Shown here piece by piece: positions 1 to 64,000 of a stretch of DNA of 64,000 nucleotides. Origin of the DNA: an uncultured delta proteobacterium (GTDB lineage Bacteria; Desulfobacterota; Binatia; Binatales; Binataceae). Below the pieces are notes generated by a model. The model was given only the letters and a program-made list of their open reading frames with translations, did no database searches and had not been told where the DNA came from. Position numbers and translations under genes: made by a program. Numbering within the stretch: position 1 is the stretch's first letter; every line of letters begins with the position of its first letter. The DNA lies in contig CAVXXK010000001.1 in the NCBI GenBank assembly GCA_963765675.1, positions 2,208,001 to 2,272,000 of the forward strand, given 5' to 3'.

Positions 1-1704
<1,704 letters not shown>

Positions 1705-1836
1705 AGGTTCGGAGCTCATCCGCTCATCTCGACCCGCCTCTGCCGCTCGTAGTATGACTGGTGGTCATCGCGCTATGGCCAGTAGGCCACAGCGCAAGCG
1801 AGCGTATCAGCACTGAGATCAAGCCGGGATCAGCCG

Positions 1837-2838
1837 ATGATGAAATCGATTACACTCACTTTTGCATTGACGGTCGCGATGCTCTGCGGCGGATGCGCGC
1901 AGCAGGCCGCGCTTCAGCAAGCGAGCGCGGATTCGCAGGCTGCTCGCGCGCAGGGCGATTACAAAACCGCGGCGCTCGATCTCAATCCTATCGTCGCGGC
2001 CTATCCGGAAAATCCGCAGGCGTACATGGCGCAGGCTTACGATTATTTCGAGGCGGGCGAGGCCGATCAGGAAATCGCGGACGTGAGCCGCGCGATCGAG
2101 CTCGAGCCCAACGCCGCCGAATATCGCATCTTCCGCTCGCAAGCGTACACGCGCATCCCGCGGTTCGATCTCGCACTCGACGACGCCAACGAGGCAATCC
2201 GGATCGCACCCAATACCGCCTACTGCTACTCGTCACGCGGCTACGTCTACATGGCGATGGGCGAGAGCTCCAAGGCGATTGCCGACCTCTCGCACGCGAT
2301 CGAGCTTGATCCGAACAATGCGATGTTCCTGGTGCAGCGCGGGTTCGCATACGGCATGGCGGGCCGCTACGCCGAGACTCAGGCCGACTGGCAAGCCGCG
2401 ATCAAGATGCGTTCGGATTATGGGCCGGCTTACAGCGCGCTCGGATGGCTCCAGGCCACCTGTCCGGACGCTAAATTCCGCGACGCCAAGCAGGCGATCG
2501 AGAACGCGAAGCGTGGCGCGGGACTCGGCGCGCCCGCGATGCCTGTCGCGACTGTATCCGGCGGCGCAGTCAAGTCAGATGCCAAATCAAGACCGGCGCA
2601 TAACAATTCGGCGGTGGCGTGGTCGCTCGACGCGCTTGCGGCCGCGTACGCCGAGTCGGGAGATTTTCAGCAGGCCGTCGCGGTGCAGCAGCAGGCAATC
2701 TCGCACAATAAAATGTCGCCGAATCCTCTTGCGACCAAGGAGCAGCAGTTGCTCGCGCTCTATCAGCAGCAGAAACCTTATCGCGCGGGTTTCGACGCGG
2801 TGGTTCCGTCGCTGCCCTGGATCGTGCTCCCGTCGTAG
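1837..2838 (+). CDS. TPR-repeat exported protein/lipoprotein
   Basis: N-terminal signal ending LCGGC, followed by several TPR units (AIELEPN, AIRIAPN..YSSRG, AIELDPN..QRG) and the LAAAYAESGDF motif. Confidence 0.85.
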   Translation: MMKSITLTFALTVAMLCGGCAQQAALQQASADSQAARAQGDYKTAALDLNPIVAAYPENPQAYMAQAYDYFEAGEADQEIADVSRAIELEPNAAEYRIFRSQAYTRIPRFDLALDDANEAIRIAPNTAYCYSSRGYVYMAMGESSKAIADLSHAIELDPNNAMFLVQRGFAYGMAGRYAETQADWQAAIKMRSDYGPAYSALGWLQATCPDAKFRDAKQAIENAKRGAGLGAPAMPVATVSGGAVKSDAKSRPAHNNSAVAWSLDALAAAYAESGDFQQAVAVQQQAISHNKMSPNPLATKEQQLLALYQQQKPYRAGFDAVVPSLPWIVLPS

Positions 2839-3377
2839 ATGATTTTTCCGTCGTCGACGCGCGCGAACGGCGACAGCACGTGCGGCGAGAGCTTGCCGGT
2901 CGGCATGATGTGCTCGACGCGCCATCCGCGAACCACCAAATAGTCCGAGATGATCCGGCGATGGCATCGCCACCACAATCCTTCCGAGCACATGTAGGCC
3001 GTACGCGCTGTCGTCGCGAGCTCGATCAACTCCGCGAGACCGGCTGCGAATTCCTCGCTGTCGGTGTAGTCAGCGTACGAGCGGAACGCCGGATGCTGCC
3101 ATGCGCCGTGCGGTGAATCGGCGCGCTTGCTGTGCCGTCGTCCTCCCAGCAGCTTCATCCATCGGTACGCGATTCCCGCTCGCACCAGCGATTCGGCGAG
3201 CGTCTCCTGGTTGAACTGCGGCCATTTGCGCGACGATGGAAACGAGCGCACGTCGGCAAGTGTCGCAATACGATGCTGCCCGAGCAGCGCGAGGAATTCC
3301 TCGATTGGATGCGTCGAATGACCGAAGGTGAAAATCAGCGGCTGTTCCGCCACGGGCTTTTTTGATGCTCTCGGCAT
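2778..3377 (-). CDS. DUF488-family protein
   Basis: IFTFGHST, LADVRSFPSSR, LGGRR and MCSEGLWWRCHRRII motifs. Its 3' end overlaps the convergent TPR gene. Confidence 0.9.
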   Translation of the reverse strand: MPRASKKPVAEQPLIFTFGHSTHPIEEFLALLGQHRIATLADVRSFPSSRKWPQFNQETLAESLVRAGIAYRWMKLLGGRRHSKRADSPHGAWQHPAFRSYADYTDSEEFAAGLAELIELATTARTAYMCSEGLWWRCHRRIISDYLVVRGWRVEHIMPTGKLSPHVLSPFARVDDGKIIYDGSTIQGSDGTTASKPAR

Positions 3378-3419
3378 CGAACCCTCGCCTGATTTTCCGC
3401 GCGGCGCGCGACGGACACG

Positions 3420-4817
3420 CTACTGCTTGGCGGGCGCGGCGAAATCTCCCGAGGCGACCTGCGAGAGCATCGCGGTGTTGATCGCGGCGTCCTTTAGATT
3501 CGCGACCGCGACCAGCAGGATCGCGTCGGGATGCAGATACTTGCGCGCCATGTCCTGAACGTCCTGTTTGGTGACGGCCTGGATCAGCTTCGGATAACGA
3601 TCGGCGTAATCAAGCCCGAGGCCGTTGAGCTCGATGCCGAGCATGAAGCCGGCGATCGCGCTCTGCCGATCGAACTTGAGCGGGAAGCTTCCGATCAGAA
3701 ATTTCTTCGCGCCGTCGAGCTCGGCGTCGGTCACCGGATGCTCCTGCATGATCCGCATCTGCTGGAGGATGAGCTTGATCGCCTCGTTGGCGCTCGAGTT
3801 CTTGGTTTGCAGCCGGATGCCGTAAGCGCCCTCGAACTTGGCCGCCGAGACGACGCTGCCGACCGAGTAGGCGAGGCCGTGCTCGCTGCGCACGACCTGC
3901 ACCAGGCGCGAGGCGAAGCCGCCGCCGCCGAAGATGTAGTTCATCACTTGCAGCTTGTAGAAGTCGGGGTTCGAGCGCGCAATTCCGCCGAAGCCCATGA
4001 TGATATTGGCCTGCTGCACGCTGCGATCGATGAGCTTGGCCTCGAGGCCCTTGGGCGCGGGCGGCGGGGGCGGTACCGCTTGCGGCGGGACGGCGCCGCT
4101 GAGGCCGGTCAGAGATTTCTCAAGTGTTGCTTTAATTTCGTCCGCGTGCACGTCGCCGGTCACCGCGATCACCGCGCTGCCGAGCTTGTAATACTCGTGA
4201 TAGAAGGCGCGCACGTCGTCGGGCGTGAGCTTGGCAACCGACTCCGCGCTGCCGTCCTGCGGATGACCATACGGCGAATCGCCGAACAGCGCTTTTTCGA
4301 ACTTCACGCTGGCGGTGTACCCGGGCTCTTCTTCCTGTGCGTGAATATCGGCGACGGTCTCGGCGCGCTTGCGCTCGATATCGGCATCGCGCAGGCCGGG
4401 CTCGGTCAGGATTCCCGCCAGCAGCGCCAAAGTATCGGCCTGGTATTTTTTAAGGGAAGTGAAGCCGGCGACCGCATAATCGCGGTCCGCGCCAACCTCG
4501 ACCGAGCTGCCCATGAAATCGACTTTCTGATTGAAGTCAGCAGCGCTAAGACTCCGGGTTCCCTGCCCGAGCGATTGCGCGGTCAACGCGGCGAGTCCGG
4601 CTTTGCCGTCGGGGTCGCGCCGTGCGCCGGCGTCGAACGCGATCGACATTGTAACCATCGGGAGCTGATGCTCTTCCGATACCAGCAGCACTGCTCCGTT
4701 TGACAGCGTCATCCGCTTGATTTCGAGCGCGTGCGCGCGCGGCGCGAGCGCCAGTATCGTGAGGATCGCGAGCGCCCCGCCCGCGAGCTTACCGATATTC
4801 TGTTTGCGGCGGTTCAT
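3420..4817 (-). CDS. M16 (pitrilysin) family peptidase, non-catalytic subunit
   Basis: Signal peptide and M16 fold motifs (HPQDG, SRL..VR.EHGLAY). HXXEH is replaced by ALTAQ. Confidence 0.9.
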   Translation of the reverse strand: MNRRKQNIGKLAGGALAILTILALAPRAHALEIKRMTLSNGAVLLVSEEHQLPMVTMSIAFDAGARRDPDGKAGLAALTAQSLGQGTRSLSAADFNQKVDFMGSSVEVGADRDYAVAGFTSLKKYQADTLALLAGILTEPGLRDADIERKRAETVADIHAQEEEPGYTASVKFEKALFGDSPYGHPQDGSAESVAKLTPDDVRAFYHEYYKLGSAVIAVTGDVHADEIKATLEKSLTGLSGAVPPQAVPPPPPAPKGLEAKLIDRSVQQANIIMGFGGIARSNPDFYKLQVMNYIFGGGGFASRLVQVVRSEHGLAYSVGSVVSAAKFEGAYGIRLQTKNSSANEAIKLILQQMRIMQEHPVTDAELDGAKKFLIGSFPLKFDRQSAIAGFMLGIELNGLGLDYADRYPKLIQAVTKQDVQDMARKYLHPDAILLVAVANLKDAAINTAMLSQVASGDFAAPAKQ

Positions 4818-6245
4818 CGCGCCACCTCGCCGAACGCCGCTTCGCCGATGATGTCGGCGTGGCGGACTCCGCCGCCGCTTGCGCCTCCGGCCATCTCGTG
4901 CGGGAGCACACCAGTTGGAATCAGGACGCCGACGGTGCGGTTGGTATCGACGAAATATTTTCGCGCGACGCGCTGCACGTCGGCCGCGGTGACCTTGTCG
5001 ATATTCGAGAGATACTGGTCAACCATCTTGTAGCTGCCGAGCATCTGGTAGACCCCGAGCAGCATCGCCTCCTCGAGGATCGAATCCTGCGAGAAGACGA
5101 ACTCCGCCTGCTCGAGATTCTTGGCCTTCTGCAACTCCTGCGCGCCAACAGGTTGGTCTCGCAGCAGCTGCAATCTCTTTGTCCGCCTCCGCCATTGCGT
5201 CGTCGGTCTTCACGCCTGGCCGCATCTGCGCCGATACCACGAACAGGTTCGGGTCAAACGAGGTCAGGTCGTAGCCCGCGCCGACCTCGACCACCATCCG
5301 CTTATCGACCACCAGCTTCTTGTACAGGCGCGAGCTCTTGCCGTCGGAGAGAACCTCCGACGCGATTTCGAGCGCAAACGCGTCCGGGCTTTCGATATTC
5401 GGAACGTGATAGGCCTCTTCGAACGCCGGCAGATTTGCGGCGTGGCGCAACTCGACGCGGCGCTCGCCTTCCTGCTGGGGCTCGACCTCGGGCATCGGCG
5501 GAGGCTTGGGCCCGTTCTTGATCGCGCCGAACGCCTCGCTGATTTGCTTGAGCACCTGGTCGGCGTTGAAATCGCCCACTACCACGACGATTGCGTTTTG
5601 CGGCGAGTAGTAAATCTGGTGATACGCGAGCGCGTCCTGCAGCGTCAGCCGCTGGATATCCTGCATCCATCCGATGACCGGCCAGTGGTACGGGTGCTCG
5701 ACGAACGCCGCCGCGCGCACCTGCTCGTCGAGCGCGTCCTCGGGCTCGTCGTCGGTGCGCAGGCGGCGCTCTTCGGCGACCACCGCGCGCTCCTTGTCGA
5801 ACTCCTGCGGGTCGAAATTCGCCATCCGGTCCGATTCGAGCGAGATCGGAACGCTCAGGCGATCGCGGTTGATATTCTCGAAGTACTCGGTGTAGTCCGA
5901 GCTGGTCATCGCGTTGTCTTCGCCGCCGTTGGCCTGGATGATCTTTGAGAATTCCTCGGGCCCGATCTTCCTGGTTCCCTTGAACATCAGATGCTCGATC
6001 AGATGGGAGATTCCGGTCTTGCCGAATTGCTCGTTGCGCGAGCCGACATGATAGAAGACGTTGAACGACGCGACCGGCGCCTTGTGATTCTCGAGCACGA
6101 TCACTTGGAGCCCGTTCGGCAGCGTTTCGGTCTTGACCGCGTCGGTCATTCCGGCACGCGCGGCGCCGGCGCACAGCAGCATCACGGCTATGAGAAGCGA
6201 AATGGATCCGGCAAGATGGTAGTTACGCGGGAAGATAATTTTCAT
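4814..6245 (-). CDS. M16 family zinc peptidase, catalytic subunit (frameshifted near 5170)
   Basis: GISHLIEHLMFKGT (HXXEH), NAMTS.DYT.Y and EERR motifs in ORF 5019..6314. The C-terminal domain continues in ORF 4814..5173. Start assumed at ATG 6245. Confidence 0.88.
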
Positions 6246-6374
6246 GACGAATAACCATCTAACGCCGTGCCTTGGCGTGGAGTCAAGAAAGCCCGTCGCG
6301 CCGTCGCGATTCACCGTGCGGCGGCAAATTGCATCGCGGGCCGTGAGTTTGCCACAATCAGCATCAGTAACCCG

Positions 6375-8444
6375 ATGACCCAGCCTGCCAGCCAGCCACT
6401 ATTCGAAATCAAGGGCGTGCTCACGAAGTTCATGCGGATGCTGTTTCCGCTGGAGTTCCGCATCGACTCGATCGCGAACTGCGGCCCGATGCTGCCGTTT
6501 CATTTCCCGCTCCTGCCGGGCGAGATGATCTACCTGCCCGAAAAAATCGACGCGTTCGGCGCCGAGGGCGACGAATATATCTATTACCTCGTCACCACCG
6601 CGCACCTGGCCTCGCGCCACGACTTCGGCACCTTCGATTTTCGCCTGGCCGATATCGAGGGCTTCGAGGATCGAGCCGAGACCGGCGTCGAGGCGATCGA
6701 CAGCTTCGTTGCCTCCTTCGACGACGCCGCGCTGGCCGGCGCGCTGATGCGCCTGGGCGAGGCCGCGCGAATCGACGCGGCGCTCGGGCGGCGCTACCTC
6801 GGACTCGCGCCGCGAATCGCGGCGATCAACCGCTCGCTCACCGCGCTCCTGCCGCCGGAGGCGCTCTCGACGATGCTGGTGCGCGGGTCGCTCGACCTGG
6901 TCGACGGCGAGCCGGGTGAGCAGGGCTTCGCGCGGATGGCGCAGCGCTTCTTCGCGCCGCTGCGCGGCGCTGATGCCGACATCTTCACCACAGCGCGCCA
7001 GACCACCGCGCTCTACAAATGGCTGCAGGAGCTGATCGAGCAGGCGCGCGCCGCAGGCAACGCCGATCCGCTCGCGGGCCAGGCCGAGCAGATGCGCAAC
7101 GACCTGATAAGCGGCGTCAAAGGCGGCGACGGCGCCGACGACGGCGCGGAAGGCGAGGGCGATCAGGGCGAGGCGGGCGGCGAGCCCGACCAGAAGCTCA
7201 GCATGGACGCCTCGGGCCGGCAGTCCAAGGGCAACCAGGGCCGCGCGCTCTCGCCCGAGGAGCTGCGCAAACTGATCGAGCAGGGCGCGCAGATCAATCC
7301 CTCGCAAGGCGAAGGCAACGCCGACGGCGACGGGATGTACCTGACGCAACTCACGAACAAGCAGATGAGCGAGCTCGAGGCGATGCGCGAGCAGCTTGCC
7401 GAAGTCGGCAGCGTGACCGGGCAGGGGCGCCTGATGATCGCGCGCTCGCGCCAGGATTCCTACTACGCCTACGACGAGTGGGACTACGTGCTGGCCGACT
7501 ACCGGCGCAACTGGTGCCGACTGCGCGAAATCCAGCTCACCGGCGACGACGGCGACTTCTACAACAACACGCTCCTGCGCTACGCCGATTTGCTGCCGGT
7601 GATCCGCCGCAACTTTCAGCGCATCCGCCCGGCGTCCTACCGGATGGTGCGCGGACTCGAAGACGGCGAGGAGATCGATTTCGACAAGACCGTCGAGTCG
7701 CACGTCGCGCGCAAGATGGGCGAGATTCCCGACGGCCGCGTGTACAAGGCGCGCAAGAAGGAAGCCCGCGACGTCGCGACGCTGTTCCTGCTCGACATGT
7801 CGGCCTCGACCGACGAGCCGATTCATCGCGAGCCGCGCAAGTTCACCGACGATGACGACAACGACGACTGGATGAAGGCGTGGCAGCGGCGACCGCAAGC
7901 CGCGCAGCGTCCGCGCCGGATTATCGACGTCAACAAGGAAGCGCTGATCATCATGGCGCAGTCGCTCGAAGAGCTGGGCGACCAGTACGCGATCATGGGA
8001 TTTTCCGGGCATGGGCGCGACAACGTCGAGTTTTACGTGATCAAGGAATTCGACCAGGAACTCTCCGACGACGTGCGCGCGCGAGTCGGCGCGGTCGAGC
8101 CGAAACGCTCGACCCGGATGGGCGCGGCGATTCGCCACGTGCGCGAGAAATTCAAGAACGTCAACTCGCGCGCCCGGCACATGATCCTGCTGAGCGACGG
8201 CTTCCCGCAGGATTTCGACTACGGCCACGACCGCCGCTCGAACGCCTACGGAATCCAGGACACGATGGTGGCGCTGAAGGAACTCGAGATGGCGGGCGTG
8301 CTGCCGTTCTGCATCACGGTGGACAAAACCGGCCACGACTACCTGCGCCAGATGTGCCAATCCTCGCGCTACCTGGTGATCGAGGACATCGCCTCGCTGC
8401 CGCGCCAGTTACCGAAAATCTACGAACAAGTCGTCCGCTGGTAA
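6375..8444 (+). CDS. NorD/CbbO-like von Willebrand A domain protein
   Basis: YDEWDY, EDGEEIDFD, MIDAS motif LLDMSAST, TRMGAAIRH, LLSDGFPQD. Start inferred at ATG 6375. Confidence 0.85.
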   Translation: MTQPASQPLFEIKGVLTKFMRMLFPLEFRIDSIANCGPMLPFHFPLLPGEMIYLPEKIDAFGAEGDEYIYYLVTTAHLASRHDFGTFDFRLADIEGFEDRAETGVEAIDSFVASFDDAALAGALMRLGEAARIDAALGRRYLGLAPRIAAINRSLTALLPPEALSTMLVRGSLDLVDGEPGEQGFARMAQRFFAPLRGADADIFTTARQTTALYKWLQELIEQARAAGNADPLAGQAEQMRNDLISGVKGGDGADDGAEGEGDQGEAGGEPDQKLSMDASGRQSKGNQGRALSPEELRKLIEQGAQINPSQGEGNADGDGMYLTQLTNKQMSELEAMREQLAEVGSVTGQGRLMIARSRQDSYYAYDEWDYVLADYRRNWCRLREIQLTGDDGDFYNNTLLRYADLLPVIRRNFQRIRPASYRMVRGLEDGEEIDFDKTVESHVARKMGEIPDGRVYKARKKEARDVATLFLLDMSASTDEPIHREPRKFTDDDDNDDWMKAWQRRPQAAQRPRRIIDVNKEALIIMAQSLEELGDQYAIMGFSGHGRDNVEFYVIKEFDQELSDDVRARVGAVEPKRSTRMGAAIRHVREKFKNVNSRARHMILLSDGFPQDFDYGHDRRSNAYGIQDTMVALKELEMAGVLPFCITVDKTGHDYLRQMCQSSRYLVIEDIASLPRQLPKIYEQVVRW

Positions 8445-8458
8445 GCCTCGCGCGTTAG

Positions 8459-11307
<2,849 letters not shown>

Positions 11308-11420
11308 TCAATGGAGAGCGGGATTCTAGGCCAGAATCCAGAGCGCTGTCATCAGTGCGCGTTTCGCCGGACTCCGGACAAGGCTGTGCCTTTGATTTTT
11401 TGATTTCGGTCATTTTGCGG

Positions 11421-11503
11421 TGGGTTCGTTTGGTATCTTTTCTAGTGGCTTAAAAAATAAACTCCTTGAAAATGCTGCCGAATTCGCGCCAATGGGTTCG
11501 TTT
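11421..11503. repeat. Direct repeat TGGGTTCGTTT (two copies, 72 bp apart)
   Basis: Exact copies at 11421-11431 and 11493-11503, in an AT-richer intergenic region. Confidence 0.6.
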
Positions 11504-11544
11504 CAGCAGCTTTTTCGGTCATCGAATTTCGGAGTAAAAAATTA

Positions 11545-11654
11545 AACACGAAGACACCAACGAAGACGCAGACACTAAGACACGAAGAATACCCATTTCC
11601 GCGCGCGGCGCGCGGAAATGGGTCAGTTCTTTGTGCCTTGGTGTCTTGGTGGTT
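11545..11654 (+). repeat. Long hairpin element with AAGACAC-type short iterations
   Basis: Perfect 15-bp stem (11591-11605 / 11609-11623). It is flanked by ..AGACACTAAGACACGAAGAA and TTCTTTGTGCCTTGGTGTCTTGGTGG arms that pair with G-U wobbles. Confidence 0.75.
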
Positions 11655-11945
11655 GGATTGACGTCTGCGGCTGGCTGCGGGAGCGTCTCACTGGAGTGAG
11701 GCAGCAAACTGGTGCGTGATGGTGTGCGGGTTGCTTCCACGGAAACATTTTTGCACGAAGTGGAGTTGGGCATAAGGCTGAACAGTTCAGCCATGAACAA
11801 ATCTGGCAAAAACTCTAACGATCGTTAGGGAACGGCAGCGTCGGCGAAAATGCGTTAAACCAGTGCTGGGACGGGGCCAAATGAGCATCGACCATTCAGG
11901 ATGGCGGGCAGACTATCGTAAACGGACGTGTCTGGATCGGGAGGC

Positions 11946-11969
11946 GGGCGGCTCCCGAGCCGCCCCTAC
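11946..11969 (-). repeat. GTAG-tagged REP-like palindrome
   Basis: Minus strand reads GTAG-GGGCGGCTC-GG-GAGCCGCCC, i.e. a GTAG tag followed by a perfect 9-bp inverted repeat. Confidence 0.7.
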
Positions 11970-12024
11970 GAAGAGAAGAAATCCCGAGCTCGGCCCTTGG
12001 CTTGCGAACTGGTTGCGGGTGACT

Positions 12025-12065
12025 GCATGGACGCCTCGAGATTTCTCCCTTCGGTCGAAATGACG
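12025..12065. repeat. GTCAT-ended palindromic repeat unit
   Basis: 39/41 identical to 62977-63017 (GCATG.ACGCCTCG.GATTTCTCCCTTCGGTCGAAATGACG). Confidence 0.85.
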
Positions 12066-12093
12066 ATCGGGGGCTTAGTTCAGAACGTAGGGT

Positions 12094-12840
12094 TCAGGTG
12101 GGCGATTTCGCAGAGCGCGTGCGGCCGAGATATCGCACAGGCAGCGGGGTCTCGATCACTTTGCCGGCGCTGGAGGTTACGCGGAAGGCGCGGGCGCGCG
12201 GGCGGGACGAGACTACTTCTTTTAGCCGCGTGCCGGCGAAATGGGCGGCGGCGCCGTCGTCGAGCGCTAGCGTCGGAAGGAAGCCGCGTTTTACGAGGCG
12301 ATGCAGGGCAGGGCGGCGCGCTGCTTCGCCGTCGTAATGGGGGCAGAATCCGCCATGCAGGAATCCAAGACCGGTGCCTAGAGCGCGAGGGCCTCCGCCG
12401 AAAGAATCTGTGAGTCCGTCCTGGAACCAGCAGAGCGCTCCGGCGCTGATGCCCGCGAGCACGACGCCCACGTTCCACGCCGCGCGGAGAGCGCGGTCGA
12501 GTCCGTGCAGACGCCAGATGGCGAGCAGGTTCGCGGTGCTGCCGCCGCCGACGTAGATCACATCCTGCGCGAGAACGAATCCGCGCAGATCGGTGACGGT
12601 GCGCTCGAAGAAGCGCAGCACCATCGCGTCGGCGCGTGCGGGCGGAAACGATTCGAAAAAATTCCGCGCGTAGCTGTCGCTGTCGCCGCTGGCGGTGCCG
12701 ACGAACGCGATGCGCGGCTTGCGATTGCGGATGCGCCGGGTGCGGCGCGCGAGGTCGAGCACGAAGTCGTCGAGCAGCGGATTTTTGGGTTCCATTGAGA
12801 ACCCGCCGCCGCCCATCGCGACAATATGACGCTCGGGCAT
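12094..12840 (-). CDS. pepE: Peptidase E (S51 family)
   Basis: IVAMGGGGF, TASGD, IYVGGGSTANLL, nucleophile motif GISAGALCW, FCPHYD. Confidence 0.85.
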   Translation of the reverse strand: MPERHIVAMGGGGFSMEPKNPLLDDFVLDLARRTRRIRNRKPRIAFVGTASGDSDSYARNFFESFPPARADAMVLRFFERTVTDLRGFVLAQDVIYVGGGSTANLLAIWRLHGLDRALRAAWNVGVVLAGISAGALCWFQDGLTDSFGGGPRALGTGLGFLHGGFCPHYDGEAARRPALHRLVKRGFLPTLALDDGAAAHFAGTRLKEVVSSRPRARAFRVTSSAGKVIETPLPVRYLGRTRSAKSPT

Positions 12841-12870
12841 CGCGGTATCGTAGCAGCCGCGGACGGAGCG

Positions 12871-14085
12871 TTACAGAATCGCGCCCGACTCGCGCATCGC
12901 GCCGATCTCTTCCCACGAGTATCCGAGCTCGAGCATCACCTCTTCCGCATGCTGTCCCAGCTCGGGCGGCATCCGGGTCTGCTTCTCGACCTCGCCGTTG
13001 AGCGTCACCGGCGTTCCGGAGACCAGCACGCGGCCGGCCACCGGATGGTCGAGCTCCTGCAGGTAGCCGTTTTCGCGCGCCTGTTCGCTTTTGAGCATCG
13101 TGCGATAGTCCACGACCTCGGTCGCGAGAATATCGGCGTCGTGCAGCGCGGCGAGCCATTCGGCGCTGGTCTTCTTCGGGAAGATCGCGTCAAGCACCGC
13201 CGCGATCTTGTCGCCGTGGAAATTGCGCACCACGTTGTCGCCGTACTCGACATCTTTCTCGAGATGCTCGATTCCGAGAATCTTGCAGAACGCGGGCCAG
13301 CGCTTGTCATCGACGCCCGCGATACAGATATGACCGTCGCTCGTCGGAAACGCGCCCCACACTCCGTGCAGGAATTGATGCCCGCGGCCGGCGCGCTCGG
13401 GCTCCTGCTGCGTGATCGAGGTGTAATTGATCTCCATCCCTTGCATCGCGATCATCGTGCCGTAGATCGACGCGTCGACTTTCTGGCTCTTGCCGGTCCG
13501 CTCGCGCGCAAACAGCGCGGCCAGAACGCCGCTGGCCAGGCTGAGCGCGCCCGAGTGATCCGCGATGAACATTCCGGCCGCCAGCGGCGGATCGGACGGC
13601 ATCCCGGTCTTCGCCATCACGCCGCTCGCAGCCTGCGCCAGCGTGTCGCGGCTCGGGCGGGTGACCCACGGCCCTTTCGGCCCCCAGGAGCTGCCTTGCG
13701 CATAGACGATCTTCGGATTGATCTTGCGGATCTGATCGTAGCCGAGGCCGAGCCGGTCGAGCACGCCGGGGCGATAGTTGGTCAGCAGAACGTCGTAGGT
13801 TTTCGCCATCCTGCGCACGAGCTCGATCGCCTGCGGATTTTTGAGATCGCACGAGATGCTGCGCTTGCCGCGATTCATCGCGATAAAGTAGTGCGAGACT
13901 TGGGCGTTGCGGACCTCGGGGCCGCCGATCAGCGCGGTCAGCATCCAGCGGCTGAGATCTCCGGTCTCCTTGTTCTCGATCTTGACCACGTCGGCGCCCA
14001 TGTCGGCGAGAAACAGTCCCGCGAACGGACCTTGGATCTCCTGGCCGATCTCGATCACTTTGATTCCATCCAGCGGCTTCGTCAT
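12871..14085 (-). CDS. Family III CoA-transferase (CaiB/BaiF)
   Basis: PLDGIKVIE, LADMGADVVKIE, NRGKRSI, NYRPG, PPELGQH. Confidence 0.93.
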   Translation of the reverse strand: MTKPLDGIKVIEIGQEIQGPFAGLFLADMGADVVKIENKETGDLSRWMLTALIGGPEVRNAQVSHYFIAMNRGKRSISCDLKNPQAIELVRRMAKTYDVLLTNYRPGVLDRLGLGYDQIRKINPKIVYAQGSSWGPKGPWVTRPSRDTLAQAASGVMAKTGMPSDPPLAAGMFIADHSGALSLASGVLAALFARERTGKSQKVDASIYGTMIAMQGMEINYTSITQQEPERAGRGHQFLHGVWGAFPTSDGHICIAGVDDKRWPAFCKILGIEHLEKDVEYGDNVVRNFHGDKIAAVLDAIFPKKTSAEWLAALHDADILATEVVDYRTMLKSEQARENGYLQELDHPVAGRVLVSGTPVTLNGEVEKQTRMPPELGQHAEEVMLELGYSWEEIGAMRESGAIL

Positions 14086-14216
14086 CGCTTTTCGCTCCAG
14101 CTAAACGGTCGTTCAGGCAGGTATCCTTCCGATGGAACTATCGCGCCGCCGCGCAAATCTCAAGCGCATTAGGCGGGGATTTGCGCGTGCGGCGGCTGCG
14201 GCTACACTTGCGCGCC

Positions 14217-14999
14217 ATGGTATCGAGCATCTACGAGTTCCCCGACATCTTTCGCCGCGTGCACAAGGAGCAGCCTTACGAAATCGGCGAGGAAGTGCGA
14301 TTTCTGCGCAAGGTATGGAAACGCCACGCGCGGGGTCCGCTCCGGCGCGTGATCGATCTGGCGTGCGGCAACTCGCCGCATGGGCAAATCCTCGCGCGCG
14401 GCGGGATCGAGGTCGCGGGCGTCGATCGCTCGGCCACGATGATCGCGGCGGGGCGGCGCGAATCGCGCGGACTCAAAAATATTCGCTTCTATCGGCGGCC
14501 GATCGAGCGCTTCAAAATTCCGGCGCGCGGATTCGACGCGGCGATCTTCATGTCCGAGACGTTTCCCGTGATGACGGCGAACGACGCGATTCTGTCGCAT
14601 CTAAAATCGGTCGCGGCGACGCTCAAACACGGTGGGCTGTACGTGATCGACGTCGATCGTCAGGACGGCTCTCGCGTCACGCGCGAGCGGCAGTTATGGC
14701 GGGAACGCACGCTCAAAGTTGGCGGCGCGATCGTTCGTGTGCGGGCGCACAGCCGCACGATGCCGTGGCATTCGGGAGTCCATTCAGTTTTCGATCTCGA
14801 ATGCGACCTCGAATTTCCCGGCCGATCGGTGAAGACGCGCGATCTGGTGCCGGTGCGCTACACGATTCCGCCGACGCTCGATCTGCTCGCTCGCGCGTCG
14901 GGCAAATTCGAGATGATCGCGGCCTACGCCGACTTGTCGTTCGACATCGCGATGGACAACTGCGAGCGGCGATGGTGGGGCATCCTGCGGCGCGTGTGA
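14217..14999 (+). CDS. Class I SAM-dependent methyltransferase
   Basis: VIDLACGNS motif I, GVDRS..MI, LKHGGLYVID. Confidence 0.85.
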   Translation: MVSSIYEFPDIFRRVHKEQPYEIGEEVRFLRKVWKRHARGPLRRVIDLACGNSPHGQILARGGIEVAGVDRSATMIAAGRRESRGLKNIRFYRRPIERFKIPARGFDAAIFMSETFPVMTANDAILSHLKSVAATLKHGGLYVIDVDRQDGSRVTRERQLWRERTLKVGGAIVRVRAHSRTMPWHSGVHSVFDLECDLEFPGRSVKTRDLVPVRYTIPPTLDLLARASGKFEMIAAYADLSFDIAMDNCERRWWGILRRV

Positions 15000-15007
15000 A
15001 CTGCTCG

Positions 15008-15661
15008 TCAGCCGCGCACGTCCGCCAGGTGCGCGATCAAATCGAGCGCGGCGGGGTTCCATGCGTCTGTGTATTTGAGAATCTGGATCGATCCGAGATC
15101 GACGGTTGGCTCGGCGCCGGCGAGGGTCTTGACGATTGTGCGGATCACTCCGCGATGCGCGACCACCAGCGCGCGAGTGACGCCGGGCGAGCGCTCGGGA
15201 GTCCATCGCGAGAGCATCAGCACGACTCCGCGTTCGACGCGCGCGGTAAACGCCGCGCGGCTCTCTCCGCCGGGATAGGTAAAAGCGGCTGAGAGCGGGT
15301 CGGCGCGCCATCGCGCGTACTCGTCGGGAAAGCGCGCGCTGATTTCCTCTCGCGTCAGCCCCTCGAAATCACCGAAGTGGACCTCGGCGAATTCCTCGAG
15401 CGCGATCGCTGATGGCGCGTCTGCACTAGCAATAATCCGCGCGCCCTCGGCTGCCCGAACGAGCGGACTGGTGAAGACGCGATCGAACGCGAGACCGCCG
15501 TGAGTCGCTTCGATCGCGGTACGCGCGGCGCGCATCTGCGCGCGCCCAAGCTTGGAGAGCGGCACGTCGTTGCGCCCGTGATAGCGGATGCTCGATTCGC
15601 CTTCGGTCTCACCGTGGCGCACGAGGATCAGCGTTGCGCGATGAAATGATTGAGGCGTCAT
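15008..15661 (-). CDS. Histidine phosphatase family protein
   Basis: LVRHGET, SPLVRA, E.HFGDFEG, PGGES, VVAHRGVI. Confidence 0.92.
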   Translation of the reverse strand: MTPQSFHRATLILVRHGETEGESSIRYHGRNDVPLSKLGRAQMRAARTAIEATHGGLAFDRVFTSPLVRAAEGARIIASADAPSAIALEEFAEVHFGDFEGLTREEISARFPDEYARWRADPLSAAFTYPGGESRAAFTARVERGVVLMLSRWTPERSPGVTRALVVAHRGVIRTIVKTLAGAEPTVDLGSIQILKYTDAWNPAALDLIAHLADVRG

Positions 15662-15685
15662 TGATGCTCGGCGGCATGCGCTCGA

Positions 15686-16969
15686 TCAATCGTCGAGCGG
15701 GTTCATCACGAGGCCGGTCAAGAGCTTGGGATGAAAGTAGGTCGATTTTTCCGGCATCGTGGCGCCCGCGTCGCTGACGCGCTCGACGTCTTCGATCGAC
15801 GGCGGATTCATCAGGAACGCGCCGTCGGCGACGCCGCTCGCGACCGCTTCGAGCGCGGCGGCCGCGTCGATCGTGTACTCGATATTTCCGCCTTTGCGAA
15901 TCTCGGCGGCAGTGAGCGAGAAAATCCGGTCGAAGATCATCGCATGGAGCAGAGTGATGTCGAGCTCGCGGACGGGCGGCGGAGTTTCGGGAATCGCGGC
16001 GGAGACGGCGGCGCGATCGCGAATCTGCAAAAGGTAATGCGAGCGATGCCCCTTGAGCGCGACCGCGAGCGCACCGCGTCCGGCGGCGTGAAGCCGCGCC
16101 CGCAGAATCTCGCGATCGGCGATTTCTTCGAGCACGAAGATTCTGCGCGCCTCGGCGGCGAACGCCGCGATCGATTCGGGCCGCAAACGATGGACGACGC
16201 GATGGGTCGGCAGAATCACGAGGCCGGGATCGTCGCACGCAACCATTGTCATCATCGTGTAGTCAAAGCCTTGCGGCGCAGAGGGATTCTCGGCCGCGCG
16301 GCGGATGCGCTGGTAGTTGAGCGCGGTTTCATAACGATGATGCCCGTCGGCGATTAGGACGCGCGGCGTGGCAAGGGCGCGCTGGACCGTCGCGATTTCC
16401 GTTGACGCGTCGATCACTCGCAGCTCGTTACGAATCGCGAGGTCGTCGGTCAGCTCGATGAGCGGCGCGCGAGCCGCGACTTCCGCGCGCAGACGATCGA
16501 GCTCCGGATGCTGTCCCGAGTAGAGGCCGAAGATCGAGCTGGTGTTGGTGCGGATCGCGGTCAGCAGCTTCAGCCGATCTTCCTTGGCGGCGGGAAAAGT
16601 TTTTTCGTGCGGCAGAATCCTACCGGACGCAAACGGTTCGAGCCGGATGCGCGCGATGAGCCCGGTGCGGGCGAGGCTGCGGCCCTCGATCGTGAAGCGC
16701 TGCGTGTAATGGAAGATCGCGGGGCGTTCGAGACGGCGCAGCACTCCGGCTGCGAGCCAGTCGCGAAGCGTCGTGGCGGCGGCAGCGTAGCGATCCGCGT
16801 CGCGGCCAAATTCGAGCCGCACGATATTGTAGCGGCTGCGCTCGTAGAGCTCGTTCTGCCGCGCCGCGCCGATCAGGTCGTATGGAGGCGCCACGACGGC
16901 CGCTGGCTCGCCGGCGATCGCACGATCGTAGAGCAGCGCGCGGAACGGCTCGATTCGCTCGGCGCTCAT
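15686..16969 (-). CDS. DUF1015 family protein
   Basis: APPYD, ILPHEKT, IADGHHRYETA, ILPTHR, MPEKSTYFHPKL. Confidence 0.92.
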   Translation of the reverse strand: MSAERIEPFRALLYDRAIAGEPAAVVAPPYDLIGAARQNELYERSRYNIVRLEFGRDADRYAAAATTLRDWLAAGVLRRLERPAIFHYTQRFTIEGRSLARTGLIARIRLEPFASGRILPHEKTFPAAKEDRLKLLTAIRTNTSSIFGLYSGQHPELDRLRAEVAARAPLIELTDDLAIRNELRVIDASTEIATVQRALATPRVLIADGHHRYETALNYQRIRRAAENPSAPQGFDYTMMTMVACDDPGLVILPTHRVVHRLRPESIAAFAAEARRIFVLEEIADREILRARLHAAGRGALAVALKGHRSHYLLQIRDRAAVSAAIPETPPPVRELDITLLHAMIFDRIFSLTAAEIRKGGNIEYTIDAAAALEAVASGVADGAFLMNPPSIEDVERVSDAGATMPEKSTYFHPKLLTGLVMNPLDD

Positions 16970-17613
16970 TCGAGCACCTCGCCCGAGAGCGCGGCGGCGA
17001 GTTGAAGCTCGCTGATGGCGCCGGCGCGGATTAGCCGCCAGGTGTCGTCCTCGACCGCGACGACGGTGCTTGGCGCCGGCGCGCTCAGCGTGCCGCCTTC
17101 AAGAAACACTTTAACTTTGTCTCCGAGTGCGGCGCGCGCTTCGGCGAGGGTTCGCGCAGGAGACTCTCCCGCGCGGTTCGCGCTGGTAGCGGTCACGGGA
17201 TGCCCGAGGCCCGCCGCGAGTGCGCGGGCCACAGAATGCGGCGATACGCGCACACCCACGCCGCCGCCGATTCCGACGATCGCGTCGGGCAAATCCGCAC
17301 GCGCCGGGAGCACGAGGGTCAGCGCTCCGGGCCAGAACATGTCCGCAAGACGCCGCGCGACTGGAGAGACCTCGCGCGCGAGGGCGAGCGCGGAATCCGC
17401 GTCGGCGGCGATCAGCGCGACGGTCTTTTCCGCGTCGCGGCCCTTGGCGGCGAACAGGCGCTCGAGTGCGGCGGACGAAAATGGGTCCGCGCCGAGGCCG
17501 TAAAATGTCTCGGTCGGATATACAACCAACTCGGCTGCGCGCAGCGCAGCGACAGCTTCATCGAGGCTCGAACGATCGCGATTTGCCGTGTTGGCGGATT
17601 TCCTGGCAGGCAA
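16966..17613 (-). CDS. tsaC: Threonylcarbamoyl-AMP synthase (Sua5/YrdC)
   Basis: YPTETFYGL, KGR, FWPGALTLVL, TATSAN. TTG start inferred downstream of an AAGGAG RBS. Confidence 0.9.
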   Translation of the reverse strand: MPARKSANTANRDRSSLDEAVAALRAAELVVYPTETFYGLGADPFSSAALERLFAAKGRDAEKTVALIAADADSALALAREVSPVARRLADMFWPGALTLVLPARADLPDAIVGIGGGVGVRVSPHSVARALAAGLGHPVTATSANRAGESPARTLAEARAALGDKVKVFLEGGTLSAPAPSTVVAVEDDTWRLIRAGAISELQLAAALSGEVLE

Positions 17614-17636
17614 GAACTTAAAGTGCTCCTTCCAAT

Positions 17637-18968
17637 TTATTTTCGGCCAGCTTTCGCGCGCGCGGCGAGTCCGTGATGCGCGATATCGCGGCGCAATTGC
17701 TTGCCGTCGAATTCTATCAGGTCCGCGACCTGGTACGCCGCCGCGACCGCGGTCTCGAGCTCCGGCGCCATCGCGGTCACCGCGAGCACGCGGCCGCCGT
17801 TGGTGACGAGTTGGCCGTCTTTGAGCGCAGTGCCGGCGTGAAAAACCTTGACGCGGATTTTTTTCATCGCCCAATCGACTTTAAGCTCCGACGGCGCGCC
17901 GCCTTCGACTTTCTCAACTCCGGTGATCGCGATCCCTTTGCGATAGTCGCCCGGATATCCGCCCGAAGCGAGAACCACGGTGACGGCGGAGCGTGGCGAC
18001 AGGCGCACGTCGGCGTCGGCGATCCTTCCCTCGGCGGCGGCGAGCAGGGTCGCGGCCAGGTCGCCGTCGAAGCGCATCATCATCGGTTGGGTTTCGGGAT
18101 CGCCGAAGCGCGCGTTGAACTCGATCACGCTGATCGCGTCCGCATCGATCATCAATCCCGCGAACAGCACGCCCGTGAACGGAGTTCCGCGCGCGGCCAT
18201 CTCGCGCAGGACCGGCCGCACGACTTCGCGCATCGCGCGCTCTTCCAGATCGGGACCGAATTGGGGAAGAGGCGAGTACGCGCCCATCCCGCCGGTGTTG
18301 GGGCCGCGGTCGCCGTCGAAGATCGGTTTGTGATCCTGGAACAGGCCGAATGCGACCGCGTTTTCACCGTGGCAGAGCGCGAAGAACGAAACTTCCTCGC
18401 CGGTGAGAAATTCCTCGATCACGATCCGCTTTCCCGCCGCGCCGAACTTCGCTTCGGTCATCGCCGCGTCAACCGCCGCGAGCGCGGAGGCGCGATCGGG
18501 GCAGATAGTGACGCCCTTGCCGAGCGCGAGACCGTCGGCCTTGACGACGACCGGACGATCGACGCCGCGAAGATACTCGCGCGCGGCGGCGGCGTCGTCG
18601 AAGGAGCGATAGGCGGCGGTGCGCACGCCGGTCGCCTGCATCACCGATTTTGCGAACGACTTGCTGCTTTCGATCTGCGCGGCGGCGCGCGTCGGTCCGA
18701 AGATCGTAAGGCCGGCGCGGCGGAACTCGTCCACGATTCCGGCGCCGAGCGGATCGTCGGGGCCGACGATCGTCAGATCGATTTTTTTCTCGCGAGCGAA
18801 ATCGATCAGCGCGGCGAAGTTGTCCGGCGCGATCGCGACCGGCTCTGCGAGCTGGTTGATTCCCGGATTTCCCGGTGCGCAGTAGAGTCCCCACACCGAT
18901 TGGCTCTGATGCAGCCGCCAGCATAGCGCGTGTTCGCGCGCGCCCTGTCCGATGACGAGAACTTTCAT
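17637..18968 (-). CDS. purD: Phosphoribosylamine-glycine ligase
   Basis: GAREHAL, KADGLALGKGV, GPNTGGMGAYSP, EFNARFGDPE, TNGGRVL. Confidence 0.98.
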   Translation of the reverse strand: MKVLVIGQGAREHALCWRLHQSQSVWGLYCAPGNPGINQLAEPVAIAPDNFAALIDFAREKKIDLTIVGPDDPLGAGIVDEFRRAGLTIFGPTRAAAQIESSKSFAKSVMQATGVRTAAYRSFDDAAAAREYLRGVDRPVVVKADGLALGKGVTICPDRASALAAVDAAMTEAKFGAAGKRIVIEEFLTGEEVSFFALCHGENAVAFGLFQDHKPIFDGDRGPNTGGMGAYSPLPQFGPDLEERAMREVVRPVLREMAARGTPFTGVLFAGLMIDADAISVIEFNARFGDPETQPMMMRFDGDLAATLLAAAEGRIADADVRLSPRSAVTVVLASGGYPGDYRKGIAITGVEKVEGGAPSELKVDWAMKKIRVKVFHAGTALKDGQLVTNGGRVLAVTAMAPELETAVAAAYQVADLIEFDGKQLRRDIAHHGLAARAKAGRK

Positions 18969-18974
18969 CGCGGC

Positions 18975-20543
18975 CTAATGGCGGAAGTGCCGCACCCCAG
19001 TGAAGACCATCGCGAGGCCGTACTTGTCCGCCGCGGCGATCACGTCTTTGTCGCGGATCGAGCCGCCCGGCTGCGCGATCGCGGTCGCGCCCGCCTCGGC
19101 CGTGAGCGTCGGGCCGTCGGGCATCGGGAAGAGAGCTTCGGAGACCAGCACCGAGCCTTCGAGCGAGACCTTGAGGCGCGCGGCTTTCTCTCGCGCGGAA
19201 TACACCGGATCGATGCGCGAGGTTGCGCCGCCTCCGACCGCGAGCGTGCGATCCTCGGCCACGAATGCGATCGCGTTGGACTTGATGTGCTTGCAGACCT
19301 TGATGCCGAATTCGAGCGCGCGCAGTTCGGCGGCGGTGGGCGCGCGCTTGGTGACGACTTTGCCCTGGCGCGGATCCTCGATCGAGAGATCGGGCGATTG
19401 CACCAGCAAGCCGCCGACGACTTTCTTGAGGTCGAACTCGCCGCGCGGAACCGCCTCGGGATGGAAGCGCATCAGGCGGCGGTTTTTGTTCTTCTTCAGA
19501 AACTCGAGCACCTCGGCCGGAAAGTCGGGACCGATCAGAACCTCGGTGAAAAGTTCGTTGACGGCGCGCGCGAACTCCATGTCCCACGGCCGGTTGGAGA
19601 TGATTATTCCACCGAACGGAGAATCGGGATCGGTCGCGAACGCCTTGTCCCACGCGGCTTTGAGCGTCGAGCCGATTCCGACGCCGCACGGGGTGTTGTG
19701 CTTGAGAATCGCGACGACGGCCTGCGGCTCGCTCTGAAACTCGAGCATCAGGTTGGCCGCCGAGCTGATGTCGAAGACGTTGTTGAACGAGAGCTCCTTG
19801 CCGTGGAGTTGTTCCGCGATCTTGAGGAAGTTGCCGTAGAGCGCGCCTTCCTGGTGAGGATTCTCGCCGTAGCGGAGCTTCTGCTCGCGTTCGAGGGTCA
19901 GGCTGAAAGTCTCGCCGAGCGCGGAGGGCTCGCCCTCGCCGGAATTTGCGCCGAGCCAGTTGGCGATCGCCGAGTCGTAGGCGGCGACGCGTGCGAAGGC
20001 CTTGCGCGCGAGGCGCCATCGCGTCGCGAGAGTGAGCGCGCCCTCGTTCTTTTCCATTTCGCCGGCGATCGCGGCGTAGTCGGCGGGATCGACGACGATC
20101 GCGACGTCGGGATAATTCTTCGCCGCGGCGCGCACCAGAGTCGGACCGCCGATATCGATATTCTCGATCGCTTCGTCGCGGGTGACGCCGGGCTTCGCTA
20201 CTGTGCTTTCGAACGGATAGAAGTTGACGACGACCAGATCGATCGGCTCGATTCCGTGATCCTTCATCTGCTTCTGATGGCTCGGTTCGGAGCGCCGGCC
20301 GAGGATTCCGCCGTGAATCTTCGGGTGCAGCGTCTTCACGCGGCCGTCGAGCATCTCGGGAAAGCCGGTAAACTCTTCGACCGCCTTGACCCGCACGCCC
20401 GCCGCCTCAAGCGATGCCTTAGTGCCTCCGGTCGAGACGAGCTCGACGCCGCGATGCGCGAGCGTGCGTGCGAAATCCGCGAGGCCTCCCTTGTCGGATA
20501 CGCCGAGCAGTGCGCGGCGTATGATGATCTTGTCGCTATTCAT
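18975..20543 (-). CDS. purH: Bifunctional AICAR transformylase/IMP cyclohydrolase
   Basis: STGGT, GRVKTLHPKIHGG, IDIGGP, LRYGENPHQ, KHNTPCG, QPGGSIRD, RHFRH. Confidence 0.98.
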   Translation of the reverse strand: MNSDKIIIRRALLGVSDKGGLADFARTLAHRGVELVSTGGTKASLEAAGVRVKAVEEFTGFPEMLDGRVKTLHPKIHGGILGRRSEPSHQKQMKDHGIEPIDLVVVNFYPFESTVAKPGVTRDEAIENIDIGGPTLVRAAAKNYPDVAIVVDPADYAAIAGEMEKNEGALTLATRWRLARKAFARVAAYDSAIANWLGANSGEGEPSALGETFSLTLEREQKLRYGENPHQEGALYGNFLKIAEQLHGKELSFNNVFDISSAANLMLEFQSEPQAVVAILKHNTPCGVGIGSTLKAAWDKAFATDPDSPFGGIIISNRPWDMEFARAVNELFTEVLIGPDFPAEVLEFLKKNKNRRLMRFHPEAVPRGEFDLKKVVGGLLVQSPDLSIEDPRQGKVVTKRAPTAAELRALEFGIKVCKHIKSNAIAFVAEDRTLAVGGGATSRIDPVYSAREKAARLKVSLEGSVLVSEALFPMPDGPTLTAEAGATAIAQPGGSIRDKDVIAAADKYGLAMVFTGVRHFRH

Positions 20544-20564
20544 TTCGTCTCAACCCTTTGGACA

Positions 20565-21716
20565 CTATCCGCGGCAGATTCGCGGTACGCGCTTGCCGAC
20601 CGTGCACAGCATTTCATAGGAGATGGTTTGCGCCAGGCGCGCGACGTCGTTGACGCTGATCACTGCCTCGGCGTCCGGATGCTCGCTGCTCTGGCCCCAC
20701 AATATCACTTCGTCACCGACTGCCGCGCCGGGCACGTCGGTAAGATCGATCGTGGTCAGGTCCATCGAAACCGCGCCGACCACCGGAGCGCGCGCGCCGC
20801 GCACCAGGACTTCGCCGCCGTGCTGGAGTCCGCGGCGGTAACCGTCGGCATAACCTACCGGCAGCACGCCGATCACGCTTTCGCGCGGCGTGACGAAGGT
20901 GTGTCCATAGCCGACGCCGCTGCCGGCAGGCACGCGCTTGGTCTGCATCAGAAGGGTCTTGAACGTCATTACAGGCCGCAACTCGACGCGCTCGCGGACT
21001 GCGGCGACGGGAGGCAGGCCATAGATCGCGAGGCCGGGACGGACCAGGTTGAAATGCGAATCGTCGCGCAGCACCAGCGCGGCGGAATTTGCGACATGCG
21101 CGATCGGCGCGAAGCCGGCGGCGCGCAACGTTTCGAGCGCGGCGCGAAACACTCCCAGTTGCCGATCGGTGATGGGGCTCGCAGGATCTCCGGCGTTTGC
21201 GAGCAGGGTGCATAGGCCTTCGAGATGCAACGACGGCGCCGCGCGCATCGCATCGATAAGCGCGGGAAGGTCCGCAGGCAGCACGCCGAGCCGGCTTGCG
21301 CCCGTGTCGATCTTCACATGGATCGGAAAGCGCGCGTGCGTGGCCGAGGCAGCGGCCTCGAGTGGCGCGATCAGCGCCGCGTCGAACACGAACGGCGTGA
21401 GCCCGAGTGCGACAATCTCGCGCGCCTGCGCGGCGAAGAAACCGGCTTGCAAAAAAATCCGCGCGGTGATTCCGGCGCGGCGCAGCTCGCGAGCCTCGTC
21501 GATCGTCGCGACTCCGAAATTGCGGCATCCTTCGGCTCCGAGCGTGCGCGCAACCGTAACCGCGCCGTGTCCATAACCGTCCGCCTTGACCACCACCATC
21601 AGCTCGCCGTGCGCGGCGACTGCGCGCAGCGCGTGGTAGTTCGAGCGCAGCGCGCCGAGATCGATCTCCGCGATAGTTGGACGCTGTTCCTCGGAATTCA
21701 TCGCTATGGGCTTCAC
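20565..21716 (-). CDS. alr: Alanine racemase
   Basis: VVKADGYGHG (PLP lysine), HVKIDTG..RLG, VRPGLAIYG, GYADG, SMD. Confidence 0.96.
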   Translation of the reverse strand: MKPIAMNSEEQRPTIAEIDLGALRSNYHALRAVAAHGELMVVVKADGYGHGAVTVARTLGAEGCRNFGVATIDEARELRRAGITARIFLQAGFFAAQAREIVALGLTPFVFDAALIAPLEAAASATHARFPIHVKIDTGASRLGVLPADLPALIDAMRAAPSLHLEGLCTLLANAGDPASPITDRQLGVFRAALETLRAAGFAPIAHVANSAALVLRDDSHFNLVRPGLAIYGLPPVAAVRERVELRPVMTFKTLLMQTKRVPAGSGVGYGHTFVTPRESVIGVLPVGYADGYRRGLQHGGEVLVRGARAPVVGAVSMDLTTIDLTDVPGAAVGDEVILWGQSSEHPDAEAVISVNDVARLAQTISYEMLCTVGKRVPRICRG

Positions 21717-21909
21717 GCAGTATCGATCGGTGACTAAGTATCGCGCCGCGTGGGAGTTGCAGAATTACGTCCGTTGTGAAGGCGCAATCAGATAACCATC
21801 CGCCGAACGGACAGTCAATCAAACTGCGCGGGAGCTGTGGATTCAAGCTCGCGGATCGCCGGATCTGTGGACGGTTTTTCTCCGCGGCGTGCGATGCTAT
21901 AACACAAAG

Positions 21910-22000
21910 CAGGCTGGGGGCGCGCGTGGTACGCGCTGAGAACTCTCGCAGGAGAGAACCCCTCGAACCTGATCCGGGTCATGCCGGCGTAGGGAAGCCC
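21910..22000 (+). ncRNA. TPP riboswitch
   Basis: GGGG...GCTGAGA...ACCC..GAACCTGATCCGGGTCATGCCGGCGTAGGGAA consensus, directly upstream of thiSGE. Confidence 0.95.
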
Positions 22001-22028
22001 GCAAGGACCGAACGATCGCAGTTCGGCC

Positions 22029-22065
22029 GAAAGCCGCTTCCCCGGGTGCCCGGAGGGCGGCTTTC
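22029..22065 (+). promoter_or_regulatory. Riboswitch expression-platform hairpin (terminator or RBS sequestration)
   Basis: GAAAGCCGC / GCGGCTTTC stem enclosing GGAGG (22052-22056), just before the thiS ATG at 22070. Confidence 0.7.
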
Positions 22066-22069
22066 TCAA

Positions 22070-22285
22070 ATGCCCGAGGCGACAATCACAATCACGCTGA
22101 ATGGCGAGCCCAGCCGAATCGAGGGCGACGCGCACCTGAGCGCGCTGATCGAGAAGCTCAGGATGCGTCCGCAGCGAATCGCGGTCGAGATCAACCGGCA
22201 GGTGGTGCCGAAATCGGACTACGCAGCCACGATTCTGCGCACGGGCGACGAGGTCGAAATAATCAACTTCGTCGGAGGCGGATGA
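22070..22285 (+). CDS. thiS: Sulfur carrier protein ThiS
   Basis: ITLNGE, IAVEINRQVV, C-terminal VEIINFVGGG. Confidence 0.96.
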   Translation: MPEATITITLNGEPSRIEGDAHLSALIEKLRMRPQRIAVEINRQVVPKSDYAATILRTGDEVEIINFVGGG

Positions 22286-22325
22286 GCGCCACTGCTCATC
22301 AAACTCCGGCGCGTGAGGTAAGACT

Positions 22326-23099
22326 GTGGATACTCCCCTGGAACTCGGCGGCAGGAAATTCAGCTCGCGGCTGATCGTCGGAACCGGCAAGTACAAAGAC
22401 TTCGCCGAGACGCGCCGTGCGGTCGAAGAAAGCGGCGCGGAGATGGTCACCGTCGCGGTGCGGCGGGTGAATATCACCGATCGCAAGTCGGAGAATCTGC
22501 TCGACTACCTCGATCCCAAGCGCTACCAGATTCTGCCCAACACTGCAGGATGCTACACCGCCGAGGAAGCGGTGCGCACGTGCAGGCTCGCGCGCGAGGT
22601 CGGGGTCGGCGACATGGTGAAGCTCGAAGTTATCGGCGATCAGAAGACGCTGTTTCCCGACGTGCCCGCGACGATCGAGGCGGCAAAAATTCTCGTAAAG
22701 GAAGGCTTCAAGGTGCTGCCCTACGTCACCGACGATCCGGTCACCTGTCTGCGGCTTGCGGAGCTCGGGTGCGCGGCGGTGATGCCGCTGGCGGCGCCGA
22801 TCGGATCGGGCCTCGGCATCCGCAATCCGTACAACCTCGCGATCATTATCGAGCAGGCGAAGGTGCCGGTGATCGTCGATGCGGGCGTAGGGACAGCGTC
22901 GGACGCCGCGTACGCGATGGAGCTCGGCAGCGACGCGATCCTGATGAACACGGCGATCGCGGGAGCAAAGGATCCGATCGCGATGGCGCGCGCGATGAAG
23001 CTCGCGGTCGAAGCGGGGCGGATTGCATACGGAGCAGGGCGTATCGGCCGCAGGCTCTATGCGACCGCATCGAGTCCGATCACCGGGATGATCCAGTGA
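22326..23099 (+). CDS. thiG: Thiazole synthase
   Basis: [44 protein letters not shown]. Confidence 0.98.
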
Positions 23100-23103
23100 C
23101 ACT

Positions 23104-23766
23104 GTGCGGCGCGCGGAATTCCTTTTCTACCTGATAACCGACCGCAATGCGGTGCGGACCGGCACGTTGGTCGATGCGTGCGCGGCGGCGTTGTCTGTGG
23201 CTCCGCGCGGCGCGGTCGCGCTCCAGGTGCGCGAGAAAGATCTGTCCGCGCGCGAGCTCTACCGGCTCGCGCTGGAGTTGCGCGAAGTCTGCAAGCGCTA
23301 CGGCGCGCCGATGATCGTGAACGATCGCGCGGATATCGCGCTCGCCGCGCGCGCCGACGGAGTGCATTTGCCGTTCGACTCGATCGGAGTTGCGATGGCG
23401 CGCAAGCTGATCGGCGCTGACATGCTGATCGGCGCATCGACGCATTCACCACCGGACGTCGCGTCGGCGGCTCGCGAGGGCGCGGATTTCGTTGTGTTCG
23501 GTCCGGTCTTCGATCCGATCTCGAAGGGCGCGTACGGACCGGCGTGGGGAAGCGACGGCCTTTCCGCCGCGTGCCGGGCAGGATCGGTGCCGGTTTATGC
23601 GCTGGGCGGGATCACGCCGGAGCGAGCGCGCGAGTTGATGAGCAATTCAGATCCCGGCGCGCGTCCAGCGGGAGCGGCGGGAATCGGATCGATTATCGGT
23701 GCGGAATCTCCCGCCGAAGCGATGCGCGCGATGCTGGCGGCGCTCACTTCTTCCACGGCCGCGTGA
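23104..23766 (+). CDS. thiE: Thiamine-phosphate synthase
   Basis: YLITD, LQVREK, IVNDRADIA, DGVHL, GASTHS, ALGGIT. Confidence 0.92.
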   Translation: MRRAEFLFYLITDRNAVRTGTLVDACAAALSVAPRGAVALQVREKDLSARELYRLALELREVCKRYGAPMIVNDRADIALAARADGVHLPFDSIGVAMARKLIGADMLIGASTHSPPDVASAAREGADFVVFGPVFDPISKGAYGPAWGSDGLSAACRAGSVPVYALGGITPERARELMSNSDPGARPAGAAGIGSIIGAESPAEAMRAMLAALTSSTAA

Positions 23767-24604
23767 CCGTGCGCACTGCCGCCATCAGGTCGCTCGTGCG
23801 CGGCAGGATTCGATAATACGGCGACGTGTAAATCCATCGGATCGTCCTGCTGCCGTCGACTACGAAGAAAGCTGGAATCGCGCTGTCGGGCTGGCCGTCG
23901 CGATGCCGCTGCACCAGGCCCATCGGCGCGAGAATCGTCTCATGCTCATCGCTGAGCAGCGGAATGTCGGTCTGCAGATAGCTGGAGAGCATCTTCGATC
24001 GATCGACAGGATCAGCGCTGATCGCGACGACGTTCGCGTTCGCTCGCTTGAGCTCGGGCGCGAGCGCCGTCAGCTCGGCCAGCTCGTGCCGCGCGAACGG
24101 ACAGAAGTCTCCGCGATAGACGAACACCAGCGTCGCGCGGTCGCCCGGCGGCGTCAGCATCTGAACCGCAGCACCGGTTTGATCGGCGAGCGAGAATTGC
24201 GGAAAGCGGTCGCCGACCGCGAGCGTCAGATGATAGGGCGGGTTGAGCGTTCCGCGCATGATATAGCTGGCGAACCTTCCGCCCCCGACTCCGATCACGA
24301 CGCAGGCGAAAAACGCGAGCAGCCCGAAGCCCAGCTTTGCGTGCGGCGACCAAATCCCCAGCGCGGTGCCAAACGCGGCCAGCGCCAGCAGCATCGCAAG
24401 CGCGAGCGCGCCGAAGGCGGGCCACGGAATCCGGTCGTGAATTCCGAGTGCTGGCGACGACCAGAAGTTCAGCAGCACGAACTCGTAGAGTCCGAACCCG
24501 CAGGCGGTCAGGAGGATCGCCGCGATCGCGCGCACCGGCTGGAACGGCGGCGGGATCCATTCTTCGTCGGGTTCCGGCGGGAAGCCGGAGGATTCAACGT
24601 TCAT
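23744..24604 (-). CDS. Membrane-anchored AhpC/TSA (peroxiredoxin-like) protein
   Basis: About three N-terminal hydrophobic helices, then VGDRFPQFSLADQTG, YRGDFCPFA, VVAISAD, PAFFVVD. Confidence 0.8.
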   Translation of the reverse strand: MNVESSGFPPEPDEEWIPPPFQPVRAIAAILLTACGFGLYEFVLLNFWSSPALGIHDRIPWPAFGALALAMLLALAAFGTALGIWSPHAKLGFGLLAFFACVVIGVGGGRFASYIMRGTLNPPYHLTLAVGDRFPQFSLADQTGAAVQMLTPPGDRATLVFVYRGDFCPFARHELAELTALAPELKRANANVVAISADPVDRSKMLSSYLQTDIPLLSDEHETILAPMGLVQRHRDGQPDSAIPAFFVVDGSRTIRWIYTSPYYRILPRTSDLMAAVRTVTRPWKK

Positions 24605-24612
24605 GATCGGAG

Positions 24613-25515
24613 TTAAAATTCCGGTTCGTGCTGGCGGCGGCTGTCGCGCTCGAGCTGCACGGTCATGTGATGGATGTTGAAATTGGCGCGCAGCATTTCC
24701 GACATCTGATGCAGCACCAGGTCCTGATCGATATCCGCGCGCACTACGCAGTGCGCCGCCAGCGCAAACTGATGCGAGGTCAGGCACCATACGTGCAAGT
24801 CATGAACCTCCTCGGCGCCCTCGACCGCCAGCAGATCGCCGCGCAGCCGCTCGAGGTCGATATGCTCCGGCACCGACTCCATCAGGATGTCGACGCCCTC
24901 GCGCACCAGGCCCCATGAGCTGTAGAGCACCAGCGCGCCGATCAGGATGCTGACGGCGGGGTCGGCCTGCCAGGTGCCGGTGAAATAAACCAGCGCGCCC
25001 GCAACCAGCACGCCGATCGAGCCGATCAGGTCCGAGATCACGTGGACGAAAACCGCCCGCACCGCTAGACCGCGTCTGCCGCCGGAGGGGTGAGTGTCCG
25101 CGGTGATCCATGCGGCCAGCGAGTTCACAGCGATCCCGATTACCGCGACCGCCATCACGCCGAGACCATGCACGTGCTCGGGATGCCGCAGGCGCGCGAA
25201 CGCCTCGATCCAGATGAACGCGACCAGCAGCCATAAAAATAGTCCGTTGAGCAATGCGCCCAGAATTTCCGCGCGCAGGTAGCCGAAAGTCTTACCCTGG
25301 TTTGCGGGACGCGCCGAAATCCAAAGCGTCAGCAGGCTCAGGCAGATCGCCGCGATGTCGGTCAGCATGTGGATCGCGTCGGAGAACAGCGCGAGGCTGT
25401 TGGTCAGCCATCCAGCGACAAGCTCGAGCGCGAAATAGCCCACGGCAATCGCGAGCACGAGATAGAGGCGGCGGCGATCGGTCGGAAGGCGAGCGTTATG
25501 GTTGGATGCTTCCAC
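24613..25515 (-). CDS. Cation diffusion facilitator (CzcD/ZitB-like)
   Basis: SLALFSDAIHMLTD, TFGYLRAE, HVISD, VHDLHVW, HMTVQLE. Confidence 0.93.
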   Translation of the reverse strand: MEASNHNARLPTDRRRLYLVLAIAVGYFALELVAGWLTNSLALFSDAIHMLTDIAAICLSLLTLWISARPANQGKTFGYLRAEILGALLNGLFLWLLVAFIWIEAFARLRHPEHVHGLGVMAVAVIGIAVNSLAAWITADTHPSGGRRGLAVRAVFVHVISDLIGSIGVLVAGALVYFTGTWQADPAVSILIGALVLYSSWGLVREGVDILMESVPEHIDLERLRGDLLAVEGAEEVHDLHVWCLTSHQFALAAHCVVRADIDQDLVLHQMSEMLRANFNIHHMTVQLERDSRRQHEPEF

Positions 25516-25561
25516 GACTGAATGCCGCCTCGTCCTTCCGGACGCGTATACGATCGAGCTG

Positions 25562-26080
25562 CTAGTAGCTGACGAGCGAAAAGCTCTTCGCGGGCGCGAT
25601 GCGCGCAAGGCCGCCGAGCGCCGACAATTCGACGATAAATGCGCACCCGACCACCACGCCGCCAATCTTGCGCACCAGCTTGAGAGCAGCTTCGGCGGTG
25701 CCGCCGGTTGCCAGCAAGTCATCGACGATCAGCACGCGCGAACCCGGCTTTATCGCGTCGCTATGCATCTGCAGCGACGCGCTGCCGTACTCGAGGTCAT
25801 ATGATTCATCAACGGTCGTAAACGGCAGCTTGCCCGGCTTGCGCGCGATCGCAAGGCCGACGCCCAGCCGATAGGCGACGGGAGCGCCGATAATGAAGCC
25901 GCGCGATTCGATTCCCAACACCGTATCGACCTGTCCCAGGTAGGGCTCGGCGAGTCCGTCAACTATTGCCGCAAAGCCCCGCGGGTCGGCGATAAGCGGC
26001 GTGATATCGCGGAACAGGATTCCGGTCTTGGGAAAGTCGGGGATGTCGCGAATGAGTTTCTTGATTTCTTCTGGAGTCAT
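25562..26080 (-). CDS. apt: Adenine phosphoribosyltransferase
   Basis: IPDFPKTGILFRDITP, ESRGF, RKPGKLP, YDLEYG, IVDDLLATGGT. Confidence 0.98.
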   Translation of the reverse strand: MTPEEIKKLIRDIPDFPKTGILFRDITPLIADPRGFAAIVDGLAEPYLGQVDTVLGIESRGFIIGAPVAYRLGVGLAIARKPGKLPFTTVDESYDLEYGSASLQMHSDAIKPGSRVLIVDDLLATGGTAEAALKLVRKIGGVVVGCAFIVELSALGGLARIAPAKSFSLVSY

Positions 26081-26193
26081 TTCCACTTCACTTGTGAATT
26101 TCGCTGGTGCCCGGCGCGAACCAGAGAGCTTACTCGGCGCCGAGCGGAAAATCCATTTTGAGCAATGCCGATCCGCGCGGAATTTCCGCCATG

Positions 26194-26961
26194 CTACATG
26201 CCGCCTTCGGCGGCATAGGTGATGCCAGGTGCCGCGGGAGGTTCGGGTAAAAAGGCGAGCGGGTTGCGCGCGATGTTGTCGTGGCGGACCTCGAAGTGCA
26301 GATTCGCGCCGGTGGTGCGTCCGCTGGTGCCGATTTCGCCGATCATCTGCCCGCGCGATACGTGGTCGCCTTCGCGCACGAAATTGCGCTCGTCGTGGCC
26401 GTACACCGTCGCATAATGATCGTCGTGCTGGATGATCACGGTGTTGCCGTAGCCGTGCAGGACTCCCGAGAAAACCACGACGCCATTGCCGGCGGCGAGC
26501 ACGGGAGTTCCAGCGGGCGCCGCGATATCGACACCTTCGTGCATCGCGCCGTTGCGGATTCCAAATCCCGAGGACACGACCCCCTCGGCGACCGGCCACG
26601 CGAATTGCCGCGACTCGCGCATCCCGCGATACGGCATCGCGTTCGAGGGTCCGTGCGGAGCACTGCTGAGAGCGGTTACCGGATGCGAACCTGGAATCGT
26701 GAGCGTCTGCCCAACGCGCAAATCGCGCGCGTCCGAGATCCCGTTTGCGGTCATCAGCCGTCCGACACTGACGCCGAATTTTGTCGCGATATGATAAACA
26801 GTGTCGCCCGGCTGCACCGTATACGATCGTTCGGAACCAGCCGAAGTGAAAGACTCCGAGCCGCCGCCGCATCCCGAGATTGCGAGCGCAACACAAAGCA
26901 CGAGCGCCGCGGATATCGCCGCTCGTCTGATACCTGTTGCGCTGTCGCGCACCGCCGCCAT
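26194..26961 (-). CDS. nlpD: LysM + M23 peptidase lipoprotein (NlpD-like)
   Basis: Lipobox LAISGC, LysM YTVQPGDT..IA, M23 HEGVDI and LHFEVR. It lies in a pcm-nlpD-apt arrangement. Start uncertain. Confidence 0.85.
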   Translation of the reverse strand: MAAVRDSATGIRRAAISAALVLCVALAISGCGGGSESFTSAGSERSYTVQPGDTVYHIATKFGVSVGRLMTANGISDARDLRVGQTLTIPGSHPVTALSSAPHGPSNAMPYRGMRESRQFAWPVAEGVVSSGFGIRNGAMHEGVDIAAPAGTPVLAAGNGVVVFSGVLHGYGNTVIIQHDDHYATVYGHDERNFVREGDHVSRGQMIGEIGTSGRTTGANLHFEVRHDNIARNPLAFLPEPPAAPGITYAAEGGM

Positions 26962-27052
26962 CCCATCCACCACCACATCCACCGTCGCCGTCCACCGCGA
27001 AAAACGCGTGCGCGGCCGGCCGCCGGTCAATCGAGGGCGCTACTGACTAACG

Positions 27053-27709
27053 TCACTCGTCTTTGAAGCCGTACTTGCCGGTCATTTTCACGTATCGGCA
27101 TTCGCCGAAATATTCTTCCTGCCAATGGCCGCTCTTGCGGCTGATTCGCACCAGGCTCTGCAACTCGTCCTCGCCGATCGGAGCGACCAGACGCCCCGCC
27201 GGAGTGAGCTGGCCGAGCAGCGGCATCGGGATGCCCGGCATCGCGGCGCTGACCACGATCACGTCGAACGGCGCGGGCTCTTCCCATCCTTCGGAGCCGT
27301 CGGCGAGCTTCAAATAGACATTCGACACGCCGAGGGAAGCCAGAATCACGTGCGCGCGATCATGCAGATGCGCCAGACATTCGACCGACCACACCTCGCG
27401 CGCGAGCGAAGCCAACACGGCGGCCTGGTAGCCCGAACCGGTCCCGATTTCCAGCACGCGCTCGCGCCCGGTCAGTGCCGCAGCCTGCGCGGTCAGCGCG
27501 ACCATATAAGGCTGAGAGATAGTCTGCGAATCGCCGATCGGCAGGGGCCCGTCGTCGTATGCGTGGCCTACGTATTCGGGCGGAAGGAAACGATGGCGCT
27601 CAATCGCGCGCATCGCGGCCAGCACTCGCCGGTCGCTTATTCCGCGCGCGGCGAGTTGCTCGGCAACCATCCGCTCGCGCGCCCGATCCAGGTCGTCAGC
27701 CATCGCCAC
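27053..27709 (-). CDS. pcm: Protein-L-isoaspartate O-methyltransferase
   Basis: QTISQPYMVA, VLEIGTGSGYQAA, APFDVIVV. Confidence 0.96.
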   Translation of the reverse strand: MAMADDLDRARERMVAEQLAARGISDRRVLAAMRAIERHRFLPPEYVGHAYDDGPLPIGDSQTISQPYMVALTAQAAALTGRERVLEIGTGSGYQAAVLASLAREVWSVECLAHLHDRAHVILASLGVSNVYLKLADGSEGWEEPAPFDVIVVSAAMPGIPMPLLGQLTPAGRLVAPIGEDELQSLVRISRKSGHWQEEYFGECRYVKMTGKYGFKDE

Positions 27710-27755
27710 TCAATTATACCCGCGGCGCCCGCGTCGAGTAAGGCGGACGATTTCA

Positions 27756-28376
27756 CTACCATGGACCGTCGAGCCACCGCTCAACCATCGGCAGCCGATC
27801 GCTGCCCCAAAAAGGCTCGCCGTCGACGAAGATCCAAGGCGACCCGAACACGCCGCGGGCGACCGCCTGTTCGCCTTGCTGGCGCGCTATGATTTTAACC
27901 TCGGGATCGGCGATACCCGCCAAGAGCATATCCCGGTCGATCCCGAGGGACGCGGCTGCGGCGGCGATGGCGTTGGGATCGTCGGTATCGAGGCCGTTCT
28001 GGAAGTAGCCGATGATGATGTGCTTTGCCAAAGCGGCGGCGGCATGCGCATCCTTTCGCTCGAGGTAATAAAAGGCGCGGATCGCCGGCAATCCCGTCCT
28101 TGGATGATTTCCAGGCAAGCTGAACGGCACTCCCTTGAGCCTTGCGAGGCGCTCCCAGTCACGGCGCGCATAGTCGCGCTTCAGCGGTGTGCGGCTCAGG
28201 CCTTGTGCGCCTGTGATTTTGAACGCGGCGCCGAGCGTAAACGGACGCCACGCGACTGTCCTGCCGTGGCGCTCGGCCAGCGCCTCAATTTCGAGCGCAC
28301 CGAAATAGGCGTAGCCTGAAGCAAAGTCGAACCAGAACTCGATTGGCGTCCCGCCACGCTGCCGTGCTTCGCTCAT
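27756..28376 (-). CDS. 2-hydroxychromene-2-carboxylate isomerase / kappa-GST (DsbA-like) family
   Basis: IEFWFDFASGYAY, WRPF.LG, GVFGSP, FWGSDRL. Confidence 0.88.
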   Translation of the reverse strand: MSEARQRGGTPIEFWFDFASGYAYFGALEIEALAERHGRTVAWRPFTLGAAFKITGAQGLSRTPLKRDYARRDWERLARLKGVPFSLPGNHPRTGLPAIRAFYYLERKDAHAAAALAKHIIIGYFQNGLDTDDPNAIAAAAASLGIDRDMLLAGIADPEVKIIARQQGEQAVARGVFGSPWIFVDGEPFWGSDRLPMVERWLDGPW

Positions 28377-28533
28377 TTTCTTTCGCCTCGCGGAAACAGG
28401 GCCTGAACTTCGAATCAGGACACTATCATTTAACACGGCATGGAAAATTCGGAACCGATATGTTACCCGGAATTGAAGGGTTTGAAGTTTGCGGCGATGG
28501 GCGTGACCGCGATGCCGATGGAGTGAAACGGCG

Positions 28534-29334
28534 ATGGCTGATGGCGCGAAACCATGGCGCGAAGAGACCGTCCGCGTGGACGGCACTGAGCTGAGCATTG
28601 CGATCGGCGGCGCGGGCAAGCCGATCCTGGTGCTGCACGACGAGCTGGGAAATCCCGGATTGCTCAAATGGAATCGCGCGCTGGCCGCGCGGCGCACGGT
28701 CGTCACGCCGCTTCATCCGGGCTTCGGCCGGACGCCGCGCGCGGAATGGATCGCCTCGATTCGCGACCTCGCGGCTTTTTACGCGCGCTATCTGATCGAA
28801 AATAATCTCGCGCCGATCGACGTGATCGGCTTTTCGCTCGGCGGATGGATCGCGGCCGAGATGGCGGCGTGCAATCCGGGCCAGTTCCGCAAGATGATCC
28901 TGGTTGCTCCGGCGGGAATCCGTCCGCCGCAGGGCGACATTCTCGATTTCTTCCAGATGATGGCGCCGCAGCAGGTGCTCGCGAGTGTGCGCGATCCAGC
29001 GGGCACACCCGAATTTGCCGAGCTGTACGGCGGTCCGATGTCGCCGGAGCAGTTCGAGTCGTTTGAAGACGCGCGCGCGCAAACCGCGCGCCTGGCGTGG
29101 ACTCCCTTCATGCACAATCCCTCGCTGCCGCATCTGCTGGGGGTCGCGGCGGGATTGCCTACGCTCGTGATGTGGGGCAGGCAGGACGCCGTGGTGCCGC
29201 CAAGCGCGGCGGAGTCGTGGCGTGCGGCGATCAAGGGCGCGCGAGTTGTGATGTTCGACGCGTGCGGCCATCGCCCGGAAATAGAAAGGTCCGCGGATTT
29301 CATCCGCGAGGCGGAAGCGTTCCTCGGCGACTAG
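28534..29334 (+). CDS. Alpha/beta hydrolase
   Basis: HPGFG, nucleophile elbow GFSLGG, WGRQD, CGHRP. Confidence 0.9.
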   Translation: MADGAKPWREETVRVDGTELSIAIGGAGKPILVLHDELGNPGLLKWNRALAARRTVVTPLHPGFGRTPRAEWIASIRDLAAFYARYLIENNLAPIDVIGFSLGGWIAAEMAACNPGQFRKMILVAPAGIRPPQGDILDFFQMMAPQQVLASVRDPAGTPEFAELYGGPMSPEQFESFEDARAQTARLAWTPFMHNPSLPHLLGVAAGLPTLVMWGRQDAVVPPSAAESWRAAIKGARVVMFDACGHRPEIERSADFIREAEAFLGD

Positions 29335-29354
29335 AGCGCCAGGGAGGTTCGACG

Positions 29355-30745
29355 ATGCACATAATGTATTTTACCGAGCGTCCGTACCGGGCGGTTCCCA
29401 ACGATGAAGTGATCAAGAACGGATTCTTTGGAATTCCGAACAAGCACTTCGACTCCGAGAAGGGCTCGGTCCTGCTCAACGAATATCTCGACGAAAAGAT
29501 TCTCGCCGAGGAGCTTGGCTTCGACGGCGTGATGCTGAACGAGCATCACGACACCGCCTTCTGCATGGGTTCGGTGATGAACGTCGAGGCATCGATCCTC
29601 GCGCGAATCACCAAGCGCGTCCGGATCATTTTGCTCGGCAATCCGCTTCCGGTGACCGGTAATCCGCTCAGGATGGCCGAGGAGCTGGCGATGATCGACA
29701 TGATCTCGCACGGCCGGCTGGTCACCGGATGGGTTCGTGGCGCAGGCAGCGAACAGTTCGCGACCAACGCCAATCCAGGCTTCAACCGCGAGTACTTCAA
29801 CGAGGCGCATGACCTCGTCGTGCAGGCGTGGACGCGGCCCGGTCCGTGGCGCTACGAGGGCAAGCATTTCCACTACCGCTTTGTCGATCCGTGGGCGCTG
29901 CCGCTGCAGAAGCCGCATCCTCCGATCTGGATTCCCGGCCTGCTGAGCCCCGAGACGGTGGTCTGGTGCGCACAGCATCGCTACCCGTACATCGCGCTTG
30001 CGACCTTCCTCGAACCCACCGTCGAGCTGTGGAACATCTATCGCGACGCGGCGGCGAAAGAGGGCTATCAGGTCGGTCCCGAGAATTTCGGCTATCTGCA
30101 AAAGGTCTTCGTTGCCGAGACCGACGAGAAGGCGCGCGAGCTCGCGAAGTGGGACATGTTCGGCGGCGCGGGAATCGGCTACAGCCTGTTCGGCAAGCCG
30201 CAGTGGATGTTCCCGCCCGGGTACAACAGCAAGGATGCGACTCGCCGCGTCGCGCGCCAGTTCTCGGACCCGGCGGCAGCCAAGGGCAGCCCATTCGCCG
30301 GCAATGGCGGCGCGGCGCCGGCCAAAGATTCCACCGCGGAAGAGCGAATCGCGCAGTCGCAAATCGATATGCGCGCGGGCGCGTGGTCGGACGAGCATAT
30401 CGATATCGAAGCCACGCGCAAGCAGATCTTCGACGCCTTCCCTCAAGTCGAGCGCGCGATGCAGGTAATCTGCGGCACGCCGAAACGGTCATCCCGAAAA
30501 TCCGCAAGGTGCTCGAAGTGCTGCGCCCCGGCATCTTCGGCTTCTGGCAGAACGACGGCCCGATCTCGGCCGAGGCGCGCACGCAGAACATCCGAATGAT
30601 CGCGGAAGAGGTGATGCCCGCGACGCGCGAAATCGCAAAGGAGCTCGGCCTGGTATCGCCGTTTGACGTAAAGCCCGGCTCGCGCAAGCTGCCCGCCTCG
30701 GGAATTCCCGACTCGGTAGGCTCGCTGGCCCCTCTGGCGCCGTAG
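29355..30745 (+). CDS. LLM-class flavin-dependent oxidoreductase (frameshifted at ~30484)
   Basis: AEELGFDGVMLNEHH, RMAEELAMID, PLQKPHPPIW. The C-terminus continues in another frame (..VIPKIRKVLEVLRPG..EEVMP). GGAGG RBS present. Confidence 0.88.
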
Positions 30746-30804
30746 CGTTATTGATTTTGCGGCGCGGTTGGGTGATACCGTCGCTTCACTTGGAGGACTT
30801 GTCG

Positions 30805-31248
30805 ATGGCGGGTGCAGAGGGCTTGGTTGATGCTTTGGGCGGCGTGCGATGGTGGCGATGCGGAATCATGGTTGTGGCGCTGACGCTGGTCGGATGCGGC
30901 CACAATCCGGCGCTTGGCAAATGGAGCATCGGTAAACGCGAGAAGGAAGTCGAAACTTCGGATATCGATGAGCTGACGCATGACATCCGAACCTCGACCG
31001 GTGCGACCACGATCGAATTTCGCAAGGACTCGATCGTGATCAGCGGCGGCGCCGCGGACCAGACCGAGAACAATATCGACTACAGCGTAGGAGGGATGGA
31101 TAGCGGCGCAACCAACGTCCGGATTCTCCAATCGCGCAAGGGCGACACCAGCGCCGATATCGACACGCTGCACATAGCACCCGACGGCAAAACCGCCACG
31201 CTCGAATCGCGCACCGAAGTGGTAGACCTCACGCGCGTCCAAAATTGA
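30805..31248 (+). CDS. Hypothetical lipoprotein
   Basis: GGAGG RBS, lipobox-like LTLVGC, then ALGKW (similar to the lipocalin-like GxW motif). Confidence 0.65.
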   Translation: MAGAEGLVDALGGVRWWRCGIMVVALTLVGCGHNPALGKWSIGKREKEVETSDIDELTHDIRTSTGATTIEFRKDSIVISGGAADQTENNIDYSVGGMDSGATNVRILQSRKGDTSADIDTLHIAPDGKTATLESRTEVVDLTRVQN

Positions 31249-31266
31249 GCTGATTAGCAGTGTAGT

Positions 31267-31343
31267 TGGTCGGGGTGGCCGGATTTGAACCGGCGACCAC
31301 TCGCACCCCAAGCGAGTGCGCTACCAGTCTGCGCCACACCCCG
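31267..31343 (-). tRNA. tRNA-Pro(GGG)
   Basis: CGGGGTGTGGCGCAGACTGGTAGCGCACTCGCTTGGGGTGCGAGTGGTCGCCGGTTCAAATCCGGCCACCCCGACCA. This is 77 nt with anticodon GGG, a T-loop and an encoded CCA. Confidence 0.97.
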
Positions 31344-31372
31344 ACCGTGAATTCGCGGGTATCGAATCCGAC

Positions 31373-31402
31373 AGTATAATTTCCGCCGCGACTACTCTAC
31401 AA
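31373..31402 (-). promoter_or_regulatory. Putative sigma70 promoter for tRNA-Pro
   Basis: Minus strand TTGTAG-N18-TATACT, about 30 nt upstream of the tRNA. Confidence 0.55.
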
Positions 31403-31420
31403 GACGAACTTCCCGCCGGT

Positions 31421-31550
31421 TGTCATTCCCGCGCGTGGCTGCCGCGCGAGGAATCCCGAATTCGGATAGTGCTCGAACCATCGTTCAGCATATGCGCAGG
31501 AGCAAATCCGGGATTCCTCGCGCCCGGCAGCCACGCGCGCGGGAATGACA
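31421..31550. repeat. TGTCATTCC-ended inverted-repeat element (REP/MITE-like)
   Basis: Arm TGTCATTCCCGCGCGTGGCTGCCGCGCGAGGAATCCCG (31421-31458) and its near-perfect inverse at 31509-31550. Confidence 0.88.
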
Positions 31551-31617
31551 CATCCACATTCGCGCGGTTCTCAAAATCGAACTGGATCACCGAATCGCCG
31601 CTGCGCGAGGCGCGCAC

Positions 31618-32361
31618 CTACGGCTTCTTTTTCGCGGCTACGCGCGGGCGCCATTGGACGTAGGAGCGCAGGTCGACCTGAAACGTCCACGAACTTTTCG
31701 GCTGATTGATCAGATGAACAATCTCGGCGCAGATTTGCGCCGGAGCGACGAAGTGCGACGGATCCGTGTCGGGCATCGCCTCGCGCACTCGCGCGCTGTC
31801 CACCGCGCCGTCGACGTCGAGCGCCGCCGCGTGGATCCCCCGATGCATAAACTCGTAGGCGACCGATTCCGCGATCGCACGCTGCGCGACCTTGGATGCC
31901 GTGTAGGCCGAGTACTGCGCCGGCCCGCCGCGCGTCTCTGATCCGAGCACGAAAATGATCGTGCCGTGTCCGCGCTCGGCCATCTTGCCCACAACGGCTT
32001 GGGTGCAGAAGAACGGACCGTATGTGTTGACCTTGAGCTGGAAATCGAAATCCTCTTCGGTGATTTCGAGCAGCGGCTTCTTCAGGTACGCGCCCGCGTT
32101 GTTGATCAGCACCGAGATTGGCCCGAGCTCGCGCTCGACCGCCTCGACCGACGCGAGCACCTGCTCGCGCTTGGAGACGTCGGTCGGCGTGACCAGAGCC
32201 TTGCCTCCGGCTTTGCGGATCAAGTCCGCGGTTTCGTCAAGCTGCGATTTGGTGCGTGCGATTAGTCCGCAGGCATAGCCTTCGCGCGCGAGACCAAGAG
32301 CGATGTCGCGGCCGATTCCGCGGCCAGCGCCAGTGACTAGAGCGATTTTTGCTTCCGGCAT
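31618..32361 (-). CDS. Short-chain dehydrogenase/reductase
   Basis: ALVTGAGRGIG, LINNAG, YTASK. Confidence 0.93.
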   Translation of the reverse strand: MPEAKIALVTGAGRGIGRDIALGLAREGYACGLIARTKSQLDETADLIRKAGGKALVTPTDVSKREQVLASVEAVERELGPISVLINNAGAYLKKPLLEITEEDFDFQLKVNTYGPFFCTQAVVGKMAERGHGTIIFVLGSETRGGPAQYSAYTASKVAQRAIAESVAYEFMHRGIHAAALDVDGAVDSARVREAMPDTDPSHFVAPAQICAEIVHLINQPKSSWTFQVDLRSYVQWRPRVAAKKKP

Positions 32362-32492
32362 AGGCGGCAATCTTATCCAGACTGCGCGCGCCTGCAAACC
32401 CGTTTGTGCGAGAGCCTTGGCGACGCACGTTGCGAGTGGTAGCCTTTCGATCAAGGAGCGCCGCGTGGTTTTGCGCGCGGCTCGGCACGCCG

Positions 32493-33116
32493 GTGGATGA
32501 GTATCAAAAATCCGCCCGAAGATCCGAGAGCAAATTCGCCCGCAAGTTCGGCCGACTGATCGCGGGCACCGCCTGCTCGATGCTGCTGATCAGCTTGAGC
32601 GCTCCGCGAATCGCGCTGGCCGAAGATCCTGCACCCGCTCCCGACGATTGGGAGCTCTCCGAGCAGGTGCTCGAAATTCCTCAGGCGTGCATCCCCGATG
32701 GCGTCGTGATGACGTGCGACGCGCTCGCCCCCGGCGACGATTCCTCCAGCACTGCCGCAGTCGATGGTTCCGCCAGCGCCGATCCCGCTGCCGACCCGAG
32801 CGCCGTGGCGAGTTCGGCCGGTTCCAGCAATACCGACGAGGCCTCGAGCGACCCGAGTCTCGGCAATCTGCAGGACTACGAAAACCAGGGTATCGTCGAG
32901 GCGCCGATCGCTCCGGTCTATACCTCGGGCGAGACTATCGTTCCGTATGGCCCGTCAACCTATTTTGTGCCTGCCGCGCCGATTGTTCTGGTTCCGGTGG
33001 CTCCGGTCACGATCGCGCGGCCGTTCGGCCATGGTCCGTGGATGATCCCGCCGCGGCGCGGCTTGCGGGGTGGGTTTCCGTTTCATGGGGGCTCGCGGCC
33101 GTTTCGCGTCCGCTGA
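32493..33116 (+). CDS. Hypothetical exported low-complexity protein
   Basis: Signal-like hydrophobic stretch, acidic Ser/Asp-rich middle, Pro-rich and Arg/Gly-rich tail. Start uncertain. Confidence 0.6.
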   Translation: MDEYQKSARRSESKFARKFGRLIAGTACSMLLISLSAPRIALAEDPAPAPDDWELSEQVLEIPQACIPDGVVMTCDALAPGDDSSSTAAVDGSASADPAADPSAVASSAGSSNTDEASSDPSLGNLQDYENQGIVEAPIAPVYTSGETIVPYGPSTYFVPAAPIVLVPVAPVTIARPFGHGPWMIPPRRGLRGGFPFHGGSRPFRVR

Positions 33117-33185
33117 AGCGGGGCGCTATTATCTGCGCACCGTCATTCTCGCACGCGGCTCGCGTCCGCGGCGGAGCGTCACTTC

Positions 33186-33956
33186 ATGCTCATCACGCTT
33201 GATGTAGGCAACAGCCACACTGTCATTGGAATTTACGAAGGCGAGCGTCTGGCTCATCACTGGCGGATCCAAACCGTCCCGGAACGCACGACCGACGAAC
33301 ATGGCGCTTTGCTGAATACGCTCTTGCTGGGCGCGGGAATCGAGCCCGGCTTCAGGCCCGATGGCGTGATCATCGCGTGCGTGGTGCCTCCTCTCAACCA
33401 GGCGATGGAGCAACTGTCGGAACGGTATTTCCGATGCGCCCCGCTGATGGTCGGACCGGGAATCAAAACCGGGATGCCGATTCTGTACGAGAATCCCAAA
33501 GAGGTGGGCGCCGATCGAATCGTCAACGCCGTCGCCGCTTTCGATAAATACGCGAGCGCCTGTATCGTCGTCGATTTTGGAACCGCAACCACGCTCGACT
33601 ACGTTACCGGCCGCGGTGAGTACGCCGGCGGCGCGTTGGCACCGGGGCTGGACGTCTCGATGAATGCGCTGATCCAGCGAGCGGCCAAGCTCTATCGCGT
33701 CGAGCTGGTCCGTCCGCGCGAGGTCGTGGGGCGCACGACTATCGGCTCGATTCAGTCAGGCTTGATTTTCGGCTATACCGCGCTGGTCGACGGACTCGTG
33801 CAGCGGATTCGTAAGGAACGCGGCGAAAAGACCCGGGTACTCGCGACCGGCGGCCTCGCGGGCTTGATCGCGCCCGAGAGCGAGACCATAGAAGAGGTGG
33901 ACGAGTTCCTGACGCTCAAGGGGCTTCGGCTGATTTTCGAGCGCAACCGCAGATAG
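33186..33956 (+). CDS. coaX: Type III pantothenate kinase
   Basis: LDVGNS, GADRIVN, VVDFGTATT, ATGG. Confidence 0.96.
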   Translation: MLITLDVGNSHTVIGIYEGERLAHHWRIQTVPERTTDEHGALLNTLLLGAGIEPGFRPDGVIIACVVPPLNQAMEQLSERYFRCAPLMVGPGIKTGMPILYENPKEVGADRIVNAVAAFDKYASACIVVDFGTATTLDYVTGRGEYAGGALAPGLDVSMNALIQRAAKLYRVELVRPREVVGRTTIGSIQSGLIFGYTALVDGLVQRIRKERGEKTRVLATGGLAGLIAPESETIEEVDEFLTLKGLRLIFERNRR

Positions 33957-33980
33957 GCAAGATCGGGCAGAGAGGAAGGT

Positions 33981-34862
33981 TTGATGGACAAGCAGCCCGC
34001 GCGGATCGTTACCGATTCCATGATCGGAATGAAGCTGCCGGACTACGCGCGCCATTCGCCGCGCGTTGCAACCGTGCTCGGCCATAACCCTGGGCCGTTT
34101 ACCGGACCGGGAACCAATACTTATATCGTCGGCTCGAGCCGGCGTCCGATGCTGCTCGACACCGGGCAGGGAGTTCCGATCTGGGCCGAACTGCTGGTCG
34201 ATGCGATGAAGGAGCTGTCGCACTCGAACGAACTCGATCGAATCGTCGTGACGCATGCGCATCCCGATCACGACGGCGGCGTCGCGCACGCGCGCGAACG
34301 TTTCGGCGACGTGCCGGTGCTGAAGATGCCGTGGCCCGGACACGACAAGGTCGCGCCCGATTCGATTACCGTCATCGGAGCCGACGCCGTAGTCGAGGCC
34401 GAAGGCGTGACGCTGCGCGCGATCCATACTCCCGGCCATGCGCCGGATCATCTGTGCTATTATCTGGCCGAGGAACGCGCGCTCTTTACCGGCGACGTTG
34501 TCCTGGGTGCGGGAACCACGGTGATTCCTGATGACACTGGAGACTTGGCGCAGTACATGGACTCGCTGCGTCGGCTGCTCGAGCTCGATCTCGAGACGAT
34601 CTATCCGGCGCACGGCCCGGTCATCCGCAATCCAAAGGAAAAGATTCGCGAATATATCGCGCATCGTGAACTGCGTGACCGCCAGATCCTCGAGGCGCTG
34701 GCTGCTGGCCCGCTGGAGGTGGTCGCGATCGTGAAGAAGATTTACACCGACGTGCCGGAATATCTGCATCCGGCCGCGGCTCGTTCGGTTCGCTCCCATC
34801 TGAAGAAGCTCGGTAGAGAGGGCCGGGTTACGGAGCATGAGCAGCACTGGAGTCTTAACTAA
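33981..34862 (+). CDS. MBL-fold metallo-hydrolase (LACTB2-like)
   Basis: NPGPFTGPGTNTY, THAHPDH, TPGH..DH, GD, PAHG and a C-terminal winged-helix-like tail. Confidence 0.9.
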   Translation: MMDKQPARIVTDSMIGMKLPDYARHSPRVATVLGHNPGPFTGPGTNTYIVGSSRRPMLLDTGQGVPIWAELLVDAMKELSHSNELDRIVVTHAHPDHDGGVAHARERFGDVPVLKMPWPGHDKVAPDSITVIGADAVVEAEGVTLRAIHTPGHAPDHLCYYLAEERALFTGDVVLGAGTTVIPDDTGDLAQYMDSLRRLLELDLETIYPAHGPVIRNPKEKIREYIAHRELRDRQILEALAAGPLEVVAIVKKIYTDVPEYLHPAAARSVRSHLKKLGREGRVTEHEQHWSLN

Positions 34863-35886
34863 GCGGGAGCGGCAGCCCGGAGCTTTTCGAGCGCCGATCC
34901 TCGGCGTCGTATGCGCGATAGCGCTCGCCTGCGCTGCAGGTCGCACGCGCGTGTGCGCCGCGGCGGATGCGTCAGGTGCGGCTCCGGCAGTGACCTCGTC
35001 GCCGGCAGCTTCCCCGATAGTACCGATAGCAGCGGCGACGGCTCCAGCCGCCGCGGTCACTCCCGCCGCGGCTCCCTCCGCCGTCGGAGGCGTTTCGTCC
35101 TACGTGGCCGACAGCACGGCGCCTCCGAGGCTCGCGTCGCCAGTATCTTCACCGGTGGCCGATCTTGGTGAACCCGGCGCCGACGCGCCCGATCCCGCCG
35201 AAACGCCTATCGCCACTATTCCGCCGAATCTCGTGAAGACACTTACCGACCCGTACGCCGTCCCCTCGACGACGGTCGAGATAGCGCCCGCGATGGCCGA
35301 ACCGGCCGCGTCGCCATCGCCGCCACTCATCGAGGAAGATTCTTCGAGCTTCGTAAACAGTCCGGAAGTGGTTGACTACGAGAAGCATCAGGAAGACGCC
35401 ACGTTCCCCGGTCCTCCCGGCGCGTTCGGTCCGTCCTCGATGCAGATGTCGGCGCTGTCCGAAGACGCGATTTCTTCGCCGATTGGACTTGAATTGCGCG
35501 AGGCGCGGCGCACCCTCAAATCGGGCGAAGAGGCCGACGGCCTTCTGATCACAGAGGTCACCAAGGGCAGTCCCGCCGCGGTTGCGGGGCTGCATGCGTA
35601 CTCTCGCGGGATTCACAACGCGTTGACCGGTGCGATGATCGCCGCGGCGCTGGTATTTCCGCCGGCGATTATCGGCGTCCCTCTGCTCGACTACGCGGAA
35701 GTCGGCGAGAGCTATGACCTGATCATCGGCGTCGACGGAGTCCGCGTAACCGACTTCCTTGATTTTCAGGATCGAATGCGCGACCTCAAGCCGGGCGAGA
35801 TCGTCTACCTGAGTGTGGTGCGCGACGGACGCCGCCATCAGTTCCGCGTGAACGTTCCACTCGGCACCAATCTCGCCTCCTGGTAA
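34837..35886 (+). CDS. Exported protein with C-terminal PDZ domain
   Basis: Signal-like segment, Pro/Ala-rich linker, GLLITEVTKGSPAAVAGL ... DLIIGVDG ... LSVVRDG. Start uncertain. Confidence 0.75.
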   Translation: MSSTGVLTKRERQPGAFRAPILGVVCAIALACAAGRTRVCAAADASGAAPAVTSSPAASPIVPIAAATAPAAAVTPAAAPSAVGGVSSYVADSTAPPRLASPVSSPVADLGEPGADAPDPAETPIATIPPNLVKTLTDPYAVPSTTVEIAPAMAEPAASPSPPLIEEDSSSFVNSPEVVDYEKHQEDATFPGPPGAFGPSSMQMSALSEDAISSPIGLELREARRTLKSGEEADGLLITEVTKGSPAAVAGLHAYSRGIHNALTGAMIAAALVFPPAIIGVPLLDYAEVGESYDLIIGVDGVRVTDFLDFQDRMRDLKPGEIVYLSVVRDGRRHQFRVNVPLGTNLASW

Positions 35887-35926
35887 ATCGATCGTAGCTC
35901 TTTACCGCGCATCAAATTTCGTACTA

Positions 35927-36171
35927 AGTGTTTTGTCTGCCCGTCGAGGAATCTTTCCCGGCGAGGCTTGAGGCAACCGCCCCTGACGGGCGCAAAGCTC
36001 CGCTCATTTGGGCGGACGAGATTGAAAAGATACGCAGCTTGGGCTCGCGCCTGGATCCGCGACACGGACCGGGACTCCAACGGGACTTGAGCACTACTCA
36101 GCGCCGATCGGAAAGATCGGATGCCTGATAAGTTCGCTCCCACACGGGGTTGCCGGAATGCGGCAGCCCCG
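35927..36171 (+). ncRNA. Candidate structured RNA / 5' leader of panBC
   Basis: Nested stems CCCGT/ACGGG, TCCCGG/CCGGGA and CGAG-CTTGAG/CTTGGG-CTCG, internal hairpins, and a final 11-bp hairpin at 36145-36171. Confidence 0.5.
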
Positions 36172-36193
36172 CTTGCGTTTCCGGGAGCCTGCG

Positions 36194-37054
36194 ATGCACG
36201 AAGAAAAAGTTCACGTGCCCGATCTGGCGCGGATGAAATCGGCGCGGCGGCCGATCACGATGCTGACCGCGTATGACTACCCGTTCGCGCGCATCTTCGA
36301 TCTTGCCGGGGTTGACCTCCTGCTGGTCGGCGACAGCCTGGCGATGGCGGTGCGGGGGGAAGATAGCACCCTGGCCGTTACAATCGACGAGATCATCTAC
36401 CACACCCGCGCCGTTGCGCGCGCTCGCAAACGCGCGCTGCTCGTCGCCGACATGCCGTTTCTCTCCTACCAGGTCACGCCGGAAGACGCCCTGCGCAACG
36501 CGGGGCGCCTGATCAAAGAGGGCGGCGCAGAGGCGGTCAAGCTCGAAGGCGGCGTCGCGATCGCCGAGACGGTGCGCAGGCTCGCGGCGGTCGATATTCC
36601 GGTGATGGGGCACGTCGGTCTGACGCCGCAGTCGGTCCATCGGATGGGCGGGCATCGCGTGCAGGGCCGCAAATCGGGCGGTGCGCCCGGATGCCGCGAG
36701 CGCCTTATCGAAGACGCGCTCGCGATCGAGGCGGCCGGCGCATTCGCGCTCGTGGTCGAAGGAGTGCCCCCGTCGCTCGGCCGCGAGATCGCGACGCGCG
36801 TGCGAATTCCCGCGATCGGGATCGGCGCGGGGCCGGACCTCGACGGCCAGGTGCTGGTGATGCACGACATGCTCGGACTCGGCGAATCGTTCATCCCGCG
36901 CTTCGCAAAACCATTCGCGGCGTTGTGGAAGGACGCATCCGCCGCGGCACAGAGCTACGTGCGCGAGGTTCGCGAACGCGCGTTTCCAGCACCAGAACAT
37001 TGCTATGCAGAGGGCGGCGCACCTGCCGCCAAGCGAATCGAAGGCGAGATTTGA
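36194..37054 (+). CDS. panB: 3-methyl-2-oxobutanoate hydroxymethyltransferase
   Basis: MLTAYD, LLVGDSL, ADMPF, AVKLEGG, GHVGLTPQ, GIGAG..DGQVLV. Confidence 0.98.
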   Translation: MHEEKVHVPDLARMKSARRPITMLTAYDYPFARIFDLAGVDLLLVGDSLAMAVRGEDSTLAVTIDEIIYHTRAVARARKRALLVADMPFLSYQVTPEDALRNAGRLIKEGGAEAVKLEGGVAIAETVRRLAAVDIPVMGHVGLTPQSVHRMGGHRVQGRKSGGAPGCRERLIEDALAIEAAGAFALVVEGVPPSLGREIATRVRIPAIGIGAGPDLDGQVLVMHDMLGLGESFIPRFAKPFAALWKDASAAAQSYVREVRERAFPAPEHCYAEGGAPAAKRIEGEI

Positions 37055-37056
37055 CG

Positions 37057-37902
37057 ATGCAAATAATCAATCATCCCGATGAAATGGCCAGGTGGGCCGA
37101 CGCGGCTCGCGCGCGCGGCGAACGGATCGCACTGGTGCCGACGATGGGCTTTCTGCACGACGGTCATCTAACCCTGATGCGGCAAGGGCGGGCGCGTGCG
37201 GAGGCGCTGGTCGCGTCGATCTTCGTCAATCCAACCCAGTTCGGTCCGAATGAGGATCTGGCGCGCTACCCGCGCGACTTCGAGCGCGATCTCGCGATGC
37301 TCGAGACGGTGCCGGTGGACGTCGTCTTCGCGCCGGAGGCCTCCGCGATGTACTCGGCGGATGCCGAGACGTGGGTCGAGGTGACCGGCGTCACGCGCGG
37401 GCTATGCGGCCCGTTTCGGCCGGGCCATTTTCGCGGCGTGACGACGATCGTCGCAAAACTGTTCAATATCGTGAAGCCGCATCTCGCGGTGTTCGGCGAG
37501 AAAGATTTTCAGCAACTGCGCGCGATCGAAAGGATGGTCGCCGATCTGAATTTCGATCTGGAAATTGTTCCGGTGCCGATCGTGCGCGAAAAAGACGGTC
37601 TCGCGATGAGCTCACGCAACGCCTACCTCTCGCCCGACGAGCGCGAGCGCGCCCTCGGGCTGAGTCTCGCCCTGCGCGCCGCGCGCGATCGTTTCAAGTG
37701 CGGTTCCTGCTGCGTCGAGGAGCTGGTCGCCGCCGCCTCGCGCGTCCTGCGCAAGACCCCCGGAATCGAGATAGAGTACGTGGAAGCGGTAGACGCGCGC
37801 ACGCTCGCCCCAACACGCTCTCTCGCCGCGCCGCTCCTAATCGCAATCGCGGCCCGGGTCGGCAAGACCCGCCTGATCGACAACGCAGTGCTGACGCCAT
37901 GA
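37057..37902 (+). CDS. panC: Pantoate-beta-alanine ligase
   Basis: VPTMGFLHDGH, SIFVNPTQF, RPGHF, FGEKDFQQ, GLAMSSRN, RLIDN. Confidence 0.98.
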   Translation: MQIINHPDEMARWADAARARGERIALVPTMGFLHDGHLTLMRQGRARAEALVASIFVNPTQFGPNEDLARYPRDFERDLAMLETVPVDVVFAPEASAMYSADAETWVEVTGVTRGLCGPFRPGHFRGVTTIVAKLFNIVKPHLAVFGEKDFQQLRAIERMVADLNFDLEIVPVPIVREKDGLAMSSRNAYLSPDERERALGLSLALRAARDRFKCGSCCVEELVAAASRVLRKTPGIEIEYVEAVDARTLAPTRSLAAPLLIAIAARVGKTRLIDNAVLTP

Positions 37903-38046
37903 ACAAAAACGTGCGAACGGCGAAGGGGAGAGGGTTGGGTCGATTGCCTGAGAATCATATTCCGTCCGAGGGCATCCGATTTTCATCCATCAGGGTGCGC
38001 GCAGCGAATCCAATTTGATTCTGCTTCCCAGCGGGACATCCCTGCG

Positions 38047-39306
38047 CTAGGCGTCGGCGCGGGCGACGTCCAGCATTGCTTTGGCGGCGCGGTCGGCGAC
38101 CTCAGTCATCAGGTCGTCGGTCATCACGGTCGAAAGAGCGATCAATCCGCGCGGCGCGATGAACAGCCCCTGGTTGAGCGCGGCCAGGTGGAATGCGGCG
38201 ATCGTACGCGAATCCTCGCGGTTGATGGTCGCGGAGGGCGCTTCGTTCAGGAAGAAAATGTTCATCAACGATCCGAATTGGCGCACCGAGAACGGCAACT
38301 CCGCCTGGCGCGCCGCGCGTTTCAGATCTTCGGCGAGCTTTTTCGCCCGCTTCTCCATCGCGTCGATCCGCTCGCCCGTCAGTTCCTTGACCGACACGAT
38401 TCCCGCCGCGCAGGTCGCGGGATTTCCGTTGAAGGTGCCCGAATGAAATAGCGCGCCGCGCTCGCGCGGGTCGAACGCCGACATCACTTCGGCACTGCCG
38501 CCTAGCGCACCGACCGGCAATCCGCCGCCGATAATTTTGCCCATCATCGTGAGGTCGGGCTTCGCGCTGAAGATCGCCTGCGCGCCGCCTGTGGCGAGGC
38601 GCAGTGTGATCACTTCGTCCAGAATGAACAGCGCGCCCGCGCGATGCGCCGCTTCGCCCACGCGCTCGAGAAATCCGTCGGGCGGAGCGACGACTCCGGC
38701 CGAGCCGAGAACCGGCTCGAGGAACACGCCTGCGATTTCCTGCCCGCGTTCGGTGAGCAGCGCCTCGAAGGAAGTCGCCTCGCCGAAATCCGCGAGCATC
38801 GTGCGCTCGCCGTCATGCCCGGCAAGGCCGAGCTCGAGATCGTCGTAAGAGCCGTGATAGCCATAGCGCGCCATCAGGATCAGCTTGCGCCCGGTGAGGC
38901 GCCGCGCGACGTGGCATGCGAGCATCCCGGCCTCGGTGCCGGAGTTGCAAAAACGCACCCGCTCGACCGAGGCAACGCGATTGCACAAGAGCTCGGCCAG
39001 CGCGACCTGAGCTTCCGAGCGCGCAGGCCACGCGGTGCCGTCTTTCGCGGCGCGAGTTATCGCCTCGACGATGGGCGGATAGGCGTGGCCATGGACCAGG
39101 CTGGTGTAGTTGCCGAGCAGATCGATGTAGCGATTACCGTCAATATCGTGCAAAAAAGGGCCTTCGCCGCGCGCGATAGTGAGCGAGTAGGGGCGATAGT
39201 GCGCGGTGGTGCGGGTGTCGCCGCCGGGCAGGACCCGCTCGGCGCGCGAGGCCATCTCGGCCGACTTTGGCGTCGCGGCTTTGTACTGCTCTTCAATTTT
39301 GCTCAT
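38047..39306 (-). CDS. Class III PLP aminotransferase (GSA-aminomutase-like / beta-amino-acid transaminase-like)
   Basis: LPGGDTR, RFCNSGTEA, YHG, LDEVIT, GKIIGGGLPVG, SGTFNGNP. Confidence 0.88.
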   Translation of the reverse strand: MSKIEEQYKAATPKSAEMASRAERVLPGGDTRTTAHYRPYSLTIARGEGPFLHDIDGNRYIDLLGNYTSLVHGHAYPPIVEAITRAAKDGTAWPARSEAQVALAELLCNRVASVERVRFCNSGTEAGMLACHVARRLTGRKLILMARYGYHGSYDDLELGLAGHDGERTMLADFGEATSFEALLTERGQEIAGVFLEPVLGSAGVVAPPDGFLERVGEAAHRAGALFILDEVITLRLATGGAQAIFSAKPDLTMMGKIIGGGLPVGALGGSAEVMSAFDPRERGALFHSGTFNGNPATCAAGIVSVKELTGERIDAMEKRAKKLAEDLKRAARQAELPFSVRQFGSLMNIFFLNEAPSATINREDSRTIAAFHLAALNQGLFIAPRGLIALSTVMTDDLMTEVADRAAKAMLDVARADA

Positions 39307-39464
39307 TTTTTGCTACTGCCTCCTCCTGCGCCCGCCTCCGCGCTCATCGATTCAATCGCCGAATGTTCTTTAGTCTAGATGTTATTATTTGCGCCTTAAT
39401 GTCGAAGGCGAGTCAAGCATCTCTATTTGCTGGAGGGTAGGCGGTTCGTTTTGACGTGTTGGAA

Positions 39465-39646
39465 GTCATTCTCGTGCGTAAAGCTGCCGCGCGAGAAATC
39501 CCGAGTTCGGATTGTGCTCGACCTTGGCAGAGCGGCACCCTCACCCGCGCGTCACGATGCTTGCGAAAAGAGCAAGCATCGCGCCGCGCCGCCCTCTCCC
39601 GGGGGGAGAGGGTATATAAGAACTGGCGCGCCTCGCGGGAATGACA
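39465..39646. repeat. Composite GTCATT-ended repeat element
   Basis: The left end resembles 31422-31476 over about 55 bp and the right end is GGGAATGACA. An internal CCCTCACCC..CCCTCTCCC-GG-GGGGAGAGGG palindrome is present. Confidence 0.75.
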
Positions 39647-39704
39647 GATCAGCATCAAACGGTCACCGTCATGCGCGTCATTTGATGACGTGGCGTTGGC
39701 GATG

Positions 39705-40940
39705 TCAACGTGGGGTGGGCGTAAACTCGATCGGCAGGGCGGCGGGAGAACGGAAGCGGCCGGCGACTTGATAGCGGATTTCGGTGTCCGCGAGGCGCAG
39801 ATTTGACGTCCGCGCGACGAGTGCCGAGATCGCGATTTGCGCCTCGGCGCGGGCGAGGCTGGCGCCAAGGCAATAGTGCGGTCCGAGGCTGAAGGCGAGA
39901 TGGTCGTTGTCCTTGCGCGTGATATCGAAGCGGTCGGGATCTGGGAATCGCGCAGGATCGCGGTTGGCCGCGCCGAGCAGGACCGATACCGCCTGTCCCT
40001 TGCGAATCGTCGTGCCAGCAATCTCGACGTCCTGTGTCGCTACCTGCGGCGACGGCGCCTGCGTGGGTGAATCGTAGCGCAGCGCTTCCTCGACGGCGCT
40101 CGTGATTAAACCTGGCTCGGCGCGCAGGCGCGCCAGCTCGCTCGGATTGCGCAGGAGTGCCAGAATCGCGAGCCCGATCAGGCTGCGGGTGGTGCCGTGG
40201 CCTGCGGCGAAGAGCGTCTCCGTGATCGAGACGAGCTGATCGTCGGTCATGTTGCGGTCTTTTTCGCGTGCCGAAATCAGCGCGCTCATCAGATCGTCGG
40301 CGGGACGCGCTTTTCTTTGCGCGATCAGAGCGCGCAGGTAATCGCCGAACGCGCGCGCCGACGAGTCGCCCTCGGCCATCATTTCGGACGTGCGCACAAT
40401 TCCGCGCGACACGATGATCCCGTCCACCCATTGCCGCAGCATCGCCCAATCCTCGCGCGGAACGCCGATCATCGCGGAGATAACGTCGGCGGGAAGTGGA
40501 TAGGCGTAGTCAGCGATCACGTCCATGCGGCCCGCCACCGCGAGTTCGTCGAGACGCGACGCCACCGCCGACTCGATCTGCGGGCGCATCGCGGCGATCC
40601 GATGCGGAGTGAAAGCCTTGCCGACCACGTCGCGCATCCAGGTGTGATTCTCGCCGTCGAGGAACGAGAGTTCCTGGCTCTGGAATTTCAGGATCGGTGC
40701 ATCGGCCCCGAACTTCGCGCGCATCGCGTCCAGATACGCCACCCGCGAGAAGCGGCGATCACGCAGATAGGCCGAAGCGTCCGCGTATCGCGTCAGCATC
40801 CACGCCTGCGCGAAGGGACTCCAATAAACGGGGTCCTCGCGGCGCAGGCGGTGATAAAGCGGGTAGGGGTCGGGATGCCCCGGAAGAGTAGGGTCGCGAT
40901 CGTCGGGAAACCGCGCGTCCGATGCCATCGCGGCGTTCAA
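39705..40940 (-). CDS. Cytochrome P450
   Basis: I-helix AAGHGTT, EEALRYDSP (ExxR), AANRDP, heme motif FSLGPHYCLG. Confidence 0.96.
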   Translation of the reverse strand: MNAAMASDARFPDDRDPTLPGHPDPYPLYHRLRREDPVYWSPFAQAWMLTRYADASAYLRDRRFSRVAYLDAMRAKFGADAPILKFQSQELSFLDGENHTWMRDVVGKAFTPHRIAAMRPQIESAVASRLDELAVAGRMDVIADYAYPLPADVISAMIGVPREDWAMLRQWVDGIIVSRGIVRTSEMMAEGDSSARAFGDYLRALIAQRKARPADDLMSALISAREKDRNMTDDQLVSITETLFAAGHGTTRSLIGLAILALLRNPSELARLRAEPGLITSAVEEALRYDSPTQAPSPQVATQDVEIAGTTIRKGQAVSVLLGAANRDPARFPDPDRFDITRKDNDHLAFSLGPHYCLGASLARAEAQIAISALVARTSNLRLADTEIRYQVAGRFRSPAALPIEFTPTPR

Positions 40941-41341
40941 CGCGCGATCGCGATCGCTTCCATCTCGACCATCAGCCCCTCGATCGCGAGCGCCGTCACG
41001 CCCACCATCGTCGAAGCCGGCGCCTTGGTGCCCTCTGGAAACAGCGCGGCGCGTGCCTCGCGCATCGCGGAGTAATCGGACTGCTTGTAGTTCACGATAT
41101 AGGTGTTGGTCTTGACGATATCGGCCGGAGTCGCGCCGGCGGCTTCGAGCGCAAGCTTCAGATTGGCGGCTGCCTGCCGCACTTGTCCCTTCAGGTCGCC
41201 GGGGCTGACGAGCTTGCCGTCCTTGTCAACCGCGACCTGCCCCGAAATGAAAATGATCCTGCCCGGCGCGCTGACGGTCACGACGTGCGTGTAACCGCGC
41301 GGTTCGAGAAGAGTTTGTGGATTGATGTGTTTGGTTTCCAT
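40937..41341 (-). CDS. RidA/YjgF family protein
   Basis: IFISGQV, NLKLALEAAG, PASTMVGV, VEMEAIA. Confidence 0.9.
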   Translation of the reverse strand: METKHINPQTLLEPRGYTHVVTVSAPGRIIFISGQVAVDKDGKLVSPGDLKGQVRQAAANLKLALEAAGATPADIVKTNTYIVNYKQSDYSAMREARAALFPEGTKAPASTMVGVTALAIEGLMVEMEAIAIAR

Positions 41342-41377
41342 CGAAATTTCTCCTGTCAGCTGTTGTAAGGAGTCTAA

Positions 41378-42304
41378 TTAAGCCCCTTCGCCGCGGCCAG
41401 CAATGGCGTCCACCAGCAGGTGAAGGTAGATGAGGCCGGCGTAGGGATGCCAGCGCGCGAGCAGCGCGCGCACGCTCGCGTGGTCGAGCTTGCGCTTGAT
41501 GCCAAGAAATTTCGCAAGCCCATTCTGTCCGCCGACATCGTCGCCGGGAAAAACATGCACACGGCCCAGACCGCGGAGTAAAACATACTCCGCGGTCCAG
41601 CGCCCGACGCCGCTGAGCGAGCACAGCCGCGCGACCGCCGCGGCGTCATCCAGAGCCTCGAGCGAGGCGAAGTCGCGATCGCGCGGATTCATCGAGGCGC
41701 GCGCGAGATCGATCAGGTAGCTCGCCTTGCGGCGGGAGAGCCCCAACGCTCGCAGTTTATCGGGAGTGCTCCGCACCAGCAGCCGCGGCTCCGGGAACGA
41801 ATGAATCGCGACGCCATCGCAGTCCGCCTCGAGGCCGTATGCTCCGGCGACGCGGTTGAGCACGTGAAGCCCCGCGGTCAGCGATAGCAGTTGGCAGCTG
41901 ATCGCGTTACCGAAAGCTTCGAAGATACTCGGGAAGCGGGGCGGCTTCATTCCGCTGAGGCGCGAGACGATAGACGCCAGAACCGGATCGCGTTCGGCCA
42001 TTCGGTAGAACGGCGCGAGGTCGCGTTCGAGGCCGAGGGTTCTCGTCACGATCGATTCGATCTGCGCGCAGGCCGCGCGCGTCGCCCCTGTGCCGGTCGC
42101 GGTTATCTCGATCTCGGGCCGCGCGCCCGCGCGAAGCTGGCGCACCGCGAGCGCGGCCGGCTTGCCGTCAATCGCGAGGACGCGGCGCCATACGCCGGCG
42201 TCGAAGCGATCGACCGCGTTGTGTGGACGCCGCCTGAGCGCCCACACGGTATGGTCGAGGCGAAACGGCGCTCGCGCGCGGAGGCTGAATTCGAGTCGGG
42301 CCAT
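41378..42304 (-). CDS. alkA: DNA-3-methyladenine glycosylase II (AlkA-like)
   Basis: HhH-GPD motif LSGVGRWTAEY, FPGDDVG, WHPY, plus an AlkA-type N-terminal domain. Confidence 0.85.
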   Translation of the reverse strand: MARLEFSLRARAPFRLDHTVWALRRRPHNAVDRFDAGVWRRVLAIDGKPAALAVRQLRAGARPEIEITATGTGATRAACAQIESIVTRTLGLERDLAPFYRMAERDPVLASIVSRLSGMKPPRFPSIFEAFGNAISCQLLSLTAGLHVLNRVAGAYGLEADCDGVAIHSFPEPRLLVRSTPDKLRALGLSRRKASYLIDLARASMNPRDRDFASLEALDDAAAVARLCSLSGVGRWTAEYVLLRGLGRVHVFPGDDVGGQNGLAKFLGIKRKLDHASVRALLARWHPYAGLIYLHLLVDAIAGRGEGA

Positions 42305-42316
42305 AGGTGCTCGAGG

Positions 42317-43333
42317 CTATTTGTCGTCGATTTCCGAGCGGCTTTCGATCGCGCGCACGCGCCGAAACAGCTCCGGCAGCCGCCACCATAGGGCAGCGTA
42401 GCGCCGGAAGTATTTCAAATCGGCGAACGGAGTTCCGCCCACCATCGCGTCGTTGGCGATCTCGCCGTGCAGACCAGATTGTCCGGCCGCCATTACGCGG
42501 TCGCCGATCTTCGCGTGATCGGCGCATCCGACTTGTCCGCCGAACTGGCACCATTTGCCGATCGTGGTCGAGCCGGCGATTCCGACGTGCGCGGCGAAGC
42601 GCGAGTACTCGCCGATTTCGCAGTTGTGCCCGATATGCACCTGGTCGTCGAGCTTGACCCCGCGATGCAGGATCGTCGCACCGAGGGTTGCGCGATCGAC
42701 GGTGGACTTCGCGCCGATTTCGACTTCGTCTTCCAGCACCACGATTCCGACCTGCGGAATCTTGACCAGGCCGCCGGCGTTCTCGACGAAGCCGAAGCCG
42801 TCGGCGCCGATCACCGCGCCGTCGAGGAGCGTCACGCGATTTCCGATCGAGCATCCTTCGCGCACGATAACGTGGCTGTGCGCGGTAAAGTCGTCGCCGA
42901 TACGGACGTTCGGATAGATGACGGCGTGTGGATGCAGCACGGCGCGCGCGCCGATCGTGACGCCGGCGCCGACCACTGCGAATGCGCCGATTGACGCGTC
43001 GGCGCCGATCCGCGCGTCGGGCGCGATTTTCGCCGTCGGGTCGATTCCCGGCGCGGGCCGATAAGGCGGAAAAAAGATTTCGATCACGCGCGCGAAATCG
43101 GCGTACGGATTCGCGCTGATCAGAACAGCACATTTCGCGTTCTCGGCGAACTCTGGCGCGACGATCGCTGCCGCCGCGCTGGTGCCCGCGAGGATCGGCG
43201 CGTACTTCGCGCTCGCGACGAAGATGATCATGCCCGGCGCGGCCGCCTCGATCGGCGCGGGCGCGAAGACCTCGACAGTGCCGTCGCCGCGGAGTTCAAG
43301 ACCCAGCTTCTGGGCGAGTTCGCTCAGTTTCAT
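42317..43333 (-). CDS. lpxD: UDP-3-O-acylglucosamine N-acyltransferase
   Basis: NPYADFA, hexapeptide repeats, GADGFGF, KIPQVG, DRATLG, HIGHNC. Confidence 0.95.
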   Translation of the reverse strand: MKLSELAQKLGLELRGDGTVEVFAPAPIEAAAPGMIIFVASAKYAPILAGTSAAAAIVAPEFAENAKCAVLISANPYADFARVIEIFFPPYRPAPGIDPTAKIAPDARIGADASIGAFAVVGAGVTIGARAVLHPHAVIYPNVRIGDDFTAHSHVIVREGCSIGNRVTLLDGAVIGADGFGFVENAGGLVKIPQVGIVVLEDEVEIGAKSTVDRATLGATILHRGVKLDDQVHIGHNCEIGEYSRFAAHVGIAGSTTIGKWCQFGGQVGCADHAKIGDRVMAAGQSGLHGEIANDAMVGGTPFADLKYFRRYAALWWRLPELFRRVRAIESRSEIDDK

Positions 43334-43337
43334 TTTC

Positions 43338-44462
43338 TCACCGATGATCGAGAGTATTAGAAAGCGCCACGCCGCCCAACTCCGCGAGAGCGTTCGCGAC
43401 TTCCTCCGGGGCGATGTCGACCAGGCAGTTGTAATGGCCAAAGCGGCAGGTGCGCGCCAAGCACGGGCTGCATTCGAGATGACGCCAAATCACGCGCGCA
43501 CTCGAGCCCATCGGTCCGGTGCGAACCGGATTGGTCGATCCGAAAATTCCAACGGTCGGCCGTCCGAGCGCCGCCGCGACGTGCATCGCGCCGGAGTCGT
43601 TGCCGATAAATCCGTCCGCGATCGCAAGGAGCGCGAGCAGCTCGCCGATATTGGTTTCGCCCGCCGCGACGATCGCGCCGCTACGCGAAGCCGCCGCGAT
43701 TTCGGCGCATCGCGCGCGCTCGCCCGGCGCGCCGACCATCAGGGATTCGGCGCCATAGCGCTCGGCGAGCAGATCGATCAGGCGCGCGTAGTGATTCGCG
43801 GGCCATTCCTTGGCCGGACCGAATGCCGCTCCAGGAGCGAGCGCGACCAGCCGCGCATCAGCGCGTTTGCGCCGCGCTGCGAGCCACGCCCGCATTTTTT
43901 CGAGATGCGGCGGAGACGCCTCGATCGCGAAGTCATCCGCGTCGCCGGATGCTCCGATACTCGCACGAACCATTTCGAGCCAGTAGTGTGCCTGATGCGC
44001 TCCCATCGCGAGCGGGGTCGGCCGCGCGCGTATCGTCAGCATCGCGCTACGCGAATCGGCGGCGTATCCTGCGCGACGCGGCACTCGCGCGAGGGTAGTC
44101 CACAAAGCGGATTCAAAGCTGTTTGGAAACAGAACCGCCAGATCGAAATCGCGCTTGCGAATTTCGCCGACGATCCGCAGCCGGTCGCCGAGCCCGCGCG
44201 TCCCGCGCGCGACTGAATACGCAATCACTTCGTCGAGCCATCGGGCGCCGTCAAAGAAGCCTGCCAGCTCGCGCTTGATGAGGATCGCAAGATGCGCGTC
44301 GGGCCACGTGCGCCTGATCGCGCGTAGCGCCGGCAGGCTCATCACCACGTCGCCCAGCCAATTGACTTCCTTGACCATGATCCGCCGCGGCGCCGGAGCG
44401 ATCGGGGCCTCACGATCGGCCGACGGCGAAATCACGGAGATAGAATTGGATACTTCGGCCAT
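43338..44462 (-). CDS. waaF: LPS heptosyltransferase II (GT9)
   Basis: NWLGDVVM, PGAAFGPAKEW, GNDSGAMHVAAA, CSPC...C...C. Confidence 0.9.
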   Translation of the reverse strand: MAEVSNSISVISPSADREAPIAPAPRRIMVKEVNWLGDVVMSLPALRAIRRTWPDAHLAILIKRELAGFFDGARWLDEVIAYSVARGTRGLGDRLRIVGEIRKRDFDLAVLFPNSFESALWTTLARVPRRAGYAADSRSAMLTIRARPTPLAMGAHQAHYWLEMVRASIGASGDADDFAIEASPPHLEKMRAWLAARRKRADARLVALAPGAAFGPAKEWPANHYARLIDLLAERYGAESLMVGAPGERARCAEIAAASRSGAIVAAGETNIGELLALLAIADGFIGNDSGAMHVAAALGRPTVGIFGSTNPVRTGPMGSSARVIWRHLECSPCLARTCRFGHYNCLVDIAPEEVANALAELGGVALSNTLDHR

Positions 44463-44609
44463 CGATACTGCCGCGATTCCATCATGGCGGCCGGTCCAAT
44501 GGAATCCAGCGACCGGGTTGTGGATGGCCACAAATTCGTCGCTTCCGGTACAACTCCCATCGTACTAATATCCGCCGAGGGGGATCTTTCGCACGCGTCG
44601 CGATCAAAA

Positions 44610-46200
44610 ATGATGCGAGATCCACAAAAGATTCGCGTGATCAGGTCTGCTTCGATCGTGGTCATCGTCGTAGCGCTGGCCGCGATGTTCTTTGTGCGAG
44701 ATCACAATCGTTCCGCGCCGATGCCGAGTCGCGCATCGGCACCCTCTGTGGTCACGTATGAATCCCATGGCCTTCCGGCATTGCCAGAAGAGGCGCCTGC
44801 TACCCTGATAAATCTTCCGAGCTCCGTTCAGGCGGAGCGGGCCGTGGAATCCGACAGCTACAATGCCGCCGTCGTCGCGATTCCGATCTATACCCCGGCG
44901 CGAACCTCAATCAGTCCAATGATCCTTAGCCCGCAGCAACTCGCGGCCGATCTCGCAGCATTTAGTGCGGTCGGAAGCCCAGGCCCAGTGGCTCCCGCAT
45001 CCGGCTCTGGAGTTGCGGCAGGAGCGGCGCTCGCGTCGGCTGCGAACTCGAATCCTGCGGGACTCCAATTACGCACGCCCTCCGGTCCGGCGCCGATGGG
45101 CGCGCACAGAACCGCCGCGGCGGGGCACTCAGGATGGGTGCTGATCGCGGGCGGACAGAGCGGAGGCAAGATTGCGCTGAGCAAGGCCGAGTTGTTTGAT
45201 CCGAACCAGATGGATTTCGTCGCGACCGGTGCGATGCACTCGCCGCGCGCGCATTTTGTGGCGGCGGACTTAAGCGCGGGTCAGACCCTGGTCGCGGGCG
45301 GCGACGACGCGCAGGGGCATGCGATTGCCGAGCGCCGAGTTGTACGATCCGGTTACGGGGATATTTTCCTCGACCGGTGCGATGACGGTGGCCCGCGCCG
45401 GGCACACCGCCACGACGATCTCTGGATGCGGATGTCCGGCGGACGGGAAAATTCTGATTGCGGGTGGACGTTCCACCGACCCAGCCGCGCCTCTCGCCAG
45501 CGCCGAGCTTTACGATCCCACAACCGGCTCCTTCACAGCGACCGGCGCGATGAACCAGGCGCGCGCGTGGCAGACGGCTTCGCTTATCGGATCGGGTACG
45601 CTGGCCGGCGACATCCTGATCGCGGGTGGAGTGGGCGCCAAGGCGGTCGCGCTCGCGTCGGCGGAGATTTACGATCCGCGCACGGGGGTTTTCACCGCGA
45701 CGTCGCCGATGTCCACGGCGCGTGCGTACCAGACCGCGACCTGGCTCGATCCGTCAGTCGTCACCGGGGAGTTCGCCGGACAGATCCTGGTTGCGGGCGG
45801 ATTGACCGAGGACGGCATCAGCGATACTGCCGAAATCTTCGATCCCGCGGGAGAGACCTTCATTCCCGCCGGGACGATGATGGCCGCGCGCGCATACCAG
45901 GCCGCGGTGCTGATGCCCAACGGGGAAGTATTAATCGCCGGAGGGCAGAGCGTCGCCGACGCGTCACTTGCGACCGCGGAGACATTTGATCCGGCCAAAG
46001 GGGCATTCTCGGCGACTGCGCCGATGCGAAGCGTGCACGTCGGCGGGGTTGCCTCGATTCTTCCTGACTCAAGCGTGCTGATCGCGGGCGGACACTCGGA
46101 CAACGCCGAGGTTTACAGTCCCGCCACCGGACAGTTCACGCTCACCGCGGCGATGCCGGTCGACGTAGCATACGCGGCCGGCGCAGTTGTGGGGCAATAG
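44610..46200 (+). CDS. Membrane-anchored Kelch-repeat beta-propeller protein (frameshifted near 45328)
   Basis: N-terminal TM and Pro/Ala linker, then repeated VLIAGG...SAELYDP..G.F..TG.M..AR units spanning ORFs 44484..45989 and 45319..46200. Confidence 0.82.
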
Positions 46201-46207
46201 CGCATGG

Positions 46208-46792
46208 ATGAATCCTGATGAGATGATCGCCGCGGCGTGCGCGCTGGTCGCGCAGCGCAGGGCGAGCCGAGAGCGCGTGTTCGTGGCGATTGACGGATGC
46301 GGCGGCGCGGGAAAATCCACGCTCGCGCGCGGCATTCAGAATTCCATGCCGAACGTCAGTATTGTCCGCACCGATGATTTTTTCCGTCCGCTGCGTCAAC
46401 TCTCAGACACAGCACTCGCGCCCTCCAGGGCATACGAACTCTATTTCTCGTGGGAGCGAATGCGCGACGAGGCGCTCGCGCCGCTGCGCCAGGGCAGGAC
46501 GGTGAGATATCAACGACATGACTGGACGCGCGACGCGCTCGGAGAATGGGTGAGCGTCGAGCCGAACCCAATCGTGATCGTCGAGGGCGTATATTCGAGT
46601 CGTCCCGAACTTCGCGAGCTGCTCGACGCGATCATTTTCATCGACGCCCCACGCGACGTGCGCCGCCGCCGGATGCTCGCGCGAGGTCCTGACAACAGCG
46701 ACTGGATGATACCCTGGATGGCGGCCGAGGACTGGTACCTGGAACACGTCCGGCCGCAGGAATCCGCCGATCTGATTCTCACAAACGAGTAG
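46208..46792 (+). CDS. Uridine kinase-like P-loop kinase
   Basis: VAIDGCGGAGKST, DDFF, VIVEGVY, R...R motif. Confidence 0.85.
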   Translation: MNPDEMIAAACALVAQRRASRERVFVAIDGCGGAGKSTLARGIQNSMPNVSIVRTDDFFRPLRQLSDTALAPSRAYELYFSWERMRDEALAPLRQGRTVRYQRHDWTRDALGEWVSVEPNPIVIVEGVYSSRPELRELLDAIIFIDAPRDVRRRRMLARGPDNSDWMIPWMAAEDWYLEHVRPQESADLILTNE

Positions 46793-46800
46793 CTCGAGAC

Positions 46801-47322
46801 TCACTTTTTCAGCGCGGCGATTACCTGATCCACGATCGCGTCGGCTTTGGCGCGCATCTCTTCGTCGGTCGCGTCCTGGATCGGATGCGGAACGAACACG
46901 CGCCGGACTTCCGGCAATCCCAGCGCCGCGGCCTGCTTTTCCGCCGCGTCGATAAATACGTCCGACGCGATCATCACCGACGGCTTGCGATTAGTCTCGA
47001 ACCATACTGAATCGTGCACACTGCACGTTGTGCATGACCCTCAATCGGCAAGCGCTTCGATAACGAAGTCGCTCTCCTCGGCGATCTGGCGGCGCAATGT
47101 GTCCGGCGCCGGCTTGGTGAAGGTGGGTTTGCGGAAGCGCTTGATCTCGACTCCCGGAAGACGGTCCTCGAGTTGTTCGGCGAGGCGCTGGATCAGCACG
47201 TCGCCGCGCGGCTTGGCAATATCGAGCAGCGCTACGCGGCCGGCAATGTCGCTGCTGCGCGTCGCGAGCGTGCGCCGTAGCGGCACGCGCTCATCAGTCG
47301 GATCGACGATTACCTGTCGCAT
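46801..47322 (-). CDS. UGSC-type selenoprotein (Sec at TGA 47041-47043)
   Basis: ORFs 47041..47322 and 46801..47019 are in the same frame and join through TGA as ALAD-U-GSCTTCSVHD. A SECIS-like hairpin follows. Confidence 0.88.
47013..47027 (-). promoter_or_regulatory. Putative bacterial SECIS hairpin
   Basis: CGUGCA-GUG-UGCACG. The loop starts with G, 19 nt downstream of the UGA. Confidence 0.65.
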
Positions 47323-47347
47323 CGTATTTTCTCCTTGCCCCTGATCC

Positions 47348-48949
47348 TTACAGAACCTCTTCGATTTTGCGGCTCACGCTCGACGATCCCATCGGTCCGG
47401 AAACCCATCCTGCGAACACCGCCGAGAATTTTCCGGCCTCGCCGCCCGCAACGATCATATTAATATACTCCGGACGGCGGAACTTCGGAATTTTCGCCTC
47501 GAGCTGCTCGGGTGTCGGGTTCACCAACCCCAGCGCACGCGGGGACACGCCCTCGGCGCTATCTGCGTCGGGAAGGAGCTCGCGAATCGGCCGCGAAGTC
47601 ACTTCCTGGATGCGCGCGCGCACCTGATCCTTGCTCCATTTCTCGCGCGCGATCGTGTCGGCGTGCTCGGGGCATACCACCAGCAGAACCTCGCCCGCGC
47701 CGTGCTGTTTCGGATGCCAGCAGGCTTCGAGTCCCATTCCGAGCGACCCGACCAGAGCGCGCGCGGTGCGCGAAACCTGGTCCGCAATCTGGCGCGAGCC
47801 GGCTTCGAGCCCGAACACCGTCACCACACTGTCTTCGCGCGCGAAGCCGCGCTCGACGTGCAGGGGTTCCCACGGGCTGCGTTCTTCCCACTCGGCGAAG
47901 CAGGTGGTGAACTTGCCGATCGCGCCCATCGTCGAGCGCTCGATATCACCCGGCCGCGCGCCGCCCAGGTTGCGCAGCACCAGTTTAAGTGCGCGTCCGA
48001 TGGTAGCGTTGGCGCGGGTACCGTAGCCCAGCGCCATCATCGCCATGTTCATGCCGATTCGTTTGCGAATCGGACCGCTCACCACGATCACCGGGGTCGC
48101 GCCCCACGTCGTCGCCATCACGCCATGAATATTGAACTGGTCGGTGCAAACCGCTTCCAGAGCTGCCGTCACGACCGGCAGATACTCGGGACGGCATCCC
48201 GCCATCACGGCGTTGACGGCGATTTTCTCGATCGTTACCGGCGCGAGGTTCGGCGGCGCGATCGCGACCACCTCGCGCGGGTCGCGCCGCGTCCCGGTCA
48301 GCATCCACGCGACGCGTTCGGGGGTCGGCGGCACGACCGGCAGTCCGTCGGTCAATCCGCGCTCGAACATGAATTCGAAGACATCCTCGCCTTCGCCGAG
48401 TTCAATCTGCCGTGCCTGCATCCTCTCGCCGCGCGCCTCGGCCGCGAGACGTTCGGCGATTCCAGGTTCGACTGATCTCGAGCCGCATCCGGCGCGCAGT
48501 TTGGGGATCGTCTCCCAATCCATTTCCGGAGCGGGCTCTCCGGTGAGTTCCGCGAGCTTGGCCGCGAGCGTCTTCCAGTCGTCGCGCGCGAGACCGACGG
48601 ATTCAGAAATAAGAGCGCCGCCGCCGTCGGCCATGATGATGGTCGGCACGGTATCGAGGTCGTAGGCGAATGAAACCGCGAGCGCCGAGTCGTCGAGCAT
48701 CGGGCACGAAAGGGCGAAACGTTCGGCCAGCGCGCGATTTCCCGCAGCCTCTTGCCCGATCGCGAAAATATCGGCCTTCGCGCCAAAAGCGCGATGCATC
48801 TTCTCGATAATCGGAATCGTCGCGACGCAGGTCGGGCAGTCTTCCTTGACGAAGCACAGCAGAGCGGGGCGTCCGGTGGGAAAAGCGCGCTCAGCGCCGT
48901 CGAGCGCGACGAGTTTGAAAGCCGGAATTTTTTCGCCGATCTCAAACAT
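47348..48949 (-). CDS. Thioredoxin-like (CPTC) domain fused to an uncharacterised UGSC-partner domain
   Basis: N-terminal TlpA/AhpC-like FVKEDCPTC, linker GCGS, C-terminal LTDGLPVVPPT, NAVMAGC, RANATIGRA and EWEERSPW. Confidence 0.8.
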   Translation of the reverse strand: MFEIGEKIPAFKLVALDGAERAFPTGRPALLCFVKEDCPTCVATIPIIEKMHRAFGAKADIFAIGQEAAGNRALAERFALSCPMLDDSALAVSFAYDLDTVPTIIMADGGGALISESVGLARDDWKTLAAKLAELTGEPAPEMDWETIPKLRAGCGSRSVEPGIAERLAAEARGERMQARQIELGEGEDVFEFMFERGLTDGLPVVPPTPERVAWMLTGTRRDPREVVAIAPPNLAPVTIEKIAVNAVMAGCRPEYLPVVTAALEAVCTDQFNIHGVMATTWGATPVIVVSGPIRKRIGMNMAMMALGYGTRANATIGRALKLVLRNLGGARPGDIERSTMGAIGKFTTCFAEWEERSPWEPLHVERGFAREDSVVTVFGLEAGSRQIADQVSRTARALVGSLGMGLEACWHPKQHGAGEVLLVVCPEHADTIAREKWSKDQVRARIQEVTSRPIRELLPDADSAEGVSPRALGLVNPTPEQLEAKIPKFRRPEYINMIVAGGEAGKFSAVFAGWVSGPMGSSSVSRKIEEVL

Positions 48950-49013
48950 CAAAGCTATGCCAAGGACACAATGCTCCCGAGACGCCCCGCGCGTCGAGCG
49001 GGCGCGATTCGAT

Positions 49014-50312
49014 TCAATTGGCGGCGGAGACGGGTGCCGCGGGCGTATCCGATCGCTCGAAGCGATGGCGCGAGGGTGAATAGAACGAGACCGACGAGGT
49101 TACTTTGCCGTTCTGGTCGAATCCGCCGGCGATCATGACGTCGCCGTCAGGCAGCAGCGTAGCGGAGTTCAATAGCCGGCCGACGTGGAGTGGGCCCACG
49201 CTTTGGTATTCGCCCGGCGTTCCCGGAGTAAATTCTTCGGCGTCCATCATTCCAACGATCACGTTGCCCTGGATGCGCCATCCTCCGACCACCAGCACGT
49301 TGCCGTTTCCGAGCAGCGTCGCGGTAGCAAGGTAGTGTGGCACGCGCATCGGCGCGGCGGGAAGGAAGGTCAAGGTTTCAGGATCGAAAAATTCCGAGGT
49401 GTCGAGCGGGGTGAAGGAGGCGATGTTTCGCGCGCCCGGTCCGTACAGGACCTTGCCGCTCTTGCCGCCGATGATCAGCGCCTTGCCGGTGTCGAGCAGC
49501 ACCGCGGCGGCGCCGACGCGATCGCTGCGCATGCGATCCGCGATAGCGGTGAAGCGTCCGGTCGTGGGATCAAATATCTCTGCGTTCTGATACGAGATAT
49601 AGCCGCCCGGCATACCGCCGCGTCCCCCGCCCGCGATCAGAACCTTGCCGCTTCCAAGCAACACCGCGACGTGCGCCTCGCGCGGGACAGTCATATGCCC
49701 GGCGGACAACCATCGGCCGGCAGATGGATCGTAAATCTCCGCGCTGTCGATCGTGACCGTCCCGTTGCTGCTGCCGCCGGTGACGAGCACCCGGCCGTCG
49801 CGCAGGAGCGTGGCGGTATGGCCCTCGCGCGCGACCGACATCGGGGCGGTACTGGTAAACGCTCCGCTTGAGGGATCATAGAGCTCGGCGCTCGAGAGTG
49901 CGGTGCGAAAGCCTATATTCCGCTGGCCGCCGACGATCAGCACCTTTCCGCTTTGCAGAACGGTTGCGGTCTGGCCCATCCGCGCGACACTCATCGATCC
50001 GGTCGCCGAGAAAGTCTGCGTTGCGGGATCGAAAATCTCTGCGGAAGAGAGGACGCCGCCGACATTTCCGTTAACAGTGCCTCCGCAAATCAGGACCCGT
50101 CCATCCGTCAGCTCCGCGGCCGCATGGTTAGCGCGCGGCGATGTCATCGCGAGCTCCTGCACCTGATCGCCGAGCGAATTGGTGAACACCACCGGCTGCT
50201 CCGTGATCGGCTCGGTGCATCCTGCGAGCATCGCGAGCGCGGCGAGCGCGAATATTGCGGCTGCGCCGCGCGCAAGAATCATCTTGGCGAGATCTATCCT
50301 GGATACGCGCAT
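49014..50312 (-). CDS. Kelch-repeat beta-propeller lipoprotein
   Basis: Lipobox LAMLAGC and about seven repeats of R..H.A.LL.DG.VL..GG...SAE.YDP. Confidence 0.87.
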   Translation of the reverse strand: MRVSRIDLAKMILARGAAAIFALAALAMLAGCTEPITEQPVVFTNSLGDQVQELAMTSPRANHAAAELTDGRVLICGGTVNGNVGGVLSSAEIFDPATQTFSATGSMSVARMGQTATVLQSGKVLIVGGQRNIGFRTALSSAELYDPSSGAFTSTAPMSVAREGHTATLLRDGRVLVTGGSSNGTVTIDSAEIYDPSAGRWLSAGHMTVPREAHVAVLLGSGKVLIAGGGRGGMPGGYISYQNAEIFDPTTGRFTAIADRMRSDRVGAAAVLLDTGKALIIGGKSGKVLYGPGARNIASFTPLDTSEFFDPETLTFLPAAPMRVPHYLATATLLGNGNVLVVGGWRIQGNVIVGMMDAEEFTPGTPGEYQSVGPLHVGRLLNSATLLPDGDVMIAGGFDQNGKVTSSVSFYSPSRHRFERSDTPAAPVSAAN

Positions 50313-50346
50313 AAGAATCGGAATCCTTTTCTCTACGACGGTTGAG

Positions 50347-50925
50347 CTAGCGCGATTTGAAGCCCCGTGCGAGCGTGTTCATCGCAGCCCGCAGGAACAT
50401 CGCGCCCGGCCAGATTGTATGCTTGCGAACTTCGCCGGAGACCGGGCGGCTCGCGGCAAGATCGATTACCGCCGCTGCGACTCCCGACGGCACTGCGCGG
50501 CTCGCGTGGCTTTCCGCCACGCTCCAGCGCACGCGCAGCTCGCGATCGATGATGAACGACGCGGGGAATGCGATATCGCCCTCGCTATGATTGACGAGAC
50601 CCCACGCGGTGATTGCCTTGCGCTCGGTATCGCACAGAACGTGGAAGGGCAAATTGAGGTCGCGTTTCATTCCGGACGCCTGGTCGATCCGATCCACGGA
50701 AATCGCGGCGAGGTCAGCGCCAACCGCACGGATTTTTTCATACTCGCGCGCATAATCCGCCAACTGGCGAAGGCAGAACGGTCACCAATGCCCTCGGTAG
50801 AAAACCACCACGCAAAATCCGCCCGCCGCGAGCTCACCGAGCCGGCGCGATCTTCCGTCGGTGTCGGGAAGTGCGATATCGGGAACCGTCTCGCCCATCG
50901 CAGGCGGATGCTGCTGCTCGTCCAT
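50347..50925 (-). CDS. Selenocysteine-containing AhpC/TSA (peroxiredoxin-like) protein, UxxC motif (Sec at TGA 50782-50784)
   Basis: ATG 50925 opens MDEQQ..GETVPDIALPDTDG..VVFYRGHW-TGA-PFCLRQL, in frame with ORF 50347..50763 (AISVD, LCD, PASFIID). Confidence 0.88.
50756..50771 (-). promoter_or_regulatory. Putative bacterial SECIS hairpin
   Basis: UUCGCC-AGUU-GGCGGA. The loop begins 16 nt after the UGA, with G at loop position 2. Confidence 0.6.
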
Positions 50926-51104
50926 CGCGCGATTCTATCGGCCACGCGCAACTCTGTCATTATCCAATCTGGCGGATCCGGGGCCTCCAAGCGGACGGGA
51001 TTTGCCGATTGAAGTCGTCGTTCTACCTGCCCCTGGGGCTCGTATCGGCGAGCGGTTTCCCGTCCCAATCCTCGAACCGCTCCTCGATCGTCAAGCCGGT
51101 GGGT

Positions 51105-51569
51105 CTATCGACGCCTGCCAGTTCGTCCGGGTCCGCCAAACCATTCGATGCGTATGCGAAGCGCGGTAGCGGCTTTCGCGAATGTGTCATCGGCGGTGGC
51201 GACGGTATCCGCTCCGATATCGGTCGCGATCGCCAAATGAAGCGCGTCGAGCGTCCGGAGCGGGATTGAGGCGAGACGGATCAGAATATCGCCGGCGCCG
51301 ATGGCGTGCCGATCTTCGAGCGCATGTATCTCGAGGAATCCCTGCGCGATATCGCTTTCGAAGGCTCGTGCCACCCTGTGCTCCGCCGCGGCATCGATGT
51401 CCCGGTTCCGGCGGCGGCGTCCCAGCAGGCACCGCAGCTCGACCATCGTGAGACGGCTGATTGATACCGAGGTCAGGCGTCCCAGGAATCGGTCGAACTC
51501 TTCCGATCCTGCTTCGCGCAGATAGCGTTTGGCCAGAGCGCTGGTGTCGATATAGATGGCGCTGCTCAG
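51105..51569 (-). CDS. vapC: VapC-family PIN-domain toxin
   Basis: IYIDTSALAKRY...E...LRTLDALHLA..ATAD. It needs a CTG start overlapping the antitoxin stop. Confidence 0.88.
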   Translation of the reverse strand: MSSAIYIDTSALAKRYLREAGSEEFDRFLGRLTSVSISRLTMVELRCLLGRRRRNRDIDAAAEHRVARAFESDIAQGFLEIHALEDRHAIGAGDILIRLASIPLRTLDALHLAIATDIGADTVATADDTFAKAATALRIRIEWFGGPGRTGRRR

Positions 51570-51793
51570 CGCCGTTCCCGATCCTGACGAATCAGCGTTT
51601 CACTGGGAACTTTCAATCGCGGCATCGACGCACGCAATTCGCCGCGCGAAGGGATGCCGCGCCGGGATCGCGCGGGCAGGATCCGGGCCAGGGGCCGTCC
51701 TCGGCGGGTGACGACGACCTCACCGGCCTCGGCAACGATCTCGTCAAGGTGCGGGAGCGCGGTCCTCATCTCCCTGATACTCAGTGTCTTCAC
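51566..51793 (-). CDS. Phd/YefM-family antitoxin
   Basis: (V)KTLSIRE...GEVVVTRRGRPLARILP, directly upstream of the PIN gene. Confidence 0.88.
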   Translation of the reverse strand: MKTLSIREMRTALPHLDEIVAEAGEVVVTRRGRPLARILPARSRRGIPSRGELRASMPRLKVPSETLIRQDRERR

Positions 51794-51810
51794 GCGATGC
51801 TCCAGCAATG

Positions 51811-51840
51811 GTGTCACATCTATATTTGATGTGTCACATA
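51811..51840. promoter_or_regulatory. Putative TA operator
   Basis: GTGTCACAT occurs twice at 20-bp spacing, with an inner CACATC-N7-GATGTG palindrome, about 20 bp upstream of the antitoxin start. Confidence 0.65.
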
Positions 51841-51896
51841 CGCCGACTGCGCACAAGCGCTTAGGGGACCGCTTGGGCGTAATCTTTGGATGGGGC

Positions 51897-53132
51897 CTAC
51901 TTGCCGATCACGAACACGCAGCTCGTCGTACCGCTGCCGCCGATATTTAGCATCGCAAATTTCTTCGCGTCTTCGACCTGATACTCGCCCGCGCTGTCGG
52001 TGATCTGGCGATGACAATCCAGCATCTGGCGGACGCCTGTCGCGCCGACCGGATGCCCGGCGCCGATAAGGCCGCCGCTCGGATTGATCGGGCATTTGCC
52101 GCCGAGCTCGATCACGCCGCCCTCGACCGCTTTCCAGGACTCGCCCGGCTTGGTCAGTCCGAAGTGATCGATCGCCATGTATTCGGAGGTGGTGAAACAG
52201 TCGTGGGTCTCGATTCCCGAGAGCTGCTCGACGCCCGCGATTCCGGCGCGCTTGAACGCGTCGATTATCGCGGCGCGCGTATGCGGCAGCACGTAGGCAT
52301 TGTCCCTGCTCTCGGCGACCTTGGCGTCGAACTCGAGCGGGGCGGTGTGATGGCCCCATCCGAGGATGCGCGGAATATCGGAGAGCTGTTTGCCGTTGCG
52401 CTTGGCCCATGCCGCCGCGAATTTCTCCGAGGCGAGGAACACGGCCACCGAGCCGTCGGTCACCTGCGAGCAATCGCTGATCTTGATCCGTCCGCCGATA
52501 ACCGTGTTGAACTTCGATTCGTGCTGCGCGTGGCTCTCGCTCATGAACCAGTTGCGGGTCTGCGCGTTGGGGTTGCGCTTGGCGTTCGAGTAATTCACCG
52601 CCGAGATATGCGCGAGATGCTCGTCCTTCAGGCCGTAGCGCTTGTCGTATTCGTCGCCCAGGCGGCCGAAGAGTTTCGGAAACGGAAATTCAATTCCCTT
52701 GGCCTCGCGCTCGTACCATGCCGCCGTGCCAAGGTAGTCTCCGCCGGTGGTGGAATCGACGGTCTTCATCTGCTCGACGCCGGTCACGCAAGCGAGGTCG
52801 TAGCGGCCCGCCTCGATCTCCGCCGACGCGGCGATAATCGCGATCGAGCCCGAGGCGCACGCGGCCTCGTGGCGCGAGGTGGGAAGTCCGCTGAACGCCG
52901 GGTCGATTTCGACGAAGAACGCGCCGATATGGCCCTGTTTGGCATATAGCTCGGCCGCGAAATTTCCGACGTGCGCGGTCTCAACTTCTTTCGGATCGAT
53001 TTTGGTCGCGGCGAGTCCGCCGAGCACTGCCTCGCGCATCATCGCGACGAAATGCTTTCCTTCCTTGGACCAATTGCGGGCGAAGTCGGTCTGCGCTCCA
53101 CCCAGGATATAAATCGGCGCGGGTTTTGACAT
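51897..53132 (-). CDS. Thiolase (SCP2-type-like acetyl-CoA acyltransferase)
   Basis: HEAACASG, SQVTDG, HDCF, NPSGG..GHPVGATG, LNIGG. Confidence 0.92.
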   Translation of the reverse strand: MSKPAPIYILGGAQTDFARNWSKEGKHFVAMMREAVLGGLAATKIDPKEVETAHVGNFAAELYAKQGHIGAFFVEIDPAFSGLPTSRHEAACASGSIAIIAASAEIEAGRYDLACVTGVEQMKTVDSTTGGDYLGTAAWYEREAKGIEFPFPKLFGRLGDEYDKRYGLKDEHLAHISAVNYSNAKRNPNAQTRNWFMSESHAQHESKFNTVIGGRIKISDCSQVTDGSVAVFLASEKFAAAWAKRNGKQLSDIPRILGWGHHTAPLEFDAKVAESRDNAYVLPHTRAAIIDAFKRAGIAGVEQLSGIETHDCFTTSEYMAIDHFGLTKPGESWKAVEGGVIELGGKCPINPSGGLIGAGHPVGATGVRQMLDCHRQITDSAGEYQVEDAKKFAMLNIGGSGTTSCVFVIGK

Positions 53133-53145
53133 TTTTTCCTCGTCT

Positions 53146-54432
53146 TTATCCGACAAAAGCGCGGCCATATTCGAGCAGGCCGCCTGAAAACATCTTAGCA
53201 CCGTCGCGCGCCGCATGCTCCAGCACCGGCGGGACGGTGAGCTTAAGTCCGTTCAGCAATGCGATCGTCTCGCGCGCGCCGATCAGATCGACGATCGCGG
53301 TCGGCGGCGCCCAGTTGAAGCCGTTGCTCATGATCGAATCGACGTCCGCGGCCGACGCGGCAACCTCGCCGACGCGATTCAGCCCATAGCTCACGTAGCC
53401 GAGGACCACGCGCCGGCAGAGGTCGGCGTCGGAGCCGCGAGCTTCGCGCAGCACCGCCATCGCCTCGCGGTAGCGGCCGACGTGATTGAGCGATTTCATT
53501 TTTTCGACGAACTCGATCCGCGCGGGAGGCGCCAGAGGCTCGTGCGAGCCGGTTGTCGGATCGAGCACCAGCGTCTCCTTGCCCGCCTTGCGGTAGAAGC
53601 CTCCCCGCTCGGGAGTCTTGTCGCCGAGCCTGCCCTCGCCGATTCCTTTATCCATGAACGCGGGCAGCGCAAAGCATCGATGCGCTTCGTCCTCGCAGTT
53701 CTGGTGCACGTTATCGACGATCGCCTTGTGGACGTCCCATCCGACCAGATCGACCGTGGCCAGCGGCGCCATCGCGCGCCCGGTCTGCGGACCGACCAGG
53801 TAATCCATGTACGCGACGCCATGCTCGGCGGCGAGTTGCGCAACCTCGTTCAGCACTTTGAAGCCGACTCGATTGCCGACGAACGCCGGGCGATCCTTGG
53901 TGACGATCACCTTGCGCCCGAGGCGATGGGTCAGCATCGCGATGACTGCCTTGAGCATCGCGGAGTCCGTTTCCGCGCCGGGGATAACCTCGGTGCCGAC
54001 GATCACGTGCGGCGGGTTGAACAGATGCACGCCCAGGAAATGCTTGCGGAACGAGTCGCTGCGGCCCTTGGACATTTCCGCGATCGAGAGGCCCGACGAA
54101 CCGGTGGCGATAATCGCGCCGGGGGTGCGGAAGCGATCGACCAGTTCGAAAAAGTGGCGCTTCAGCGCGAGATCCTCGGCCAGCGATTCGAACACGAAGC
54201 CCGCTTCGCGGACTGTGCGCTCGAGGTCGGCGTCGTAGCTGCCGAGTTTGATCCGATCGGCGATGGCCTCGGCGCGCGCCGCGTTCTGCACGGCCTTCAT
54301 CCCGGCTTCGGCCTTGTCGCGCCCGCGCGCGAGCATCGTCACTTCAAAGCCCGCGCCGGCAAAGACACCGGCCGCGCCGGCGCCCATGGTGCCATTGGCG
54401 CCCAGAATCGCAACCTTCATATTCTCGCTCAA
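53146..54432 (-). CDS. 3-hydroxyacyl-CoA dehydrogenase family
   Basis: ILGANGTMG, ESLAE..LK, GVHLFNPP, AFVGNR, DLVGWD. Confidence 0.9.
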   Translation of the reverse strand: MSENMKVAILGANGTMGAGAAGVFAGAGFEVTMLARGRDKAEAGMKAVQNAARAEAIADRIKLGSYDADLERTVREAGFVFESLAEDLALKRHFFELVDRFRTPGAIIATGSSGLSIAEMSKGRSDSFRKHFLGVHLFNPPHVIVGTEVIPGAETDSAMLKAVIAMLTHRLGRKVIVTKDRPAFVGNRVGFKVLNEVAQLAAEHGVAYMDYLVGPQTGRAMAPLATVDLVGWDVHKAIVDNVHQNCEDEAHRCFALPAFMDKGIGEGRLGDKTPERGGFYRKAGKETLVLDPTTGSHEPLAPPARIEFVEKMKSLNHVGRYREAMAVLREARGSDADLCRRVVLGYVSYGLNRVGEVAASAADVDSIMSNGFNWAPPTAIVDLIGARETIALLNGLKLTVPPVLEHAARDGAKMFSGGLLEYGRAFVG

Positions 54433-54571
54433 TCAGATTCCCCGTTCCCCGGAATTTTCTCTCTCGCGGCGAACGCCACGGCGATGCGTGCGCGCATTGC
54501 TCCTCAAGCCGCCGACGATGTTATCCGAAGGGCAATTCCCACGCCACTAAGGATTTTTGCGCCGCGGACAT

Positions 54572-55243
54572 TCAATCGTCGTCAGGCGTCAGCACGATAC
54601 GCACGCCGTTCACGGAGCTTGGAATCTCGTCGCGAGCTTGGGAAAGAAGGTCTCTCTGGACGGTTATTTCGATCGTCTTGAAGTCGCAGCCGTTGGAGGC
54701 GCACTTCGGTCCCATCCCAAGCACTCCCGGCAGATCATCCCAGCCCTCGCCGTAATGATGGAGAACCAGATTGTACGATTTTTGGGCCCGCGCTTGCTCG
54801 TCCTGCTTCCGGGCGCGGCGAGCGACTTCCTCGGGATCAGGTTGCGTCGCATTGTATGAGAAGTGTCCAACGGCGCCTCCAGCCTCGGGCGTCTTGCCTG
54901 GAACAACCACGACAGGAATTCCGTCCGCGGACGCGGGAATCCGCTTTCTCACGGAGTCCACAGACGCGAACGCGGGGTCCACATGAACCGCGATACTTGG
55001 GACGCGATTGTGATAGGTGTCGCCGTCATCGACCTCGTACACGCCGTCCAGCTTTATCCACTGGTCCTGGTATTTCTCGATCACCGCGGACACTGCGGGA
55101 TCGTCGTCGTCGTCGGTACACGGATGGCTAAGCCTGGTTCCGGGCCCGTCGCCGCACCACATATCGGCGCGCGATTGCTGCGCTGCCAACAGCAAAATTG
55201 TTGGAAGGAGAAGAATCGCAAGGCGCGACGCGAGCGACTTCAT
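54572..55243 (-). CDS. Hypothetical exported protein with an internally duplicated ~60-aa module
   Basis: Signal peptide, then two repeats ending IPASADGIPVVVV and IPSSVNGVRIVL. Confidence 0.7.
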   Translation of the reverse strand: MKSLASRLAILLLPTILLLAAQQSRADMWCGDGPGTRLSHPCTDDDDDPAVSAVIEKYQDQWIKLDGVYEVDDGDTYHNRVPSIAVHVDPAFASVDSVRKRIPASADGIPVVVVPGKTPEAGGAVGHFSYNATQPDPEEVARRARKQDEQARAQKSYNLVLHHYGEGWDDLPGVLGMGPKCASNGCDFKTIEITVQRDLLSQARDEIPSSVNGVRIVLTPDDD

Positions 55244-55338
55244 GGCAATATGAGAATCACACAGTTTACGTACTTGAAAGAGGCACCCCGTTCCTTCAAT
55301 CCTCCCCAGTGTCAGACAACCGGCGAGGAATCAGAAAA

Positions 55339-55674
55339 TCAAAACTTCAACTCTTGCTTTAAGAATTCTTTTACGCCTTCGCGGCCGGTCAGGTTGATCC
55401 AGAAATCAAGCCCTTCCGGATCCAGCGTCAGTTCCAGGAACGAGCAGCACTTACCCTCCAGCAGCATCCATTCGCCGGCTTCTGCGATGCCGATCTTTGC
55501 GCTCGCGACCTTGAGCGCGTAGCCGCGATCGAGCTCGCGCCGCTCGAGGATCGCGCCCGCCAGCTTTTTCGCCAGCGCCTGATGACGCCGCTTCTGCTCT
55601 GGCGTGAAGACGCCCAGATTACACGCGATCGGCGCGTCATGGTCGGCGCCATGATGATGATGCTCATGTCCCAC
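55339..55674 (-). CDS. Small His-rich / CC-motif putative metal-binding protein
   Basis: GHEHHHHG N-terminus, PIACNL, EGKCCSFL. Confidence 0.75.
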   Translation of the reverse strand: MGHEHHHHGADHDAPIACNLGVFTPEQKRRHQALAKKLAGAILERRELDRGYALKVASAKIGIAEAGEWMLLEGKCCSFLELTLDPEGLDFWINLTGREGVKEFLKQELKF

Positions 55675-55707
55675 GTCATACCTCCGCCGCGATTGTACGG
55701 CGCTAAT

Positions 55708-57228
55708 TTACGGCTCGCGCCATGCGCGGCCGGGCTCGCTGATCAGATTTTCAGCTGCCCGCGGTCCCCAACTGCCCGCGGGATACTCCTCGATCGGCAC
55801 ACGGTCGCCGTCGCTCCACGCGTCCAGGATTCCCTGCATCAGCTCCCACGACTTCTGCACGTACTCGCCGCTGGGAAACAGCGTATGGTCGCCGTCCATC
55901 ACGTCGAGCAGCAGGCGCTCGTAAGCGTCGGGAGAGCTTTCGCCACCGAATTCGCTTTCGTAGCTGAGGTTCATCCTGACCGGCTTGATCGCGACATCGA
56001 GGCCCGGCTGCTTGGAAACCACGTCGAAGGAAAAGCCTTCGTCGGGTTGAAGCCGGACGGTCAGACGATTCGGCGTGAGCAATCCCTCGCGATTGAACAG
56101 GATCTGTGGCACGTCCTTGAAACGCACGATAATCGAGCTCGCGCGCCGCGGCAGGCGCTTGCCGGTGCGCAGATAAAATGGAACGCCGGACCAGCGCCAG
56201 TTGTCGATCAGCAGTTTCAGCGCGACGAAGGTCTCGGTGCGCGAGTCGCGGGCGACGCCTTTTTCCTCCAGGTAGCCGGGCACCGCTTTGCCCTCGATCG
56301 TGCCCGCCGTGTAGCGCCCCCGCACCGTCATCGCGCGCGCCTCGGCGGAACGGATCGGGCGAATCGCGCGCAGCACGTTGAGCTTGGCCTCGCGGATCGC
56401 CGCCGCGCCGAGCGTCACCGGCGCCTCCATCGTGAGCATCGTGAGTACTTGCAGAATATGGTTCTGCACCATGTCGCGCAGCGCGCCCGAATGATCGTAG
56501 TAGCCGGCGCGGGTGCCGACGCCCTCAGTCTCGGCGACCGTGATTTGCACGTGATCGACGTTGCGGCTGCCCCACAGGCGCTCGAAGATCGAATTGGCAA
56601 AGCGCAGCACCATCAGATTCTGCACCGTCTCTTTGCCGAGATAATGATCGATCCGGAAAACCTGCGACTCGTCCAGATGCTTCAGCAGGACGCGATTTAT
56701 TTCGAGCGCGCTTGGAAGGTCGTGGCCAATAGGCTTCTCGACCACCACGCGGCTGAAGTGCGGCGCGTCGGGCTTTGCGATAAGCCCCGCATCGGCGAGG
56801 CGCGCGATCGAGTCGCCGACCGCCTCGGGCGGAATCGACAGATAGAACACGCGGTTGGGCGGCAACCCGCGCGCTTTCGCGATCTGCTCCAGGCGCTCGC
56901 GAAGCTGCTTCATTGCGTCGGGCGCGGCGAGCGCGCCCAGATAGTCGAGCGAGTCGGAGAATTTCGTCCAGCACTCATCCTCGACCTTGAGCCGCGAGTA
57001 CTTCTGCACCGCTTCGCGAGAGGATTTGCGGAACTCCTCCTGCGACATCTGGGTGCGCGCGAAGCCCAGGATCGCGCTGTTTGGCGGCATCATCCCGCCG
57101 CCGCAATGCACCAGGTTGTAGAGCGCGGGCAGGAGCTTGCGCCGCGCGAGATCGCCCGAGGCGCCGAAAATCACAATCGTCGAAGGCGGCGTCGGACGCG
57201 TGCGTTGGACGGTGAGGATCTCATCCAT
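55708..57228 (-). CDS. zwf: Glucose-6-phosphate 1-dehydrogenase
   Basis: GASGDLA, EKPIG, RIDHYLGKE, RDMVQNH, YLRTGK, AYERLL. Confidence 0.98.
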   Translation of the reverse strand: MDEILTVQRTRPTPPSTIVIFGASGDLARRKLLPALYNLVHCGGGMMPPNSAILGFARTQMSQEEFRKSSREAVQKYSRLKVEDECWTKFSDSLDYLGALAAPDAMKQLRERLEQIAKARGLPPNRVFYLSIPPEAVGDSIARLADAGLIAKPDAPHFSRVVVEKPIGHDLPSALEINRVLLKHLDESQVFRIDHYLGKETVQNLMVLRFANSIFERLWGSRNVDHVQITVAETEGVGTRAGYYDHSGALRDMVQNHILQVLTMLTMEAPVTLGAAAIREAKLNVLRAIRPIRSAEARAMTVRGRYTAGTIEGKAVPGYLEEKGVARDSRTETFVALKLLIDNWRWSGVPFYLRTGKRLPRRASSIIVRFKDVPQILFNREGLLTPNRLTVRLQPDEGFSFDVVSKQPGLDVAIKPVRMNLSYESEFGGESSPDAYERLLLDVMDGDHTLFPSGEYVQKSWELMQGILDAWSDGDRVPIEEYPAGSWGPRAAENLISEPGRAWREP

Positions 57229-57378
57229 GAAAAGACTCTACCGCAGGCGGCCTCGCGAGGCGCTAGCTGGATTGGCCGAATCCTGCTTGATATTCAATAG
57301 ATACCTGCCGCGAATGAAACCGCTATTTCATTACACCGGGACTTTAACCGCGCCGCCGCGAATTTCGGAAGTACCGCG

Positions 57379-57819
57379 ATGAACGGAGATTCTGCCGCCG
57401 CTCCCGCCGCGATACCTTCACGTCTTTCCGAGTGGCTCCCGGTCGTGCTGTGGGGCGCGGTGATGTTCACGCTTTCGACCTCCGCCTTTTCGGCGGCAAA
57501 CACCGGCCGCATCGTCGATCCGATTTTGCTTTGGCTGATCCCCGGGATCTCGCCGACGTCGCTCAATGTCGCGCACGCGCTGATTCGCAAGTGCGCACAT
57601 TTCACCGAATACGCAGTTTTGTATTGGCTGCTGGCGCATGGTCCTTTGATCGGCCGCCCATACCTGGCGCTCGCGATATGCGTCGCGTGGGCGTTTCTGG
57701 ACGAGGGGCACCAGATCTTCGTGCCGGGGCGCACGGCCTCGCTCTATGACGTCGCGCTGGATTCGACCGGCGCGGTCTTCTGCGGATTTCTGACCGCGGC
57801 GGTGAACGAGATTCGCTGA
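57379..57819 (+). CDS. VanZ family membrane protein
   Basis: RKCAHFTEY, DEGHQIFVPGR..DV.LD. Confidence 0.9.
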   Translation: MNGDSAAAPAAIPSRLSEWLPVVLWGAVMFTLSTSAFSAANTGRIVDPILLWLIPGISPTSLNVAHALIRKCAHFTEYAVLYWLLAHGPLIGRPYLALAICVAWAFLDEGHQIFVPGRTASLYDVALDSTGAVFCGFLTAAVNEIR

Positions 57820-57840
57820 GTGAGAGTTCAGTAGCACCCG

Positions 57841-58506
57841 CTAGACGGGTTCGGGCGCCGATGAGATTCGATCCATCCGGCCGTAGAACGCTCGCAGATT
57901 GCTGAGCTGCGCGGGGAGCTTGAGCTCACCCCGGAATGCAAAATAACTGAGCTGGCCGTATAACGCGAAATCGGCCAAGCCGATCCGGCCGAACAGAAAT
58001 GGGCGTTCGCCGAGAGCCTCTTCAAACGGCGCGAGTGCCTCGCATGCGCGCGTCATCTCGAACGCGTGATCTGAGATCATCCGATCGACGAAGCCCGCAC
58101 CGTACTTGCGCTCTCGGATCAACCGCCAGAGCGCGGCGCGATCGTTGCCGCGCTCGCGCCAGTATGCCAGCTCGTCGGGAATCGCGGCGCGGAACAGCGC
58201 GTCCTCGAGTTGATTATCGATATAGTCGGCGAGTATCCGATGCATCCCGCGCCATCCCGTGGGCAGCAAGGTTGGCTCCGGCTGTAGCTCTTCGAGCCGC
58301 GAAGCGATTCGCGCGGAATCGACGATCGTCTCGCCGCCCTCGAGCGTGAGTGCCGGCACCATCAACTGGCCTGACGCGGCGAGCAGTTCTTTGCGTTCGA
58401 GATAATCGACCTCGATGATCTCGTAGTCGATTCCTTTGAAATCCAGGATCTTGCGCACCTTGGCGCAGTACGGACTGCCCGCGAACTGGTAGAGCGTTGC
58501 CGTCAT
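57841..58506 (-). CDS. Glutathione S-transferase family protein
   Basis: LYQFAGSPYCAKVR, VPAL, DSARI, FLFG..GLADFA. Confidence 0.9.
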   Translation of the reverse strand: MTATLYQFAGSPYCAKVRKILDFKGIDYEIIEVDYLERKELLAASGQLMVPALTLEGGETIVDSARIASRLEELQPEPTLLPTGWRGMHRILADYIDNQLEDALFRAAIPDELAYWRERGNDRAALWRLIRERKYGAGFVDRMISDHAFEMTRACEALAPFEEALGERPFLFGRIGLADFALYGQLSYFAFRGELKLPAQLSNLRAFYGRMDRISSAPEPV

Positions 58507-58585
58507 CTTGATTCGCTCCGCATCGAGTTGGCCATTGTCGACGAGTGTTTTGCGTAAATCATTGCGCGAGTCCGCTTTCACGACT

Positions 58586-58765
58586 GGCGAGATTCCTCGC
58601 GGCGCGCGCTGTGCGAATTGGCACGCACGCCGCGAAATTGGCGGTACATTCGCGCTCGGAATGACACGTTCTCGTGGTTTTGTATCATTTCCAAATCGCT
58701 GCCGAATGGTGTCATTCCGAGCGCGAGCAGCCGATGCGTATCGCGCGATCGCGAGGAATCTCGCC
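58586..58765. repeat. GTCATTCC-family inverted-repeat pair (tail-to-tail)
   Basis: GGCGAGATTCCTCGCG...CGCGCTCGGAATGACAC, a spacer, then GTGTCATTCCGAGCGCG...CGCGAGGAATCTCGCC. Confidence 0.82.
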
Positions 58766-58811
58766 CTTGGCACTCTCACACTCTTTGAAGCTCGAGGTTA
58801 CCACGCGCGCG

Positions 58812-59285
58812 TCAGAATGCGCAGATGCGGAGGATTGTGTCGAGGTCAATTTCGTCGAAAGAGAGATGCACGAAGTCCGCCGCGGCGAGCGCGTCCGGGG
58901 CGCGGGTATGCGCAAGCGCAAGGACGTACATCCCGGCGCGATGAGCCGCTTCGATTCCCACAGTCGAATCCTCGACCACCAGGCATTGCGAAGGTTCGAC
59001 CGGGTCACGCTGGCGGAGCAGAAATCCGATTCGGCCGAGAGCCGCGACAAACAGGTCGGGAGCGGGCTTGGCCCGCTCCGCGTCCTCGGCGCCGAGCACG
59101 TCGAGAAACGCATCGCGTAGATTCACGCGGCGCAGTCGATTCTCGGCGTAGCGCCGCGGCGCTCCGGTCGCGAGCATCAGCGGGAAACGCTCGGCGCATT
59201 TCCGCACGAACTCTGCGGCGCCGCGATAGAGCCGGTCGCCGTCGAGCAGGGTGCCTTCGAGGTCGAAAATGATCGCGCGGATCAT
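58812..59285 (-). CDS. HAD-family hydrolase (short, apparently cap-less)
   Basis: IIFDLEGTL, KPAPDLF, VVEDS..GIEAA..AGM. Confidence 0.8.
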   Translation of the reverse strand: MIRAIIFDLEGTLLDGDRLYRGAAEFVRKCAERFPLMLATGAPRRYAENRLRRVNLRDAFLDVLGAEDAERAKPAPDLFVAALGRIGFLLRQRDPVEPSQCLVVEDSTVGIEAAHRAGMYVLALAHTRAPDALAAADFVHLSFDEIDLDTILRICAF

Positions 59286-59289
59286 TTTC

Positions 59290-60495
59290 TTAAGTTTCGC
59301 GAGCGCCGCGCGCCATGATCGGCACGATTGCGCGTTGCGGCGCGGGCGCGGAGATCTCCGCGCGGCTCGACTCGATCGTCATGTCGAGCTCGCTGCGGAC
59401 GCCGAAGTGCCCCGGCAGATAGATTCCCGGCTCGACCGAGAAACAGGTACGATCCATGAGGCGGCGGTCGTCATCGGTTTCGAGCGAATCGAGATTGGCG
59501 CCCATCCCGTGAACCTCGCGGCCGATCGAATGGCCGGTGCGATGCACGAATTCGGTGCCGAATCCGGCATGCTCGATCACGCCGCGCGCCGCGCGATCAG
59601 CCTCGCGCCCGGTAAGCGGTATCTCGGCCGCGATGCGCGATTTCACCAGCTCGACGGCGGCGTCGCGCGCGGCGCGGACAATCGCGAAGATCTCCGCGTG
59701 ATAGTCCGGCGCCGCTTCGCCGACAACACCGGTCCACGTGATATCGGCGTAAACAGAGTCAGCGCCCGGCTCCTTTGCCCACACGTCGAGCAGAACAAAA
59801 TCTCCGCGGCCCATGGACGCGGAATCTCGCTCTGCGGTACCGAAATGCGGATCGGCGCTATGCGCGTTGACAGCGACGATCGGTGGCTCGCGCGTGATGA
59901 GCCCCGCCCGCTCGATTCGCTCGAGCATGAATTGCTGGATTGAATACTCGGTCGCGGACTTGTCTGCCGCGACGCGGCGCGCAATTTCGGCGAAGGTCTG
60001 CTCCACGACGGCACCGAGCGCAACGCCAGCCCGGCGATGGCCTTCCATCTGGGCGGGGCTGAGCGTCGCTTCGAATTCCTGGATCAGGTCGGCGGCTGAG
60101 ACTATTTCGATACCGAGCGAGCGGACCAGCTCGATCGTGCCCGCATCGACGCGCGACACATACGGAATCGCGCCGCGCGGCGAATAGTTCATCGCGACGC
60201 GCCGCGCGCCGGTGAGGATCGTGCTCAATCCTGCGAGCAGCTCGGCGCCCGATTGATAGACGACGCGCTCGACGCCGAGCGAATCAAGGCGATGCGCCTC
60301 TACCGCCGAGACGAGCGCGCGCGCCTGGCCGCGCGCCGGCACGTAGCAGAACCATCGCCGGGTCGTCGTGCCGTGTTCGGAGAGCCCGAGGACGCGGTAG
60401 GCGATCGGATCGCTCAGGCGAAAATCGTAGAAGAGCCAGCCGTCGAGGCCGGCGGATACCAGCGCGCGGGAAATTTCCGTCAACCGCTCCTTCAT
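59290..60495 (-). CDS. M24 family Xaa-Pro aminopeptidase
   Basis: ADPH, LLD, YADIT, HRTGHSIG..VH, SVEPGIY, GVRSE. Confidence 0.92.
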   Translation of the reverse strand: MKERLTEISRALVSAGLDGWLFYDFRLSDPIAYRVLGLSEHGTTTRRWFCYVPARGQARALVSAVEAHRLDSLGVERVVYQSGAELLAGLSTILTGARRVAMNYSPRGAIPYVSRVDAGTIELVRSLGIEIVSAADLIQEFEATLSPAQMEGHRRAGVALGAVVEQTFAEIARRVAADKSATEYSIQQFMLERIERAGLITREPPIVAVNAHSADPHFGTAERDSASMGRGDFVLLDVWAKEPGADSVYADITWTGVVGEAAPDYHAEIFAIVRAARDAAVELVKSRIAAEIPLTGREADRAARGVIEHAGFGTEFVHRTGHSIGREVHGMGANLDSLETDDDRRLMDRTCFSVEPGIYLPGHFGVRSELDMTIESSRAEISAPAPQRAIVPIMARGARET

Positions 60496-60968
60496 GACGC
60501 GCCGCCGGCCGACGCAAAACGTGCGCCCCACAGGTTTACGCGTTCGGGATCGATTCGCACGATCGGGTTGCGCTCCGGAGCCAGGACCATCGCACGGTAC
60601 TGGATATACTTGTCGCGCAGGTTGCGCAGCGCGAGCATGTACTCCTCTCCGTCGGCGACGACGGTTGCGCGTCCACGCACCATCACGAACGCGAGCTGGC
60701 CCCAGTCTTCCTCGTAGTGATCGATGACAATCGCGACGGAAGGATTAGCGGCGATATTGCGCATCCGCTTGATCGCGCCGCCGGAACCGCGTCGCTTGGG
60801 CTTCTCGTCGATCACGAAATAGAAATGCGCGCCGTCGAACCAGTAACACAGCGGGACCGCGTGAGGCGAGGCGGCCGCGTCGGCGGTGGCCAGATGCGCG
60901 ATTCGCGCGGCGCCAAGAAAATCGCGCACGCGCGGTTCCTCGAGCACGGCGATCGGCGACTGGCTCAT
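60492..60968 (-). CDS. PPOX-class (split beta-barrel) putative F420/flavin-dependent oxidoreductase
   Basis: AHLATAD..PHAVP, IDEKPK, RMRNI..NP.V..VIDHYEEDW, KYIQY. Confidence 0.82.
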   Translation of the reverse strand: MSQSPIAVLEEPRVRDFLGAARIAHLATADAAASPHAVPLCYWFDGAHFYFVIDEKPKRRGSGGAIKRMRNIAANPSVAIVIDHYEEDWGQLAFVMVRGRATVVADGEEYMLALRNLRDKYIQYRAMVLAPERNPIVRIDPERVNLWGARFASAGGAS

Positions 60969-61798
60969 CTGTCAGGCTCCTGTCCGTCTCCCGCAAGGCG
61001 TTTTAGTGCCGCACGCGCGGCTCGCGAGAGTCCGGAATCGAGCTCCCGACTGGCGGCGCGTTCCAAAGCCTCGAGCACCTGCGGCGACGCGTGCGAGATA
61101 AGCCCCAGCGCGGCGGCGGCGGCGCGGCGCACACCGGGATTCGGATCGGACTCGAGAATTTGCGCCGCGATCGCGGACGCCTCAGACGGATAGGCCGGCA
61201 GGCGCGCGAGAATCGCAAGGCTCGCCAGGCGGACGTGCGTGTCCTCGGCGGCACTGGCGAGGATCGCGGCCGCGAGTACGTCTTCGCCGTCGGGAGCGAG
61301 GTCGCGCAGGCAATAGAGCGCCATCTTGCGCGCGTCGGGAGCGCCGCGACGGGCGAGTGCCAGCAGTCCCGTGCGGACTTCAGCGGGATATTCGGCGCCG
61401 AGCCGCATGATCAGATCGTGCGCGGCCCATCGCACGTCGCCGTCGGAATCGCCGAGAGCTTCGTAGAGCGCATCAGCGGCGCGGAGTTCGAACGCCTCGC
61501 CGCTGATAAGACCGAGTGCGTAGGCGGCGCCAAACCGCGCGCGCGGCGCGACGGTCGCCAGGAGAGCGTGAAGCGATGTCACGATCGCGGGATTGTGCGG
61601 GGCGGCAATCGCGGCGGCCTCGGCAGCGTGGCGGCGAACCGCTTTGCTTTCCGCGCCGAGGCATCGCATTAGAGCGCGAACTGCTGCGTCGCTCAGGCGG
61701 ATATCGGGAGCGCGCGCGATCTGGGCGATCGCGCCGAGCTGAATCTCAGGATCCTCGAGCGCGGCGGCGATTTCGTCTGCGTCGATCGCGATACTCAC
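60965..61798 (-). CDS. HEAT-repeat protein
   Basis: Repeated D..VR.AA..ALG units. Confidence 0.8.
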   Translation of the reverse strand: MSIAIDADEIAAALEDPEIQLGAIAQIARAPDIRLSDAAVRALMRCLGAESKAVRRHAAEAAAIAAPHNPAIVTSLHALLATVAPRARFGAAYALGLISGEAFELRAADALYEALGDSDGDVRWAAHDLIMRLGAEYPAEVRTGLLALARRGAPDARKMALYCLRDLAPDGEDVLAAAILASAAEDTHVRLASLAILARLPAYPSEASAIAAQILESDPNPGVRRAAAAALGLISHASPQVLEALERAASRELDSGLSRAARAALKRLAGDGQEPDR

Positions 61799-62886
61799 GC
61801 CGCCTCCGCGATAAGCCGGATAAGATTTTCGAGATCGCCGAGACCCAGGATAAAATTGCGCCTGTCGCCGTATGTATTCATCACCGCGCGAGTTACTGAC
61901 GGCAGATCGAGGGTCGTGCCGGCGAGTTCGCGGTCGAGCTCGGCGACGCCGGGCGAGTTGGCGATAAAGTCACCGGTCAGCATCAGCCGCTCGATCGTAA
62001 AATTGTCCGCGACCTCCAGCCACGCCTCGACCGCGCCGAGCTGCGCCGCGATCCGATTGCTGCGATTGAACGATTGCGGATCGGCCGACAGGCGCGGCCA
62101 TCGCGACGCGGCAAGCTCCGCTGCACGGCGCTCGACCTGCGCATGCTCTTCGGGTTCGAGCGCGCGCTCGCGTATCGAGCCCGCAAAATCGCCGTAGCCG
62201 ACGACGATCGCGCGCGCGATTTCCGCGAATCCGATATTGCGACCGAGGATGCGCGCCAACGTCGTCGCGCTCTCGGGCCCGTACATCGGACAGCTCACGA
62301 TGCCTTCGGGGTCGAGCCGATCGAGATCGTGTACCAGTTCTTCCATCCCGCGATTCACCGCGATTGTCGCCTCGAACAGCATCGCGCCGCTGGCGGCGAC
62401 CTCGAACGAGCAGGCTGCGAGCTCGCGATGGTCAAAGGTTATCGCGTCGCGTCCGGGGTAGAAACACTCGACGCCGAGCGCGCGAAGGGCGGCGAGCAGT
62501 CCGCGCACGTAGCGATTCATCACCTGATCGGGTTTCAGCGCGGCGTCGCGCTCGGGCAGCAGTGCACCGATATGCGGCAGTATGAGTGCAATCGAGATCC
62601 ATCCGTCGCCCGCGCCGATCGCGCGGCCGCCGGTGAGCCGCCGCATCGCGCTGATTCCAGCGCGCTCCGGCGCGCCCGCAAAAAGATGATAACGCCCGAG
62701 CGAGACCATACGACCCGGCGTCGCAAAGACGATCAGAGTTGGCGCACTTAGGCGCTCGAACAGATAAAGTTCGAGGCCCGCAGGTTGAAGCGGCATAATC
62801 GACGGCAGGATGATCGCATCGAGCACGGCCACGCAGTGATCGTAGGCTCGCAGACTCAAACAATCCACAGCACCGATTTCACGCAT
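61795..62886 (-). CDS. Lipoate-protein ligase (LplA)-like protein, divergent
   Basis: VSLGRYH, RRLTGG and a C-terminal I...LTGDF module. Start uncertain. Confidence 0.7.
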   Translation of the reverse strand: MREIGAVDCLSLRAYDHCVAVLDAIILPSIMPLQPAGLELYLFERLSAPTLIVFATPGRMVSLGRYHLFAGAPERAGISAMRRLTGGRAIGAGDGWISIALILPHIGALLPERDAALKPDQVMNRYVRGLLAALRALGVECFYPGRDAITFDHRELAACSFEVAASGAMLFEATIAVNRGMEELVHDLDRLDPEGIVSCPMYGPESATTLARILGRNIGFAEIARAIVVGYGDFAGSIRERALEPEEHAQVERRAAELAASRWPRLSADPQSFNRSNRIAAQLGAVEAWLEVADNFTIERLMLTGDFIANSPGVAELDRELAGTTLDLPSVTRAVMNTYGDRRNFILGLGDLENLIRLIAEAA

Positions 62887-62901
62887 TCCGGCGAATTAAG
62901 G

Positions 62902-63184
62902 TGTCATTCCCGCGCGCGTGGCCGCCGCGCGCGAGGAATCCCGATCGAGGGGCCACTGCGTGAGGCGACGCTCGGCGCATGTACGCCTCGGGATTTCTCC
63001 CTTCGGTCGAAATGACGGATGTGGGCGCGGTGCGGAACTACCGTGGCCTCTACCGATCCCACAATCGTCATTTCGAGCCATAGGCGAGAAATCCCGAGAC
63101 GCTCGTGCACTAACCTGCGAGTGGCGATGGACCGGCGGGCAAGAACGGGATTCCGCGCGCGCGGGAGCCACACGACGGAATGAA
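62902..63184. repeat. Nested cluster of four GTCAT-family palindromic units
   Basis: An outer pair (TGTCATTCCCGCGCG..GGAATCCC / GGGATTCC..GGAATGA) encloses an inner pair (GGGATTTCTC..CGAAATGACG / CGTCATTTCG..GAGAAATCCC). Confidence 0.82.
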
Positions 63185-63189
63185 AGCGC

Positions 63190-64000
63190 TTAATGCTCTT
63201 CGCCGAAGAGGAAGATTGAAAACGCAATCAGCGCGAAGGTTGTGTTCGGCAGCCATGCCGCGACCCACGCCGGCATCAGGCCCGAGCGCCCGAGCGACGA
63301 CGTGATTCCGAACGCGAGCCAATAGCCGAAGCCGATCGCGATCGCGAGGCCGAAGCTGCGCCCGAGGCTCAAGTTGCGCGGCAGAGGGTCGAGCGACAGC
63401 GCCATCCCGAGTGCGACCATAATGAGGCACGAGATCGGCATCGCGTATTTCAAATCGCGATCGACGATATATCCGCCGGGGTCGAGCCCCTTCTGCCTGA
63501 GGCTTGCGATATAGTCGTTGAGTTCCCACAGGCTGAACTCCTCGGGGTCAAGGCGCAGGATTTCAAAGTCGGCAGGCTTCAGTCCGACGCGAAGCTTGTC
63601 GGCGTCCGAAGAGGTGACGGTTCCATTCTCGCCGACCGAGTAGGTGCTGATATCGGACGGGACCCATCGATTGTCTTTCCACACGGCGCTCTGCGCGTGG
63701 ACGATACTGCTCAGCTCGAAGTTCTTGTTGACGTGGTAGACGGTGATCCCGCTGAGCATCCGCTTCTTCTTGTCGTAGGCGTCGGCGGAAGCGAAGCCGT
63801 TGCCCAGGCGCACCCAGATACGCCGGTCGGCGAACACACCTTCGAGCTGCCGCTTCTTGAGCTCGACATGGTAGAGGTAGGTCGCTTCGCGGGTCGCGGC
63901 GGGAACCAATGTCTCGCTGAGCGCGAAGTTGAAAATCGAGATCAGAAAAGCGACGAACAGCACCGGGATCGCCATCTCGAGGCGGCTGATGCCAAGCTGC
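63190..64000 (-). CDS. lptG: LPS export permease LptG/LptF family (runs off the window end)
   Basis: The TM helix with SETLVP, a beta-jellyroll periplasmic region, KYAMP.SC and AAWLPN. Confidence 0.85.
   Translation of the reverse strand, partial: QLGISRLEMAIPVLFVAFLISIFNFALSETLVPAATREATYLYHVELKKRQLEGVFADRRIWVRLGNGFASADAYDKKKRMLSGITVYHVNKNFELSSIVHAQSAVWKDNRWVPSDISTYSVGENGTVTSSDADKLRVGLKPADFEILRLDPEEFSLWELNDYIASLRQKGLDPGGYIVDRDLKYAMPISCLIMVALGMALSLDPLPRNLSLGRSFGLAIAIGFGYWLAFGITSSLGRSGLMPAWVAAWLPNTTFALIAFSIFLFGEEH

Follow-up and report, generated by a model that had tools for sequence, protein, structure and literature searches.

A tight cluster of four genes, two of them with an in-frame TGA at a redox motif, raises the question of whether they form one thiol/selenol redox system or separate units that lie side by side. 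The cluster is located in a stretch of DNA of 64,000 nucleotides (the window). All four genes, here called g1 to g4, are encoded on the minus strand exactly where the earlier note had placed them—co-oriented and separated by intergenic gaps of only 34, 61, and 25 nt. Translation with table 11 gives two pieces each from g1 (47 aa and 138 aa) and g4 (93 aa and 72 aa), which is the splitting that had been anticipated for standard gene callers. With TGA read as selenocysteine (Sec, U), g1 yields a protein of 192 aa with U48 in the motif WUPFC, and g4 one of 173 aa with U94 in UGSCTTC. A sigma-70–like promoter match (ATGACA-17-TAGAAT, 10/12; 50932..50960, minus strand) lies just upstream of the g1 start; it comes from a consensus scan only, which gave two such sites in the region versus 1.1 expected. 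An intergenic scan found no terminator-like site between the four genes. Given the tight spacing and this single promoter-like site, it is possible that all four genes are expressed as one transcript in this genome.

Both TGA codons are conserved as such. The TGA of g4 (Sec94; 47041..47043, minus strand) is matched by TGA at the aligned column in 42/42 tblastn matches, and 52 of the 55 UGSC matches in relatives contain one TGA. For g1 (Sec48; 50782..50784, minus strand), the column holds TGA in 8/8 tblastn matches and in 15/15 further sequences, that is 23/23, and one TGA is present in 16 of 17 Prx-like matches in relatives, the remaining one being a fragment that ends short of the site. Each of the two codons is kept in all relatives examined. 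In both selenoproteins, the protein alignment stays in frame past the TGA and the HMM matches span it. Homologues with Cys exist at both columns: two full-length g3C–UGSC fusions read CGSC at Sec94, and related Prx-like loci carry Cys in 69 and TGA in 5 of 74 at the U48 column, with the 69 being biased since the search pattern itself demanded Cys.

The SECIS-like hairpins proposed earlier follow each TGA and show compensatory changes. The hairpin of g1 (50756..50771, minus strand) has a 6-bp stem and an AGUU loop and begins 11 nt after the UGA; that of g4 (47013..47027, minus strand), CGUGCA-GUG-UGCACG, begins 13 nt after it. Drawn by eye from the same sequences that were used for covariation, they have 95.8% (g1) and 95.0% (g4) of cells paired, with both-side changes in 2/6 pairs for g1, where no shuffle attains the covariation score, and in 4/6 pairs (15 cells) for g4, where 0/500 shuffles do. 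The machinery for Sec insertion is encoded in the same genome, comprising selB (328.6 bits), selD (375 bits, itself containing one TGA), a pair of tRNA-Sec genes (anticodon TCA), and selA. The latter is read in two adjacent frames (358.9 and 194.2 bits); the cause is an indel of the assembly or else a genuine break, in which case Sec insertion would be disabled.

Were the TGAs genuine stop codons, sequencing errors, or lesions in pseudogenes, the selenoprotein genes would dissolve into four short open reading frames, separate or dead. Apparent frameshifts elsewhere in the assembly (in selA and in a second Kelch gene) would fit such a picture, as would the unremarkable folding energies of the single hairpin sequences (z 0.02 to −0.82) and the lack of a match among Rfam families. 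However, the same-column TGA in all 42 UGSC and all 23 Prx-like sequences, the conservation in frame on both sides that HMM matches cross, the Cys-containing homologues, and the covariation in both hairpins make this reading extremely improbable. By their conservation, g1 and g4 are real hidden selenocysteine genes.

The first of them, g1 (50347..50925, minus strand), matches Pfam AhpC-TSA (PF00578) with 89.8 bits (E 1.6e-25, cut-off 26) and has its UxxC at the redox site, which identifies it as a Prx-like thiol:disulfide oxidoreductase selenoprotein. Such proteins have already been catalogued (PMC13188914, PMC9312934), and they share with g1 the AhpC/TSA fold, the UxxC motif, and homologues with Cys in place of Sec. 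What sets g1 apart is a C-terminal extension of ~40 aa and its position next to a Kelch lipoprotein gene, an arrangement restricted to the bacterial family of the window. Assignment as a SelL-related redox protein (NF040769) was rejected at 43.4 bits versus a cut-off of 120. The fold is common to peroxiredoxins (PrxQ/BCP, AhpC) and ResA/TlpA, and the best solved matches are the peroxiredoxin-like 2ywn (E 9.3e-10) and ResA 3c71 (E 1.9e-9). In these alignments, the leading Cys of the ResA CxxC and the Thr of the peroxiredoxin TxxC both fall on U48, and the peroxidatic Cys falls on C51. A true peroxiredoxin (PxxxTxxC) was not accepted, with FYPAAFTQVC of 2ywn aligning to FYRGHWUPFC of g1, which has Arg in place of the Pro and Sec in place of the Thr. 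Since the motif resembles WCPxC of ResA and the peroxiredoxin Pro and Thr are replaced, g1 is more likely to act as an oxidoreductase than as a peroxidase.

Downstream of it, g2 (49014..50312, minus strand) encodes a Kelch-repeat β-propeller lipoprotein of 432 aa (Kelch_1, Kelch_4, and Kelch_6 at E ~1e-30), whose signal peptide and lipobox (LAGC, residues 29–32) can be read directly from the sequence; g1, g3, and g4 contain no signal peptide. A radical copper oxidase (GlxA/glyoxal oxidase) was rejected on scores, with 85.2 bits versus 800 for NF052501; Glyoxal_oxid_N gives 37.3 bits versus a cut-off of 37.5.

The second selenoprotein gene, g4 (46801..47322, minus strand), encodes a full-length member of the UGSC family by both its scores (154 bits for PF24696, cut-off 25; 159.7 bits for NF041046, cut-off 125) and its U94-G-S-C97 motif. 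Across 36 UGSC sequences, U94, G95, C97, and F123 are invariant. Both selenoproteins, thus, belong to families that are already catalogued, as the earlier note had assumed. UGSC has been listed since 2007–2008 as a protein of unknown function and among the most abundant selenoproteins of aquatic metagenomes (Zhang and Gladyshev; PMC1976440, PMC2398784), with a fusion to a conserved "Unknown_1" domain noted in 2008, and a 2026 review still has it as "uncharacterized" (PMC13188914). A thioredoxin-like fold was suggested in the 2007–2008 accounts, whereas the AF2 model obtained here predicts a small five-strand flavodoxin-like α/β fold. A Pfam search at E ≤10 returned its own family and a chance match to DUF2922 only, and a profile search of solved chains gave no match for either UGSC or the domain described next.

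The large partner of UGSC is g3 (47348..48952, minus strand), a fusion of 534 aa that combines a redoxin/thioredoxin-like domain with an unnamed domain, here termed g3C. The CPTC and GCGS motifs reported for it are located at residues 39–42 and 155–158. The N-terminal redoxin-like domain (residues 1–125; 48578..48952, minus strand), which contains CPTC, falls just under the Pfam cut-offs (Redoxin 26.1 bits versus 26.6, AhpC-TSA 23.7 versus 26); closer homologues pass the cut-off and belong to the TlpA family by their source names. In an alignment of 16 thioredoxin-fused homologues (36–78% identity), C39 is invariant, and C42 varies between C, T, and S. Also invariant, in 16/16, are G155 and C156 of the linker motif PGCGS (codon of Cys156, 48485..48487, minus strand), a motif that is absent from stand-alone g3C proteins. 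C253 of g3C is Ala in 2/16 of these homologues.

The g3C domain itself (47351..48505, minus strand) comprises ~350–385 aa and is defined by the conserved motifs TDGLPVVPPT, NAVMAGC, RANATIGRA, CxxE, and VAGG. Its relatives amount to 5311 cluster representatives at E ≤0.001, and neither Pfam nor NCBIfam has a model for it; Pfam gave no match even at E ≤10, a search in which the HMMER filters discard most matches above ~0.1. The AF2 model has a pLDDT of 90.2. Foldseek returned 0 matches at E ≤0.001 (best 7xky_A, E 5.1e-3, TM 0.24), and VIA wide gave a top Z of 6.2 over 96 residues and none at Z ≥8.

Genes for g3C and UGSC travel together. Among 41 relatives, which are kin so that co-occurrence and adjacency counts are not independent events, UGSC is present in 30 and g3C in 31, and the two genome sets are identical except for G033, whose g3C match touches a contig end. 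Copy numbers run in parallel, with counts of 12/12 in G026, 6/6 in G031, and 7/8 in G039. At 41/42 UGSC matches—loci selected by UGSC alone—a same-strand g3C match lies within 600 nt, g3C preceding UGSC at 29 loci and following it at 12; the one other match has no adjacent g3C. Fusions join the two as well. In 54 longer proteins, picked by hand among the 150 g3C representatives listed, 27 contain all or part of a UGSC domain, at either end; in six fusions, the called protein ends at position 92 of the UGSC profile and so breaks off just before the Sec site. AhpC-TSA/Redoxin is present in 7/54 and FeThRed_B, the catalytic subunit of ferredoxin-thioredoxin reductase (FTR; PF02943), in 2/54, one of which also contains UGSC. 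The window has no such FTR-like domain, its input domain being redoxin-like; the FTR-like fusions suggest an alternative electron input to g3C. Across genera, the surroundings of the pair share no further recurrent gene family. Judged by this genomic pattern, g3C and UGSC are a conserved, functionally tied unit; its near-obligate pairing and its redoxin and FTR-like fusions are additions to what the UGSC passages of PMC1976440 and PMC2398784 describe.

The earlier note had combined all four genes into a single redox system, possibly coupled to the propeller. In such a system, the Sec-containing Prx-like protein would exchange electrons with the redoxin domain of g3 or with UGSC, and the Kelch protein would be its target or partner. 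The common orientation with gaps of 34/61/25 nt, the lone promoter-like site 5' of g1 with no terminator-like site behind it, and the identical gene order in seven relatives (G001, G003, G004, G005, G006, G010 (unpublished), and G016) speak for it, and at one distant locus (L083, G031) a Sec-Prx-like gene lies 1.3 kb from a UGSC gene. In other relatives, however, the two pairs separate. G009, of the same genus, keeps thiolase, Prx-like, Kelch, kinase, and Kelch2 at the syntenic site, with the Prx-like and Kelch proteins being 93% and 95% identical, and g3C and UGSC are found nowhere in its genome; G018 likewise retains the Prx-like/Kelch pair without g3 or UGSC in the genome. Two others, G023 and G021, carry the Prx-like gene on a different contig, and in G023 a further long open reading frame separates Kelch from g3. 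Around 41 g3C–UGSC pairs of class-level relatives, Kelch is nearby in no bacterial family but that of the window, and the same is true of the Prx-like gene except for L083. Conversely, of 69 distant Prx-like loci, none lies within 4 kb of a Kelch, g3C, or UGSC gene. The Kelch protein is, moreover, an exported lipoprotein, whereas the other three lack a signal peptide. Because the Prx-like/Kelch pair is kept without g3C–UGSC, and distant g3C–UGSC pairs occur without Kelch, a single four-component system is improbable. Of the original proposal, the tie between g3 and UGSC stands, and the inclusion of g1 and g2 does not: by their distribution, Prx-like and Kelch are a separate, family-restricted pair, and g2 is only a local neighbor of g3C–UGSC. 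The region is probably composed of two independent modules—a two-part selenoenzyme (g3 and g4) and a UxxC oxidoreductase beside a Kelch lipoprotein (g1 and g2).

For the module of g3 and g4, the following mechanism may be envisaged. The g3C domain would be the probable catalytic or substrate-binding part, and UGSC, as a small α/β protein, would supply the Sec-x-x-Cys redox center. A substrate would be reduced at g3C with the help of Sec94 and Cys97 of UGSC, leaving a selenenyl-sulfide, which the redoxin-like domain of g3 (Cys39) would re-reduce, probably via Cys156, the invariant cysteine of the linker, and two conserved cysteines of g3C, Cys253 and Cys351. Since g3C has no recognizable catalytic fold, the terms enzyme and reductase are derived from its fusion partners; a physical g3–UGSC complex, the electron path, and the reductase chemistry are inferred. 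A layout of this kind is known from GrdB with GrdE (glycine/sarcosine/betaine reductase) and PrdB with PrdA (D-proline reductase), in which a UxxC selenoprotein subunit works with a second, larger subunit that binds the substrate, and a thiol reductant recycles it. These serve as a working analogy for the layout only: neither GrdB/PrdB (PF07355) nor GrdE/PrdA (PF09338) was matched by g4, g3C, or two fusion proteins at E ≤10, the HMMER filters discarding most matches above ~0.1.

Alternatively, g3C–UGSC could be a redox sensor, or a pair for sulfur or selenium trafficking with UGSC as the mobile carrier. The small size and generic flavodoxin-like α/β fold predicted for UGSC are compatible with this, g3C shows no recognizable catalytic site or cofactor motif, and the conserved cysteines would be equally suited to a persulfide or perselenide relay. 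The large paralogue expansions (12 in G026, 7–8 in G039, 6 in G031), however, look like substrate-specific enzymes, and the repeated fusion to the reductant-delivering redoxin and FeThRed_B points to catalytic turnover, so that a sensor or carrier seems unlikely. The enzyme interpretation is given roughly even chances in its full form: g3C and UGSC would constitute a widespread, often fused two-subunit selenoenzyme with a fold without solved relative, driven by a redoxin or FTR-like domain through a relay of C39, C156, C351/C253, and then U94/C97, which reduces small substrates and whose paralogues (up to 12 pairs per genome) have different specificities.

If true, this would mean that a selenoprotein ranking among the most abundant in aquatic settings at last has an assigned function. 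UGSC is found to travel with one large unnamed protein family and a built-in electron-input domain, and g3C, UGSC, and the redoxin-like domain offer a concrete construct of three parts for expression and assay. The locus also corrects the tempting assumption that four tightly clustered genes must make up a single system, with g1 and Kelch being only neighbors. In their own module, g1 would act as a cytoplasmic Prx-fold UxxC thiol/selenol-disulfide oxidoreductase with a ResA/TlpA-like motif, next to the exported Kelch lipoprotein.

The four genes at 46801–50925 all lie on the minus strand and are separated by gaps of 34, 61 and 25 nt, in the tight, co-oriented layout that an earlier note had described. 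The first, g1 (50347–50925), encodes 192 aa on read-through, matches AhpC/TSA with 89.8 bits and carries the motif WUPFC with Sec at U48. It is followed by g2 (49014–50312), whose 432-aa product has a lipoprotein signal (…LAGC) and Kelch repeats matching several Kelch families. The third gene, g3 (47348–48952), encodes 534 aa; its weak redoxin-like N terminus (residues 6–112) scores 26.1 bits against a cut-off of 26.6, and residues 126–534 matched no family in the family scans. Residues ~150–534 are herein named g3C. The last gene, g4 (46801–47322), encodes 173 aa on read-through with the motif UGSCTTC and Sec at U94, and belongs to the UGSC family (PF24696, 154 bits; NF041046, 159.7 bits against a cut-off of 125). 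The closest homologues carry the source label Candidatus Binataceae. The first and last genes thus each hold an in-frame TGA at a redox motif, as had been noted, and since a table 11 reading cuts g1 into 47 + 138 aa and g4 into 93 + 72 aa, gene callers would indeed break both selenoproteins.

The own genome (a 4.5-Mb assembly in 16 contigs, 95.6% complete) contains the Sec machinery that the note had proposed to look for: selA in two adjacent frames, selB, selD and two tRNA-Sec genes with anticodon TCA (G000:C1:720125–720216 and 835479–835570). selD carries an in-frame TGA of its own and adjoins selB (G000 C1:995003–997912). The selA match is split at G000:C1:1401804–1403124 (L001 ~2285–2300) into residues 2–267 and 264–443, and the frame break falls within a CCGCCGCG run. 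A real lesion at this position would disable Sec synthesis; a consensus error is the more likely explanation.

Conservation of the TGA codons was followed through 41 relatives, where the UGSC query gave 55 matches, 52 of them with exactly one TGA. The TGA stands at the aligned column in 42/42 UGSC and 8/8 Prx-like matches as well as in 15 additional Prx-like sequences, and both alignments run on past it to the C terminus. Cys aligned with the TGAs, another check suggested at the outset, was found for both families: two full-length UGSC fusions have CGSC in place of the UGSC motif, and 69/74 Prx-like loci of other phyla have Cys at the g1 Sec column, a proportion biased by a search pattern that demanded Cys. 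The SECIS-like hairpins claimed after each TGA are also borne out. That of g4 (CGUGCA-GUG-UGCACG) begins 13 nt 3′ of the UGA, with 95.0% paired cells and two-sided changes in 4/6 pairs; the commonest change is a Cys-to-Trp codon in the 5′ arm, offset by a synonymous Val change in the 3′ arm. In that of g1, which begins 11 nt 3′ of the UGA, a stem of 6 bp closes an AGUU loop; 95.8% of cells are paired and 2/6 pairs show two-sided changes. Both stems were drawn from the same sequences used to score them. Folding of the single sequences 3′ of the TGAs gave ordinary energies, and Rfam returned nothing at E ≤ 1 for 46500–51300. Hence, it is by sequence comparison only, and not by single-sequence folding, that the predicted hairpins are convincing.

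The locus consists of two modules, g1–g2 and g3–g4, and not of the one thiol/selenol redox system that had been proposed. That proposal is supported for the second pair. UGSC is present in 30 of the 41 relatives and g3C in 31, the genome sets being identical except for G033, a genome that is 84% complete and whose g3C match abuts a contig end. Copy numbers of the two run parallel, and among 40 loci taken around UGSC matches plus the window, 41/42 UGSC matches have a same-strand g3C within 600 nt (g3C then UGSC in 29, the reverse order in 12). The g3C family itself comprises 5311 50%-cluster representatives at E ≤ 0.001 (1310 at E ≤ 1e-30) and has no name. Fifty-four longer proteins were hand-picked from 150 listed representatives; 27 of these carry a UGSC domain or fragment at either end, seven AhpC-TSA/Redoxin, two a ferredoxin-thioredoxin-reductase catalytic domain and 19 no known added domain. 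In six fusions, the UGSC match reaches only to profile position 92 and the chain ends in …GD or …AD just before the Sec site; gene callers have cut these products at the TGA. One of the natural Cys-form fusions is a representative of 549 aa. An ESM Atlas search gave clusters without names plus one cluster with UGSC in 16% of its members. De novo neighbourhood clustering, noisy with high-GC shadow ORFs, found no third family recurring around g3C–UGSC beyond close kin.

Some genomes hold the pair in expanded numbers, with 12 g3C and 12 UGSC copies in G026, 7–8 copies in G039 and six in G031 (loci L073, L074, L080–L092), and several copies cluster on single contigs (G026:C35 and C44). The two ferredoxin-thioredoxin-reductase fusions are the cluster representatives P0147 and P0250, the latter with the domain order UGSC fragment, g3C, FeThRed_B. 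Four further representatives of ~710–740 aa (P0141, P0153, P0161, P0165) each contain two or three g3C-matching stretches, the domain being tandemly duplicated within a single chain.

The proposal is not supported for g1 and g2, which persist without g3C and UGSC. A g1 homologue occurs in 16/41 relatives at E ≤ 1e-20. The syntenic place in G009, of the same genus, reads thiolase, Prx-like (93%), Kelch (95%), kinase and Kelch2, and neither g3C nor UGSC was found anywhere in that genome. G018 resembles it, and G007 also lacks g3C and UGSC, its contig ending inside Kelch. The four-gene order is kept in seven relatives (G001, G003, G004, G005, G006, the unpublished G010, and G016), which fits shared ancestry, but elsewhere the pairs separate, not only in G009 and G018 as above but also in G023 and G021, where the Prx-like gene lies on another contig; in G023 a long hydrophobic ORF separates Kelch from g3. 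Among 69 distant Prx-like loci, none had a Kelch, g3C or UGSC match in the flanking 4 kb. The suggested coupling to an exported Kelch propeller is not supported, with no Kelch at g3C–UGSC loci beyond the window's own bacterial family. A sequence scan found one promoter-like site, 5′ of g1, and no intergenic terminator-like site, so co-transcription of the four genes is possible. The sole Prx-like/UGSC neighbours beyond the family are at L083 in a distant genome (G031:C1, ~3138265–3140345), where a UGSC gene has, 1.3 kb away and on the opposite strand, another Prx-like gene with Sec (FYRGAW-U-PYC).

The Sec of g1 aligns with the first Cys of the ResA CxxC and with the Thr of the peroxiredoxin TxxC, and the Pro of the peroxiredoxin motif is replaced by Arg. 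Therefore, g1 is predicted to combine a Prx scaffold with oxidoreductase activity of the CxxC type, as do the catalogued "Prx-like UxxC" proteins. The idea that g2 is a glyoxal/galactose-oxidase-like source of H2O2, with g1 serving it, was rejected because g2 stays under the cut-offs of the oxidase models and g1 has no peroxidase triad.

The AlphaFold2 model of g3C is confident (pLDDT 90.2, pTM 0.89). Foldseek gave no solved relative at E ≤ 0.001, a wide VIA search reached a top Z of 6.2 spanning 96 residues, and g3C and UGSC profiles found no PDB sequence below E 0.3 (g3C, none below E 0.9). Class I fumarate hydratase, Toblerone-fold hydrolases and chorismate-mutase/Rid-like sandwiches (residues 235–366) were not adopted as its fold, the matches being weak and partial. 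Invariant residues include the D of TDGLPVVPPT, the C of NAVMAGC, the N and R of RANATIGR, the E of CxxE and the G of VAGG. The CPTC and GCGS motifs reported for g3 are real and conserved, since C39 and C156 (linker motif PGCGS) are, like C351, invariant in 16 redoxin-fused homologues (36–78% identity); C42 of CPTC is variable, and two of the homologues have Ala in place of C253. GCGS is confined to the redoxin-fused form. UGSC is modelled as a five-strand α/β fold (pLDDT 94.6) with generic flavodoxin-like matches (TM 0.44–0.50), its Sec at the start of the helix following strand 3.

Because the fused input domains would bring reducing equivalents, g3C–UGSC is proposed to be a reductase, and we infer its electron path as follows. 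The redoxin domain on g3 (FTR-like elsewhere) would deliver reducing equivalents to g3C, whose active site would be where the Sec94/Cys97 centre of UGSC turns over; C39 would recycle this centre via C156 and C351/C253. As a working analogy, glycine and proline reductase come nearest with their protein B, which has no sequence link to g3C or UGSC; GrdB/PrdB membership was dropped for this reason. The g3C–UGSC module is a good candidate for an undescribed selenoenzyme.

Both selenoprotein families were already known, as the note had stated, and are catalogued in the parts consulted of PMC2398784, PMC9312934 and PMC13188914. The 2008 paper (PMC2398784) has, in its consulted part, a UGSC fusion whose other portion is a conserved domain called "Unknown_1"; this domain is not equated with g3C here. 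PMC1976440 names Hyphomonas neptunium, a culturable carrier of UGSC. The consulted parts of the published UGSC accounts contain no description of a g3C partner family, of redoxin/FTR fusions or of a function.

Several features surround the four genes. In the stretch 50925–50960 (minus strand), a -10-like hexamer ends 7 nt upstream of the g1 ATG and a Shine-Dalgarno sequence is not evident; the mRNA of g1 may be leaderless. The interval from the thiolase gene to g1 holds a putative toxin–antitoxin pair: a PIN-domain gene (51105–51856, minus strand; 27.7 bits) preceded by a Phd/YefM-like antitoxin gene (26.4 bits, below cut-off). Of five close relatives' loci, one (L104) has a PIN match within 4 kb at E ≤ 1e-4. 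A further Kelch-repeat gene, whose product has a membrane anchor at its N terminus, lies at 44484–46200 (plus strand), convergent with UGSC. It is read in two frames that switch near 45315–45325, and in a single frame in relatives (e.g., L053); the window's copy either contains an assembly indel or is a pseudogene.

What the first reader, a model, noticed from the sequence alone, without database searches (positions are those of the whole stretch)
50347..50925. Peroxiredoxin-like selenoprotein with a W-U-P-F-C active site
TTC TAC CGA GGG CAT TGG TGA CCG TTC TGC gives FYRGHW-U-PFC. This matches the FYRGxWCPxC signature of AhpC/TSA-like redoxins, with TGA at the first Cys. The 47 codons upstream of the TGA encode the expected N-terminus (GETVPDIALPDTDG). 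A hairpin with an AGUU loop lies 16 nt downstream.
Basis: partly seen in the sequence, partly recalled or inferred. Interest (0 to 1): 0.75.

Follow-up and report, generated by a model that had tools for sequence, protein, structure and literature searches.

The report
Unannotated selenocysteine redoxin gene, Binataceae
This is a real but unannotated selenoprotein gene: a peroxiredoxin-fold enzyme of an uncultured soil bacterium that carries selenocysteine in a U-P-F-C redox site, and it belongs to an already known kind of bacterial selenoprotein.

Summary
On the minus strand, 50925..50347 is a 192-codon frame with one in-frame TGA (50784..50782), reading FYRGHW-U-PFC. It is an AhpC/TSA-fold protein (Pfam 1.6e-25).

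The TGA is not an error or a pseudogene:
- All 80 of the best related loci in named genomes carry it, as do 76 of 79 classifiable metagenome loci.
- Four full-length homologues have Cys at that position.
- dN/dS is 0.08-0.40 on both sides of the TGA.
- A 6-bp hairpin with an AGUU loop, 11-26 nt after the UGA, meets all four published bSECIS criteria. Its four codons are the most synonymously frozen of 43 conserved columns.
- selB, a TGA-containing selD and two tRNA-Sec(UCA) genes are present.

One caveat: selA carries a 1-nt insertion in this assembly only.

The active site is thioredoxin-like (UxxC plus a Pro where peroxiredoxins have Arg), not a canonical peroxiredoxin site. It fits the known "Prx-like thiol:disulfide oxidoreductase" selenoprotein family. 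This soil clade (Binataceae, Acidobacteriota) is miscalled as truncated ORFs in the public databases.

The parts
50347..50925 (-). Coding sequence of the selenoprotein (192 codons including Sec48; ATG 50925..50923, stop TAG 50349..50347)
   Evidence: Translation. Pfam AhpC-TSA 1.6e-25 and Redoxin 2.5e-17. dN/dS 0.08-0.29 upstream and 0.14-0.40 downstream of the TGA. An in-frame stop lies 3 codons upstream of the ATG.
50782..50784 (-). Sec codon UGA (residue 48)
   Evidence: TGA in the same column in 14 of 14 orthologues, in 80 of 80 named-genome loci and in 76 of 79 classified metagenome loci. Cys in P0016-P0019. One 151-nt independent contig spans it with 0 differences.
50773..50784 (-). U48-P49-F50-C51 redox motif (UxxC)
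   Evidence: U48 aligns with the first Cys of the ResA WCPHC motif and with the Thr of the Prx TxxC motif. C51 aligns with the Prx peroxidatic Cys. W47, U48, F50 and C51 are invariant in 34 sequences. The motif sits at the N-terminus of helix 49-67 in the model.
50756..50771 (-). bSECIS-type hairpin: 6-bp stem (nt 11-16 / 21-26 after the UGA) and AGUU apical loop (nt 17-20; window 50765..50762)
   Evidence: MFE -8.1. 514 of 516 stem cells paired in 86 distinct sequences, against 19-66% with slid partners; loop AGUU in 85 of 86. Codons +5 to +8 have the lowest synonymous diversity of 43 columns. Criteria taken from the passages of PMC13188914 read.
50932..50960 (-). Sigma-70-like promoter match ATGACA-17 nt-TAGAAT, ending 6 nt before the ATG (possibly a leaderless mRNA)
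   Evidence: 10 of 12 matches; 2 sites found against 0.6 expected in shuffles. The upstream DNA stays similar in same-genus orthologues (upstream read-through translations). This is a consensus match only, not shown to be functional.
50368..50409 (-). Conserved C-terminal tail helix (residues 173-186, ...PGAMFLRAAMNTLARG...)
   Evidence: Helix 173-186 in the AF2 model, with low confidence (block pLDDT 57-51). P173, A180, N183 and G188 are nearly invariant in 34 sequences. The tail lies outside the Pfam domain, which ends at residue 134-139.
49014..50312 (-). Downstream same-strand neighbour: Kelch beta-propeller protein, 432 aa, N-terminus ...LAMLAGC (lipoprotein-like)
   Evidence: Pfam Kelch_1/4/6 at 1e-30 to 1e-31. 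N-terminus printed. A Kelch homologue lies within the downstream flank in 47 of 80 loci, 46 of them on the same strand within about 0.03-1 kb of the redoxin match (L072: opposite strand).
47348..48952 (-). Second downstream neighbour: 534-aa protein with an N-terminal thioredoxin-like domain (CPTC motif) and about 400 aa of unknown domain
   Evidence: Weak Redoxin/AhpC-TSA match over residues 5-112, below the Pfam cut-offs. Sequence with ...KEDCPTCV... printed. The Atlas look-alikes are 'AhpC/TSA + hypothetical' clusters. It co-occurs with the redoxin in Binataceae-type loci.

Best explanation
Window 50925..50347 (minus strand) encodes a genuine selenoprotein. It is a cytoplasmic, peroxiredoxin-fold (Bcp/PrxQ-like) thiol:disulfide oxidoreductase whose redox centre is Sec48-Pro-Phe-Cys51.

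Decoding. During translation the in-frame UGA is read as selenocysteine by Sec-tRNA(UCA) delivered by SelB. SelB would be recruited by the mRNA hairpin that starts 11 nt downstream (6-bp stem, AGUU loop). That hairpin lies inside the codons for L-R-Q-L-A-D.

Chemistry. Sec48 sits at the N-terminus of helix 49-67, like the attacking Cys of thioredoxin, ResA or TlpA. It would attack a substrate disulfide or another oxidised sulfur or selenium species. Cys51 then resolves the intermediate into an intramolecular selenenylsulfide, and a thioredoxin-type reductant regenerates the enzyme.

Shown here: the gene, the conserved UGA, selection on both halves, the RNA-level constraint on the hairpin, the Cys homologues, the presence of the machinery, the fold, and the active-site mapping.

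Inferred: actual Sec insertion, SelB binding, the substrate, the reductant, and any role for the conserved C-terminal helix or for the co-located Kelch lipoprotein and CPTC-domain protein.
For: (1) Single in-frame TGA in a 192-codon AhpC/TSA frame.

(2) TGA conservation. It is in the same column in 14 of 14 orthologues from related genomes, at 39-99% identity. In genus g1, 10 of 11 genomes, the own genome included, have a full-length copy with one TGA; the 11th holds only a contig-end fragment. All 80 of the best loci from named genomes carry TGA. So do 76 of 79 classifiable metagenome loci, with 1 locus unclassified.

(3) Cys homologues P0016-P0019 (192-197 aa) read FYRG[HY]WC[PA]FCLRQL.

(4) Purifying selection on both sides of the TGA: dN/dS 0.08-0.29 (N part) and 0.14-0.40 (C part) in 9 pairs.

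(5) Hairpin criteria. All four bSECIS criteria quoted in PMC13188914 (passages read) are met: loop of 4 nt, stem of 6 bp, G at loop position 2 followed by U, 16 nt between UGA and loop, MFE -8.1.

(6) RNA-level constraint. In 107 non-identical Sec orthologues, the 4 codon columns with the lowest synonymous entropy of 43 conserved degenerate columns are exactly codons +5 to +8: CAG 106/106, TTG 107/107, GCG 105/105, CGC 94/107. TTG is only 9.4% of Leu codons in this genome.

(7) Stem changes preserve pairing: 514 of 516 cells paired, with C-G to U-G in 10 and 17 distinct sequences and one C-G to G-U change on both sides. A distant subfamily member (L158) keeps an AGUU hairpin with A-U at two pairs that are C-G and G-C here. 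Paralogous subfamilies have different stems at 16-25 nt spacing.

(8) The three Cys forms with DNA in hand have best hairpins of -2.4, -5.0 and -1.7 kcal/mol, all short of the -7.5 criterion.

(9) Machinery. selB is over its cut-off. selD is over its cut-off and has its own TGA. Two tRNA-Sec(UCA) genes score 72 and 70 bits against RF01852 and have G73 and an 8/5 architecture.

(10) TGA is an ordinary stop here. The Kelch neighbour ends in TGA, and 4 neighbouring genes have no in-frame TGA.

(11) Fold and site. The AF2 model has pLDDT 86.6. The top Foldseek hits are Bcp4, BcpB and AhpE. The sequence and profile alignments map U48 to the first Cys of the ResA CxxC motif and P121 to the position of the Prx Arg.
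Against: selA in this assembly is split between two frames. The cause is a 1-nt insertion plus two substitutions within 4 nt at G000:C1:~1402599, relative to two same-genus genomes, and only one selA locus was found. If that is real and not an assembly error, this strain could not make Sec and the UGA would terminate translation.

There is no protein-level or RNA-level evidence of expression.

The hairpin criteria are weakly discriminating in this 61% GC genome: about 10% of background TGA-plus-motif sites pass a similar filter, and the 66-nt fold is not more stable than shuffles.

The Cys-form control rests on only 3 loci. One of them (L153) still has the 4-bp core of the hairpin.

The 107-sequence set was selected for TGA, so it says nothing about TGA frequency.

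The oxidoreductase chemistry is inferred from active-site homology only.
Confidence: 0.85

Rival explanations
1. It is a selenoprotein, but it works as a peroxidase. Sec48 (or Cys51) is oxidised directly by H2O2 or organic hydroperoxides, as in Sec-peroxiredoxin (TxxU) or glutathione peroxidase, rather than exchanging disulfides.
For: The overall fold is closest to the Bcp/PrxQ/AhpE peroxiredoxins (profile E-values 1e-25 to 8e-20 against 2cx3, 2ywn, 3hjp and 5epf). C51 aligns with the peroxidatic Cys. That selenolates react fast with peroxides is established chemistry (recalled, from no call).
Against: Three of the four canonical Prx active-site residues are replaced: Pro by R44, Thr by U48 and Arg by P121. 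The site instead reproduces the thioredoxin/ResA arrangement of W-C-P-x-C plus a Pro in the facing loop. The literature files UxxC PF00578 selenoproteins as 'Prx-like thiol:disulfide oxidoreductase', separate from Prx with TxxU.
Confidence: 0.2
2. In this particular strain the gene is functionally dead. selA is frameshifted, no Sec-tRNA is made, and translation stops at codon 48. On this reading it is a very recent loss of the Sec trait.
For: selA matches in two different frames (residues 2-267 and 264-443 of the model). There is a 1-nt insertion relative to G009 and G005, and it is not in a homopolymer. No second selA locus was found.
Against: selA is in a single frame in 4 of 5 close relatives (G005, G009, G003, G018); in the fifth (G001) it lies on two contigs. 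This genome's selD still carries its own TGA in an open frame. selB and both tRNA-Sec genes are intact. The redoxin gene is undamaged and 93% identical to its G009 orthologue. A single indel in a metagenome-assembled genome (16 contigs, 4.3% contamination) is more simply an assembly error.
Confidence: 0.1
3. The UGA is decoded as something other than Sec. One route would be Cys inserted by a Sec-tRNA-mimicking tRNA-Cys (selC*) opal suppressor. The other would be Trp or Gly under a reassigned genetic code.
For: The genome has two selC-like genes. selC* tRNA-Cys opal suppressors were described in 'delta-proteobacteria' (PMC5389517, abstract and passages read). Homologues carry Cys at this position.
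Against: Both tRNAs have G73 and an 8/5 architecture and differ from each other by 1 nt. selC* is defined by U73 and an 8/4 architecture. TGA ends the neighbouring Kelch gene and is absent in frame from 4 neighbouring genes, so there is no genome-wide reassignment. A hairpin frozen at synonymous sites is what SelB-dependent decoding needs.
Confidence: 0.03
4. The TGA is a sequencing or assembly error for TGC/TGT, or the locus is a decaying nonsense pseudogene.
For: Only the generic possibility of a base error in a MAG. The read-level evidence is thin: one 151-nt contig at depth about 2 spans the codon.
Against: The same TGA is found in 80 of 80 named-genome loci and in 76 of 79 metagenome loci, from many independent assemblies. 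dN/dS is well below 1 on both sides. The one spanning contig agrees at every base.
Confidence: 0.01

Closest known systems
Prx-like thiol:disulfide oxidoreductase selenoproteins (PF00578, UxxC/UxxU; 'Prx-like 1' of the GOS selenoproteome)
   Same: It shares the Pfam domain (PF00578, over cut-off), the UxxC motif with Sec first, bacterial origin and a SECIS immediately downstream in the coding region. The family is listed in PMC13188914 as 'predicted with high confidence'. PMC2398784 Table 2 gives 225 Sec and 2,740 Cys sequences. PMC1794560 tables list it in Geobacter, Syntrophus and Desulfotalea. Only the passages and tables returned by the 'find' look-ups were read.
   Different: I could not align it to the published exemplar, because no sequence was available to me by accession. 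This clade has a conserved C-terminal extension of about 40 residues with a helix and an invariant CLRQL segment that doubles as the SECIS. In my samples it is almost always Sec, whereas Cys forms dominated in GOS. It comes from Binataceae and Acidobacteriota soil MAGs. My literature searches found no paper linking Binatia or Binatota to selenoproteins, within the held library only.
ResA / TlpA-type thiol-disulfide oxidoreductases (CxxC, thioredoxin fold)
   Same: The W-C-P-x-C active-site context aligns residue for residue with ResA WCPHC (profile E 2.8e-16 against 3c71). The facing-loop Pro is kept (P121, nearly invariant).
   Different: ResA and TlpA are exported or membrane-anchored and use Cys. 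This protein shows no obvious N-terminal signal peptide in the translation (judged by eye) and uses Sec. Its overall fold matches Bcp-type Prx better. The NCBIfam ResA score of 37 is far below the cut-off of 170.
Bcp/PrxQ and AhpE peroxiredoxins; Sec-peroxiredoxin PrxU
   Same: These are the best structural matches: 3hjp, 5epf, 1xvw and 4x1u at TM 0.65-0.70 normalised to the query. C51 is equivalent to the peroxidatic Cys.
   Different: The catalytic Pro, Thr and Arg are not conserved. In PrxU-type selenoproteins Sec replaces the peroxidatic Cys (TxxU), whereas here Sec sits three residues earlier (UxxC). The NCBIfam PrxU score is 25.5 against a cut-off of 270.
SelL-related redox protein (NCBIfam NF040769) / eukaryotic SelL (UxxU, Prx-like)
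   Same: It is the best NCBIfam hit (2.7e-11) and shares a Prx-like scaffold with a Sec-containing xxC/xxU motif (SelL is called 'a Prx-like protein' in PMC2398784).
   Different: The score of 43.4 bits is far below the curated cut-off of 120, so it is not a member. It has one Sec, not two.
E. coli fdhF-type bacterial SECIS
   Same: It is a stem-loop in the coding region directly after the UGA, with G then U in a small apical loop at the consensus spacing (criteria from the passages read; measured).
   Different: It is a minimal element: 6 bp, a tetraloop, and spacing at the lower limit of 16 nt. No bulged U was identified. SelB binding was not tested.

Membership tests
Bacterial selenoprotein gene (SelB/SECIS-dependent UGA decoding) | In-frame UGA conserved among orthologues, with coding constraint on both sides | tested here: met
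   14/14, 80/80 and 76/79 carry TGA. dN/dS is 0.08-0.40 on both sides.
Bacterial selenoprotein gene (SelB/SECIS-dependent UGA decoding) | Homologues with Cys aligned to the UGA position | tested here: met
   P0016-P0019 have WC[PA]FC. L129, L153 and L160 have TGC or TGT.
Bacterial selenoprotein gene (SelB/SECIS-dependent UGA decoding) | bSECIS consensus: apical loop 3-9 nt and upper stem 4-16 bp; G in the first two loop positions; 16-37 nt between UGA and loop; MFE <= -7.5 kcal/mol (PMC13188914) | tested here: met
   Loop AGUU (4 nt, G at position 2, followed by U), 6-bp stem, 16-nt spacing, MFE -8.1. Specificity is low in this genome: about 10% of background sites pass a similar filter. The weight therefore rests on the synonymous-site freezing.
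Bacterial selenoprotein gene (SelB/SECIS-dependent UGA decoding) | Genome encodes selB, selC (tRNA-Sec UCA) and selD | tested here: met
   selB scores 328.6 bits (356.9 with its neighbours in the frame) against a cut-off of 242. selD scores 375 bits with 1 TGA. Two tRNA-Sec genes score 72.4 and 70.3 bits against a gathering score of 47 and have anticodon tca.
Bacterial selenoprotein gene (SelB/SECIS-dependent UGA decoding) | Genome encodes an intact selA | tested here: inconclusive
   selA is present (358.9 + 194.2 bits) but lies in two frames, owing to a 1-nt insertion relative to G009 and G005. It is in a single frame in 4 of 5 relatives and on two contigs in the fifth.
Bacterial selenoprotein gene (SelB/SECIS-dependent UGA decoding) | Sec actually incorporated (75Se labelling or a Sec peptide by MS) | not testable with these tools
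   No proteomic or RNA data were available. No RNA run was listed.
Prx-like thiol:disulfide oxidoreductase selenoprotein family | PF00578 (AhpC/TSA) domain | tested here: met
   89.8 bits against a cut-off of 26, residues 11-134.
Prx-like thiol:disulfide oxidoreductase selenoprotein family | UxxC (or UxxU) redox motif | tested here: met
   U48-P-F-C51, invariant in 34 sequences. The family definition comes from the tables read.
Prx-like thiol:disulfide oxidoreductase selenoprotein family | Sequence relatedness to the published exemplars (e.g. the Geobacter protein cited in PMC13188914) | not tested
   The exemplar sequence could not be fetched by accession with these tools.
Canonical peroxiredoxin (Prx/AhpC/Bcp) | Active-site Pro and Thr of PxxxTxxC | tested here: not met
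   R44 and U48 occupy these positions in the alignments to 2ywn, 2cx3 and 5epf.
Canonical peroxiredoxin (Prx/AhpC/Bcp) | Peroxidatic Cys | tested here: met
   C51 aligns with the Cys of ...vC t k E... in 2ywn and 2cx3.
Canonical peroxiredoxin (Prx/AhpC/Bcp) | Conserved catalytic Arg before the F-[IV]-[IV]-D strand | tested here: not met
   The family consensus 'akPavFvid' aligns with 'akRavFvid' or 'akRavFiv' in the three top chains that have Arg at that column (2cx3, 2ywn, 3hjp). P121 is nearly invariant.
NCBIfam SelL_rel_redox (NF040769) and peroxi_PrxU (NF040737) | Score at or above the curated cut-off | tested here: not met
   43.4 against 120 bits, and 25.5 against 270 bits.
selC* tRNA-Cys opal suppressor (for the two selC-like genes) | U73 discriminator and 8/4 acceptor/T architecture (PMC5389517) | tested here: not met
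   Both genes end ...G-CCA (G73) and are drawn 8/5 by ARAGORN.

The most novel reading that the evidence does not exclude
This is not just one more Prx-like selenoprotein. It would be the founding member of a distinct, almost obligately Sec-dependent clade that is abundant in soil bacteria (Binataceae, Acidobacteriota and others). The clade is marked by a conserved C-terminal helix. In Binataceae it is wired into a conserved module with a Kelch lipoprotein and a CPTC-thioredoxin-fold/unknown-domain protein. That would be a selenium-dependent redox pathway of unknown substrate, invisible in current annotation because every public gene call truncates it.
Probability: 0.3. Interest if true: 0.5.

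Novelty: new member of a known kind. Interest (0 to 1): 0.3.

Why it matters
Three practical points follow.

1. The gene and its orthologues are miscalled in public protein sets as 107-139-aa 'peroxiredoxins' that start after the UGA and lack the active site (14 of 20 hits). The best NCBIfam match is well below its cut-off, so automatic annotation probably keeps missing them.

2. FYRGxW-U-PxC genes are frequent in the metagenome contigs scanned here and in Binataceae and Acidobacteriota MAGs. This suggests that selenium use by uncultured soil lineages is under-counted. My searches of the held library found no paper on selenoproteins in Binatia or Binatota.

3. The family offers a very clean minimal SECIS: 6 bp plus an AGUU loop, frozen at synonymous sites in 107 sequences. 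It could serve as a benchmark for bSECIS predictors.

None of this changes current understanding of Sec biology. The kind of protein, motif and decoding signal are all as expected.

Tried and rejected
- **Single-sequence fold of 66 nt around the UGA.** z = -0.29, so it is not informative. I relied on comparative analysis instead.
- **Naive genome-wide selenoprotein scan.** It looked for an in-frame TGA with open flanks, a loose redox motif and a bSECIS-like hairpin. It returned 334 hits of 3,341, essentially all noise from wrong-frame open stretches in a GC-rich genome. I use it only as a background rate.
- **Second 'redoxin with 1 TGA' in the own genome (C6:70370-70831).** It is a canonical Bcp (FYPAASTPGCTVE) whose TGA is simply its stop codon, so it is not a selenoprotein.
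- **Third ARAGORN 'tRNA-SeC' (C3:212119-212202).** It is absent from the Rfam RF01852 hit list and has a poor cloverleaf. I treat it as spurious.
- **Second SelB-like hit (C1:2293546-2294415).** At 187 bits and covering only the GTPase part in a 424-aa frame, I take it for EF-Tu. That is inference and was not checked.
- **Expression.** No RNA holder was listed, and only Logan contigs were available, so nothing can be said about transcription.
- **Read-level check.** Only one contig (X3, 151 nt, depth 2.3) spans the TGA. It may come from the same campaign as the assembly. The parts of the gene without cover in X1-X4 mean nothing.
- **Cys-form control.** I hoped for many Cys orthologues with DNA, but the metagenome scan gave only 3.
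- **Alignment A1 as a locus query** was rejected by the tool as too divergent. I used A2 instead.
- **Hydrophobic-moment calculation for the C-terminal tail.** 'Amphipathic' is therefore only my reading by eye of the sequence printed.
- **Complex prediction** with the Kelch or 534-aa neighbour was not run, because I make no binding claim.
- **The search of earlier findings** returned nothing for this genome.
Full report
**1. What is in the sequence.**

Window 50925..50347 (minus strand) translates as one 192-residue frame. It has a single in-frame TGA at codon 48 (50784..50782): MDEQQHPPAMGETVPDIALPDTDG...VVVFYRGHW-U-PFCLRQLADY...WPGAMFLRAAMNTLARGFKSR, ending at TAG. An in-frame stop lies three codons upstream of the ATG.

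Standard ORF calling splits the frame into a 47-aa piece and a 138-aa piece. Public databases show the same split. Of 20 related proteins found, 14 are 107-139-aa fragments that start after the UGA, several of them named 'peroxiredoxin'. The opposite-strand ORF 50179..51012 has no Pfam match.

**2. Family and lineage.**

Read with Cys for Sec, the protein matches Pfam AhpC-TSA (1.6e-25) and Redoxin (2.5e-17). No NCBIfam model reaches its cut-off. The best is 'SelL-related redox protein' at 43 bits against 120, and PrxU scores 25.5 against 270.

The closest named records are MAGs labelled Candidatus Binataceae, Binatus or 'uncultured delta proteobacterium', at up to 93% identity. Weaker orthologues are labelled Acidiferrales, Terriglobia, Acidobacteriaceae, Gemmatimonadales, Dormiibacterota, Bryobacterales and Gamma-/Pseudomonadota. 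The own genome (G000) is 4.5 Mb in 16 contigs, about 61% GC, 95.6% complete and 4.3% contaminated.

**3. Is the TGA real and translated?**

- A six-frame search of 41 related genomes found a match at E <= 1e-10 in 35. Full-length orthologues with exactly one TGA occur in 10 of the 11 genomes of the genus, the own genome included. The eleventh (G008) has only a contig-end fragment that does not reach the site. Orthologues also occur in 4 of the 14 sampled genomes from other genera of the family (G016, G018, G021, G023), at 39-52% identity.
- In a codon alignment of these 14 sequences the TGA is in the same column in all 14. One of the 14 (L029, genome G010) is flagged unpublished. Nothing depends on it.
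- In the scan of one genome per species, 469 stretches encode a relative. All 80 of the best carry TGA: 79 by my pattern, plus L121 with AYRGDW-U.
Of the best 80, 76 have TGA, 2 have TGC, 1 has TGT and 1 could not be classified.
- Four full-length database proteins (P0016 from Sandaracinus amylolyticus, and P0017-P0019) have Cys at this position, in FYRG[HY]WC[PA]FCLRQL.
- Nei-Gojobori dN/dS in nine pairs is 0.08-0.29 for the 47 codons before the TGA and 0.14-0.40 after it. Both halves are therefore maintained as protein in one frame.
- TGA is otherwise an ordinary stop here. The next gene ends in TGA, and four neighbouring genes have no in-frame TGA.
- At the read level, only assembled contigs of four metagenome runs were available. 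One 151-nt contig (depth about 2) spans 50719-50869 without a difference. That is weak support and may not be independent.

**4. The SECIS.**

The sequence after the UGA is CCGUUCUGCC-UUCGCC-AGUU-GGCGGA. This gives a 6-bp stem at nt 11-16 and 21-26, a loop at nt 17-20, and an MFE of -8.1 kcal/mol.

The bSECIS consensus quoted in a 2026 review (PMC13188914; passages read) has four criteria:
- a loop of 3-9 nt and a stem of 4-16 bp;
- a G in the first two loop positions, mostly followed by G or U;
- 16-37 nt between the UGA and the loop;
- an MFE of -7.5 kcal/mol or lower.

All four are met, with the spacing at the lower limit.

On their own these criteria are weak in this genome. About 10% of background TGA sites with a loose redox-like motif pass a similar filter (334 of 3,341), and the 66-nt fold is no better than shuffles.

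The decisive evidence is comparative. I collected 108 orthologous coding sequences from 113 loci, 107 of them non-identical. They were selected for the motif with TGA, so they say nothing about TGA frequency. Among 43 codon columns that are at least 90% conserved in amino acid and degenerate, the four with the lowest synonymous entropy are exactly the hairpin codons: Gln+6 CAG 106/106, Leu+7 TTG 107/107, Ala+8 GCG 105/105, and Arg+5 CGC 94/107 with CGT 12 and CGG 1. TTG is only 9.4% of Leu codons in this genome. In the other conserved Leu columns it is used in 4-12 of about 100 sequences.

Across 86 distinct 36-mers, 514 of 516 stem cells pair, against 19-66% when the 3' partner is slid by 1-3 nt. 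The loop is AGUU in 85 and GGUU in 1. The changes seen keep the pairing: C-G to U-G at two pairs, one G-C to G-U, and one C-G to G-U with both sides changed. Only the second pair from the base of the stem (nt 12-25) is broken, in 2 sequences.

More distant FYRGxW-U-PxC subfamilies carry different stems at 16-25 nt spacing, with AGUU, AGUUA, GGU, GGC or GUC loops. One (L158) keeps the same AGUU hairpin with A-U at two pairs that are C-G and G-C here.

The three Cys-form loci have best hairpins of only -2.4, -5.0 and -1.7 kcal/mol. In L129 the Leu codon is CTG and Ala is replaced. This fits release from RNA constraint, but n = 3, and L153 still has the 4-bp core.

**5. Sec machinery.**

- selB: 328.6 bits, or 356.9 with its C-terminal piece, in one 679-aa frame.
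- selD: 375 bits, with its own in-frame TGA, adjacent to selB.
- tRNA-Sec: two genes, C1:720121-720216 (-) and C1:835479-835574 (+), score 72.4 and 70.3 bits against RF01852. They have anticodon UCA, differ by one base, and have G73 and an 8/5 acceptor/T architecture. That excludes the U73, 8/4 selC* tRNA-Cys opal suppressors described by Mukai et al. (PMC5389517; abstract and passages read).
- selA is the weak point. It is found once, in two frames: model positions 2-267 and 264-443. Aligned to two same-genus genomes, G000 has one extra base plus two substitutions within 4 nt at about C1:1402599, just before the FSGDKLLGG motif. selA is in a single frame in G005, G009, G003 and G018, and on two contigs in G001. 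I regard an assembly error as most likely, at roughly 85-90%. I could not inspect the reads.

**6. What the protein is.**

The AlphaFold2 model, built on a 34-sequence alignment, has mean pLDDT 86.6 and pTM 0.82. Residues 10-160 are above 85-90. Foldseek's best PDB matches are the Bcp/PrxQ/AhpE peroxiredoxins 3hjp, 5epf and 1xvw/4x1u, with query-normalised TM of 0.65-0.70.

The active site is not a peroxiredoxin site. The sequence and profile alignments give this mapping:

| Peroxiredoxin residue | Residue here |
|---|---|
| Pro of PxxxTxxC | R44 |
| Thr of PxxxTxxC | U48 |
| Peroxidatic Cys | C51 |
| Catalytic Arg before the F-V-I-D strand | P121 (nearly invariant) |

The same segment aligns residue for residue with ResA G-T-W-C-P-H-C. 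U48 lies at the N-terminus of helix 49-67.

Invariant residues in 34 sequences include R44, G45, W47, U48, F50, C51, L52, R53, Q54, L55, S76, V77, D78, D99, N112, E115, G116 and R143.

I therefore read it as a thioredoxin-type UxxC thiol:disulfide oxidoreductase on a Prx scaffold. Sec48 is the attacking residue, Cys51 is the resolving one, and a selenenylsulfide is the oxidised state. This is inference from homology. A peroxidase function is the main functional rival.

A conserved tail (residues about 160-192; P173, A180, N183 and G188 nearly invariant) is predicted as a helix at 173-186, but with low confidence and no confident docking. Its role is unknown.

**7. Context.**

A sigma-70-like match (ATGACA-17-TAGAAT, 10 of 12) ends 6 nt before the ATG, and no Shine-Dalgarno sequence is evident, so the mRNA may be leaderless.

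Downstream on the same strand lie two genes. The first is a 432-aa Kelch beta-propeller with a lipoprotein-like N-terminus (...LAMLAGC), 34 nt after the stop. The second is a 534-aa protein with an N-terminal thioredoxin-like CPTC domain and about 400 residues without a Pfam match. Upstream are a PIN-domain ORF and a thiolase.

A Kelch homologue lies in the downstream flank in 47 of the 80 named-genome loci. In 46 of them it is on the same strand, within about 0.03-1 kb of the redoxin match. By label, that is 46 of 52 Binataceae- or 'delta'-labelled loci and 1 of 28 loci with other labels. The 534-aa gene follows where the 3-kb flank reaches it. Some contigs end early, so absences are soft.

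The linkage is thus lineage-specific. It suggests a shared redox function but does not show one. The Atlas look-alikes of the 534-aa protein are uncharacterised 'AhpC/TSA + hypothetical' clusters.

**8. Comparison with what is known.**

Bacterial selenoproteins with PF00578 and a UxxC motif are long established as predictions. Three papers bear on this; for each I read only the passages and tables returned by the 'find' look-ups.
- 'Prx-like thiol:disulfide oxidoreductase' is listed in Geobacter, Syntrophus and Desulfotalea (PMC1794560).
- 'Prx-like 1' in the Global Ocean Sampling data has 225 Sec and 2,740 Cys sequences (PMC2398784, Table 2).
- The family is listed as 'predicted with high confidence' in a 2026 review (PMC13188914).

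The present gene meets the two features given there for the family (PF00578, UxxC). I could not align it to the published exemplars.

What is specific to this clade:
- the C-terminal tail;
- the invariant CLRQL segment that encodes the SECIS;
- near-exclusive use of Sec in the samples I drew;
- its home in Binataceae and Acidobacteriota MAGs;
- the lack of correct annotation.

Searches for Binatia + selenocysteine and for Binatota + selenoprotein returned no paper. A search for selenoproteome + soil + Acidobacteria returned 5 papers, none of which, by title and abstract start, describes this family. These searches cover only the held library.

**9. Verdict.**

The finding is a real, correctly diagnosed selenoprotein gene, a new and unannotated member of a known kind. 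It has a textbook-like minimal SECIS and one strain-level caveat (selA). It is useful for annotation and for estimates of the soil selenoproteome, and it would not surprise a specialist.

Noticed in passing
G000:C1:1401804-1403124 (outside the window; loci L001/L002): selA is split between two reading frames by a 1-nt insertion plus two substitutions within 4 nt at about C1:1402599, relative to two same-genus genomes. It is in a single frame in 4 of 5 relatives checked and on two contigs in the fifth. This is either an assembly error or a very recent loss of Sec synthesis.
   Followed up: partly
G000:C1:720121-720216 (-) and C1:835479-835574 (+): There are two tRNA-Sec(UCA) genes about 115 kb apart that differ by a single base in the D-arm. 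Both have G73 and an 8/5 architecture. I recall, from no call, that duplicated selC is uncommon in bacteria. I did not look at what flanks each copy.
   Followed up: partly
window 47348-48952 (-): A 534-aa protein has an N-terminal thioredoxin-like CPTC domain and about 400 residues without any Pfam match. It is 71-95% identical across Binataceae loci where most of its length lies in the flank, far more conserved than the adjacent selenoprotein (42-50% in most of the same loci). Its Atlas look-alikes are uncharacterised 'AhpC/TSA + hypothetical' clusters in Acidobacteriota, Pseudomonadota and Actinomycetota.
   Followed up: partly
window 49014-50312 (-): A Kelch beta-propeller protein (432 aa) with a lipoprotein-type N-terminus (...LAMLAGC) is syntenic with the selenoprotein in 46 of 52 Binataceae- or 'delta'-labelled loci. 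A cytoplasmic-looking redoxin paired with an exported propeller is an odd combination.
   Followed up: partly
window 50932-50960 (-): A promoter-like ATGACA-17-TAGAAT match ends 6 nt before the start codon, with no Shine-Dalgarno sequence, so the selenoprotein mRNA may be leaderless. The upstream DNA stays similar in same-genus orthologues.
   Followed up: no
metagenome loci L159-L208 (e.g. L167-L190, L159-L166, L174-L197): At least half a dozen further FYRG[HY]W-U-P[FYIV]C subfamilies appear (…MRQLREFA, …RKQLASLA, …NSELRG/S, …RSELQGLQ, …RGQLGELQ). Each has its own hairpin 16-25 nt after the UGA, often again with an AGUU or GGU loop. Sec forms outnumber Cys forms 76 to 3 among the 79 classified.
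   Followed up: partly
window 51105-51446 (-): A PIN-domain ORF (113 aa, Pfam 4.7e-06) lies between the thiolase and the selenoprotein. It is present in only 2 of 93 related loci, which represent one other genome fetched twice, so it looks like a recent insertion. No antitoxin partner was looked for.
   Followed up: no
G000:C1:995003-997912 (-): selD (itself with an in-frame TGA) and selB are adjacent on the same strand, forming a compact Sec-machinery locus. selA and the two selC genes lie elsewhere on the contig.
   Followed up: no
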